Positions 1 through 64,000 of a stretch of DNA of 64,000 nucleotides are shown here, piece by piece (positions within the stretch are counted from its first letter, which is position 1; every line of letters begins with the position of its first letter). Where the stretch lies: NCBI RefSeq assembly GCF_035594765.1, contig NC_085844.1:214288107-214352106 (forward strand), written 5' to 3'. Position numbers and translations under genes: made by a program. Below the pieces are notes generated by a model, which was given only the letters and a program-made list of their open reading frames with translations, did no database searches and was not told the DNA's origin. Origin of the DNA: Anolis carolinensis (Eukaryota).

Positions 1-1835
1 TAATCTGTTAAGATCGTTTTGAGTTCTGCTCCTGTCTTCTGGAGTATTTGCTATCCCTCCCATGCCTTCTAGCCCTTCATCTAAGTCATTAATAAAGGTG
101 ATGAACAGAAACGGTCCCAGGACAAAACCCTGCAGCACTCCACTCGTCACTTCTTTTCAAGGATGAAGAAGAAGCATTGGTGAGCACCCTTTGGGTTCAT
201 TCACTTAAACAATTGCAGATCCACCTAACGGTAGTTTTGCCTAGCCCACATTTAACTAGTTTGTTTGCCAGAAGGTAGTGGGGGATCTTGTCGAAGGCCT
301 TACTGAAATCCAGATATGCTACATCCATGATGTTCCCTGCATCGACCCAGCTTGTAATTATAATATCTAACTAATATCGAAAAAAGAGATATTAGTTTGG
401 CATGACTTGTTTATGATAAATCCGTGTTGACTATTAGCGATGACCACATTCGTTTCTAAGTGTTTGCAGATCACTTCCATAATGATCTTTTCCAGAATCT
501 TGCCGGTATTTACGTGAGGCTGATCAGACGGTAATTATTTGGGTCGTCCTTATTTATTTTTTTATTTACTTACTTACAGTATTTATATTCCGCCCTTCTC
601 ACCCTGAAGGGGACTCAGGGCAGATCACAATGTACACATACAAGGCAAACATTCAATGCCATATGAACATAGAGACAGAGACAGACAAAGAGGCAATTTA
701 ATCTTCTCCAGCGTCCAGCTTCCTGAGGGTATGCTCGATTCCGGCCACAGGTGGAGCAGATTCTTCATCATCCACTGTGATGCCAACTTCCTCATTCCAA
801 ACACTGCTGGACGATTTTTATGATGTCATTAGTTAAATTAGCCTCCCCACATAGTGATACCTAAATTCCCTACTTGATAGATGCAACTATCTTTCGGTTT
901 GCTTAGGTTGACAATGAGCAGGGCTATTTTTTATTTTAATGGTCGGGTGCTCACTCCGCCAAGGGCTGGCCTCGAACTCATGACCTCTTGGTCATAGTCA
1001 TTTATTGCAGCTGGCTACTAACCAACCTGCGCCACAGCCCGGCGCAGGCTTTTTTTCCTTCTTGAAGATAGGGACCACATTTGCCGGCCTCTAATCTGCT
1101 GGAACTTCTCCCGTTCTCTAAGAACTCTCAAAGATGATTGCCAATGGTTCTGAAATAACTTCTGCTAGTTCCTTAAATACTCTTGGATGTAATTGATCAG
1201 GCTCTGGGGACTTGATTACTTTTAGAGCGGCTAGGTATTCCTGGATGACGTGTTTCCCTGTTTGGGGTTGGATTTCTCCTAATCCTTCATCCATTCCATG
1301 TTGCTGAGGTTGAGGTTGGCTTTCTTTTTGTGAGAAAACTGAGGCAAAGAAAGCATTAAGTAGTTCCGCCTTTTCCCTATCCCCTATAAGCATTACCCCA
1401 TCGTCTCCTCGCAGAGGCCCTATTGCCTTCTTGTTCTTCCTTTTTCTACCAATGTAAGCAAAGAAGCCCTGTTTTGTTTTTAATGTCCCTGGCATGCCTG
1501 AGCTCATTTTGAGCTTTAGCCTTCCTTTATTTTTTTGGAAGTCAGCTCTCCTAAAGTCCAGAATGCATGTTTGACTGGTCTTAGTTTCGGCCTTCCTTTG
1601 TATGGCAAACTGCAGGAGCACATGGCCGCTTGCCCCTAAGGATCCGACCACTTTGACTGCATTGATCAGGTCCTCCACGTTTGTTAGGATGAGATCAATA
1701 GTAGCTGATCCCGTTGTTGCCTCTTCTACCTTCTGGACCATAAAATTGTCTGCAAGGACTTTGTACTCTTGGCCGAGTTTGTTTTCCAGCAAATATTGAA
1801 ATAGTTGAAATTGCCCATGACTACTACATCTCTGT
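1..1835 (-). mobile_element. CR1 LINE fragment (ORF2 endonuclease/RT region), internally deleted and interrupted by a SINE at 551-1043
   Basis: Collinear with the CR1 at 32697-36600. ORF 1118..1852 gives CR1 ORF2 motifs (ADNFMVQKVEEAT, EKAELLNAFFASVF, HPRVFKELAEVISEPL). Internal deletions near 1522 and 1760. Confidence 0.9.
551..1043 (-). mobile_element. tRNA-derived SINE with L2-type 3' tail, inserted into CR1
   Basis: Minus strand begins GCCGGGCTGTGGCGCAGG (A box), has a GAGTTCGAGGCC B box, and ends in an L2-like CCCTGAGTCCCCTTCAGGGTGAGAAGGGCGG...(TAAA)n tail. CR1 sequence resumes in register on both sides. Confidence 0.75.
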
Positions 1836-2013
1836 GGGGCCCCTGGTGGCACAGTGCGTTAAAGCGCTGAGCTGCTGAACTTGCGGACCAAAAGGTCCCA
1901 GGTTCAAATCCCTGGAGCAGATTGAGCGCCCACTGTTAGCCCCAGCTCCTGCCAACCTAGCAGTTCGAAAACATGCAAATGTGAGTAGATCAATAGGTCT
2001 GGCGGGAAGGTAA
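1836..2013 (+). mobile_element. Sauria SINE, 5' part (3'-truncated)
   Basis: GGGGCCCCTGGTGGCACAGTGCGTTAAAGCGCTGAGCTGCTGAAC head, matching the full copies at 3950 and 13250. Confidence 0.85.
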
Positions 2014-3710
2014 TTAGCTTTCCAATTAGCAGAAAAAAACGGTGCATTTGGTTTTATAGCTAGGAAACAGGTGAAAAGGCAATGTAGCAAACCAAATCAT
2101 AAAGAATTTTTATGGTGACTCCCCTGTTTTGTGAGAGAAATATATACTTTCCCCACCAATAAAATTTTAATATGGCAGTGTTATATACTTGTACTTTTTT
2201 GTCAGTGAGATGGGAGTCATCCAAGTATAGCACCACAATGAATTAATGTACAGTACTTTTTGTATTCTCCCTTCATGATATTGTCTTGGGATTTCGATTT
2301 TAAAAAAAAGACTTTTGTGAAGACTTCACAATTTAGTACAAGTATTAGAATTACATGCAGTACATATCAGCAACTGGTAGACTTGGTAAAATGTGTTGGA
2401 AGGATTTGTTGAATTAAATGTAGGATCCCAGTAGAAACTGATGAAGACTCTTGCAAAGGTAAGCTTGAGAATTCTTGCTGGCAGCATTAGAAAACCTAAT
2501 ACCCTTGAATGCAATTACATTGGGGAATGGAGCTAAAAAAATAGGCTTAGAAGAAGAGGTTAGAGGAGCATAAAAATACTATATATAGCCTTCTTCAGAA
2601 GAGAAGAGGTGAGGAATTTTAAAAGAGTACATTTCAAATTAAAAGGAATACTTTCATATTGATTTAATTCTCAACAATGTGTAACAAATTCATTGTTTTA
2701 AACGAGCTCTTTTAAACAAAAGCCTTGTTTACAGAATTCCAGTGAGGGACGTGGCAGACTTTTCTGTGGTATGTTGAATGTTACAAAATACAATCTGAGT
2801 GTTCTGCAAATTTCCCTGACAAAGCAGTAGTATTCAGGTCAGTCAAAGTTGGAACGTCTTTTGTTCAGACTTCTGAGAATAATGCTTTGGAATTTAAAGG
2901 CTCCCAGTAGCATTGTCCCTGCTCTCTTGTTGGTACAATTTACTGCTAACTCTTGTCGAATTCTCCTTCATCTCAACAAATAGGCAATTTATCTTATTTA
3001 TGCTGAGTTTAAAGAAATCTACAACAGAAACAAGTTATGTTTACCTTTTAAAATTATGTTTGAATGTTGAGTTTGTGATTAAAACTTTCAAGCATTTGGG
3101 AGGAGTGTATATACAAAAGTTAATGTTTGTCATTTCTTGTTGCAAAATTCCCATGAAGTGAAATAATAATTGCTTTTTTGTCCTTCAAAGTTAAGTGACA
3201 GTATATCTCTGCTACACAGTTATAGCAGTTTAATATTGTTTAATACCCATGGCTTCATCCTACAGAATTTTGGGATTTGTACTTTGGCGAGGCACTTGCT
3301 GTTCTCTGCTGGAGGTATAGAACATTGTAGTTCAGGGGAGTGCACTAGTTTTCTTGCAGGGAATTGTAAATATCTCTAAACTACAAAGCCTAACTATTCT
3401 CTCATATAGAGCCATGATAAGTAAAGTAGTGTTGAATTGTTCTAACATTCTAGTGTATATATTCTGAGGCAGTGATCCATACGCAGAGTGTAACTTTTTT
3501 AAAAAGCTTTATTTTAGAAACACCCTGTGACAAGGAACTTGTCTGAAATTACTCCACATGGTAAGGGCTCTGCAAACCACATGGGCATCTATCTACTTCA
3601 GATAAATCACATGCCATGTTGAATTTCCTGTGTTACATTTTCCGTGTCTGTCTCTATCCAGCTTGCAGGTTTGAATGACACATTTCACCAAATCCTTTAA
3701 CACTGACTTG

Positions 3711-3880
3711 AACTTACTGCCTCGGAGTGTGGTGGAAGCTTCTTCTTTCAAGGCTTTTAAACACAGGCCGGATGATCCTCTGTCAGGGGTGCTTTGATTA
3801 TGCTTTTCCTGCATGACAGGCATTGAACTAGATGGCCCATGCAGTCACTTCCAACTACAGTATAAGATTCTATGATATTA
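3711..3880 (+). mobile_element. CR1 3' end fragment
   Basis: Matches the 3' end of the large CR1 (GTGGTGGAAGCT...CTGTCAGGGGTGCTTTGA...GATTCTATGAT tail). Confidence 0.75.
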
Positions 3881-3949
3881 TGACCTGTTCTAGATAAAGC
3901 ATATTCAAATTGGCCTTTTAAACCATTTTGATACCTGTAGAGTATTGCT

Positions 3950-4279
3950 GAGCCCCCGGTGGCGCAGTGTGTTGAAGCGCTGAGCTGTTGAACTTGCAGA
4001 CTGAAAGGTTGCAAGTTCGAATCCGGGGAGCGGAGTGAGCACCCACTGTTAGCTCCAGCTTCTTCTGCTAACCTAGCAGTTCGAAAACATGCAAATGTAG
4101 ATCAATAGGTACCACTCCGGCACGAAAGTAACGGCGCTCCATGCAGTCATGCCACATGACCTTGGAGGTGTCTACGGACAATGCCGGCTCTTCGGCTTAG
4201 AAACGGAGATGAGCACCAATCCCCAAAGTCGAACATGACTGGACTTAATGTTAGGGGAAACCTTTACTTTTACCTTTAC
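3950..4279 (+). mobile_element. Full-length Sauria SINE with target-site duplication
   Basis: tRNA-like head, (ACCTTT)n tail, TSD TAGAGT(A/C)TTGCT at 3938-3949 and 4280-4291. Confidence 0.92.
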
Positions 4280-4930
4280 TAGAGTCTTGCTATCATTAAT
4301 GTATTAATGTCAATTAATCCCTCCAGATTAGATGTTTCAGTACCCCGAAGTCATGTTTAGTTAAAGAATTCACAAATAATACAATGTATTTTACAACATA
4401 ATTATCTGAAATGTTTTAAGCAATGTTTCAGTTACCTGCCATTGTGTTCTGTACTGACAATGAACAGCTGGAACAAAATTTATTCCAACAAATCAATTGC
4501 ATTTGCCACTGGGAAACTTTTTTCCCCATACAAAGTACAAGTATATCTGGAGACCTATATTCTCATATCATTTGTGTTTGAAATGGGATACTGAAAAGCT
4601 GATGTTTAGAATGCTTAATCGATCCTTCAAAAGTGAGGAAGCAGAGGTGGAAGAGCAATAAGCTCATGCTCATTTGATATGGTCTATGAATGACTAATAG
4701 AGATGCTATTGTGATCCTGATACTGATATCACAGACGTTTGACCATAGAGCAAATAGAGATAAAATTCAAAAATGACCAGAGTCAAAAACAAACAAAGAA
4801 ACATTGCTAGAAATCTTGGAACTGTTTCCAAAAGAAAGCATTCTTTACCACATAATTTGTGGTGCAAATAGTGAAGAACAGTATGTATTCAGAACATGGA
4901 ATGAGAGGGATCCTACCAGAGTCACAGCCC

Positions 4931-4935
4931 TATTA

Positions 4936-5000
<65 letters not shown>
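4931..5000. repeat. (TTA)n(TAA)n self-complementary microsatellite
   Basis: A run of TTA triplets switches directly to TAA triplets. Confidence 0.9.
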
Positions 5001-6355
5001 CATTACTTTTTCTTTTTACAAAAGTAGACTCAATGTGGTGTGAGTATCACTAACCTGAAAGCATGTGTTTATCTATTGTTTTGGAGACATATAGAAGTGT
5101 AGCATCTAGTCTCAGGTACTGCTATTTCAGAGCGATGATTAGTCTGAAGCGATTATCACAAGTTATTGAAGCTTAATGACAGGAAAATATGTGAAGTGTA
5201 GCATTACTGATAAACTGTGTTTGCTGAGCAGCTTCAAATGGGGTACACACCAGGGACAGAAGTAATAATTAAGGGGTACCTGTTTGAGTTCACAAATAAT
5301 TGCTTCTTCCCATAGTACATACCAGATAAACTAGGGGGAAATTGCAAAAAGTGTTCTAGAACTGCAGTACTAAGTAATCATATCCTCTGAAATGAGACCG
5401 CTACCTGAATAGACAACCTAGTACACGATCAGAATTCTCCCTTGGTTGGAGTTAGCTGACAGTATGAATTGACCCATATTGCTGTACTGGATTAAAGGGT
5501 GGGAAACAGACAGAAGGCTTACTAACGAAAGACCTGATGTGTATATTAGCACAATTCAGGAAAATAAGCTATATCTCCCCCCCCCCCTTTGTTATTTATA
5601 CAGTTGGGCAGCAGATTAAAAAATGGCAGACAGTACACCACATGTGGGAAATTTATGATCCTTCATTGCCTCAGCAGGGATAATTTTGTTATTGAGATAG
5701 AAAATTACTCCACAATATCATTAATGCTAGGGCTAGGACTTTCTGCAAATAAATAAAGCAGATTCTTTAGGATTTATGTTAATTTGCTGATTTGGGCAAG
5801 TTGCTATAAAGATTTATGTTATTTATATTGGGAAATAATAATCCAATCTTTTTAAGACAAAAATTATGTTGCCTGGATATTTTAGCAGAAAATGAGATCT
5901 ATCAAATACAGTACTCCGAATAAATGTTCTGCTATATGTGGGTTTTTAAAGTTTTGGATGTTTTGATATTGTGGAATAACTTTTATTATAGATCCACACT
6001 CATGTAAAAAATGGAACGCTTTTATCCCTGAGACACATTGGAATGCTTAATAATACCACAGAATTCATTCAGTAAAAGGTTTTTTTTAATCGCATGGATG
6101 AGACGTAATAGCTTTATTATTCACTTCGTTTTGTGTTTTTAATAATATTGACCAGTACTTTAGTGGAAAGGCAAGATATAAATGTGATAAATCATTTTCT
6201 TTCCTGAAAGAAAAGCTTGTCTAATCAGCCATTGGTGTGTGTCTTTGTGTGTGTGATTGAGAAATAGAGATTGAAACAGTAGCAGTAATAGTAGAAGTAG
6301 TAATTGTAGTATATAATAGGTTTTTGTGATCAAGAACTTCGCATTTGATGTGTAG

Positions 6356-6841
<486 letters not shown>

Positions 6842-7669
6842 TAAATGACCTCCACATTTTACAGTTTTGCAGCTATTTAATATGTTCATTCATATCCCTA
6901 GGTTCAGGAAAAAATTAAGTCAATAATAGCTTTATGAGCAATTTGGCTGCTCATCGTGATGAGGAATGTTACTGTTGTTCCTTCTACTCATGAAGGACTC
7001 TAAGAAAAAGATTTTTGAGCAAAAATATAATTGGGGAAAAGGTCTTAGATAGATGTAAGTTGCATTGTAAAGGACCTCTGGATACTTAGAAAACCTAAGT
7101 GCTCAACTTGATTTAGGAAGATCCCAAATCATCCATGAAGCTTATGTGGGACTATGCTTATGTAATCTACCTCACAGACCTTTTTAAAAAGTCTAATAAT
7201 TAATAGGTTAGCAGAAGACATTACACTGAACTTAGTTTATTTGTGAAAGACAAATTTACAAAATTAAAACATTCAGTTAGAAGACATTGAACACACTTTC
7301 ACTAGATGTGTGATTTTTCCTTAGTTTGGGAAATGTGGCATAGTATATAGTAGATCTAATTTTTCTACTATTTTTCTTGAGATTACCATGGATATAAGAG
7401 CTTTGTTGTCCAAATGTATGGGTGCTTACAAAATATAACCCCCATTTTATTTAATGATATTTACTCCCAGGTAAATGTGTATAAGATTGCAATCTTAAAT
7501 TGTCTTATTGTAGATAGGAAATTTTTACTCTTTACAGGTTCTTATGTAAAGGATTATAATTAAGAGCCAAACTTCATAAGAATATATGTTTATTATAAAA
7601 AGGGTACAAAAGCAGTATCTGTTATGATATTTTTTTAAAAAAATATCTTCACTATTATCATGACAAGGC

Positions 7670-8877
7670 TGTTGTGATGGAGTAGTAGAGATACTACTAG
7701 TTGTTTTAGAAGAGGCAGGAAAACTACTCGTGAGCAAGACTCCGATGAGGAGCAACAAACGAAGAGAATCCGGGAAATACTTATGGAACCTACTGATGAT
7801 GATTCCTTTGAGGGTTTTGAAGGGGATTATGGGGCTGGGAGTCAGGAGGATGGGATATCGGACTCTGGGAGTGAAGAGATGAATTGGACTAGGGTTCAAG
7901 AGATCCGTAATATTTGTGAGGAACCCACAAGCAGTGGCACATTTGAGGGATGGGACAGTGAAGATACAGCTGGATCCTGGGGAGTTATGGGTTTGGATAG
8001 AAGGTGGACTGGAGAGATCGTAGAAGGGCAGCAGCTGGAGGTGGGTTTGGTGGGGCATTGGGCGACTCCAGCTCCAATGAGGATTTGCGGCAACAAGGTT
8101 CAGCTGTGGATAGGGCGTTAGCTGGCTCAAGTTCTGAGGAGGACTTGTAAATAAAAGTAAGTTTGTTGCTAATGTAACCTTGCAATTGGCAAGGTGTTTG
8201 TTGGGCGCTTTCGGGATCTCTGTTTCAGAAGACGTGTTTGGAAGACTGCTTTGGAACGTAAGTGTTAACCCGGGTTTTTAGTGGCAACGGGGGCTGGCAT
8301 TGTGTGGGTTTGCGCTGGATTGTACTGTGTTGGTTTTATGCATTAGCTGCCGGCTTGCCACCGTCGCTTTGGCTCTTTGTGTTGACCTTGGACTGGAATT
8401 CAGTGACTGAGACTTTTCCCTAACCACGTGGATTGGAACTTGGTGCTTGTGACGACTCCCTAACTACGCGGATTGGAACTCGGTGCCTGTGACTTCTCCC
8501 TAATGACGCGGACAGGACGTGGCGGCTGAGACTTCTCCTTTACAACGCGGTTTGGCTTCACGACGACGTTCTGGGGCACGGTGTGCCCGCTGGTCACTGC
8601 GGGTTATTGCTGGTTGCTTTCTTCCGTTTGCTAAGCTCCAACGAGTAGGTGGATTGAGTTTCCAGCCCTTTCGGCGTAGTTTGTTTTAATCCGAATTATT
8701 TCCCAGGATAATCCGGATTATATCCCGAGTTCGGGTTTTTTGAGTTCTTTTTGGACATTGTTATTTCACACTGAAGAGAAAGTGTTTTGAGCCCTTTTTG
8801 GTGGTTTTCTAGGCTCTTTTTGTGTTGTTTCGCAATAAGCTGAGTTATTTACATTGGCTGGTGTCTGACTCGTAACA
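7670..8877 (+). mobile_element. Probable solo LTR (Gypsy-like) with an internal ~40-bp tandem repeat at 8390-8560
   Basis: TGTTGTGA...TCGTAACA imperfect terminal inverted ends, TATA-like TAAATAAAAG at ~8148, AATAAG about 40 nt before the end, CpG-richer than the flanks. No clear TSD. Confidence 0.55.
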
Positions 8878-9135
8878 TGCTATCACTGATGAGTTTGTAA
8901 TACTAAGCTTGTCTCCTTCATTTCTTCTGTGTTTTGGAAGGTTACTATGAACACAAATGGAAATTTTAGATGCTCTTTCTTTTTTGTTGGTTTCTTGTTG
9001 GTAAAAGATCCTAGAAACTGTAGCTATGACTAAACTGTATCTCCTAGAATCGTCCAGCCTGTTTGGCTACTTGACCTCCTAGGAGTTGTAGTGTGTGTGT
9101 GTATATATATATATTTACACAGCTTTATATATAAA

Positions 9136-10311
9136 CTAGCTTTGCCCGGCCACGCGTTGCTGTGGCTTATCGGAATTATTTGTTGGCCAGGTGGAATAGG
9201 AGTGAATAGCCTTGCAGTCTGAAAGTCTGGCCATTTTGTGGAGTGGTTGGAGTAGGGGAATCCTTGTTTGGCTAGATTGAATGGCATTGAATAACTTTGT
9301 AGGTGAAAAGGCTGGTCGCTTTGTATATAGGGTATACTTGGTAGGCCAGGTTGAATGGGAAAGAGTGTTGGGATTTCAGAGTTTGGGGGGTTTGTATGTA
9401 GGGGAAATGTTGGTTGGAGTGGTTGAAAAGTATTGAATAGCCTTGATGGTTGCAAGGCTGGGCGGTTTGAAGTTGAAAACACCTGGAGGGAGGGCTGAAG
9501 CTTGGGTGAAGAGTACCTGGTTGAGCTTCTCGGGGCAGACGGCGGAGTATCTGCTGTTGGAGAGGGCCCTCATGCGGAAGGAGTAGCAGAAGGAGACAGG
9601 GTGGTTGCAGCGGGCCAGCGTCACCACGTCCAGGTCTCCAGAGCATAGGATGCAGCAGGGCCCTGCGGCCGTGGGTGGAGGTGGCTTTGGGGCCGAACGA
9701 GAGGGTGGTAGTGGCGTGGAGGGCATGGTAGGGGAGGGCGCCTTGGGTGAGGGAGGCCCAGTCGGTCTCGCGTGGAGATTAGCAAGAGCCCCTTCCTCCG
9801 TGGCTGCCTCCCTGCCTTTGCTCGGACAAAGAGAGGGGCACTTCCGCTCGTCGCTCCATAGTTTTGGTCATTGCCATGGTGACCAGTTCCGGTAGGTTGT
9901 TAGGTATTGTGGGTGTTGAAGTCCAAAACGTGTGAAGGGCAGGGGGAAGGTTGCCTCTCTTTTTACTGACTGAAGAGTGAATACAGTGTTGTGGTAAAAA
10001 GAAGTCCAAATTATCTAAGCGTTGATTATGTCTATATCGTTCTGTAGTGGTGTGTAGAGGTACTTATAAATATTGTATGTGTAGCTCTGTGTGGATTTGT
10101 GTGTGCGAGGGAAGGGTTGGGAGGATTGTGGTGCATGCGCACATCACCTGTTGTGGTTGTAGGTGTTGTGATTGTGTTTTTAGTATAATTTTGTTGTATC
10201 ATACTTGAGGTGGGGATTATTGATTGTGTTGCCAATTTTTGAGTTTAGGGTTTTTTGGGTTTGGTTGTTCTTGTGTCGCCGTGACGCCAAAAGCCTTTTT
10301 ATATAGAGAGA
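9136..10311 (-). mobile_element. Non-autonomous Helitron carrying a captured gene fragment
   Basis: Minus strand starts TCTCTCTATATAAAAAG and ends with a GCCACAGCAACGCGTGGC hairpin followed by CGGGCAAAGCTAG|T. Inserted at A|T with no TSD. The 3' region is shared with the element at 23499. Confidence 0.8.
9517..9726 (-). pseudogene. ZNF598: Captured, degenerate first coding exon of a ZNF598-like gene (RING finger)
   Basis: Translation CILCSGDLDVVTLARCNHPVSFCYSFRMRALSNSRYSAVCPEKLNQ aligns with the recalled ZNF598 RING (CVLCCGDLEATALGRCDHPVCYRCSTKMRVLCEQRYCAVCREELRQ). It ends at a CAG|GTACTC donor. Several Cys residues are lost. Confidence 0.8.
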
Positions 10312-10313
10312 TT

Positions 10314-10472
10314 GGGAGCAGAATCACTTCAGAAATGACGTATCTACGGGTATGAGATTCTGGTAACAACATGGTACAGCTTGAGATAGATAGATATAAT
10401 CTCAAGATGTTCCATGTTGTTACCAGAATCTCATACCCATAGATACGTCATTTCTGAAGTGGTTCTGCTCCC
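10314..10472. repeat. Near-perfect inverted repeat (74-bp arms, 11-nt spacer)
   Basis: 10314-10387 is the reverse complement of 10399-10472 with about 4 mismatches. Confidence 0.95.
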
Positions 10473-13249
10473 TATTTACTTTGATTAACTTAGATATAAC
10501 ACTGAAAACTGAGATGACATTCCTTAAAGCAGAGCTCCCAGCTTTTGGCTGTAACTTGGAACAACAAAATCCTTTTTTCGGACTGCAGCTGTCAGCCTGA
10601 TTATTTCTTTCATTCTCTTGGATAAGCCTTGTTGGACTATTGCTCTAGAGGCATGCAGAGAAGTGCTGAAAGTTATATCCTTGAGCATATCAACAACTTG
10701 CTAAGGAAACAATAACTGGATTTTCATTTAAGTTGTTCACACTTTGACTTTGTTTCTTTTACATTCTTTGCCAACTGATGCAAGGTATTTTGGTAAGAAG
10801 TAGCCCACCACTTGTTCCTAGCTAGGCATTTTCTGTATTTTTTGTCCTTAGGACAGTCCAGTCAAAACAGGATCCCTTCTTTTAAAAAATTAACCCCTGC
10901 CTTCCCTTTTTCTATTATCAGAATTTTAAACTTAATACATATAATATACAGATAATTTGCAGGTGGGCAGTCAGATTTCTAGTGCATGCTTTGACTTTCA
11001 GCTAACCAACCAGAGGAAAAGATTTCTGAATTCTGCCACTTTATAGTGAATGTAGGCATACCAGGAACAGTTTCCTGTCTTTCATCTGCTTGTAAGCACT
11101 GCCAGAAGTTATGAGCACGGTTGGCATGCATTTTAGCCCTCTATCTGGAACTTAACTTACAGGCTTATATGTTAAAGAGTCAGGAGCAATTTATTTTCTA
11201 GGCATTACTTATCTAGTGGTTAAGTTCAAAAGAGCAACCCATAGGACATGTGAAGTTATTTTAACATCTATGGTGGTGAAAGATGGCAATATTTCTGTAT
11301 AGTGATTGTAATGAAGGACTGAATGAGTCCTTGTTTTTTTCTTTGACAGAACATGTTTTTAAATCAGAATGAGCATCCTGCAAGAGGAAGAGGCATTGTA
11401 ATCTCCTCACAATCATTTTAATTATTGGCTCCTGCCGGTCTGCTAAACCTTGCTTAGGGCACTGTTGTCTATGTGAGATGTTGTAGAGATGTGTAATTTG
11501 ATTGGTGGGTAGCACTGACTGTACAAGTCAGAAATAACATGTTTACGTCTAATTCGGGCCTTGAGTCCTTTTCGACAAACTTGATTTTTTACATCATACA
11601 GCAAATGTGTTTATAAGATTGCAAGGATTTTTTTTATCCTTGGCACATCTATATTTTTAAGGTTTAGCTAATAAGTGACTGATGACACTGCCATTTAAGA
11701 GTGATACAGAAGCATAGGAGCTCTGCCAGAATAAAAATTGGTAACATTTTACTTTCTTGTTCTATAAATAGTGGCCTCTTAATCCTATTCCCAGGCTGAG
11801 GCTTAAGTGGTCTTTCCCGGGGGGGGGGGGGGGGGTTCACCAACACCAGTCGTTTCCAAGGTGTATCTACACAAGGGGTTAATTTTAATTGCAACCAATT
11901 TGAGGAGTCAACCCTGCAAGGAAGACAAGAGCTGCACTCATTGACTTCTGAACTGTATTGTATAGACAACTCTCAAGTAAATGTTGTTGAAATCAAGGGG
12001 ACATCGTTCCATGTGACACAAAGTTTGAGTAAAGTTGCCTATTTCTGTTGGTTGTTCACAGGAAAAGAAAGCTATCCAGTGTCATTAACCAAAAGACAAG
12101 AAGCAATATTTTCTCCCAGTGTTATGCATATAATCTCTTTTTAAAAAAACTATTCCTAGAATGATCTGTTTCTCAGGAGATATTTTAGGGTAACAAAATA
12201 AATATTTGCTAGCTGGATTAATGTTATTCCTTTTTTATATACTGTCTGCCTTTAAAAAAAAGAGGCTCTGTGTGCAGGAGTGCCAGCTTGTTTCTTGATC
12301 CAGTTTTAAAAGCTAAAAAATTATCTGAACTATGGTAAAATCTGTCATCATTGATCAGACCCTTTTCGTTCGTTCTTCCGTCTATAGCAGTGGCTCTGAG
12401 AATACTAAAATTCTCTAGTTGAAGGAAAATAAATCTAAATAATGACACAAAACATTGATAAAGCACATTGTGACAGAAGTGCATAAAAACACGATGAGGT
12501 CATTGCTTGCAAAGTTCATACAGAGTCCTGTATGAACAGCTGTGTATGAGGTTTTTATCCTCTGATATGAACAAAGACAACTATACAAAACTAATGGAAC
12601 ACCTGTCTAATAACAGTGCAAAACACAATCAGTTTTGCAATTTTGACACACATGTATATAGTTGGCGCCCATGCAGCTATTTTTCTAACTGAAAGCTGGT
12701 AAGATGTAACAGAATTGCCCAAGTTGGCAGGCTTGCTTTCCTCTGGTGGTATTGGGATGCATCTGTTCTAACCTATCAGTTTATTACATGGAGAGTTCTC
12801 AAGTTTCAACAACATGGCAGGTGGATGAGTTGTTCAAAGAGCAGCTTTCACAGAGGGAGGAAGAAAGTAGTGCTTAAAATAGCAAGGCAACAGCTTTCAA
12901 TTAGCCATACTGATTTCCTACAGTTTAGTCTTGACACATGCACACTTGTGGGATTTCTTTAAAGGTCCATCATGTTTTATACCAAAGCTACTGTGATTTG
13001 ACATTGCAGAATGATGTGTTTTCCTGCAGAGTATTGTATTTTCACACAGTTTTCCAGAAGAACCCTGAAAATGCCTTTCTGAGGGCTAGAATATCTGTTC
13101 AACAGAATGAAGTGAACTGTGTGACTTCAGAGGAGCATGTGGGGAAGAGAAAGGTCCAGCTTAGCTTGTCAAAATGGAATAGAATCCATCTCCCTGGAAC
13201 TTTCTAAGTTTGATTTTTTTCTTGGTTCAGACTTGCACACAGTATACAA

Positions 13250-13570
13250 GATAAAGGTAACGATTTCCCCTGATGTTAAGTCCAGTCATGTCTGACTCTG
13301 GGGGTTGGTGCTCATCCTCATTTCTAAGCCGAAGAGCCGGAATTGTCCGTAGACACTTCCAATGTCATGTGGCCGACATGACTGCATGGCGCGCCGTTAC
13401 CTTCCCGCTGGAGCGGTACCTATTGATCTACTCACATTGGCATGTTTTCGAACTGCTAGGTTGGCAGGAGCTGGAGCTAACAGCGGCCACTTACGCCGCT
13501 CCCGGGGTTTGAACCTGGGACCTTTTGGTCTCCAGCTCAGTGCTTTAACGCACTTCATCACCGGGGCTCC
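13250..13570 (-). mobile_element. Full-length Sauria SINE
   Basis: Reverse complement of the 3950 copy, flanked by an A(C/T)AGTATACAA duplication. Confidence 0.9.
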
Positions 13571-15990
13571 ATAGTATACAAAGAGTTAATACTAAATTCA
13601 GGATGGTGACCACTGTGAGTGTCCCAAATGCAAATGAAATCCAGACCATTTATTCAAATGTATGAAACCATGTTTGGAGCATTTAGGTGTTGAGCAACCT
13701 TTCTTGCCTGTAGTATATCTCCCCTCCACATCTTTTAAAATACATGTATAACATGTTGTATGAATAATTTGGTTGGACTCAGTGAGAGCTTACATGTTAT
13801 ATGGGTTACAGTGTAGTTTGAGTACTATTAATTTCAAGATTGCTAAATGAGCGAGTCAATCAGTTTTTACAAAATGTATTAAAATTTCTTACAGGCAAGA
13901 ATTTTACTTTGGTGTCACAGTACTTCATTCATAAACATTTGCAGGAGGTTGGCTGTATTATTTTCAATTTGTAGTCTTCCCATTTGTTGCAAATGCTTTC
14001 CATCTTTTGTTTTCCTGTTTATGTTTTTAAAAAAGTCAAAATAGCTGAACAGTGTGTTCTTTTTGAGCTTTGGGAGCCCTCTGTCTGAATAGCATCCAAA
14101 GACTGCACTATTCAAAAACAGTTTGTATAACATATTATATGAACTACATTTGAAATGCAAAACTTTATATGAATTGTTCACTGGGGAGATTGTGGACTGG
14201 ATACATCTGAATATGTGTTTTCTTTATAAGTCCTATATTTTATCCTACCATTCCTTCAAGGAGTTCAAATGAATATACATGATATTCTTAAGCACTATCT
14301 TTCATCTTCAGACCAATTTTCAGAGGACAATATTCACAGTGTGTAAAAGTTATTTTTCACTTTAGTTCCCAGAACTATCCAGCCATCATGACCGTTGGGC
14401 AGGTTTCTTGAGGATTCTGTGATTTATACTCCCAAATTTTCAAAATTCTGACATTATTACATTAGTAGTCAATTCAAAGGGTTGTGGTTTCAAAGACAAT
14501 TCATCAGTTAAAGGTTCAGAATACCCAAGGCCACTCCATTGTCCTCACCTTTTAGATTACCGTATGTACTTTCTAAGATTTATTAGGAAGGGAGGGAATG
14601 GTGTATCACGTTACAAGGAATTGTTCCAGCGTAGCTTTGTATTATTCAGCTATTTGAACCTGTGGCAATTACAGTTTTGAGTAATAAAAAACTTTGTATT
14701 GGAAACAATGCTTCTTACATCTCCATAGGCTTTTCCTGACCACACTCAAACTGCCATGCCAGTTTCCATTAAGGATATTGTGATTGTCCTGAACACAGTA
14801 GTATCCTTTTGTGAGCAGGATGCAGCATTGTATGTTTCCTATTTTCCTTTGTTGTGAAATAAAAACGCTTCCGTTCATAACTGACAAAGCTAAAAATACT
14901 TGTTAGGAGCAATCAAATTAACTTTTCTGTACCATAATTATTACTAATGTTTCAGAAAAGAAAAATTGCAGATTAAAGGCCCTCCACTTGTGACCATTTA
15001 TTTGGACTGCTCACAACTTCAAACCTCTACTGCTTTGGCATGAGAGTTTTGTTTCTGAATAATTCTGTTGTGCAAGTACTTCATTAAAGAATTTGCAGAT
15101 GCTGTTTGCCAGAGATTCTTATGCTACTTTGATGCTGACATGTATTCCAGTGATATTTAGATTAATTCTAATTTAACTATCCTGTTTGGTAGTGTGCATA
15201 TTGATTAAATTGAAACCTTTTGAAAATAACTGCTTAGTTGGGCAATGTTGTTTACCGAACAAATGTGGACTGAAATGCCTCAATATAGGTTTCTGACCAT
15301 TCAGTTCCTCCTCCACCTAATTTTCTAATTTCCTGCTTTCAACATACATAGATCTGAATGTTTTGGAATTATAACATTTTAGGAATTTATCCTAAAGGTT
15401 ACAGGGCTTATTTGTTTTATTGGTGGTTTTGGAAAGTTTGAGGTTGATAGATAATTGCTTTTGAAAATGATGTTTTCATGAACTCCAAGGTACAGAACTG
15501 TTGTAGCCCAGCCTGAGTCTGAGATTGGGCCCATTCAGCCAGTGATTGTCCTTGCATCTGCTTTGCCAGAGGACTCTGGATTTGGGCCTGAAAAGCAACC
15601 AGAAGACTCTGGGTTTGGGCCTGAGATACTGCCAGAGTTTGTCCCAGTGGATTCTGGGACCAGAGACTGAATGGTTGCAAGCCCTGAGTCCCTTCGGGTG
15701 AGAAGGATGGGGTATAAATGTTGGAAATAAAATAAATTGTGAACCACATTTTTCCCAGCAGTCAAGGTCAGATCTCCAGGTGCCAGATGGACATTCTAGT
15801 TTAGAGGAGGATAATGAGTTTGACAGGAGGGGAGCAATAACTCACCAGAGGAGGGAGCGAGAATGTTTGCGAAGAAGCAAATGGTTGCTTTTGAAGCGCG
15901 CTAATGAGTAGTTTTCTCATGAGAGGAAGACCTTGGATTTCCCTTAAAATGCCTTGTTTTTTCTGCCATAGCCAGCGGTGGTAACATTGC

Positions 15991-18900
15991 TTCTTCTTCG
16001 AGTTCTCTGTGAATGCACACTGGTGAAGTATACTGCGCCTGCGCAGGCTCTAACGGAAACTTTCCAAGCTTTACATTTTCAATTTTTGGCGGTAACCACG
16101 CCCATTCCTCCCTAGCATATATAAGGCGCTCTGGCTCCGCACTCCCCAGTTCCTTTTTTTTCCGCCGCAGCAGCTCGTCGGAACTTCATCCATTTCAAGA
16201 TTCAGAAGATAATATTCAAGATGCCAGTGCCTCATCTCTAAGGAGAGGCATGTTTTTTGCCTTCTCTGGCACAGGCAAACTTAAACTACGTATCCTGCTT
16301 CAAAGTGAATCTCCCCTCGAGCTTCGGATTTTTCTCACGCAACATCCTCGTTGGGCCCGTACAGCCAGAGGCTTTTCCGGAAGGCCTTGCCATATCCCAG
16401 CCTCCCTCTCCCTCTCCTTGGGAGCGGCCGTTGCTGAAAGCCTCTGCCGCCCCGTTCTTATCGGGCTCCGGTCAAGCTGACAATAAGCCTCCCCCTCCCC
16501 TTTCGTGGGAGCGACGGTTGCTAAACGCCTCTGCCGCCACGTTTTTAAACGGGCCCCGGCCAAGCTGGCAGTAAATCTAAAATGTTGCCTCCTTACCGGC
16601 TGGAAAACTTCGGCAGTAGCTAAGAGGCTGGAAAAAACAAAGACAGCCAGGCTAGGCTTCCCAAGCCATCTCCTCGCATGATTGTCCTTCCTTGGCTGGG
16701 CGGGCTCTTTTCACAGCTGCCCTCGCCCTCCCCGGAAGAGTTGTTGGCACAAATATAAAGGCAATCCTCTCCTCTTCGGAGAAATGCCTTGGATCTGGCT
16801 GCCTTGGCGGTCGCCAAGCTCCATCTACTGGCTCCAGAAAATCACTGCAGCCATGCCAACCCAACCTTTCACCGTCGACAAAACACAAAACTTGGATGGC
16901 TCAAGCCCGGCCTCAATGCTCCTCGGTTTCGACCAGAATGTCTTTTCTCGAACCCGGCGCACAGGTGAGCGGCTCCGAGGCAATGGTCTTCTCTCCATTC
17001 TCCTTATCAATGGAGAGACCGCCCAATATCTCCAGCCTCCCTAAGACTCTGAGATGCCTGAAAAAGGGCCATAGATTATTATCCATAGCCCTTGCCCCTC
17101 TTCTATGCTCCTTTGAGAGGAGTACGATCTGGGCCTCCCTCACTAAAGGTGATTCTGCCTCTAAATACTGCCGATGTGTGGATCTATCTTGAACTATACC
17201 TGACAAACAGCCTAAAAAGGATCAAGCTACACTGTCATTCTAATGCCACAACACCGCCTCCGGCGGGTGTTTGTTATCACAATCCCATCCCTGGCATTCG
17301 TCTTCTCTTGCGACAGACCGAGTTTTTTCCTTACCGCCCTCACGGCCGATCCTGAATCGGCCCCCGAGGAGAGAAGCACCACGGTATCTACCATAGGCTC
17401 TACCATCCAGCACGAGTCACTCTGCTATGATGGATAGATTGTCGTTTTACAACTTGACTACCTCGGGTTCGAATCCCAGTTCGGCCAGGTCTCCATGCAT
17501 CCTGCAGTGTTCGATCAACTCCATAGACTTCTATATACAGAGGTTTCTCGCTACCTGGAGACTCATTCTCCACGCCCCCCGATGCCGAGAAAAGGAAATT
17601 CTTCGACATCATTAGTCTTTCCGACACGGAAGATCCTCGGTACCGCTAGCCTATAGGACTCGGCATAAGCCCAGTCCCGCCGATAACAGTGATATCCTAG
17701 TCTCAAAACACAGAGCTAAAAATACATCCAGCAGTCGGGCTCGTCAGTAGCCCCGATACTTCTACCTAAGCTGAGTCCATCAGTTCAACCTTAAAAATGT
17801 TGCACCATAATCATATAGCCATTTATCATGGAATTATATTTGCAACAAGTCTCACGGACATCTAGTCTGACCCCCTGTCAAAGGGCAAGACAGAGAGATC
17901 CAAGGCCCTAATCTAATAGCACCTCTTCTGAGAGAACTTAGTGCACATCCATCTTTCAATCAGCCCAAAACCCACCAACAACACTCCGCCGACACCGATG
18001 TCGGAATCAATAAGGTGCTCGGGACCCAGCCTCCTGGACCATATGCTGTTCTCGCTACTCTCATCAATGCAATATATTGAGACGCCACTAGCTATCTAAC
18101 ACCCGGAGAGGCAGCCCCAGAGCCGATTGCTTCGGACGTGATTCTTTCGCTCCAGAAGGCCCTCCTCTGGATCCTAACAGCTGCCCCGCATGGGCCTACT
18201 CCCGAAACCTCCTCTCGGGCTCGAAAAAGTATTTTTCAAAACAACAATTGGTCTCCCTCCCTCCATAGGGAAGGGCCTGACAGTTATATCCTTCCCATCC
18301 TCTAGATCAGAGGGGAAATTTCCACTGCTCTTCTCCGCAAGGATGAGATTTTTTCCCTCTACACTATTCCTCTTACTCTGATGGTAGATCCAATGCCTCC
18401 CTACTGCCATCCCTATGGCTCTTGTTCGGGCTGATGCCTTACTGGCACCCCCTATGGCTGCTATATGGGACCTCCTCCGTCGTCTCTCAAACTCTCCTAG
18501 ATCCCCTCACTTCCCTAGGGCAATCGATCTAATCTCTGATGCCTACCCTTCAGAGAACACCCGAAAGAGGAGATGTTCTAGACCAAAGAAATTCCCCTCT
18601 TCGGCTAAAGTTAAAAAAAAAAAAAAAAAAAAAAAAAGACTTTCCCCCTGGCATCGAGTCTGGCCTTTTCCAACTCTCAGGGTTGCTTTCCGTCTCCACT
18701 TATCGGTCAAGGAGCCGGCGCTGTCCGTTGACACCGCCAGGGTCATGTGACCGACAAACCCCTATGGTCCATCATTTCCTCTCCGCCTAAGCGGTGCCTA
18801 TTCACCTACTCACATTCGTATGTTTTTCTTTTTCAACTGCTATGCCGACAGTGGCTCGACCTAACAACGGTCGCTCACTCCGCTCCCCGGATTCAAACCC

Positions 18901-21778
18901 TGGACCTTTTGGTCTATAGCTTCAGTGGCCCAGCACTTTCACACACTGTGCCACCAGGCACTCCAAGATGAAGCTGGTACCTTCTCTAACATACGACTCA
19001 CGGCTCCTCGGCTGCCAGGAGACTGTAATGTAATAAAATGAAATAAAACAGACCCCCCCCCCCAAAAAAAGGGGATAAAGACCACTATCAGCATAGAACA
19101 TGGAATGCTAATCCCAACTCCGTTCTCATGAGTGCCACCCATCACTACACCGATTTAAAGTTTCTTACGTCTCCTCTCGACAAGAACAGCTTAATGTCCG
19201 AAACTATAGACAGACAGTCAACTCTCCGGCATGCCTCCTCACGTTTTTACCCACTATGGGTCATACATGGGAGCCTTAAACCCTCTTGGTTTTAGGTACT
19301 CCTTACCTTTACTCCGCCTCGGGATCCAAAGCCTTCATAAAGTGTCCCATGATGGGGTCCTAACTCTGTCACTGACTGCCGAGACCCAAAATCACTTACC
19401 AGACTATACATAAAACCATTCCGCAACCGCTCCTTCCACTCGCGGATGCGCCTGACTCCGATCCCAGGACTGCCCGCTGAAGGGCATACCGACGCTGATG
19501 ACCGACCCATGCTTGATCAGGGTCCTCTCCTGACTTTCTTACACAGCCTCTCGTTATGTGGCTATATTAGTCTCCAAACCGTAGCATCTACGCATTAGAT
19601 ATGTGGATAACCATATCCCACAGTCCTGATCCACACTTCTCCTGCTCGGTCGACACTAGTTCCTTCCGAACAGCAGTCTATCCTAGTTGGCACTACTCGC
19701 TCTACTCTTCCGTTTTCCTCATATCTCCTCTGGTCACGGCTAACCTCCAGATATGCCCAACTTTAAATTGCCTTGGGCCCACCATAAAATCCTTTCCAAC
19801 CACATGCCTGACACTAAATCAGAGCTCAACTATTGGAATCACCAGACATTTCGCAGATTGCGATTCCCTGCTTGTTCTTCAGACCGGACGAATCCGAAAT
19901 ATGTCCAATCGAACCCTTTGTACCAAAGGGCTTTTTTTTTTTCTTTTTGATTCATCAACAGGCGGCTCCCGCCCTTTTACATGAGTCAAATACTAGCCAA
20001 CCCTTTCCTGTTACGCCCATGGGCTAGTACAAGCAGGAGAGCCACCATGCATGTTTTTTCTTCGGACTCAAGAGATCTCCTTACACCCGACCTCTACATT
20101 CCTCACCCTTGGTCTTCTGTCCGCCTCGGCGTCCACAGACTTTGCTCTCTCGTCGCTGGATACATGCTTCTTATCCATCTTCTGGGCCCAACGAAGCAGA
20201 GACCAGGTTTTTCCTTGCTTGCCAATCACCTGGTAGCGCCACTGCAAAATGACTATGTCAACCTCTACCCGACAACCCACTCCTGATTGTCAGGATGAAT
20301 CCTAGGCTTGATGCCTTCTCACTCGGACGAAACACCGTCCAGACTCCTCGCTACCCCAAACCTCAGTTTGATATACTTTTCGAGTCACATCTCTCGTGAC
20401 CGTCACCTCAGCCTACCACCCCTCAGAGTTAGGGGCCTGACGGGTGGATGATCTTTTTTCCCCCGCTTTTTTTCTGTCTTCCACAAGACACCTTACAGCC
20501 CTCGACATGGCTACTGCTTCCTTTTCTCCCACGGTACCGTCATACTCCGCACATGCCAACGCATAGCATGTTTGTTCTCAGCCCTCGTGTTGCCTATTAC
20601 TACGTTTTTCTACATCTTCTCGATGGTTGGAGGGCCATCCTCTTCCACAACCAGACGACCCAGTCAATGAAATGTCTTCCCAAATTCTTCACCGCCAATG
20701 TCCATACAAACCGGGCGTGCTCGGTTCCGACCCAGCTATACTTCCCCATGGAATTACATTGGCCAGGAGCTTCGACCGCCACCTACCAGGCCGTTTCCCA
20801 CCTCCTTCAGTCGCATCTCGCTTGACCAGAGACCTCCCATCCCTTATGGCCACCCTCCAGAGCACTTCGCTGGCCTCCAGATGCAGGGCGTCCATTTGCA
20901 CCATCTTGATGACCTTCTCTTCGCAAATTATAGACTCAAGATGGTATCCCAACCACATGTGGTTCTCCATCAATCGGTGCTGGGCTCCAATTGTCCCTGA
21001 GATACCCCTTTTTCCTTATATCCGACTAATCCGGCTTTCAGCCTGATGGTGTTGTTTTCTTTTCTCTGACATAAATATGTCTAGTAGTTCATCCTACTAC
21101 CAAAAGTTTATTGAGTTGCTGAATGCCAACGACACCTGTGGACTTCCGATCACTACTGACACTTCCCAGCAGTAAGTTGCTGGACAGCTCTATATGACAG
21201 CCAATGACTTGATATCTTCTACATGGCCGTGAATGACCTAACTTGTTAGTGGCTACCTCCAGCTATGAGTGTCTCTCATATGAAACATTCCTTTGCTGAT
21301 AAACTGGCGCTCTCGTAAGACTTACTTGGCTCCTTTTTCGTTAATATATACAGTTGAAACAAATTGCTGGGCTTGCTTACTGGTGTCGGTTTGATGCTTG
21401 CCCGACCTTCCACAACCTCAGCTTGCTAGTCTCCACCAGTGTGCATTCACAGAGAACTCGAAGAAGAAAGATAGGTTGCTTACCTGTAACCATGTTTCTT
21501 CGAGTGATTCTCTGTGAATCCACACTAACCCGCCCGTCCTCCCCTCAACATCAAACCTCCCCCTTTCTACCGACTACTGCGGCTCAGGAACTGGGGAGTG
21601 CGGAGCCAGAGCGCCTTATATATGCTAGGGAGGAATGGGCGTGGTTACCGCCAAAAATTGAAAATGTAAAGCTTGGAAAGTTTCCGTTAGAGCCTGCGCA
21701 GGCGCAGTATACTTCACCAGTGTGGATTCACAGAGAATCACTCGAAGAAACATGGTTACAGGTAAGCAACCTATCTTT
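15991..21778 (+). mobile_element. DIRS1-like tyrosine-recombinase retrotransposon, non-autonomous/degenerate
   Basis: Left ITR 15991-16153 and right ITR 21587-~21750 with a 3' extension to 21778. Internal complementary region (ICR) 21434-21526 matches both ends. No TSD. Eroded coding traces: RT (KAFIKC at ~19330), RNase H (TLMTDPC at ~19490), YR (LLDGWRAILFHNQT at ~20620; FANYRLK at ~20920). Confidence 0.9.
18613..18964 (-). mobile_element. Highly diverged Sauria SINE embedded in the DIRS element
   Basis: Collinear with the 13250-13570 SINE (GAGCCGGCGCTGTCCGTTGACAC, CTACTCACATT, CCCCGGATTCAAACCCTGGACCTTTTGGTC) but with many substitutions. Confidence 0.75.
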
Positions 21779-22372
21779 ATTCAAGAAAAAAGGATCTTTG
21801 CTCTGTGTTCCTGTGTATCCAGCTTCAAGTTCCAGCCTTTCCTTGGTCTGTGTTTCCAGTTGGATTTCAGTGACTTTGCTGTTTGGTTTTTATTCTGGTC
21901 AAGACCCTTGCCTTGTGAGTCATCATTTGACTTATACCTTGGACTACCTTGGAGTTATTCCTGCCCTCTAGTCCTGTCTTCCTGTGGTTATCCTTGATTC
22001 ATGCCTTGGAAATACTCTAGTGTGGACTATTCTTGATATCTTTTGGGACTCATTTTGATATCCAATTTGGGATTATGTTCTTGAAGTGGTTTTTATAGAC
22101 TCTTGATTCAAGAAATTCAAATACCTTGCTCTTGTGGATTTAAACCTATTTTATTGACTCTGAACTTTATTTGCTTGTTCTTACTTATAACCTTCAATAA
22201 ACAACTTGCTTGGTTATATTCTGGGGCTTTAGTGTGGTTTTGAGGTGCCTATGCAGCCTAGGGGTGCAACAAGAACTCAACTGAACTTTTTATTAGTATA
22301 TATGTGATAAACTATTTACATTTAATGCTGCCACCAGTTCAACTTCAAGCTATATTATCTAACATACTAACA

Positions 22373-22510
22373 AGTGTTGCCGAAGGCTTTCATGGCCAGA
22401 ATCACAGGGTTTTTTTGTGTTTTCCGGGTTGTATGGCCATGTTCCAGAAGTATTCTCTCCTGACGTTTCGCCCACATCTATGGCAGGCATCCTCAGAGGT
22501 AGTGAGGTAT
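22373..22510 (-). mobile_element. Penelope-like element terminal (pseudo-LTR) fragment
   Basis: GTTGCCGAAGGCTTTCATGGCC...CTGACGTTTCGCC...GCATCCTCAGAGG resembles the typical lizard PLE end and contains the hammerhead motif. Confidence 0.7.
22459..22499 (-). ncRNA. Minimal type I hammerhead ribozyme motif
   Basis: Minus strand reads CCU-CUGAGGA-U-GCCUGC-CAUAGAU-GUGGGC-GAAAC-GUC-AGG: CUGANGA and GAAA core boxes, 6-bp stem II, CCU/AGG stem I, GUC cleavage triplet. Confidence 0.75.
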
Positions 22511-23498
22511 ACTAATAAGGCTAGTCTTACTGCCTTCATTTTATCTATATACCTTAGGTTGTTGTTTTTATTTATCTTCTGTTTTATGTGCATACTGTAA
22601 TAATACAGGGATGTAGTTTTTGTGCCTTCTTGAGAGGATACTTTCTATACTAAAAATACACAAAAGTTTAATGATATTATAATTCGTATCAGATTTAGAC
22701 ATATTTGTTAGCCTTGAAGAGAAATCTTACATCCAGCTATTGCTAGGTATTCTTTTTTGGACAAATGCATTAGTTCAGAATGAAATCAATAATTAACTTT
22801 CTCTCTTTCTCTGCTCTCAAACTCTCCCCCCCCCCCCCCCCCACTACCACCATCATGGCATGAGATTTGTGAAATAATTATTGTCTTTATTTGTGATTTG
22901 TTGGGTCTGAAAGACAAACTAGTTTCTTACCAGCAATTTGACTTTCTCCTATGACTCACCTTTACCAAGCTGAAATCACTACCCTTTGTTGTAGTCCCTA
23001 CCAAAGATGTATAGGAATAAAATAAATAATTGTTACTATGAACACAGGGAAGGAAGCAGGTGTTGAACACCTGTGTTTTTGTTCATTAGAGGAGCATGTG
23101 CTGGGGAGGGGTTTCCCAAAAAGAAATCAACTTTACAAATAGATTTTTTTTCTTTGTAAAAAGTGACCGAAATCATTATAATCTCTTCAACCACATCATA
23201 CCCCGTCATCTATGGCAAAAATCTGTTTTTGTTTTCTTGACTGACCACTGGAAAATAGGGCTGTAAAACACACTTACTGTTCCAAATTTTAAAACTTGGT
23301 ACTTTGGTGCTTTATAGAGTCACACCTGTAGAGTTGTCTGTGGGACAGGAGACAAATGTTCTGTCACCTGCATTTTCCTGTTGTTATTATGATTGATTAT
23401 TTTCCACTCACAGACTGTAATAATCCTGGCAGAAACATAAGAAAAGCATATATAGTAGTTTTAAGCCAGGAGCTGATATATATGGGCTTATATATTTA

Positions 23499-24884
23499 CT
23501 AGCTGTGCCTGGCCACGTGTTGCTGCGGCTTATGGGAATAATTTCTTGGCCAGGTGGAATAGCAGTGAATAGCCTTGCAGCCTCAAAGCCTGGCTATTTT
23601 CTTCTTTTGGGAATCTTTGTTTGGTGAGCTGGAATGCAAAGGAATAGGCTTGCTGCTTGGAAGGCTGGGTACTTGCGTTCTAGGGGAATGTTTTTTTGAG
23701 CTGCTAGAATTGCAATGCATAGCCTCACTACTTCAAAACCTGGCTGCTTGCTACCTAGGGGAATCTTTGGTTGGTCAGATTCAATAGTACAGAGAAGTAT
23801 CGCTGCTTCAAAGCCTGGCCGCCTTCTACCAAGGTTAATCCTTTGTTGGTCTGGTTGAATTTCACTGAATAGCCTTGCAGCTTCAGTGCCTGGGTGTATA
23901 ATAGCTAGGGGAATTCTTGTTTGGTAAGCTGGAGTAGCACCCTCAATCAAAGAGCCACTTTGAAGCCTGGCTACTTGTTTTGTAGGGGAATCATTGTTTG
24001 GCCAGCTTGAATTGCACTGAATAATCTTGCTGCTTGCAAGCCTAGCCACTTTCTACTTTGTGGTTGCCCAGGTTGAATGGCAATTAATAGTCTCGGTGCG
24101 GCAAGTATGAATGCTGCAATTAGTCACCTTGATTAGCATTTAATGGCCTTGCAGCTTCAAAGCCTGGATACTTCCTGCCTGGGGGAATCCTTTATTGGGA
24201 GGTGTTAGCTGACCCTAGTTTTTTTTCCTGTCTGGAATTTCCCTGTTTTCAGAGTGTTGTTCTTTATTTACTGTCCTAATTTTAGAGATTATATTGTTCT
24301 GTATTATTATACTACAGTAATTATTATATATTATATTTATAAACTTCTATTATCTGCTTAGAACTGGATTATATGAGGCCCCTTCTACACAGCTGTATAA
24401 AATCCACACTGAACTGGGTTATATGGTAGTGTGGACTCAAAATAATCCAGTTCAAAGCAGATACTGTGGAATATGTGCCTTGGCATTCTGGGTTATATAG
24501 CTGTGTTGGAGGGACTTGAGTCTACACTGCCATATAATCCAGTTCATATCCAATAATCTGTATTTTATAGGCAGTGTGGATGAGGCCCAAGTACATTCTG
24601 CCTGTGCCCTGGGCACCATTTTGGCTGAGGGAATTGCTAGGATACGAAGTGGGCTGGGCCTAAAGGGGGCGGGGCCTACCTTTCTGAGCCGTTTCTAAAG
24701 GGGGAAAACAGCTCTTTCTCATCCTCTAATTTGGGCTTTATTTTTCTAGGTTTTTTTGTTTGAAAGACATAGACTGGATGACTATGTCTTTTGTGGCCAA
24801 ATTGGGTGTGATTTGGTTCAGTGGTTTTGTTGTTTTCTCCATAGTAAAATGGCACATTACATTTGTATATATATATATAGAAGA
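23499..24884 (-). mobile_element. Non-autonomous Helitron with internal ~70-80-bp tandem repeats
   Basis: A|CTAGCTGTGCCTGGCCACGTGTTGCTGCGGC at the left (3' end and hairpin on the minus strand) and ...TATATATAGA at the right. Repeated GAATAGCCTTGCAGCTTCAAAGCCTGG units at 23550-24200. Confidence 0.8.
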
Positions 24885-24919
24885 TTATTGGATTTATTTA
24901 TGCTTATAAGGTAACTATT

Positions 24920-25032
24920 TATTGCTGTGTTTGGATTTGTTTTTACTGTTGTATTTTTATATTGTTTGGGCATTGTCCCTTTGTAAGCCGCCCCGAGTCC
25001 CCTTGGGGAGATGGGGCAGGATATAAGAATAA

Positions 25033-25062
<30 letters not shown>
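24920..25062 (+). mobile_element. L2-type LINE 3' end with (TTA)n tail
   Basis: TGTAAGCCGCCCCGAGTCCCCTTGGGGAGATGGGGC...AATAAA(TTA)n; similar to 48860-49050. Confidence 0.7.
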
Positions 25063-25064
<2 letters not shown>

Positions 25065-25972
25065 GAAATACAATAAATTAACTAAATAGGCAAGAGAGGT
25101 GTGATTTCTAAAAGAGGGGGAAAACAAATGGAAGTAAGATTGGCCTAAATAGTAACAGAAAGCAAAAAAAAAAAAAAAAAAGACTTGCTACAGTGTAGCA
25201 GTTGGATAATTATTTGGGGATGGGAATACAGCGGATTGTTAATTGCTCCCAAACTATCTCCCAATTCAGAGAACTTTACGAATGAAAACCAGTCCAATCA
25301 ATAGAGAAGAAGTTATTTTTTAAAAACCCAATACACTGCTCCAGTTCCCAAGATTCCATGGGAGTAAAAGGGAACATATCTTTCAAGTCTAAAGGCCCTT
25401 CTGTTTTGAAGGGTTCCGGCTGCTAGATAGCCCTGGTTTCAAGACAAATCAGTCCCCTCCCCTTCCAAGACTTACTTTCCTCCTTCTTTTCCATTTTAAA
25501 AAAATTGTTGTTTCTTGAGCTCTTGACCGGATCCCCAAGAAGATCTTTCTCTTTCCCACTTGCCTAACAACAGTTATGTAATTTATTTCTTCCTTTCCTA
25601 ATCCTCCACTTTCTGAAGCAGCAGATGTTCCTATTTCACTGAATCTGAGAAAGGGAGAAGGTGCCCATCCTAGTGAATTCTAATGACCTATTTCACTAAA
25701 TGATATTTTTCATCCAGTGTTAATTGGAAAATCTAGTGAATTAGATGATACTACTAAAAGAAACCTACCAAAGGTATAACTTGATGAGTTAATTTGAAAG
25801 TTATTTTCTAATTTAAATGCATTAATCATCTTGAGCACCACTGTCGCTAAAAGGCAAGATATAGATATACACCACTTAGGAATTCAGATAGAAATTTTAT
25901 ATACTGTATGAATCTTGTGTAGTGCTTTTGCTTTGTTATCATAAACATTGTGTTTCAATTTTTTTTTTGCAG

Positions 25973-27287
25973 AGATACTCCTACTCGATGGCAGCCTTTA
26001 CCAGGCACTAAAGCAGCCATGCTGGTCAAAGTCAACAGTCTGAGACAAGTGAATTCTTCTTCAAGCAATTCACTTCAAATGCAGAGCAATGCAGAAACCA
26101 GCAGTCAGAAATCTCTGCTGCCAACACCAGTTGTATATGCCCAGCCTCAGTCTGTAGCACCAAGCGCATTGGCTCCAAAACTTACAGCTCCAGTTGAAAC
26201 AAAGCAGTCCATGCAAATTAAGAAGACAGAGAATGGTGGTTTTTGTCTAGTGTTAACTAATGGACTCCCTTCTCACCCTCCTTCAGGGAGTCAGACACGA
26301 ACACCACAGCCTGCATCTCCAAAGTATGCTTCACCAGCACCAATATATGATGAGCCATCAATTGACTCCCCAATTTATGATGAACCTCCTGTAGATATGG
26401 ACACTGGAAATGCAAATGTGAATGGGATAACACCACAAATGTCACCAAGCAATAGCTTAAAAAAGAAGCCCCAATCAATTAAATTATTACAGCATCCAAG
26501 TATGCAGCAACACCAAGCTGGGAAAAAACATGTGAGAAGCCCTTCTGCAACAGAATACAGCCCCGTCGGAAGAGAATATATTAAACATATGGTCAACATT
26601 GATCAATCATCCAAAAACACTCACTCTCCAGTGATGATCATTGAAAGCGTTGCTAAACCTCAGCTAGGGCAACTTATTTCCAGGGACAGCTTCAAGCAGT
26701 CTTGGAAAGTCTTAGAAGCAAATGTTCTCAAAAATATGGAGGCCCATCACTGTCGGCAGAACAGTCTTCAAGTGCAAGAATATCCTACAGTTATAAGTCA
26801 GCAAGATTCAGGTTACTCAACAGGACCTTCTCCAAGCCTGAGAAAGAGAAAAGGAAGACGGCAAGCTCCAGGCCAGGGAAGGCCCGGCTCTGTAGGCAGT
26901 AGCAGTGAACTCAGTGCTCTGAACGATAAGCTAATTGCAGAGATGCGGGCTGTGGTGAATAGGTCTGCTGCCTGCAGAGAGAGTAAAGGCAGCTTAGATG
27001 CTGAAATGCTGGAAAATGCTAGTTTGCCCGAGGTCAATAAAATTAAGTTTCAATCAGAACGCTTGAAAAAGTGTAACAGCAGGAGCTCAAGAGATGATGT
27101 GACTTCTAGTAACAGGTCCTTATACAGGCCTAGAATGGACAGTAGGGCAAGTGTCTCGAATGACCCAACCGTACAGCAAGATACTGTGAGGCAAAAGAGA
27201 ACCTATGAAAAAATAGATTCTTTAGAAAAGAACATGGCCAGTCAGACAAACCTGTCTTCATCAGACAGAGCACAAACGTCACCCCAG
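25973..27287 (+). CDS. ARHGAP39: ARHGAP39-like large central exon (low-complexity, twin YDEP motifs)
   Basis: Acceptor ttttgcag|A (phase 2, joins 6840) and donor CAG|gtatct. Motifs PIYDEPP, EYSPVGREY, LRKRKGRR and LEKNMASQTNLSS parallel ARHGAP39. Confidence 0.9.
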
Positions 27288-28356
27288 GTATCTATTTATC
27301 ATAATTAGATTGCTTTAGTAGAAAGAAAGATGTTCTAAGATGATAGAGATGGTTGAAGCTTCTGGAAATTGTTGGTTGATTTGTTCCAATGTCACAGAAC
27401 AATGATGGGATGGTTGTTGTGGTGGTAGTGGTAGTGGTGAGAACTGAATGAAAAAGATATTATTAATCAGGAGGTCAGTGTTACTCTGTTAGCATTATTT
27501 AGGAAAGAGTGTTTTTTATATAAATCCATGTAGCTGGGAGTAGATCTGACATCTTTCTAGATTACTGAAGGAGCCACCTCTCTTTGGGCATCAGAAACTC
27601 ATTGAGCTGGAGATAAATTGGTGGGCAGGGATGCTCAGTGAAACATACTGAATTCTTTTTAGATTTGAAACATTCCTACTACTTCTTTGTTCTTATCTTA
27701 TGTTGAGCCACCGTTGTCTGCTGCTTCCAAATTGTGCTTTTGTTCTGGGTTTATATCCTATCTCCAAATTCCTATGTTTTAAGGTTTGTGGTTTTCAGTG
27801 GTGTTTTTACACCAGAAGGATAGATTTCCATTCTTGCCCATCCCCCATCAATAAATGAAATAAACATGGATGTATGCTGTGCTACAGAAAGCAAGATGGA
27901 AAGTATTTTCTTAGTTGGTTGACCTTCCATATTGGCTGTAAGTTAAAGTCATTTGCCATTTTTAGCTTTGCACAGAGGCTATAGCTCCACATAAGCGAAG
28001 CAAAAGAAATAAAATTACCATTAATATGTTTATGTAGAATTCTCAGGTCACTCTTCAGTACCAAAATGAATACCCAAGAAAAACACTTTTAGAGGGAAAG
28101 TTGGAACTTCTGAGAACCTGTTAGAAATAAGAAGGGTAGATATGGGTTGAATTTTGCAGAGGGTGAAATCAGAAGTTTGGGAGTGGGGATTTAATGCATT
28201 GTTTAGATTAACAATGTTTTACATAAGAGATAAGGTTTCTAAGTCTGAAATAAGCAAAGCTTTCTGAAATGGTTTTACCCTTCCTTGGGGATGGATTAAT
28301 TGTTAGCTATTCTGCATCTGAAAAATGAACAGCCAAGATAATTTCTTCCCCTGTAA

Positions 28357-29109
<753 letters not shown>

Positions 29110-29719
29110 TAGTAAAAGTACTTTAGTTCAAGTGGTGAACTAAGTAGCAGAGGTCCAGTTTAACTAAATGAAAAGCCTTATATTTTTAACAAGTAGAAAT
29201 GTTCAGATTCTTCCTAAGAAACTATTATAAGGATTCTAAGGGTCATAGCAATAAGTATAAATAATTTCTATCACTCGTCTTTTTTTCTAGATCACAGCTA
29301 ACACATAACTGAGAAAATTGCTAAATCTGTTTTTATGTTGCTCTGTTTTCTGAATACACATTTGGGAAGTTGATGTCATATTGCTGAAAAGCTGAAAAAT
29401 CTCTTTTCTCCAAGTAAAATTGTGGAGAAAATGTATTGGGTCCTATTTCCCCCTCACCATGCACTGTGTGTTCTGAAAGCATTCTGTATTCTGAGGAAAA
29501 TAAATTGTTTTATAAAGGATAGAAGTAAGTAGAATGCTTTGTCAATCATTTAGAAAAGTAGATTCTTTTTTTTATCTCCATAGAGTGAGATTATAGGAGC
29601 CAAAGGATTAAATTCAGTGCGATCGTAGTGGAAGTGTGCTGTTCCCCTCCTCTGTTCCCAGCAGTCCATTATGTAACCTGAAAATCTAGGGTTTCATAGT
29701 CCACTTGAATAAATTGATG

Positions 29720-29851
29720 GCCTATTCAACCTGTAGCCCTCCAAGTGTTTTGTACTTCAGCTCCCAGAATTCCTGAGCATTGAACAAGCTGGTTAGGGCT
29801 TGTTGGAGTTGGAGACCCAAACACCTGGAGGGCCACCAATTGAAGAAGCCT
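29720..29851. mobile_element. Old hAT-type MITE
   Basis: Palindromic CCCTCCAAGTGTTTTG...CAAACACCTGGAGGG, related to the 60021 and 62511 copies. Confidence 0.55.
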
Positions 29852-30676
29852 TGCCTATAAGATTGTGGGGAGGGGGGAAATCAATTTGCTACCTGACTTT
29901 AAAGAGTTTACTTAAATTAACCAATTATTTGAATTAGAAAGTTGATAAAGAACACAAAGAAATTCATTCCAAGATTTCTTTACATATAGAGGTGTACTTT
30001 TGAAAGTGTGGGAATAAGTCAGTTTTGTTGTGATCTACACATTAAATGAATTCACACTAAGATTCACAGCATCTCTCTGTAGCTGAAGGATACCCTGACA
30101 ATTATAATTCATCTGTGAGCTTTTTCATCTACTATCTACATCCTAGGTTAGTATTAAAGAAATTGGTACAGATTTCATTATTTTGTAATTTTTCTTCCAA
30201 ATTCAGGAGGTTTTTTTACCATCAGTTATTAATTTTAACCTTGGAAAATCAATAATGAAGCTATTTTGGCTATCATTCTTTGACATAGCTTGTGATTCTC
30301 TCCATTTTTCTTACATGAGCCATAATCTTGGAAAATATTAAAGGCTGGGAATTCTAAATTTGTCAACTGAGGTTTAGTCAAAGAAATTGTATATGAAATA
30401 ATGTTTTACATTTTGAAACTTATTTCAATTTAATTGATTTAGTATTCAGCTTGCTCCTCAAACCCATGTTGCTGAGCTTGATGATTTCTGACAAAAGAGC
30501 AAAAACAGTGTAGCACAAACCTTTTGTCAGGAAGTACACAGAGCTGATTTTGTGATGAGTAAATTCAGTAAACACAGGCCCTTGCTCTGTCATGGCTCAC
30601 CATGTAAAGGTGGAATTGATCAGACACCATTTTATGTTTTTGCCATCACTCAATCAATGATGCTTTGAATTTTCAG

Positions 30677-30766
30677 TTACACACCGCATTAAAGAGCTTC
30701 TGGATCTGAAAAACAAAAAGAACTCAAAATCCAGGAAAAAGAGGAAGCAAAACACAGAGGATGAAG
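30677..30766 (+). CDS. ARHGAP39: ARHGAP39-like 90-nt basic exon (phase 1-1)
   Basis: tttcag|TT acceptor and G|gtaaaa donor. ITHRIKELLDLKNKKNSKSRKKRKQNTEDEG is comparable to ARHGAP39 VTQHIKELLERNTKKKSKLRKK. Absent from the ORF track. Confidence 0.88.
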
Positions 30767-31559
30767 GTAAAAACACCCTGGACTATGAGGAGGGCTAATG
30801 ATGAGACACAGTTATATATGTCTGTGTGTACTGTAAATTTCAGGTATAGTTGTATGTGTTTTATTGTAGAAAAATCAAATCCAGGGCTTCTGCAAGCACC
30901 AACATTTCAGGAATGGAGAGAAATGCAAAATTGCTGCTGGTAAAATTTGTTTAAAGTCTGATTTATTTAAGTTGAACATATTTCCAAATAAACATGTGTG
31001 CAGTTGCAACCTTGTTGAAACAATCTGTATTCCTTCATCCTGATGGCATTAGTTAATCATTGGCTCTTAACCACAGAGAAGTCCAGCGGAAGAATTAATT
31101 GGGTCATATGCTTTATTTCTCCTCTGTGTTTAGAGTAGGGAGCTTCTTCACCCTCCTTTTGGAGCTTGATCAATCTGAATTAATTATGTAGGTGATACTA
31201 ATTCAAAAACGACTAAGAAGATTTACTTTACCACCTTACTTAACTCTAGACGAGCAGCTTTTCCCGCTGGACCCTTCATTTTCTTTTAAATGAATTGAAT
31301 TGAATTCTATTCATATAATGTTTTAGAACTTAAAGACTCTATAGAAGTCCTTTCAGATGGCTTTGCGTCTCAGTATGTTATCTGGGTACTGAGTGTAATA
31401 ATATTGTTGTATGTATATAGACTGAGTTGCTCCTGCTTCTGTTTGTCTCTCTTAATTTAAAAAAAAGATATTTGTCTGTATCTGATGAAAGTAACCCCAA
31501 AAAAGTCACAAGTCAGAAAGTCTTAATGACTTTCTCAATGGTAATAAAAATACAATAAA

Positions 31560-32600
31560 ACCTTGCTGGATCAGCCCAGCAGTTTATTCCTACAGCCGCC
31601 ATTCAGCACGCTCACAGGCAGTAAGTGAAGCGAAAAGGCCTATCACAATATTGTCTCCCAACAGCTGATGTTTTGATGTTCTGAAGTATGATGCTTTTGA
31701 TCCTAGAAGTAGTATATAGCTATTGTGACTAATAGGCACTAATACATAACTGTTATTCTCCATGTATTTGCTAAACTCTCTTTTAAAACCAAGTAGGCAG
31801 TCATCACAGCTTACGGTTGAGAGTTCCTCCATTTAACTCTGTTTTCTTCTGTTTATCTTAAATCTCTATCTTTTAATCCACATAATTGGTTCTGATATTT
31901 CCAGATTCTAGGATTATCAACAGAATGAAAATTTTCTCTCTCTTTCTCCATATCATACATAATTCTATACTTTTCTGTCATGTTTCTCTATTCTCCCCTT
32001 GCCATTTTAATAGGTTCGGAGGTCCTTTTTTCATAGGCAAGTTACTCCAGTTCTCTATTCCTTTTGCTAGTCCTTTTCTATGTCATTTATATCTCTATAA
32101 TGGCCTTTTTGAGATGAAGCCCTCTAAAACCATGGTTGCACAATTGATTTATATATAACTTTATAATACTGGCAGTTGTATTTTCAGTTCTTGTGATACC
32201 TACTCACACTTTTCACAGCATACTCATATCACCTAAGTGACTTCCAGTGTATTTCCTGTTTTTAAAAATATGCTTCTCCTGGACCTTAAACGGGGGCAAA
32301 ATTGTGAAATAACCCCCTCTTCTATGAAGAGCATTTTGATTTTTTAGAAATTTTGTGGGGAGGCTAGGAGTCCTCAAAAATGGCTTCATGTAGTCCAATT
32401 TCTGTTTTACACTTAGGTTTGCCATTTGCCATTTAGGGGGAATCAATTTGGAACACGGCCCAATTCTTCTTATTGTAATCATACTGAAATAATTTTGTGT
32501 CCCCCGGAACTTGGCTGCCTTGTTTTTAATAATACCCAGTCTACTTCAGCCTTCTTCACTCTTGCTTTTGTATGAAGACCCTGTTTCTGGAAGTGCAGTA
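31560..32600 (-). mobile_element. Ancient degraded CR1-like LINE remnant
   Basis: CCTTGCTGGATCAG 3'-end motif and scattered CR1-like RT segments; no ORF. Confidence 0.4.
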
Positions 32601-32696
32601 GAATAGAAAGTTCTTACAACATGGAATTCCTAATCTAATTGAAAATTTTGTTTATGTTTCCTTAATGCCATCAAAAAACACTATGGCAACAAAAGT

Positions 32697-35600
32697 CATA
32701 GAATCATAGAATAGTAGAGTTGGAAGAGACCTCATGGGCCATCCAGTCCAACCCCCTGCCAAGAAGCAGGAAATTGCATTCAAAGCACCCCCGACAGATG
32801 GCCATCCAGCCTCTGTTTCAAAACCTCCAAAGAAGGAGCCTCCACCACAGTCTGGGGGAGAGAGTTCCACTGCCAAACAGCTCTCACAGTCAGGAAGTTC
32901 TTCCTGATGTTCAGGTGGAATCTCCTTTCCTGTAGTTTGAAGCCATTGTTCCGCGTCCTAGTCTGCAGGGCAGCAGAAAACAAGCTTGCTCCCTCCTCTC
33001 TATGACTTCCCCTCACATATTTGTACATGGCTATCATGTCTCCTCTTAGCCTTCTCTTCTGCAGGCTAAACATGCCCAGTTCTTTAAGCCTCTCCTCATA
33101 GGGCTTGTTCTCCAGACCTTTGATCATTTTAGTTGCCCTCCTCTGGACACATTCCAGCTTGTCAACATCTCCCTTCAACGGCGGTGCCCAGAATTGGACA
33201 CAGTATTCCAGGTGTGGTCTGACCAAGGCAGAATAGAGGGGAAGCATGACTTCCCTGGATCTAGATGCTATACCCCTATTGATGCAGGCTAAAATCCCAT
33301 TGGCTTTGTTAGCAGCCGCATCACATTGCTGGCTCATGTTTAACTTGTTGTCCACAAGGACTCCAAGATCTTTTTCACATGTACTGCTGTCTAGCCAGGC
33401 GTCCCCCATTCTGTATCTTTGCATTCCATTTTTTCTGCCGAAATGAAGTATCTTGCATTTATCCCTGTTGAACTTCATTTTGTTAGTTTCGGCCCATCTC
33501 TCTAGTCTGTCAAGATCGTTTTGAATTCTGCTCCTGTCTTCTGGAGTGTTGGCTATCCCTCCCAGTTTGGTGTCATCTGCAAACTTGATGATCGTGCCTT
33601 CTAACCCTTCGTCTAAGTCATTAATAAAGATGTTAAACAGAACCGGGGGCAAGACGGAACCCTGCGGCACTCCACTAGTGACTTCTTTCCAAGATGAAGA
33701 CAACGCATTGGTGAGCACCCTTTGGGTTCGTTTGCTCAGCCAATTACAGATCCAACTAACCGTAGTTTTGCCTAGCCCACATCTTACTAGTTTGTTTGCC
33801 AGAAAGTCGTGAGGGACTTTGTCGAAGGCCTTACTGAAATCTAGGTACGCTACATCCACGGCATTCCCTGTATCGACCCAACTCGTAACTCTATCGAAAA
33901 AAGAGATCAGATTAGTCTGGCATGACTTGTTTTTGGTAAATCCGTGTTGACTATTAGCAATGACTGCATTTGTTTCTAAGTGTTTTCAGACCACTTCCTT
34001 AATGATCTTTTCCAGAATCTTGCCTGGTATCGACATGAGGCTGACCGGATGGTAATTGTTTGGGTTGTTCTTTTTTCCCTTCTTGAAGATAGGGACCACA
34101 TTTGCCCTCCTCCAATCTTCTGGGACTTCTCCTGTTCTCCAAGAACTCTCTAAGATAATTGTCAGTGGTTCTGAAATAACCTCAGCTAGTTCCTTCAATA
34201 CTCTTGGATGTAGCTGATCTGGCCCTGGAGACTTGAATTCGTTTAGAGCGGCCAGGTGTTCCTGGACAACTTATCTCCCTATTTGGGGTTGGATTTCCCC
34301 GAATCCTTCATCCATTTCATGTTGCTGAGGTTGAAGATGGCTTTCTTTTTGTGAGAAGACCGAGGTAAAGAAGGCATTGAGCAGTTCTGCCTTTTCCCTG
34401 TCCCCTGTCGCCATCACCCCATCTTCTCCTTGCAGAGGCCCTATCGCCTCCTTGTTCTTCCTTTTTCTACCAACGTAAGCAAAAAAGCCTCTTTTTTTGT
34501 TTTTAATGTCCCTGGCAAGCCTGAGCTCATTTTGCGCTTTAGCCTTGCGAACATTTTCCCTACAGGAGTTGGCTATACGTTTGAATTCTTCTTTGGTGAT
34601 TTCTCCCCTTTTCCACTTCTTGTGCATGTCTCTTTTGAGTTTTAGCCCGGTTAGAAGTTCTTTGGACATCCATTCTGGCCTCTTTGCACTTGTCATATTT
34701 TTTTTCTTTGTTGGCACTGTTTGCATTTGCGCCTTGAGTATTTCACTTTTAAAAAACTCCCATCCATCCTTAACTCCCTTGTCTTTTAATATTGGCGTCC
34801 ATGGAATGCCGCTCAGTATTTCCTTCATTTTTTGGAAGTCAGCTCTCTTAAAGTCCAGAATGCGTGTTTGACTTGTATTAGTTTCAGCCTTCCTTTGTAT
34901 GGCAAACTGCAGGAGCACATGGTCACTTGCCGCTAAGGATCCAACGACTTCTACTGTATTGATCAGGTCTTCCACATTTGTTAAGATTAGATCAAGAGTT
35001 GCTGATCTCCTTGTTGCCTCTTCTACCTTCTGGACCATAAAATTGTCTGCAAGGCAAGTGAGGAATTTGTTGGACTTTGTGCTCTTGGCCGAGTTTGTTT
35101 TCCAGCAGACATCAGAATAGTTGAAGTCGCCCATGACTACTATATCTCTTCTTTGTGCCTGTTTGGCCAGCTGTTGACAGAAGGCTTCATCAAGGCCTTC
35201 ATCCTGGTTTGGAGATCTGTAGTAGACGCCCACGACGAGATCTTTTTGAGTCCTGGTTCCCTTGATTCTTATCCAGATGCTTTCAAGCTGGTTTCCCGGA
35301 TTACAGTCTTGCATTTCTTCTGCAATGTAACTGTTTTTGACATATAAAGCTACTCCCCCTCCTCTCCCCTTGGTTCTACTTTTGTGAAAGAGTTTATAGC
35401 CCTCAATGGCTACATTCCAGTGATGGGAGTCATCCCACCAGGTTTCAGTGATGCCTATGACGTCGTACGTGTGGTGCTGTGCTAAAAGTTGGAGTTCGTC
35501 TTGCTTATTTCCCATGCTCTGTACATTAGTATAAAGACATGTAAGCCCCTGTGACCTTTCCCCGAGCTGTTTATTTAGGATTATTGTGCTCTCGGTACTT

Positions 35601-36600
35601 GGTCCTTGCTGTGTTTGTGCAGCCCTCCGTTTAGGCTTTTGGCGGTTCCCTGTGGTTGTGGGTAATACAGTGTTTGCCAGGCTGTTGTTCCCCTCCCCCA
35701 GTGGATCTAGTTTAAAGTGCGCCTGATGAGGTTTGTGAGTCTGTGTGCAAAAAGATGTTTTCCTACTTGTGTGAGATGCACCCCATCACTTGCTAGTAGG
35801 CCATCCTCCTGGAAGAGTAGACCATGGTCAAGGAAGCCAAAATGCTCCTCTTGACACCATTTTCTGAGCCAGTTATTGACCTGTACTATTTTTCCGGCCC
35901 TTGTAGAGCCGTGTCCTACAACGGGGAGGAGGGATGAAAAGATCACATGTACATTATACAGTTTTAGCTTTGTTCCCAGATCTCGAAAATCATTTGTGAT
36001 CTTTTGAAAAGTATGCCTAGCGGTGTCATTGGTTCCTACATGAATCAACATAAGGTGGGGAGGGTGATGGGGCTTTAGGAGCCTGCTGAGCCTCTAAATG
36101 ATATGGTGTATTTTTGCCCCTGGGAGGCAGCATATTTCTCGAGCCATCCCATCTGGTCTGGAAATGATGGCTTCCGTTCCTCTAAGGAGGGAGTCACCTA
36201 CTACCAAGACCTGTTTCCTTTGAGGATTGATAAGGTCCCTTTTGTGCAAGACAGTGTGTATGTCCCCTGAAGAGTGTTCCTGTTGAAGTAAATCAGGTAG
36301 GTAGTAAAGTGTTGTCCTCCTCTTCAATATCCCCAGTGCATTCATCAATGACAATCCATTGAGATGCGTCTGAGAGCCCATCACTCTCCCAAGGATGTTC
36401 CTGTTGCTCCTGGTCTACGATTGGGGATGGAGCATTTGCATGATTACATAAGTGTGAATGTGGTGATGCACTGTCCCCGTCAGGGCTATCCCCTGCGCAT
36501 TGATCAAGGGTGGCCCACTGAGTGGTATCTAAGTAACTGTGGTCCTCCACAAGATGTGTTTCCTGATTGTATGTTAGTGGTGTAAGAATTCTGAATCTGT
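32697..36600 (-). mobile_element. Near full-length CR1 LINE: ORF1 esterase part, and ORF2 EN+RT with two premature stops
   Basis: (ATTCTATG)n tail at 32697. RT 32780-33859 (YLDFSKAFD, GVPQGSVL, KFADD). Endonuclease 34271-35515 (GITETWW, MGDFN, SDH). SGNH esterase 35707-36384 (GDSLLR, GTND, DGVH). In-frame stops at ~34271 and ~33986. 5'-truncated. Confidence 0.95.
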
Positions 36601-37735
36601 CATGCTGAAATAAATTGGATTTCAATTAGAAAATAAATTATTTAGGAGGCTGGCCTTTGATTTCCAACATGGAATAAAAATTCATTAATAAGAATCAGTT
36701 GATATGATACCAGACAATTAGTTGAATCCGTAATATTTCCAGAGTAAGATGTTCATGTCCTGAGATACTAATCACACCATGGCCTTTTTGGTGATGCTGA
36801 TTTGCCAGTCTCCATCAGCTGTACTTCACATTTGTCAGACACACAATCTATGTATGATGTATCAGCAAATAGAAAGTATTTTCAGTGGCAAAGCATTAGG
36901 GTTTTTTTTTAAGTGTTTCCCATTCTTAATCCCATCAGTGAAATAAACTCTTGAGCAATAATGCCTCTGGCAGTAAAATTCAATTAGTAATATGGGGCAT
37001 TCTGGCTGGCAAATGCTTATATGCTATTGCAGAGCGCAGCAGGGAAGTACAATATTGAAAGTTATTTCACTGAGGAACAATTATCTAAGGAAATTAATAG
37101 GTCACCATTATATGTAGAAATCACAGCAGAAGCTGATGCTATATTAAAGGTCTGCATTGTGTTGCCACATAATGTAGGGCAGAAACTGTTATCTGTTCAC
37201 GGTGTTTTCGTTTATCTTTTAAATTAGAGAAATTTGTGATAAAAAGGGACTATAAAATTTTGAAACAACTACCTCGCCATCCAAATATTAAAACAAATGT
37301 GTCACAGAATGGAAATCACAGTGGGAAAGGTTGTCTTTCTCAAACAGATGAGGATTTCTAATTCAATTTTGCTTTGAAAACAACAACAAAAGAAATACAG
37401 ATAATGGTATAGATTTTTGGGGTAGATAGTGATGTTTATAAGCAAAGAAAATACACTATCACTGCAACATATTTGATAGTTGGTAGAAAAAAGTACTTTG
37501 AGTGCTTGGCTGACAAAAGTTTTATAAAGAGATACAATGTTTACTATAAGTATGTGTTACTTGCACAGTAAAACAGTAACAGACTTTGCTTAACATTTAT
37601 TTTCCTGAGTGGGGGAGTTTGAGTGTCAGTTATAGAAAATCTTAAGAAATGTGTGTAGTGCAACCATGTTCTCCTCTCTGAAATTTTCCAGTGCCATTCT
37701 GAGGTTGTTTACATTTATTCATTTCTGTCTACTAG

Positions 37736-37809
37736 GCCTGCCGATCAGCACTTATGCCAGATACTGTTACCGAAAACTGCAAAAGGTTGCAGTCACTGGA
37801 GGCAAAAAG
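37736..37809 (+). CDS. ARHGAP39: ARHGAP39-like exon (end of MyTH4)
   Basis: ctactag|GC acceptor and AAG|gtgagt donor; (G)LPISTYARYCYRKLQKVAVTGGKK. Confidence 0.92.
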
Positions 37810-38722
37810 GTGAGTCAGTCATGATATTCATATGTAGTTTTTTAAGTGAATTCTTCCTTTATCCTTTTTACCTTAGGGTTCTTTATTTGTTGCTGTTATT
37901 CTGGTAGATATAAGAATTATTGATTGGATAGATGCATACATTCATTCAAAAACTGTGGTAGAACTGGAAATGAATTATCTGAAATGTTCTATTTGTCTTT
38001 TTTTTTTAAAGGCATGAGTCCTTAAAATATTAATCTGTCTTGAGTAGTCCTATAAGAAATAGATGTGAAGTTGTTCCAATATTCAAAATTAATATACAAC
38101 AGTCTTGTAATCTGTACACATGAAGCACTTATTCTAGGAGAGATAATATGTCAACCTCTTTCAAACACACTATAGTAAATATTAAACAGAATTTGCTAGT
38201 TAAAATGAAATAAGAAACTATTTGATCCAGATCTCAAGTGAAAGATTCCAAACCCCTCCTTCTTTTGACCATGCCATAAGGATGACTTACTGTAATGTCC
38301 AAATGCAGTTTTAGTGCCTGTCTCCCAAGTTGATTGCAAAGAGCCTTGGGTTGAGTGTATCCCTAAAAATAGCCAGCCAGTATATATACCTCTTCAAGTC
38401 TGAGCATGTAACCTTTAATATTGTCTTGAATTTTAATTATTAGATTCTGATTTAAGTTTGAATGAAAAGTTCAAAGAGATGAAACTTATTCAGCTAACTA
38501 TAAAGTTGGGACCCAAACTAATCACTTCTGTAGAAGATAGCGCTGTTCATTTGGAATCACCCATTAAACTTCAGTTACCCTTCTGTTAGAAATCTCCTTT
38601 CTCTGAGATTCCATTATCCCATCTTCTTTTCAGAGACTACCTGAGAGCATTCCCTGTGATTGATGGTTCTATGCAGTATCCAGTAATTGCCAGTTAAACT
38701 TTATTGTTTGTTTTGTGTATAG

Positions 38723-38923
<201 letters not shown>

Positions 38924-40871
38924 TGAGCTTAGCTATAAAGCTACATTAATTATTATTGATGCTATCTACATGAAATCTAGCATGTATTTGGCCACACAAG
39001 ATTTTTCCTTCAAATCCACATAGAACTGCATGCTTTGAAGTCCCAGGTACACAAAGAGTGTCAGTTCAGGAAGTAATATCTGCACAACAGCAAAATAATT
39101 TGTGAGAGTTTGTACTTCTCAACATTTACTTCTAAACAAATTGTTTGTGCTACTGCTTATACATTTGCATCAGGACAGATTGAAATGGAAGCAGCAAGAT
39201 CAAGACTGCCCGCTATTACAAGAGTGGTTATTATCTGAAGTTTCAGATACAACCCAAGAATGAGCCATTGTTTCTGAAAAGGTGAAAGGTGAACAGCAAC
39301 CATTCCAACTCCAGCCATTAAAATATAATAAGCCAATTGCAGCTATTTAAGTTTTCATCTCCAGCTTAATTCTTACATTCCCATCTTGATAGGATGTTCT
39401 ATAGTAGGTCATGGCATCAGCCTTTTACCATACAAAGCGCTTTGGCCCTTTATATTTACAGAAATGCAAACATTGCTTGTGAAAATTGTTACCTCACCAA
39501 AATTTTACCCATTTTATTGAATAGTCGTGTTAGCTCTGGTTAACTTGTTGAAAATATGCATTAGCAGAGCAGTTGTCATAGACATTTTCTGTAAGGTTCA
39601 AACAGTTTCACAAAGCCCAGCTTGAACACCAGTGGAGTGGGGAAAAAATACAATCAATTGGAAGTCCTTGGTTAACAGATCAATCTAGGGAGAAGCTCTG
39701 TAGCAAATGAACTGTCTCAATTTCCCCTCTCATTGACTATTGATTTTCTTTGCTTTCTAGCCATATCAGAGGACGCTACAATTTCTAGTCTAAAAAAATG
39801 CATGGTCTAATGGGAAGGGAGGTTGCTCTAAACTCATCAGCAGTTTTGTCCACATGTTTTCTGTGTTTTTCTCTCCTTCTTTTCCAGTATTTTCACCTTA
39901 CCAATGAATATTCAATTTATTGCTATCTTCTCTGTAGATAGATGTGATGGGAAAGATAAATTGTGGGAAACACATAGGTGCATCATTCATATTTTTCCTG
40001 AGGCTTCTCCCATTCCGTTTCTCACACTGAATAGATATAACTCTAGGCTGCTGTTGTTTTGCTTTTTGTTTACATTCTGTCCCAAAGATGCAGAGCAAGG
40101 AACCATATCTGGAAATAAGTGACAAATGCAAATAACTCTGCAAAAAAAGTGACAGGAGTGACAGGGCTCATTGGCTACCAGTGGCAATGCTGCAAACCAA
40201 ATTCTGTCACATACTCAAAGAAAAAAGGATCACTTAAATTATTCTGATTCAGATTCTGATTAATAACTGCCAAGAAGTCAGTATCATAGTTGTAGAAAAT
40301 TAATTTCTTTGTGGTAGCACTTATCTCTGCTACTGCTAACACTCCCAGACAAATACATATGTGTGCGCGTGCACACACACACACACCAACATTTTGATTG
40401 TACTAGTGTGGCTTATTTTGATAAATGCATTCTTGGTGTTGATCATTATGTGTTTAAAACAATATTATGATGCACAAAAGCGAAGAACCAGCAAAATATG
40501 AGGGGTTGTTTTAATTTGGAGAATTATGGAAAATATTGGGGGAATAAGAGGAAGCACAAAGAGGTCAGGGAGAGTTCCATATGCTTAGTTACCATGGTTT
40601 ACTGATTAACTATTGAAATGATAAAAACAGAAAATTTGGGGGAAAAGCGAAAATTCAGGGGAAGTGGATCTAGAGTGTCATGAAACTAGAATTCTGGATA
40701 GAACCTTGAATAGAATCCCTCCTTGCAGCAACTTTTTGTTATCAGGTTCATTTTTTTCACATCAGCTTTGGTATTCTTATCAAGCTAGTATGTGTCTGTC
40801 TGTCAGAGGTGCTCCAATGAATGTATATAGCCTCATCTGTGCTAGTACCTCTTGTTTCTGGAACTATGTGA

Positions 40872-42506
<1,635 letters not shown>

Positions 42507-42709
42507 TATCCCATATGGTAGCTCTGTTCTGCTCCATAGTGTAAATAATTTTGAAGTTTCAGTCTATATTCATTTTATGTATATCACACTTAGTCTTCCC
42601 CGCAGTTCTTACAAAGATGTTGTCTCCATCCAAAAGCTGCTTTTTTATACTGAACAGATTGCTAGCTCCAGCAGAAGTAGGTCATTCTTTTAAGGGCCAG
42701 TTAAACTAT

Positions 42710-43404
42710 AGGTGTATCTACATTGTAGGATTAAAGCAGTTTGACACCATCTTAACTGCCATGACTCAATGCTAGGGAATCCTGGGATTTCTAGTATGGT
42801 GAGACACCAGCACTCTTTGGCAGAGAAGGATAAAGACCTCAAAAACATAGTATTTAAATGACACATGGCATGAATATACAGAGTAATCCGATTTAAATTT
42901 TCTGATATGGGATAACCAATATTGGGGGATACTCCAAAATAGAGCTTGTAATGTACATCAGCATGCCTAGGTGTAAACTGCATCACATGGTGAAATAGAT
43001 TAAGAAGTGAGTGTTCTGGGGATCCAAACATGCGCATTGGGGAGGGGGAGATGAAGAACAACCCCAAATCCTCCACAGCCATGAAGCCACAAATACTGTA
43101 GATCCTGGTTGGAGTAAGCCTCTTGTGTGTATACAAATCACCCAGCCCTCGGCCCGTTCTGCCTTGGTCAGACTACTGTGTCCAATTCTGGGCACCGCAA
43201 TTAAAGGGACATGTTGACAAGCTGGAAAGCGTCCAGAGGAGGGCAACTAAAATGATGAGCAATTGAAATTGCTTCCTCCTCTGCCAACCTCACCCCACCT
43301 TAAATGGTCAGTGTAGTTTTGCTCTTTGAAAAACTACAACTTCCATGATTCCATAGCATTAAGTGGTGCTAGACTGTATAATGTCTGCAATGTAGATGCA
43401 CCCT
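42710..43404. mobile_element. Old palindromic non-autonomous DNA element containing a CR1 fragment (~43150-43260)
   Basis: GGTGTATCTACATTGTAG at the left and CTGCAATGTAGATGCACC at the right are inverted termini. Confidence 0.5.
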
Positions 43405-43448
43405 ACATCTTCTATGCTATTGCTGCATCTCTATTATAGTGTTATTAA

Positions 43449-43685
<237 letters not shown>

Positions 43686-46600
43686 TGGTTTGGTTTCAAA
43701 CAAGAGTGTGAAGAAAGCAAGGAATTCTTGCCGATATTACCTTCCTTGAGCATTGGATCTCTCCCTTTACAGCCTCTAGGCTCCTGGGATTGTTTCTGTT
43801 CCTTTTAACAGGTGTTTCTTAACTCAAGCATGGATGATGTTGATGACTAAGAAAGCCCCATATCGGAAGGACTTTGGAAGCATCGTGGAGCCAAATCCCA
43901 GAATACGTATGAAGTAATTCTTGAAATCCTCTGCTATTCGCTTCCTAGGCAAATCAAAATGTCAGTCGGTGCAATTGCTTCATAACAAAGTGTATCAACC
44001 TGCTATGTTTTACACTGGGAAATCCACTGTACATTAAATGCTCATTCATTAGAATGAACATCTCTGTTACTGAAATTTTACTTCCACTTCCTAAAGTCTG
44101 GGTGCTTTTACATAGGCTTCGTTCCCAAAGCAGAAATAATTGCTGTCTCAGGCTGCAATAGTTTATGCCAGGCCTTGGAACAGAACAATCAGTTCTGACA
44201 TGTTCATTTATTGGCTTAAGCTTTCACTAGTAATTTTTCACCTTAAAGGGCATCTGTCCTTTTGGACATCATTCCTGGATTCAGTTTCTTAGCAGTAGAT
44301 CAGCTGCAGCTTATGAAACATTAGCTGAATCTCTTTGTGAATGGTGTTGTTTCTCACCACTGTCCACATTAAAAGAACTAATTGGAATGCAGTGTTAGAA
44401 ACCTAAGTAAAGTGACATGATCTTACAACAGGATCGGCAAACTATTAAAGCCTAGGACACCATATTGCTGCCTCCAGAAGATTTCAGAAAACCATACTCC
44501 AGCTCCTATAACCACAACATTTTTGCCCCCAAATGTCCTGTGGAGGTGTTTTGTCCACTCTCATGCTATTCACTTCCTGTTTGTTTGTTTTTTAAAACAG
44601 CATAGGCCAGAGAGGCAAAAGCATGGTGAAAATGCCCCTCACTTTCCCTAGAGGGCATTTAATAGCAAAATAATTACACATGGGAGCAAAGAAAAAACAG
44701 CCTTGAGGGGTCACATGCAGCCCCTGGGTGCTATTTTGTCCACTCCTGTTTTACAGTAAAAACAGTAATGGGCTGGAGGTTGGAAGACAGCAAAATGTTT
44801 CAACAGTGAAGCTGTTTCTCCCTTCTGTCACCCATTGTATCTTGGAAAGAGGCTGTTCAAATTTCAAACTACTATTTGTCCCAGTGCTTGGATTAGATGA
44901 CTCATACTGCAGAGATCCTCGACTCCTTCAGAGTTGACTTTCTGTCATAGCAATGTAAATAGTTTGTACGATTAGGATTCCCTCAGACGGGAAATTGCCA
45001 TTTATGGTAGGCTGCAATCATGATGACTCTTGCTTCCCTTCTTCTTTCTCCGACATAGACTAAAATCAGGTATCAAGTTGCTGTGAAACTCTTGAAAGCA
45101 GGAGCAGCTACCTTTGCTGCCCTCAAGATGGTTTTCTGTGCTCCCATTTCCCACCCAGGCTTATTCACATGATGCAGATCTTCTGGTATCTTCCCACTTG
45201 AGTTAAAAGAAACTGTCAAGAGTTCAGCAATTTTGGTTTTTTGCCAAAGCACTAAAATTAACCCTTTATTTATCATTTTCCATAATTTAATTGCCCTTCA
45301 GGTTCCATTTGTAATGGAGTGGAGAAAACAAACAGGTGCATATATTATACCTATCTTTCCCCCACTCTCTAATACAAGATGCAGGTGCCCAATATAAAAT
45401 GGAGAACTTATATGAGAAAGACAGAGTTAACTACACCATCTCCTATTGCCATGATAGAAATGCAATATCATCTGTGGCACCTGATTTTTCCTCCTTACTT
45501 CAAAAAATATAGAAAGATCTGATTATGGAATTTCCCATGTCAAATCCTGTCAATACATCTGGTCTGAAAACCCTCAATTAAAATATCTAGATAGAAAGGG
45601 AAAGGGAGGTCAAAAAAGACACAACGAATTTGAAAAGTTGGTGGCACATGAGAGAAACCCTAAGTGGAGGATTTCTTGTGCCATCTCAAGAATGGGATAT
45701 CCCTGTGCAACTCCATTCTGCCTTTTCCTAAAATGTTGGCCATTTCTCATCAGTGCAGGAGTCTTATTGTCCATTCAGACACTAGACCCTATGCTGTTCT
45801 AATCATGGAAGGACTACTATGGTCTCAATCCCGCTTCTCCCTTCTCCTTTCACAATATTAGCAACTCCCAACCCTGTTCAGGCATTGTTAAGCAGAGTAA
45901 CTTACACATGTGAGGAAGTAGAAACATTGTCCTCCTGATCACACTCCATAAATAGGAGTCTGTCTTCCAAACAGGACAAGAAAAGGGAGGGCAGTGGGAC
46001 TAGGTCACCATCCTTCTCATGCATCTGACTTACTTTGTTTTGGTGCCTCTGAAGAGGTCTTTCCTTCTGACGTTTTGGAACTGAGTGCAGACTTTTTAAC
46101 AAAACTGAACAGTTTACCTCCTTGGAAAGAGGCTGGCTAGTTTAATGTAAAGGGAAGAAATCTGTTGGAAACAGTCAAGCTTGTTTATTTGTGAAATCAG
46201 TGCTTTGGGCATTTCCTGTGCCAGTAACAATGTGATGAATCTTAGAGATGAATTAGTACCCGCAGGTTAGGAGTGGATGAAGGAATACGTGTTTCCCTTT
46301 GGTTCCCAGATACTGTGATACTTACTACAAGACTATTACATCTCATTATATAGAATAAAAAGTTACTACTGTTTCCCACTTGAGCCAGTTCAGCTGTAAA
46401 ATCAAATCCTTTAACTTGGTCTGTGTGATAATGCCAAAGTCCCTGTTCTTTCTTTACCTCATAGTGTGCCTTTTTCAATTGTCTTTTGAGATTTAGCTTA
46501 CTGAGACAATTTAACTTGATCATCTGGGAATAATAATTCCTAGTATCTAAATAAGACCATTTCCTGAAAATCAAACCACACTTTATGTTGATAAGTGCAT

Positions 46601-47800
46601 CTCCCCTTAACATAATTTTGGAAAACAGATGGTGTGGCATAATTTTTTCATTGGTTTGCTGCTCCACTTCACTGGTGGTTTCAGTTAGTATTTCTGCAGC
46701 TATGCTCAGTGTAGTGTCACATGGCTTTTTCAACTATTTCTTACTATTGTGACATACATAGAATGTGTGGTAGTCTTATTGACAACTGCATATAATGAAG
46801 TAGATCAGCCTGAGATTTCCGAGGAGCTAGGTGCTATTCAGATAGGCTCCTCTGCCAGAATTTGGCCAGTGCTCTTTAGATAAAATCTGAAATGGATATT
46901 GTACCTGTTGTGCCAGAAGATTAGGACTGGAATCCCATAATACTTACTTAGGAGTGAGCATCACTGAACTCAATGCGACTGACTTCTGACTAAATATGAA
47001 TAGGACCGAATGTTAAAATGTTGGTTTAAAAACACCCACTAAACTTAGGATTTTTTCAGACTTGCCAGAACAAGAGTTAATTGGGTCTGCTTCTTTTACA
47101 AAGCAACAAATAATGTTAGTATCTTAGTCTTGCACAAATTTTATGCTCACACAGCATACTCATTAGGTAAACTGTCTCTGTCTGTGGTTAAGTGATAAGA
47201 GTTATTTCAGTTTATGCATTTCCTTGTTCAAATGAGAAATTTTAAGTAATACGTAGGGTGTCATATACCCTTCCACCCCTAAAAGTAGACATTTTGAATT
47301 GGTTTTAGTACATCCTTTGGGAACACACAGGTTTATATACTGCATCTAACTACAGTGGTGGTTAATCATTAAAAACCCACTGGCACTTAGGTATAACACA
47401 AACATGGATGGACTTTTTTATATTAATGCTCTATTTTCTCTCAAAGGCTGTAAGATAGGCTAAAAATTACACTGGATATTCTTTTCTTTTTGCCAGTTTC
47501 TTTGCAAATGTGAATCTGCAAAACATACTGTTTCTTATTGTTTCTAAAGAATAATTAATTAAACATATTGTGGTTAATCAATGTCTTCTGTGGTTATTTA
47601 TATGTAGTTTTAGACTAACTCATCTAGGCTAAGGCCAGAATGCACATGACTCAGCTGGATTTATACTTCCCTTCCGGTATTTGGAAAACTTTTTCCTAGC
47701 CGATCCAGGCTGTCTGTAAGGATCCAAGCATAATTGAGGTCGATCAATCATTTGAACATTTCATCATTATATGGAGTTATAAATAAAGTGTTAGCATTAC
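43686..47800 (+). other. Putative long 3' UTR with candidate poly(A) signals (ATTAAA ~47558, AATAAA 47782)
   Basis: About 4 kb that is repeat-poor after the stop codon; AATAAA is followed by a GT/T-rich downstream element. The end is not provable from sequence alone. Confidence 0.45.
44429..44748. mobile_element. Old hAT MITE within the putative 3' UTR
   Basis: CAGGATCGGCAAA...TTTGTCCACTCCTG ends with a degenerate 8-bp TSD (TCTTACAA/TTTTACAG). Confidence 0.5.
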
Positions 47801-48637
47801 TGTTGTTTTTATAAGCATATGGAAAGCACTTTTTGTTGTTTCCTCTTAACAGATAGGTTTTCCAATTGTTGTGTGAGTTCAAGTAATTTCTGACTTATGT
47901 GCCCCTGTCACAGGGTTTTCTTGGCCCGATTTGCTGAGGGAATGTAACTTATTGAGGATCACCCAGTAGGTTTCCATAGCTGAGCAGGGATTTGAATCCT
48001 AGTCTCCCAGACCAACTCTCAAACCACTCTGTTTCTGACTGCAATGAATCAAGTTTCTTTAGCATGTGAAAAGCACCTTTTTCTTCCTCATTAGAACTGG
48101 TTCTACAGCAAAAGCAAATCAAGAGGTTGCATGAAGCCTCATGTCATTTCAGGTGTATATGCCAGAATCTCTTGCAACATTTCGTAGCTGCTTGAACAGA
48201 CTTCTCATATTAGGCATGTCTTTGCATGTTCCAGGATTTGGAAATTGGCATCCACTATGAAATATGAAAAGGCCCCAGACTGCACTTTTCAGATAGCATA
48301 ACACAACAGATGTAACTATGCCCAAACATCTGAGTTTAAAGTCAGGGTGTCCAGTAAAGACATTCCAACCAAAAATGGCTCTAGAACCTATATTTTATAT
48401 GTTGATTACCAGTTCTGCAAATTTTAGTTTTTAAGCAAAAACTGATACTAGGTTTTCAACATGGACATCAGAGAAATGAATCATGATAGCAAATAGGAAC
48501 ATGAGTTTATGACAGTTTTCTTTATTTTCTTTTTGTGGTATTCAGTCCTTGTAGAAAGATGCAACTTTAAACAAAACAAAAACTTATACCATAACTGTTG
48601 GCTATCATGCTTTCAGTCTGGGTTTACTTCTTAAATA

Positions 48638-49835
48638 CCCATATCTACTCTAATCTAGTGTACCATCGATTGTAATGCGCATCTCAATTTTGAAGCACAC
48701 ATTAGAAAAAAATGATTTGACAGAGAAGGAGAAGCTGCATCTGCCTTCTCCAAGTATTTCTCTCTTTTTTATTATAAAGGTTGTTTCAAGACAGCTACTT
48801 TTTAAAAAAGCTATGCTGATTGACATGTTGTAGCACTTGCAATGTAAAAAATTGACCTTTTTGTTTTATGTTTTATGTTGATTTTAACGATTGTTTTTAC
48901 TGTAATTGATGTTTTTATTGGATAACTGTTTTATTGCTGTGTTTTGATATTTGATTGTTTTATTGGGCAAGGCCCCATGTAAGCCGCCCCGAGTCCCTTC
49001 GGGAAGATGGGGCGGGGTATAAAAATAAAGTTATTATTATTATTATTATTTTCCAAAAGGCTAACTAAAATAGCTGTGTGGGGGATTCTGGGACTTGCAG
49101 CCCCCCTTAAAAAAAACTTTTCCAAGCACATCTCACTCCTTTTTTTAAAAAAGCCTATTTAAAATGAGCTATTTTGCCACCTGCTGGATAAGGAATTTTG
49201 GGACTTGCATCCAAATAAGTTCTTTTGTTCCAACCACTTTTCTTTCTTTCTTTTCAAAGGTTGGAAAGGCAGGGAGTCCCTGTTCCTTACCCTCTCGACT
49301 GGGAGGCTAAAGAAAACATAATGGAGAGGGTGTCAGGAAACTGGAACATATATGCATATGTGATGGGATTGTAAATATGTACAAAAGTTTTGAGAAATTG
49401 TTATAAGGGAAATAGAAAATATTATGAATATAGACATTAGAAGGAATCTGGCAGGAATATTGTTATCAATTAAAAGAGATGAAGGGAAAGATAAGAGGGG
49501 GAAAATTAATAGTCATGGAGATTATTACTAGCAAAATGTTGGAAAGGGGAAATGACAATACAAATTGATGTCAGGCATAAAGAAGTCTGGAGAATGGCAT
49601 TGAATGGTAAACTAACATCAAATTTAAAAGTAAAGTAGGGACTATGGAAAAAATGACCTTGAAAACACCTGGAGAATTTTAGAAAAGGTATTGGAAAAAG
49701 AAGATGGGAATTTACCTCCACAGGAAGAACTGAACTTTTGGTCAGATTTTAGAAGAAGAGATGGCTTTGGAGAAAGGGAGCACAGTGATTAGAGAGAATA
49801 AAGTGGGAGACGGTGAATAGTCATAAGATTGGTGA

Positions 49836-49874
<39 letters not shown>

Positions 49875-50638
49875 TACAGTAGAGTCTCACTTATCCAACA
49901 CTCGCTTATCCAATGTTCTGGATTATCCAACGCATTTTTGTAGTCAATGTTTTCAATACATCATGATATTTTGGTGCTAAATTCGTAAATACAGTAATTA
50001 CTACATAGCATTACTGCATATTGAACTACTTTTTCTGTCAATTTTGTTGTATAACATGATGTTTTGGTGCTTAATTTGTAAAATCATAACCTAATTTGAT
50101 GTTTAATAGGCTTTTCCTTAATGCCTCCTTATTATCCAACATATTTGCTTATCCAACATTCTGCCAGCCCGTTTATGTTGGATAAGTGAGACTCTACTGT
50201 ATATATGTCTATATAATTGTAAATAAATAAGGGAAAACAGACTTGGGAAGGAGATGGTGTCCCCTTTCCTTGTTCTCTCACTGGGAGGCTAAGGAAAACA
50301 GCTTAGGAAGAGTGGGGTGGGGAGCTCCCTTCTTCTTCACTTCTCAGCTGGGAGGCAAGGAGAAGTGGCTCCCCCCCCCCCCCCCCGCCCAAGCCAAGTC
50401 AGGCTCAGCTGAGGGGTGTAGCTTTCCAGCTGGCCTCATTCAGAGCCTGAATGAGGCCAGTTGGGAAGCTACCACTCCTCCATCAGGTAGAGGCTGGCAA
50501 ATCCGTTACACTCAGTCTAAGGGAGGGGTGCAGCCACCTTTTGGTGCACGGTTCTAATGCGCCATCGACTGTAATAAGCATCTCCATTTTGGTTAAGCAA
50601 TTAAGCAAAAGATGTGCATTACATTTGAATAAATATGG
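48638..50638. mobile_element. Old Tc1/pogo-like non-autonomous element with nested insertions (L2 tail ~48860-49050; MITE 49877-50199)
   Basis: CCATATCTACTCTAATCTAGTG at the left and CATTACATTTGAATAAATATGG at the right, with a repeated subterminal motif CCATCGA(T/C)TGTAAT. Confidence 0.45.
49877..50199. mobile_element. Tigger-like MITE
   Basis: Perfect TIR CAGTAGAGTCTCACTTATCCAAC with TA TSD. Confidence 0.9.
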
Positions 50639-51229
50639 CATTAATACTTGAAGAATCTGTTCATCATTGATATAGAAAACCCCTATCTACCTCACCACTA
50701 GCGTAAAGAAAGTTGATCAAAAGTTGGGATGTGCTCCATTTGAAATAAGTCTATATACAGTTGGAATTAAATGCTGCTGATATGGGAGATCATAGCAATG
50801 ATGGTGAAAATCACACACAAAGGGGCATTTTAGACAGTGTCAGAAAATAACATCCAAAAGTCTCAACAGTCATCCTGTACTATCTTTCAGCCACCATTTC
50901 AAAAAGCATAACATATGAAACAAAGGGATGCCAATTTCCTGTAATTCACACATACATAACTGGATCTGGCAAGCCTAGATTAAGATAACACTCAGAAGAA
51001 GCACAATTATTACATTCACAATCCCACCTAGCCTTCAACCCACTAGCTGGGTTCTTTAGGCACAACACTGCTGAGATTTAGATTTTTAAAAATGTCTGCA
51101 AGAGAAATACTACCACCATGTGGTCAGTGTGGGAAACTGATCATAAGAGCATAAAAAGAGGGTTAGAGAATAAATAGTTCTACGCTGTAAGTAATCAGAT
51201 AAGGCAAGATGATTAAAATCCCAACTAGA

Positions 51230-52570
51230 AAATAAAAACCTTCAGTATCTACCCAGAACACATTACTAAATGTATTGTTAACAGCCAAGCCCTCTGATAC
51301 AACTGCAACTGCTCAGAAGACAGAGACTCAAAACTCCTGGATTTATAATAGGCATACCCGTAAGGAGGTGAAGAAAGAATTCACACGGCAAAATTAATAC
51401 CCAGGAACCATTTACTGGAGATCCATGTGAGATCCATGTGAGATTTGAGTGTTGGACAAAAACTGGGAGAAATCCCCACTCAGCTACAGAAACCAATTTG
51501 GACAAGTCACATTCTCTCAGAGGAAGACAAATGCAAGCTCCCTCTAAGCAAACCATGCCAAGAAAACCCCAGGAAACCATAGGCTCACCATTAGTCAGAA
51601 ACAACTTGAAGACATATAACCACAACAACAACCATTTACTAAGAGATAGAGCAAAAACACAAAATGGCAGAACACCCTAGTGGTCACCTATAGTTCCCAG
51701 ATGAGGCCTACAACCAATTCTGAAAATAACACAGCCATTCATAAACTCTGGGTGACAGGTCTTGATTGGCCTCCAAATAGCCTCCAAATCTTGAACAACT
51801 ATTTACTTACAACAGGATACATAACATAGATGGTATACATGGAACAAGGCCCTGCCACAAACTCAAGTGCCAGCTTTGTATTCACATCTACATAAACAAT
51901 ATTACTGGGGCCAATTACATTACAACATCAAAGGTACATTTACTTTCTTTTCCTCCTCGTTGATATGTGACATCTTATGCCAGCAATGCCCTTCTACACG
52001 AGACAAACAAACCAGCCTCTATGTAAGAGAATTAATGGACACAAAACCGACATTTTAAATGACAATATCCAAAAATCATATTCAGAATATTTCAACCTTC
52101 CTGGATATACAATAAGGGAGTTATAACTATGGTCCTTTAACAAGGAAATTACCAAAAGAAGGCTACAGAAAGAAAATGCTGAATTTAATTATATGCACAA
52201 ATTCCAACCCATTAGCAGAGATATAACCAAAGATAATGGCTTCATGACACTCTATATATATTATTACAAGAGACCTTGTTATTTAACATATAACAGAATT
52301 TTTCTTATGAGCATTGAACCCAATAAAATTATTTTTGGTGAGCAAATTCACTGCTTTCACACATCAACACTAACTGACCACTGTAAAGATCTAAAAGACC
52401 TCAACAGCTTCACCCAGCCCTTTGAAAATGAATTGCAAGAGACGTAATTTATAGCTTTCTGAATCATACTACATTCTATCCACTTCCACAACTGTATAAA
52501 TATGCTTTATACCTAACCCCTTCATATCACAGTGCTGCATCTAAAAAAATTGAGTTGTACCACACAGCTA
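51230..52570 (+). mobile_element. Degraded Penelope-like element (RT C-terminus and GIY-YIG endonuclease)
   Basis: Frameshifted motifs RTPLVVTY, PPNLEQLFT, NIKGTFT..LCQQCPS, RINGHK, YFNLPG, KDNGFMTLY. Decayed hammerhead-like end near 52540. Confidence 0.7.
51417..51629 (+). mobile_element. Old SINE inserted in the Penelope remnant
   Basis: 11-bp TSD AACCATTTACT at 51406-51416 and 51630-51640, (CAA)n tail. Removing it restores PRNHLLRDRAK. Confidence 0.7.
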
Positions 52571-53519
52571 ATTAAAAAAAAACAGTTATCCTTAAAGATG
52601 CTGCCACATTTTTTTTTCTCTTCCCTTCTTTCCTCCTGTTTCTGCTGCAAGATACATCTACTTCTTTGAAAAATATGCCCAAGGCATGACTTTATAACAC
52701 AGCTATTACATTGTAACAGGGCAATATATGAATGTAGTAGATGGTGATAAGATTGGCTACTAATGGGTTTGAAGTATAACTAGTTCTGTCAGCCTTTGTC
52801 TAGTATCTTTTCAGATAATCTTACATTAAAATACCAGTGATCTGTGATACTGAAGCTCAAATGTTCTATTTCCCTTTTAATAATATATTCTTTATTTCCA
52901 TTATTTACATTACCTCACCTTTATTACATTTTGTTCCATTATGCAAGAGAAGACTACAAGACAAAACACACCAGAAAATATAGAGGGAGTTATGTTAATG
53001 CCCTATTGAGCAGTTCCAAAGATTTTAGCACCTACACCCCCCCCCCCCCAAATGACCAAGATATACGGTAGATTTTCATACTACATTTGCTTTTACTTAA
53101 TTTTACTAACATTGGGCAACATTGTAGTGTTTGAAATAGAACCGTTAACATGTGAATACATACTCTTGAAAATACTATTTTGAAGGTTTCTCCATGCTTT
53201 CGGTACATTTCTCAGTCTGTATGAGCATCACTGGATCCCAGGGCTTGAAAAGTCTTCGAGCCTCCTGAACTTGTTCATCTCTCTTTTAAATGCTACTTAA
53301 TTTTGCTCTTAGAAATTATGGCCAAATTTGGTGTGATTTGGCCCAGTGGTTTTGTTGTTTCTTCTGTCCTAATTATGGACATTACATAAAATCAGGCTAA
53401 TTTGCCATTTAAAATTATATTAAATAACTATACTAAAACACCAGAATAAAACTGAAAAATACTATCTCTTTTGGAAATCATTTATTATTGATTCCCACAT
53501 CTATCCAGCAAATGTTCCT

Positions 53520-53670
53520 GGGTTGAGGCTCCTTCTTGGGAGGCTTTTAAGCAGAGGCTGGATGGCCATCTGTCAGGAGTGTTTTTAATGTCATTTTCCT
53601 GCTTCTTGGCAGGGGGTTGGACTGGATGGCCCGGGAGGTCTCTTCCAACTCTTATGATTCTATGATTCTA
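53520..53670 (+). mobile_element. CR1 3' end
   Basis: Matches the CR1 3' UTR, with an ATGATTCTATGATTCT tail. Confidence 0.85.
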
Positions 53671-54805
53671 TTGTTGCAAGCTTCAGAACAGTTTCCTGGA
53701 TGGGTGAAGAGACTACACAGTGTCAGTACAGAACACAAGACATGTACCTCGATACAAAAAATGGTGGCTTAAATTTTTAATATTGAAAGAACCTAAAGTA
53801 TCAGAAATAATTTAAAATGTTGGCTCTTTAGTGATTTCTTATTCTACTAATAAACAATGTACTTAACCTAATCTGATATCAAGTTAAAGTTGAAATCTAT
53901 CACTTAAGGAGGAAATAAATAAATTTAATTTAGTTATCTGTTTTATTAGAATATTTCCAAAATATATGAAAAAAGATTCCACCTAAACAATAGGAAGAAC
54001 TTTCTGACAGTAAGAGCTGTTTGACAGTGGAGTATGTTGCTTGTGTGATGGGCAAAGACTGTATACAAATACGGATTGTCCCCACTTGTATAATAGGTTA
54101 GCGACTGGAGCACAGTGAGAAAGTGGAATCAGTTGAAAAGTGAAACCCAAGATTTTAATCTTGCAATTGCATTTTGACTGCTGAAATGTGTAAAGAACAC
54201 ATTCTATATAAGTTTTGAACATGTGAAAAAGTACACATTAAAAACTAATTCAGGAAGGAGTCCTTTCTTGTGACTATGTACATGTGAGCAAGCAGTCCTA
54301 AGTAAATCTAGCAGGCAAGAAGAACCAACAAAAGAGCGGACCGCTTGTCACATTAATGGAACTTGTCTGTAATCTGGAAGCACTGAATGAGCAAGTTGTC
54401 AGAACGCAAGTAGTGGGGGAAGTCTGTAGTTGATAGTATAACTTCTTTTACCAAGTTAGTTCCTACTTCTGGGTACTACCATATGGGAGAATGAGTCAGC
54501 CAGCATGGAAACAGGAACTAGAGACAAAATGGACAAATTGGGTGTGCCATGCTGCTATCCCACTCTCAGTGCTGAAGACTGACTGAACTGACAGTCAAGT
54601 TGGGTTTTAGAGCAAACAGAGGAAGTCACTTTCTCTTTTGCTTCAGGCAATAAAATTATTTGGGTTGGGCCTGTTAATGTGTAGAAAATGTTTGTATGCC
54701 CACTGCTAAAACACTAAAGGCTGTCAAATACTGGTATAGTCGGTGGGGGCAGGTTGAAGAAGCTGGAAAAACTGCCTTTACTGAAAAAGCTATGATATGT
54801 ACATA

Positions 54806-55154
54806 CAGTGCTCCCTCGCTAATCCGCGGTTCGGGTTCTGTGGATTCGCTGTATAGCGGATTTTTCCATCCGGCCCGCCCTCCCTTTGCAGGCACAAAAG
54901 GGCCCAGTTTGAGTCACATGACCCGGCCCGCACTTCCTCCTCAACTGCCTGCAGGCAGCGCCAGTAGGCCCTGCCTGCACCTCATCGCCCCAGGAACAAC
55001 AAGGAAGACAGAACAGTATGTTTGAAGAGGAAAAGAGGGAGGGATGGAGGGAGGGAGGCTGTATTTATTTAAATATAGTGCCGCTATATCGCGGTTTTCC
55101 ACTTTTCGCGGGCAGGCCTGGAACCTAACCCCCGCAAAAAGTGAGGGGACACTG
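54806..55154. mobile_element. Tigger-like MITE
   Basis: TA|CAGTGCTCCCTCGC...GTGAGGGGACACTG|TA. Confidence 0.75.
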
Positions 55155-55676
55155 TATCAGCATTTTATGGTAAAGGGCATTATGACGATGGACATTAAAC
55201 AAGTAAATAATCATGCAGGCATTGGGGGGAGGGTTCCAAATCATAACATATGCGGCATCTAATTGTGCCTTTTTGTAAGCTGCTCTGAGTCCCCTTCAGG
55301 GTGAGAAGGGTGGGGTATAAATACATTAATAAATAGATAAATAAATAAATAACAGAGAGATTTAAATAGATCTGCATAAATGAGTATAGTGTATAAAATG
55401 AGTGTGTATGATTAAAGCTAGCATTTTATACAATGTTTATATCCTTTTTTTTCCTTCTATACTTGGAGTGCTTACACCTATAGAATCACAGAATCATAGA
55501 GTTGGAAGAGACCGCATGAGCCACATGTAGTCCAACCCCCTGCTATGTAGGAAAAGCACAATCAAAGCACCCCCAACAGATGGCCATTCAACATTTGTAA
55601 ACCACTGCCTCTCAATTTCAATTTCCAATCTCCAGGGTTAATATAACAGCTCCACAAGATAGTTTAGCATTTAGAG

Positions 55677-56763
55677 CAGGGGTCCTCAAACTTTTGAAGT
55701 GGAGGGCCGATTCATGGTCCCTCAGATTGCTGAGGGGCCGAATTATCATTTGGAAAAAAAAAAGAACAAATTCCTATGCTCACAGCACATGTCTTATTTA
55801 TAGAGCAAAAAAAACCCCCAACATTTATTTATTTACAGTATTTACTACATTTCTACCCCACCCTCTCTCATCCCGAAGGGGACTCAGAGCAGCTTACAAG
55901 TTGTATGTACATACAATATATATTATTAGCATAGCACAATATTAGCATTATATATTACTATATTGTACTGTACCATTATAACATATTATTAGTAACATTA
56001 CATTTAATATATAATATATAATTAATTTTTTTTGTGTGTCAGGAGCAACCGGAGTTGCTTCTGGAGTGAGAGAATTGGCCGTCTGCAAGGACGTTGCCCA
56101 GGGGACACCCGGATGTTTTGATGTTATTACCATCCTTGTGGGAGGCTTCTCTCATGTCCCCGCATGGAGCTGGAGCTGATAAAGGGAGCTCATCCACACT
56201 CTCCCCGGGTGGGATTCGAACCTGGCAGCTTTCAGGTCAGCAACCCAACCTTCAAGTCACTTAGTCCACTACGCCATCTGGGGGCTCCATATAATTAATA
56301 TTGTTATATTATACAATATTATTATATTGTATTATTATTAGCCGCCCTGAGTCCCCTATTGGGTGAGAAAGGTGGGGTAGAAATACTGTAATAAATAAAT
56401 AAATATTATATTGTATTACATTATAATATTATTATCAATATTATATGTATACGCAATATATTATATTGATACCATATCATTCGTTTACAATATTTCATTT
56501 ACAATATTAGTAAATGAAAGAACAATACAATATTTAAAATTAAAAATAATTTTAACCAACATACTGTAAACTTATCAGGATTTCAGTGGGAAGTGTAAGC
56601 CTGCTTCTGACCAATGAGATAATCAAGTAGGATTGTTGTTGTTGTGTGCCTTCAAGTCATTTCAGACTTTGGGCAAGCCTAAGTCTAAAACTGAGGGCGG
56701 GGGCCAGGTCAATGGCCTTGGAGGGCCGCATCCGGCCCCCGGGCCTTAGTTTGGGGACCCCTG
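55677..56763. mobile_element. hAT (Charlie/OC1-like) non-autonomous DNA transposon with nested SINE and L2 tails
   Basis: TIRs CAGGGGTCCTCAAACT and AGTTTGGGGACCCCTG; perfect 8-bp TSD ATTTAGAG. Confidence 0.9.
56027..56288 (-). mobile_element. tRNA-derived SINE with poly(A) tail nested in the hAT element
   Basis: Minus-strand head GGAGCCCCCAGATGGCGTAGTGG, B box GGTTCGAATCCC, TSD ATATAATTAAT. Confidence 0.8.
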
Positions 56764-57284
56764 ATTTAGAGGAATGTCCAATTGAAACATTTTGCAGAGC
56801 TCTTTGCAAAAACTGCACAGAAAGCAAAGGAGCCACTGGAGTGAAGAAGCTAGATTGCAACAAATCAAATCAAAATCTACAAAATCATAATTTATATTCC
56901 ATGATTTGTCTGTTATGATTTACATGACATAATAATATATCCATCTTAATTAGATGCTCAGGAAAAAATAAGTTCAGTTTTATGAAGGGCAGTCAGGGTT
57001 CTCCCGCTGCCTGATGTGGGAGCAAATGAGCTATGACTGTCATTGCCAGCTTTTCTCCAGTCATCTTGTCTCCTCTTGCAGTGCCCATGCTATCACCTCA
57101 CTGTTGTTTAACTTACTTTAGCCTGCTCTTGCTCCTTGTTTTGCAACAACAGCACCACCACCTGTCTGAAGAAAGATAAGGAAGCTAGAAAAAAGGTGTA
57201 ACTAGAAGAAGGGGGATGTATCTCGAAGTGGTAAAAGAAGGCAGGTTTGGCAGCACAAAGACATGGAATAGGAAAGAAGGATAA

Positions 57285-58402
57285 CTCATGTCTGAGTAGG
57301 ATGGCCTTCCAAGCATAGGGTCTTGGCAGTGTCTGTGGAGACCTATTCTTGACGCGCATGTTCTTCCACAGTGAGTACATTGGTTTCCAGATAGAAGGCA
57401 GTCCCGGTCAGGGTTGGCTTGATCGCCTTCCTCTTGACGCATTTTTCCCTTTTGCCTTCCATTTGTGTCTCTTCAAATTCTACAGCACTGTTGATAACAG
57501 CTGACTTCTAGTTAGAATGCTCAAGGGCCAGGGCTACCCAGTTTTCACTGTCTATGCCACAGTTTTTAAGGTTAGCTTTAAGCCCATCTTTAAATATCTT
57601 TTCCCATCACCAAAGTCTGGCAAATCCTCTGTTTCCTGAGGGCCACAGACAGTAGAAGCACATAAAATATCTCAAACAACACCATTCTGAAAACAAGGGA
57701 ATTCCAGACAGGAAACAATCCAGGCCAGCTAACACCTCCCAACAAAAAATTCACTCAGGGAGGAAACAGCCAGGCTTTAAAGCTGCAAGGCCATTACATG
57801 CTAATCATTTGCCCTAATTGCACCATTCATACTTGCCTCCAACAGACAAAAAAAAATCAGAAATATTGTATATTCACAACCTTTAGGAAATAATATCCCC
57901 TGATGGCGCAGCGTGTTAAAGTGCTGAGCTGCTGAACTTCTGGACCGAAACGCCGCAGGTTTGAATTGGGGAAGCGGAGAGAGTCCCCACTGTTAGCCCC
58001 AGCTTCTGCCAACCCAGAAGTTCAAAAACATGCAAATGAGAGTAGATGAATAGGTACTGCTCTGGCGGGAAGGTAACGGTGCTCCATGCAGTCATGCCGG
58101 CCACATGACCTTGGAGGAGTCTACGGACAATGCTGGCTCTTCGGCTTAGAAATGGAGATGAGCACCAACTCCCAGAGTGAGACATGACTGGACTTAATGT
58201 CAGGGGAAAACCTTTACCCTTTACCTTAACTACCACCAATTCCTCAATACTTTATTTCCCATACCACCATACTTCACCACAGCAACGCATGGCCGGGCAC
58301 AGCTAGTAGATTTATAAACAAGCATCTTGGTCTCCCTACGAATGTCCTGATCCTCAAACACTCTCTGCTTCATTCGGAGTAATGTTGCACTCGCAGAGAT
58401 CG
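57285..58402 (-). mobile_element. RTE-BovB 3' fragments (57285-57611 and 58307-58402) interrupted by a Helitron
   Basis: Reverse complement matches the BovB at 61730-62400 (NQCTHCGRTC; MKQRVFEDQDIRRETKMLVYK). Confidence 0.85.
57612..58306 (+). mobile_element. 5'-truncated Helitron containing a Sauria SINE (57897-58227)
   Basis: Ends CCACAGCAACGCATGGCCGGGCACAGCTAG|T. 57680-57840 is related to the reverse complement of ~24100-24260. Confidence 0.75.
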
Positions 58403-58669
58403 TGTGGAAGCAAGTATGGGAGGAATGGCAAGCGAACATAAGAGTTAAAGTGGGAGGGGGAAAGTGCAAAATATCTCGTAAGGTGATGGAATGTAGAAGA
58501 AAAGGAAGATTTGTGACACAGGGTGAGATGAGGGAAACTGGGAGATGCAACCAGCAGGGAACAAGGGGCCAGGCACATTTTGAAGAGGAGAGGAGAGAGG
58601 AGAGACGAAAATGGGAAGAGGGTGAGAGCTGCATGGAAGGGTAAGAAACAAGAAGAATTGAATCAATCG

Positions 58670-59210
58670 AATAATAGAATTGGAAGACTGCAGCGACTAT
58701 CCAGTCTGACCCTAATCTGCTATGCAGGAAAATACGATCAAAGCATGCCCAACAGATGGCCATCCAATTTCTGTTTAAAAATCTCCAGAGAAGGAGATTC
58801 CACCACACTCTGAGGCAGAGAGTTCCACTGCTGAACAGTTCTTACAGTCAGGAAGTTCTTCCTAATGTTTGGGTGGAATCTTTTTCCCTGCAATTTGAAT
58901 CCATTGCTCTGTGTCTTAATTGTCAGGGTAGCAGAAAACAAGTCTGCCCTCTTCTCAATGTGATATCCTTTCAAATATTTAAACATGGCTATAATGTCCC
59001 CTCTCTGCCTTCTCTTCTCCAAGTGAAACATACCCAGCTTCATTAACCACTCCTCAGAGCTTGGTTTCCAAACCTTTGATTATTTTAATTGCTCTTCTCT
59101 GGACATGTTCCAGCTTGTCAATATCCTTCTTCAATTGTTCTGACCAAAACAGAATAGAGTGGGATTACTTCCTTCAAGCTAGACATTATAATCCTATTGA
59201 TGCAGCCTAG
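58670..59210 (-). mobile_element. Older CR1 3' fragment
   Basis: ORF 58738..59043 (LEKRRQRGDIIAMFKYLKG...FLTVRTVQQWNSLP). Confidence 0.85.
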
Positions 59211-60020
59211 ATACACATTGAGAAGTACAGGGCACAAGGTAAAGCAAAATGCGAGGAAAAGAGGTGTGGACTGTACATCTTTACATTCCTCTGTATTTTC
59301 TCCCCTGAATCAGATGGCAATTAAATTCAGGGATGTCTGTTTGTTTTTTCTTGATCTTTATTTTTGGCCACCAATTAAAAAATGATGGCAAACTACTATA
59401 AAGATCTGATGAACATAACATCAGAAGTGCCTCTGCACAACAAATTGTTATTATAATTGCCATTCTAAAAGAAAGTGTACAGCCACTTCAAATGGTTTCT
59501 GTCTTGTTAATCCCAACCACTACCTGCCAATTAGATTTGCTGAGAGGCAGTGATGGCCCAATGTCATACGGTAAATTACATGACAAAGCAAGAATTTGGA
59601 CACAGTCCATTTCAATTCCAGTACTTTAAACACTTTCTCTTCTGCAAAGTAGTTATTTAAAAGGGCATCATGGTAGGATAAATGCAACAGCTAATGGATT
59701 AAATTTGCATAATTACAATGCAAATTAATAACATGTGTAATGATGACTTGCGTAACATGCAACCTGAATGCTCTGATCTGAGAGAGTGGAAAATGGCAAC
59801 CTTAAGCAGGATTTTTCCTGATTTCTTAACTCCGCTGACTGCAGTCCTCCTGCTGATAAATGCCAGCTTAATAAGTGTTGCTGCCTGAGGCATAACAAGA
59901 ATCATAGAATAATAGAGTTGGAAGAGACCTCATGGGCCACGCAGTCCAACCCCCTGCCAAGAAGCAGGAAAAAAGTATTTCCACAAAGCCAGGGTGCATA
60001 GTAATCAAATCCCACTAAAC

Positions 60021-60154
60021 CAGGCATGGGCAAACTTGGACCTTCCAGGTGTTTTGGACTACAACTCCCACAATTCCTAACAGCCTACCAGCTGTTAGAA
60101 ATAGTGGGAGTTGAAGTCCAAAACACCTGGAGGGCTGAAGTTTGCCCATGTCTA
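60021..60154. mobile_element. hAT MITE
   Basis: CAGGCATGGGCAAACTT...AAGTTTGCCCATGTCTA with 8-bp TSD CACTAAAC. Confidence 0.88.
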
Positions 60155-60294
60155 CACTAAACCCTTCTGATAGCCAAGGCTGAAAATTCCACATATTCAG
60201 CCTGTCTGTATGAGTAAAAATACAGTAATATATTAACATCTTGGTGCATTCTCAAGACACCCCAAAACTACTGTCTCAGCCACTGTGCCTAATA

Positions 60295-60788
60295 GAAGAT
60301 ATCTTTAATGGGTTTACCTGTCTGAACACATCTCCCTCTATGAACCACCGCGGAGATAAGATCTTCCAGGGAGGCCCTGCTCTCGGTCCCACCACTGTCA
60401 CAGGCGCGATTGGCAGGGATGAGAGACAGGGCCTTCTCAGTGATTGTCCCCCGGCTATGGAAATCCCTCCCTGGGGAGATTAGATCAGCCCCCTCCCTCC
60501 TGTCCTTCAGAAAGATGATCAAGACCTGGCTGTGGGATCAAGCCTATGGGGCAGAGCAGTAACGGCAGCAGTAGTTAGTAGTATCCTGCTGACTGGATAC
60601 AGTGCAGCTGTCTTGTGATGGTTTAAAATAATGGTTTTAATGTGAAGATAACTGATTTTAGTGTTTATGTATATTTATGGTTTATTGTATGCTCCGGCAC
60701 TGAATGTTTGCTGTACATATGTTGTGCTCCGCCCTGAGTCCTCTTCGGGGTGAGAAGGGCGGAATATACATGTTTTAAATAAATAAAT
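60295..60788 (+). mobile_element. L2-type LINE 3' fragment
   Basis: GACAGGGCCTTCTCAGTG...TGGAAATCCCTCCC RT C-terminal motif, and a CCGCCCTGAGTCC...(TAAA)n tail. Confidence 0.75.
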
Positions 60789-60899
60789 ATCTTTTGCATA
60801 CAAGTATGTGTTTTCAGTTTCTGTTATCGCTTATCTAAAGAGCCAGGGAGGTATACTGATTTGAATATTATACTAGGGCATTGGGAGACCAGGCTCCCC

Positions 60900-62425
60900 C
60901 TCGTGGTATTTCGCTTCTAACCTCCACTGGGAAAATCCTTGCAAGAATCCTTGCAAACCACTTTCTTCCTGTCTCAGAAGACACCCTCCCAGAATGGCTT
61001 CCACCCCTGCAGAGGAACAGTGGACATGACCTTCACTGCACGACAGCTCCAAGAAAAATGCAGGGAACAAAATCAACCTCTGTACATAGCATTCATTGAC
61101 CTTGCAAAGGCATTTGACACAGTGAATCGCAGCGCTCTCTGGACCATACTCCAAAAAATCGGGTGCCCTGACAAATTTGTGAACATCCTGCGGCTCCTCC
61201 ATGATGACATGATGGCAACAGTCTTGGACAGCAACGGCTCCCAAAGTGACCCATTTAAGGTGGAATCAGGTGTCAAGCAGGGATGTGTCATTGCCCCTAC
61301 CTTGTTTTCTATCTTCATCGCTATGATACTTCACTTTGTTGAAGGGAAGCTTCCCACCGGAGTGGAAATTATCTATCGGACAGATGGCAAGCTATTTAAC
61401 CTCAGCAGACTGAAAGCCAAAACCAAGGTCACCACAACATCTATTATAGAACTCCAATATGCCGATGACAATGTAGTCTGTGCGCATTCAGAAGAACACC
61501 TACAAGCCACTCTAAGCACCTCTGCAGAAGCATACGAGAAGCTCAGCCTCTCATTGAACATCGAGAAAACCAAAGTGCTCTTCCAATAGGCACCAGCTAA
61601 TTCCTCTTCAATGCCAGGAATACAGCTTAATGGTGTAACATTAGAAAAGGTTGACCATTTCCGCTACCTTGGCACCAACCTCTTCACAAGAGTCAACATT
61701 GACACTGAAATACAACACCGCTTGAGCTCTGCGAGTGCAGAATTTTTCCGAATGAAGCAGAGAGTGTTTGATGATTGGGACATCCGTAGAGATACCAAGG
61801 TGCTCGTTTATAAAGCCATTGTCCTCCCAACCCTGCTCTATGCCTGTGAAACGTGGATGGTCTACAGACATCACACGCAACTCCTGGAGCATTTCCATCA
61901 GCGCTGCTTGGGAAGACAGGCGGACAAATGCCAGCAGGCTGGAAGAAGCAAAGACCACCAGCATTGAAGTGATGCTCCTACGCCATCAACTTTGCTGGAC
62001 TGGCCATGTTGTCCAAATGCCCGATCACCATCTCCCAAAGCAGTTACTCTACTCCCAACTCAAGAACAGAAAACGGAATGTTGGTGGGCAGGAAAAGAGA
62101 TTTAAAGATGGGCTTAAAGCCAACCTTAAAAACTGTGGCATAGATACTGAGAACTGGGAAACCCTGACCCTTGAGCGCTCTAATTGGAGGTCAGCTGTGA
62201 CCAGCAGTGCTGCAAAGTTCGAAGAGGCACGAATGGAGGGCTTAAGGGAGAAACTTGCCAAGAGGAAGGAGCGTCATGCCAACCCTGACTGGGACCGCCT
62301 TCCACCTGGAAACCGATGTCCTCACTGTGGGAGAACATGCAGATCAAGAATAGGTCTTTTCAGCCACCTACGGACACCCCCCCCCCCCAAGACACCAGAA
62401 ACGAAGGACCATCATCCTCGGCCTA
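60900..62425 (+). mobile_element. RTE-BovB LINE, 5'-truncated, disrupted RT
   Basis: ORF 60939..61589 has AFIDLAKAFDTV, GVKQGCVIAPTLF and YADD; C-terminal CPHCGRTC..GLFSHLRT zinc knuckle; stops and frameshifts. Confidence 0.92.
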
Positions 62426-62510
62426 AGTAAAGTATAGGGCTGTGTGGAAGGGCCTTTAGTCACACAATAAGAAGCCACAATCCCTGAATGTTTTGCAGTA
62501 TTTAGTACAC

Positions 62511-62637
62511 CAGGCATGGGCAAACTTGGGCCCCTTAAACGGCTGAGGGGGGAAAGGAAGGGGCCTGAGGCTGTTAGGAATGGTGGGAGTTGAAATCCAA
62601 AACACCTGGAGGGAGGGCCCAAGTTTGCCCAGGCCTG
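62511..62637. mobile_element. hAT MITE
   Basis: CAGGCATGGGCAAACTT...AAGTTTGCCCAGGCCTG with TSD T(A/G)GTACAC. Confidence 0.85.
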
Positions 62638-62706
62638 TGGTACACTGTGCTTTGTGCAATATAAAAAAATACTTTGCTTCCAGTCACTCCTTAAAACTAC
62701 TACACA

Positions 62707-62848
62707 GGGCCCTTCCACCCAGCCATATCACCCAGAATATCTAGGCAGAAAATCCCACAGTATCTGCTTTAAAGTGGGTCATCTTAGTCCACACTGCCAT
62801 ATATTCCAGTTCAATATGGCATTTTATTCAGCTGTGTGGAAGGGGCCA
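62707..62848. mobile_element. Short palindromic MITE (Harbinger-like termini)
   Basis: GGGCCCTTCCAC...GTGTGGAAGGGGCC; related sequence occurs inside the Helitron at 24376-24590. Confidence 0.55.
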
Positions 62849-62899
62849 CACAGTGACCGCCCAGAAGGAGGCCCCAACTCCCTCTGTGTGCCTCAGCGA

Positions 62900-63550
62900 G
62901 AACAGAAGCTGTGTGAGGCGACTGACGTCTGGCTGCCTTCTGCGGCCAACCGTCGTCCCGTTGACGCCACGCCCCTCGCCTTAGCCACGCCCCCTGGAGG
63001 ACCCTCCTTCCTTTCTCGGCAGGCAGGCGAGCTGGGGGCACCGCAGCAGCCGTGGCAGCCATTTTGTGGCGCTGCTCACAGCGGAGCGCGCGCGCGGAGG
63101 AGGAGGAGGAGGTTCCGCTCCCTCTCTCGCGCCTTTTCCCGCGTGAGACCCCCGGTAAGAACATGGCGCTCCTTCTTCTTCTACGAAGTCGTTTTCAGGG
63201 AGGAAAGCAGGGGGAAGAGGGAGGGAAGGGGACAGAAAGCGTTGCTCCCGCTGCGGCCCTCACAAAGGCGGAGAGGGGCGGGGACCAGTCGTGGGTCGTT
63301 ACTGTGGGAGTCCCGGGGTCTGGGTTACTGTACCGCAAGGGAGCCTCCCTCACGGTCTTATCCTCGGCGGGAGGGAGGGAGGGAGCGAGGGAGGCTAGCG
63401 GGCCCGCAGGCGCCTCACGCCGGGCGGGATGTGGGCGTAGGGCTTGGCGGCCTGTTCTCATGCGAGAGGCCGCTTCCTTTCCTCGCCACGCGTCCCGCCC
63501 TCTTTCCCTTTCCAAAGGGGAACGGCAGCAGCTGCGCGTTTCTTGTGCCT
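62900..63550 (+). promoter_or_regulatory. CpG island promoter with a probable non-coding first exon ending at 63154
   Basis: Dense CpG; CRE-like TGACGTC at ~62923; GC boxes CCACGCCCC (two); YY1-type GCCATTTTG at ~63058; (GGA)n; strong donor CG|GTAAGA at 63155. Confidence 0.7.
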
Positions 63551-63617
63551 TCTCAGGGATGCTGGCTTTCTAGGATATCAGTAACGTGACCTTGATCTTG
63601 ACCAGCGGCACTTCTGC

Positions 63618-64000
63618 ACTAACCCCACACATTAACCCCTTTCAGAACCTTTATCACGACCGACCGGTGTAAGTTCTTTATTAACCCCACACATTAACCC
63701 CATTCAAAACCTTTGTTATGACCGGTGTGGGTTCTGTGTTAATCTTACGCATTAACCCCTTTCAAACCTTTATTATGACCAATATGGGTTCTGTATTAAC
63801 CCCACACATTAACCCCTTTCTAAACCATTGTTATGACTGGTGTGAGTTCTATATTAATCCTACACATTAAATAATTTCAGAAACTTTATTATGACCAGTG
63901 TGGGTTTTGTATTAACCCCACACATCAGCCCCTTTCTAAACCTTTATTGTGACTAGTGTAGGTTCATTATTAACTCCACGCATTTACCCCTTTCAGAGCC
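63618..64000. repeat. ~59-bp minisatellite, at least 6 units, running off the window
   Basis: Repeated ATTAACCCCACACATTAACCCCTTTCAGAACCTTTATTATGACCGGTGTGGGTTCTGT-like units. Confidence 0.9.

Follow-up and report, generated by a model that had tools for sequence, protein, structure and literature searches.

Two DIRS elements described from Anolis, AcDIRS1 and AcDIRS2, carry conserved inverted terminal repeats (ITRs) of 140 and 136 nt and internal complementary regions (ICRs) of 40–58 and 39–60 nt, respectively (Piednoel 2011, PMC3266345). Full-size non-autonomous families of the DIRS order are already catalogued, namely TOC1 of Chlamydomonas and the entries DIRS-N1 to N4_DR (zebrafish) and DIRS-N1_NV, whose non-autonomous status follows from their descriptions or from the N in their names. 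TOC1 carries split direct repeats. Mouse VL30 and ETn and the plant LARDs are likewise multi-kilobase and noncoding, and are moved in trans by MLV, MusD or LTR partners (PMC6466679, PMC4350172). Mobilization of a DIRS element in trans has been demonstrated solely for Dictyostelium DIRS-1, whose reverse transcriptase (RT) works in trans, requires the ICR, and makes single-stranded cDNA (PMC7192593).

Here, we analyzed a DIRS1-type element in a 64,000-nucleotide stretch of the Anolis carolinensis genome (the window, with positions counted from its first letter), which joins these full-size non-autonomous families and is not a new kind of system. We consider it probable that this intact-ended but gene-dead element inserted recently, belongs to a small near-identical family, and owes its copying and insertion to enzymes from intact DIRS elements with the same ends. 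It resembles AcDIRS1 and AcDIRS2 (PMC3266345) in ITR and ICR sizes, in an AAA/AAG-type junction, in a divergent outer ITR templated by the ICR, and in an RxTR motif replacing HSTR in the tyrosine recombinase (YR), a motif that lies 612 nt before the ICR here and 515 and 599 nt before it there. However, the Anolis DIRS annotated by Piednoel keep pol and YR motifs, whereas the window element lacks any usable ORF and contains a SINE. Its length is that of the Repbase DIRS-*_ACar entries (5.4–6.6 kb; table, PMC9341512 supplement), among which DIRS-7_ACar measures 5789 nt; the family may be this entry, by a match of length only (5789 vs 5788–5789 nt) with an estimated chance of coincidence of about 1 in 5. 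The earlier note had set the element apart from typical short deletion derivatives, which was overstated, as five of the seven DIRS-N entries in a Repbase-style length table are 5.65–6.63 kb long (N1 to N4_DR and N1_NV, 5654–6632 nt). The zebrafish DIRS-N families are nevertheless classed as Ngaro, whereas the window element is of the ITR/ICR type with a collinear eroded YR. In the same way, VL30, ETn, and LARDs share the multi-kilobase retroelement format without coding capacity, but they are LTR/integrase elements with target duplications, whereas the ends of the window element are inverted, repaired through the ICR, and inserted by a recombinase.

Features of the element and its insertion site (positions in the window)
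Feature	Position	Strand	Remarks
Whole non-autonomous DIRS1-type element, 5788 nt	15991..21778	+	2-nt TT overlap with target; uninterrupted-site joint
Left ITR	15991..16154	+	Outer divergent part 15991-16015; perfectly conserved part 16016-16154
Tandem duplication	16399..16574	+	Two ~87-nt units, ~81% alike
Splice-donor-like site	16962..16969	+	Only strong one on the interior sense strand
Eroded gag/pol region	16965..19950	+	RT, RNase H, and methyltransferase without statistically supported placement
Embedded SINE, ~350 nt	18613..18960	-	Tail turned into a 25-nt A-run
Dead YR gene	19950..20985	+	Significant part 20221-20985; 4 frameshifts, 4 stops; RxTR motif at 20819
ICR	21434..21526	+	Halves of 35 nt and 60 nt; reverse complement of the circle junction
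Right ITR plus right extension	21586..21778	+	Right ITR 21586-21749
Host solo LTR, split by the DIRS element	15499..22271	.	~987 nt without the element; TG..CA ends; identical 5-nt target duplication each side

The earlier reading had overlooked the ~350-nt SINE with its A-run, the 87-nt tandem duplication, and the solo-LTR host.

Structural hallmarks of DIRS1-like elements were found, namely inverted terminal repeats with a right extension and an ICR complementary to both outer ends, which overlap at the circle junction. The ITR pair aligned over 161 columns with a single substitution and one 3-nt indel, including 139 perfectly matching nucleotides, and the reverse complement of the circle junction equals the ICR over 93 nt with no mismatch. 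Because the ICR halves match the two element ends over 35 and 60 nt, both ITR differences are templated by the ICR. The near-identity of the ITR cores and the mirroring of their difference in the ICR, both pointed out in the earlier note, are thereby borne out, and this difference, which the note read as structural rather than decay, is the 'divergent ITR' known from Piednoel 2011 (PMC3266345). The retention of CpGs was also evident, with an observed/expected ratio of 0.69 inside the element vs 0.27–0.37 in the flanks. A TATA-like box at about 16119 in the left ITR is a putative promoter. The element interrupts a solo LTR, of high repeat depth in the runs, within an intron of a gene encoding WW, MyTH4, and RhoGAP domains, at a short, T-rich target core without target duplication, where the element ends in CTT on the left and TTT on the right. 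The joint of the uninterrupted site (15990 to 21777, with the 2-nt overlap) was found in all four sequencing runs examined and agrees with the boundaries 15991–21778; we dropped it as proof of polymorphism, as the X1 contig was mismatched at 8 of 90 letters and represents a paralogous LTR. A polymorphic 'Dirs' of 5787 nt is reported in PMC7561263; this TESK2-linked insertion is not the window locus, whose host gene has the domains named above.

The interior was found to be devoid of coding capacity, as had been claimed: its frames contain 53–59 stops each, and the longest stop-free frame on the plus strand (178 aa) is at the chance level of shuffled sequences (median 173). The divergence between the 87-nt units is an internal sign of old divergence. 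Searching Pfam with all six frames read through stops gave no match (best E 0.14), a word-indexed protein search and a protein atlas yielded no DIRS protein, and a phmmer search of one frame against 1.8 billion proteins likewise gave no DIRS protein, its single match falling in the SINE stretch. An Rfam search of the window gave no match, and neither hmmsearch --max nor plain frameshift alignment reached significance with invertebrate profiles. Against trinucleotide-preserving shuffles (n = 60), using profiles from fish and invertebrates rather than lizards, the YR trace was the sole significant domain trace (score 47.4 vs 24.6±3.1, reached by 0 of 60 shuffles), and it occupies the canonical 3′ place before the ICR. 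With the same profiles, the RT trace was marginal (reached by 6 of 60 shuffles), while the RNase H and methyltransferase traces were at chance level (56 and 38 of 60, respectively). Thus, of the faint domain traces in canonical order that had been proposed, the YR trace is borne out, but the other three and their order are not confirmed with these profiles. Ten pol motifs sought at the positions predicted from Anolis DIRS geometry gave a Fisher p of 0.67, with one of nine shifted controls reaching p 0.033, which is noise level. Two by-eye maps of the RT, RNase H, and methyltransferase domains were mutually incompatible, and neither passed testing. A second RT near 20900, suggested by an HLDD-like string, was also dropped, since this segment is accounted for by the alignment of the YR C-terminus, and a search for internal DNA duplication was negative.

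The isolation of the YR trace raises the alternative of a chimera, in which template switching or recombination linked fresh DIRS ends and a decayed 3′ recombinase segment to a partly non-DIRS interior, as in mouse ETn, with later amplification of the product in trans. In support of this notion, YR is the only detectable domain, with the other three at chance level; simulated decay fitting the YR score, which places the divergence of the recombinase gene at ~0.6 substitutions per site, usually left RT visible (above 29 in 18 of 20 replicates, and only 2 of 20 as low as observed); and near 21415 the common 3′ end is also joined to different interiors. However, the region 16965–20990 is homogeneous in base skew, GC, and CpG content, the length of 5788 nt falls within the 5.4–6.6 kb of 27 of the 30 Anolis DIRS entries among those listed, the observed RNase H and methyltransferase scores lie within the simulated decay range, and the domain profiles were derived from fish and invertebrates rather than lizards. 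We therefore regard such a chimera as unlikely.

The same disabled interior recurs across studies. Between 0.81 and 0.91 of the element's words were present in 20 of the 24 listed runs (9 studies, one organism), and identity and depth were read in four of these 20 runs, from four studies, in all of which the interior was more than 99% identical; run X1 differs from the window element by 7 substitutions over 16155–21502. The listed main interior contigs of run X10 have depths of 70–98, vs 14.5 for the unique flank and, at 15630, 21840, and 21965, 11–13.5 for the LTR alleles belonging to the window itself, and in run X8 the interior reaches 16–18 vs a single-copy level of about 2.4–4.6. The interior thus stands at ~4–9 times single-copy depth in these two DNA-like runs, contig depth being an indirect measure and not a copy number; X11, with its 5′-skewed depth and unsure run type, was left out of this estimate. 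Among the contigs listed were five relatives of ~90% identity and one of 96.5%. An ITR variant reaches a depth of 1950 in X10, and by depth the element ends are common to more than 100 elements; these shared ends suggest that an intact partner may exist, although the searches recovered none. Scanning metagenomes for the ICR pattern gave no match; the 15 matches in viral contigs were taken as chance, and scanning viral contigs for RT motifs yielded 0 and 5 matches, four of the five being translated and found not to be RT.

Since the stops and frameshifts are identical in all four studies, intact ORFs masked by assembly error, which the earlier note had named as a refuting outcome, are excluded. 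Its expectation of multiple near-identical copies with the same disablements agrees with the identity and the depth-based excess, and the depth, identity, and ~90% relatives uphold both a young insertion and, together with the SINE divergence described below, the decay of the interior over many copying rounds. The element is likely a trans-mobilized lineage, neither an assembly error nor a lone decayed copy. The opposite reading would be an ancient chromosomal relic that decayed at its locus, its ends homogenized by gene conversion and its extra depth produced by segmental duplication or by artefacts of assembly. It could appeal to the indirectness of depth and to the absence, among the matches listed, of a second insertion site with flanks of its own. 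This reading is highly improbable, as the flank alleles are single-copy and the interior several-fold deeper, the CpG ratio is high, the SINE divergence is strand-biased, and the disablements are shared among the four studies. The recent differences between copies do include chromosomal CpG decay, at 9 of 28 listed sites and in 3 of the 6 substitutions private to the window copy.

The embedded SINE, a putative Sauria SINE in minus-strand orientation, probably provides a record of this decay. It differs by 27.6% from the majority of free copies, which themselves differ by 10–13.5% (87 of 315 positions vs 131 of 1100 in four free copies, p 1e-10), corresponding to 0.36 substitutions per site; the baseline is these four copies, and the embedded copy may belong to an older SINE subfamily. 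On the DIRS sense strand, G was changed at 35 of 83 sites and C at 12 of 90 (p 3e-5), whereas free copies showed no such bias (48 of 280 and 43 of 314, p 0.26). The bias toward G loss persisted when only unanimous columns were counted (21 of 54 vs 9 of 62, p 0.003), while the gain of C over G alone was not significant (26 vs 14, p 0.08). Despite roughly threefold the non-CpG divergence of free copies, the embedded SINE keeps 7 of 20 CpG sites. Its GC skew of -0.27 matches the surrounding interior (-0.24 to -0.30), whereas three free SINEs ranged from -0.01 to -0.06 and nine intact DIRS elements from outside the anoles from +0.06 to -0.13; one 1-kb flank window reaches -0.22. The excess, G-losing divergence points to decay during the copying cycles.

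On the transcript side, X1 is an RNA-like run in which the element is present, the unique flank is without cover, and the 5′ 0.8 kb is ten times deeper; its RNA nature is the tool's guess, no run containing the element being recorded as RNA. Its contig depth drops from 260 to 26 at the splice-donor-like site, where we infer that splicing occurs. This profile would fit a lineage kept by the host as a source of promoters or non-coding RNA, its abundant spliced 5′ transcript being under selection. We give this very little credence, since both ITRs and the ICR, the parts used in transposition, are perfectly preserved, the copies are young with a drifting interior, and the RNA assignment is a guess. 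No length or RNA-structure constraint of the kind hinted at in the earlier note emerged, the fold signal being weak and equal on both strands: the mean z was -0.76 (sense) and -0.78 (antisense) in the element (39 folding windows), vs -0.27 in the flanks (56 folding windows) and 0.01 to -1.66 in four intact DIRS elements. The fold excess is mild and not specific.

For the end-sharing, trans-mobilized family that we favor, a cycle can be modelled on DIRS-1. The left ITR would drive a long RNA, which the partner's RT would copy into single-stranded cDNA; the right ITR and ICR would re-template both ends in each round, and the partner's tyrosine recombinase would insert the circle at the TT core. 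Therefore, the ends would be reset and selected in each cycle, while the interior would drift freely. A divergence of ~0.6 substitutions per site for the recombinase gene and 0.36 for the SINE carried along would correspond to very many rounds, and loss of G from the sense strand would be expected of reverse transcription or of damage to minus-strand cDNA, not of rest in methylated chromosomal DNA. A conceivable, if doubtful, extension is that DIRS replication sets a genome-length window of ~5.5–6.5 kb, so that parasites erode in place over thousands of serial cycles, with the SINE as a neutral reporter of the cycle's mutation spectrum (minus-strand cytosine loss on single-stranded cDNA) and the retained splice donor diverting most transcripts from transposition.

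If the trans-mobilization reading is true, the lineage amounts to a natural deletion-and-mutation scan of DIRS, showing that in a vertebrate transposition can be maintained by the ITRs and ICR alone. It would also allow the error spectrum of a cycle studied experimentally mainly in Dictyostelium to be read from neutral sequence, part of it a SINE whose ancestry is known. Such gene-dead families escape protein-based searches for transposable elements altogether, and comparing the lineage with the full-size DIRS-N entries would allow a test of whether DIRS replication has a length limit.

Alignment of both ITRs (inverted terminal repeats) of the element, whose boundaries had been placed correctly by the earlier note, revealed a shared identical stretch of 139 nt, one substitution and one 3-nt indel, both in the outer part. 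Reverse-complementing the joined ends reproduces the internal complementary region (ICR) over 93 nt with zero mismatches, and because of this perfect complementarity both ITR differences are templated, in line with the proposal that the mirrored difference is structural rather than decay. Such divergent ITRs are of a type described by Piednoel et al. 2011 (PMC3266345), where the ITR and ICR sizes of Anolis AcDIRS1 and AcDIRS2 are close to those of the element. CpG retention was likewise confirmed, with an observed/expected ratio of 0.69 within the element compared with 0.37 and 0.27 in the flanks. In its ends, ICR, target and tyrosine recombinase (YR), the element matches the class features and is DIRS1-like. 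It splits a solo LTR of a family that is high-copy, as judged by depth, and lies within an intron, in the same orientation, of a WW-MyTH4-RhoGAP gene that we take to be ARHGAP39-like. Judging by the SINE described below and by the DIRS geometry, an anole is the probable host. Elsewhere in the window, the LINE-like frames are presumably CR1-/RTE-like, as labeled by eye.

Features of the DIRS element and its surroundings (window coordinates)
Feature	Position	Strand	Remark
DIRS1-type element	15991-21778	+	5788 nt
ITRs	15994-16154; 21586-21749		aligned parts
ICR	21434-21526		93 nt
Solo LTR, split by element	15499-22271		~987 nt; 5-nt target duplication
Host-gene exons (WW, MyTH4, RhoGAP domains)	6356-6844; 25923-27308; 28357-29112; 41158-41826		
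Splice donor	16962-16969	+	only strong one on sense strand of interior; coincides with X1 depth step
RT trace	17061-17540		
Embedded SINE	18613-18960	-	
YR trace	20221-20985		
Acceptor-like site	21525-21588		
Two AATAAA signals; long homopolymers A25, C11, T11	19032-19072; 19932; 18613		inside element
LINE-like reverse-transcriptase and endonuclease frames	32780-36093; 1118-1858; 60921-62430		

Each reading frame of the interior is broken by 53-59 stops, and the longest stop-free one, at 178 aa, is no longer than chance would give (median 173 in 100 shuffles), in agreement with the earlier statement that no long ORF persists; the element thus lacks the intact gene frames of an autonomous one. 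Since no DIRS protein was recovered in the interior by Pfam, word-indexed, protein atlas or phmmer searches, natural DIRS references were assembled, comprising 119 loci (collected with an RT motif), 120 pol proteins and 120 recombinase-bearing proteins, many of the latter carrying fish names. Ordinary profile searches of the interior with these references reached chance level only. To place traces, we used frameshift-aware alignment under an emission model for pseudogenes, with trinucleotide shuffles as the null. The YR trace, with four frameshifts and four stops, scored 47.4 against a null of 24.6 ± 3.1, a value reached by 0/60 shuffles, and its RxTR string is located 612 nt ahead of the ICR, compared with 515 and 599 nt for the RSTR of AcDIRS1/2. 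The RT trace was marginal (6/60 shuffles as high), RNase H and methyltransferase remained at chance level in the same comparison, and the whole pol score was equaled by 0/30 shuffles in one setting and by 11/30, 14/40 and 12/40 in three others; ten pol motifs tested at their predicted positions gave a p of 0.67. Thus, from the faint RT, RNase H, methyltransferase and YR traces formerly proposed, canonical order is established for the YR only. In simulated decay, a YR score near 47 corresponded to ~0.6 substitutions/site from five non-fish templates, and to more from a fish-like template. An RT score as low as that observed arose in just 2/20 replicates, so the interior is possibly in part foreign rather than DIRS-derived. 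DIRS-like pol proteins were also common in public "metagenome" contigs, one labeled as a bacterial MAG protein; these contigs are likely host DNA.

Overlooked earlier, a SINE within the interior has four free homologues elsewhere in the window. Against the majority sequence of these four, the embedded copy shows 87 differences in 315 sites (K2P 0.36), the free copies themselves diverging by 10-13.5% (K2P 0.11-0.15); descent from an older SINE subfamily would offer one explanation of this excess. On the DIRS sense strand, G had changed at 35/83 sites and C at 12/90 (p 3e-5), with no such bias in the free copies (p 0.26); unanimous columns alone gave 21/54 for G vs 9/62 for C (p 0.003), including ten G>C and no C>G changes. 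CpG sites were kept at 7/20, non-CpG divergence was about three times that of the free copies, and GC skew had come to match the interior around it. Owing to this G-biased change, CpG retention and converged skew, the pattern is not what a sequence resting in methylated chromosomal DNA would show. Against its attribution to the replication cycle, the baseline consists of only four free copies, the C-over-G gain is by itself not significant (p 0.08), and recent inter-copy differences include CpG decay (9/28 listed sites). The SINE tail now consists of A alone, resembling a product of polymerase slippage.

For Dictyostelium DIRS-1, Malicki et al. 2020 (PMC7192593) show an essential ICR, an RT that works in trans and single-stranded cDNA. 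By analogy, the left ITR would drive the element RNA, a partner element's RT would copy it, the right ITR and ICR would rebuild the ends every round, and the partner's recombinase would use a TT core to insert the circle. Each round would thereby reset and select the ends, and the interior would drift under a strand-biased process. X1, a sequencing run classed as RNA-like by automatic guess, covers the element and not the unique flank; its depth drops tenfold, from 260 to 26, at 16964/16965, where the DNA-like runs X8 and X10 are flat. Most element transcripts may be spliced. A second path starts with G, and the next host exon with A; the acceptor-like site would suit that G, but the X1 contig is unbroken through it.

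Between 0.81 and 0.91 of the element's words were present in 20/24 listed runs (nine studies, one organism), 4 of the 20 being covered by contig-level comparison. Over 16155-21502, X1 differs from the window copy by seven substitutions plus gaps, the latter attributed mostly to homopolymer effects; among the matches listed, six substitutions and a 1-nt indel occur in the window copy and in no other. Since other, independent runs carry a near-identical interior, the disablements are common to copies, as had been predicted, and intact ORFs masked by assembly errors are ruled out. Depth in X10 was 70-98 for the listed main interior contigs, 14.5 for the unique flank and, at three among the listed sites, 11-13.5 for the LTR alleles belonging to the window itself; the X8 counterparts were 16-18 for the interior vs about 2.4-4.6. 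This several-fold excess suggests ~4-9 near-identical copies and a single-copy flank, contig depth not being copy number; a further run, X11, was excluded from the estimate for depth skewed toward the 5' end. Five ~90% identical relatives of the interior and one at 96.5% among the contigs listed reveal older family tiers. The 96.5% variant (X8, 18555-18651) carries four G-to-A changes in 100 nt, possibly reflecting editing or an intermediate subfamily. ITR variant depth reached 1950 in X10, and hence more than 100 elements have the same ends. The uninterrupted-site joint was found in 4/4 runs compared, but X1's copy is paralogous, so the joint is no proof of polymorphism. Altogether, we consider it probable that the element represents a genuine DIRS1-type family that is young, has dead genes and is most likely mobilised in trans.

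The suggested RNA-structure constraint was not demonstrated: fold z was near equal on the two strands (-0.76 and -0.78; flanks -0.27), compared with 0.01 to -1.66 in four intact DIRS. The length, which includes the ~350-nt SINE, falls within the range of 27/30 Anolis DIRS entries listed. In the PMC9341512 supplement length table, DIRS-N1 to N4_DR, classed as Ngaro, measure 5796-6632 nt and DIRS-N1_NV 5654, the N denoting non-autonomy in Repbase-style names according to PMC8969392. As 5/7 DIRS-N entries found there are full size, near-native length is unexceptional, contrary to the view that it sets the element apart from usual deletion derivatives. The element bears on a possible length limit for DIRS replication.

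TOC1 is likewise termed a non-autonomous DIRS (PMC9940879), and VL30, ETn and LARDs are LTR analogues (PMC6466679, PMC4350172). Our literature search, which covered few subscription journals and not Repbase Reports, turned up no squamate case of a non-autonomous DIRS of ITR/ICR type with eroded genes; the element adds to a known kind of system. Its family may already be catalogued, as DIRS-7_ACar has 5789 nt against 5788, a comparison by length alone. A polymorphic 5787-nt Dirs insertion at another locus, near TESK2, is reported in 22/22 northern and 4/30 Florida anoles in PMC7561263 (Table 3). Should that insertion be a member of the same family, one copy of the gene-dead lineage would be a selection candidate. 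Part of the element's value lies in its trapped SINE, which reports the mutation spectrum of DIRS.
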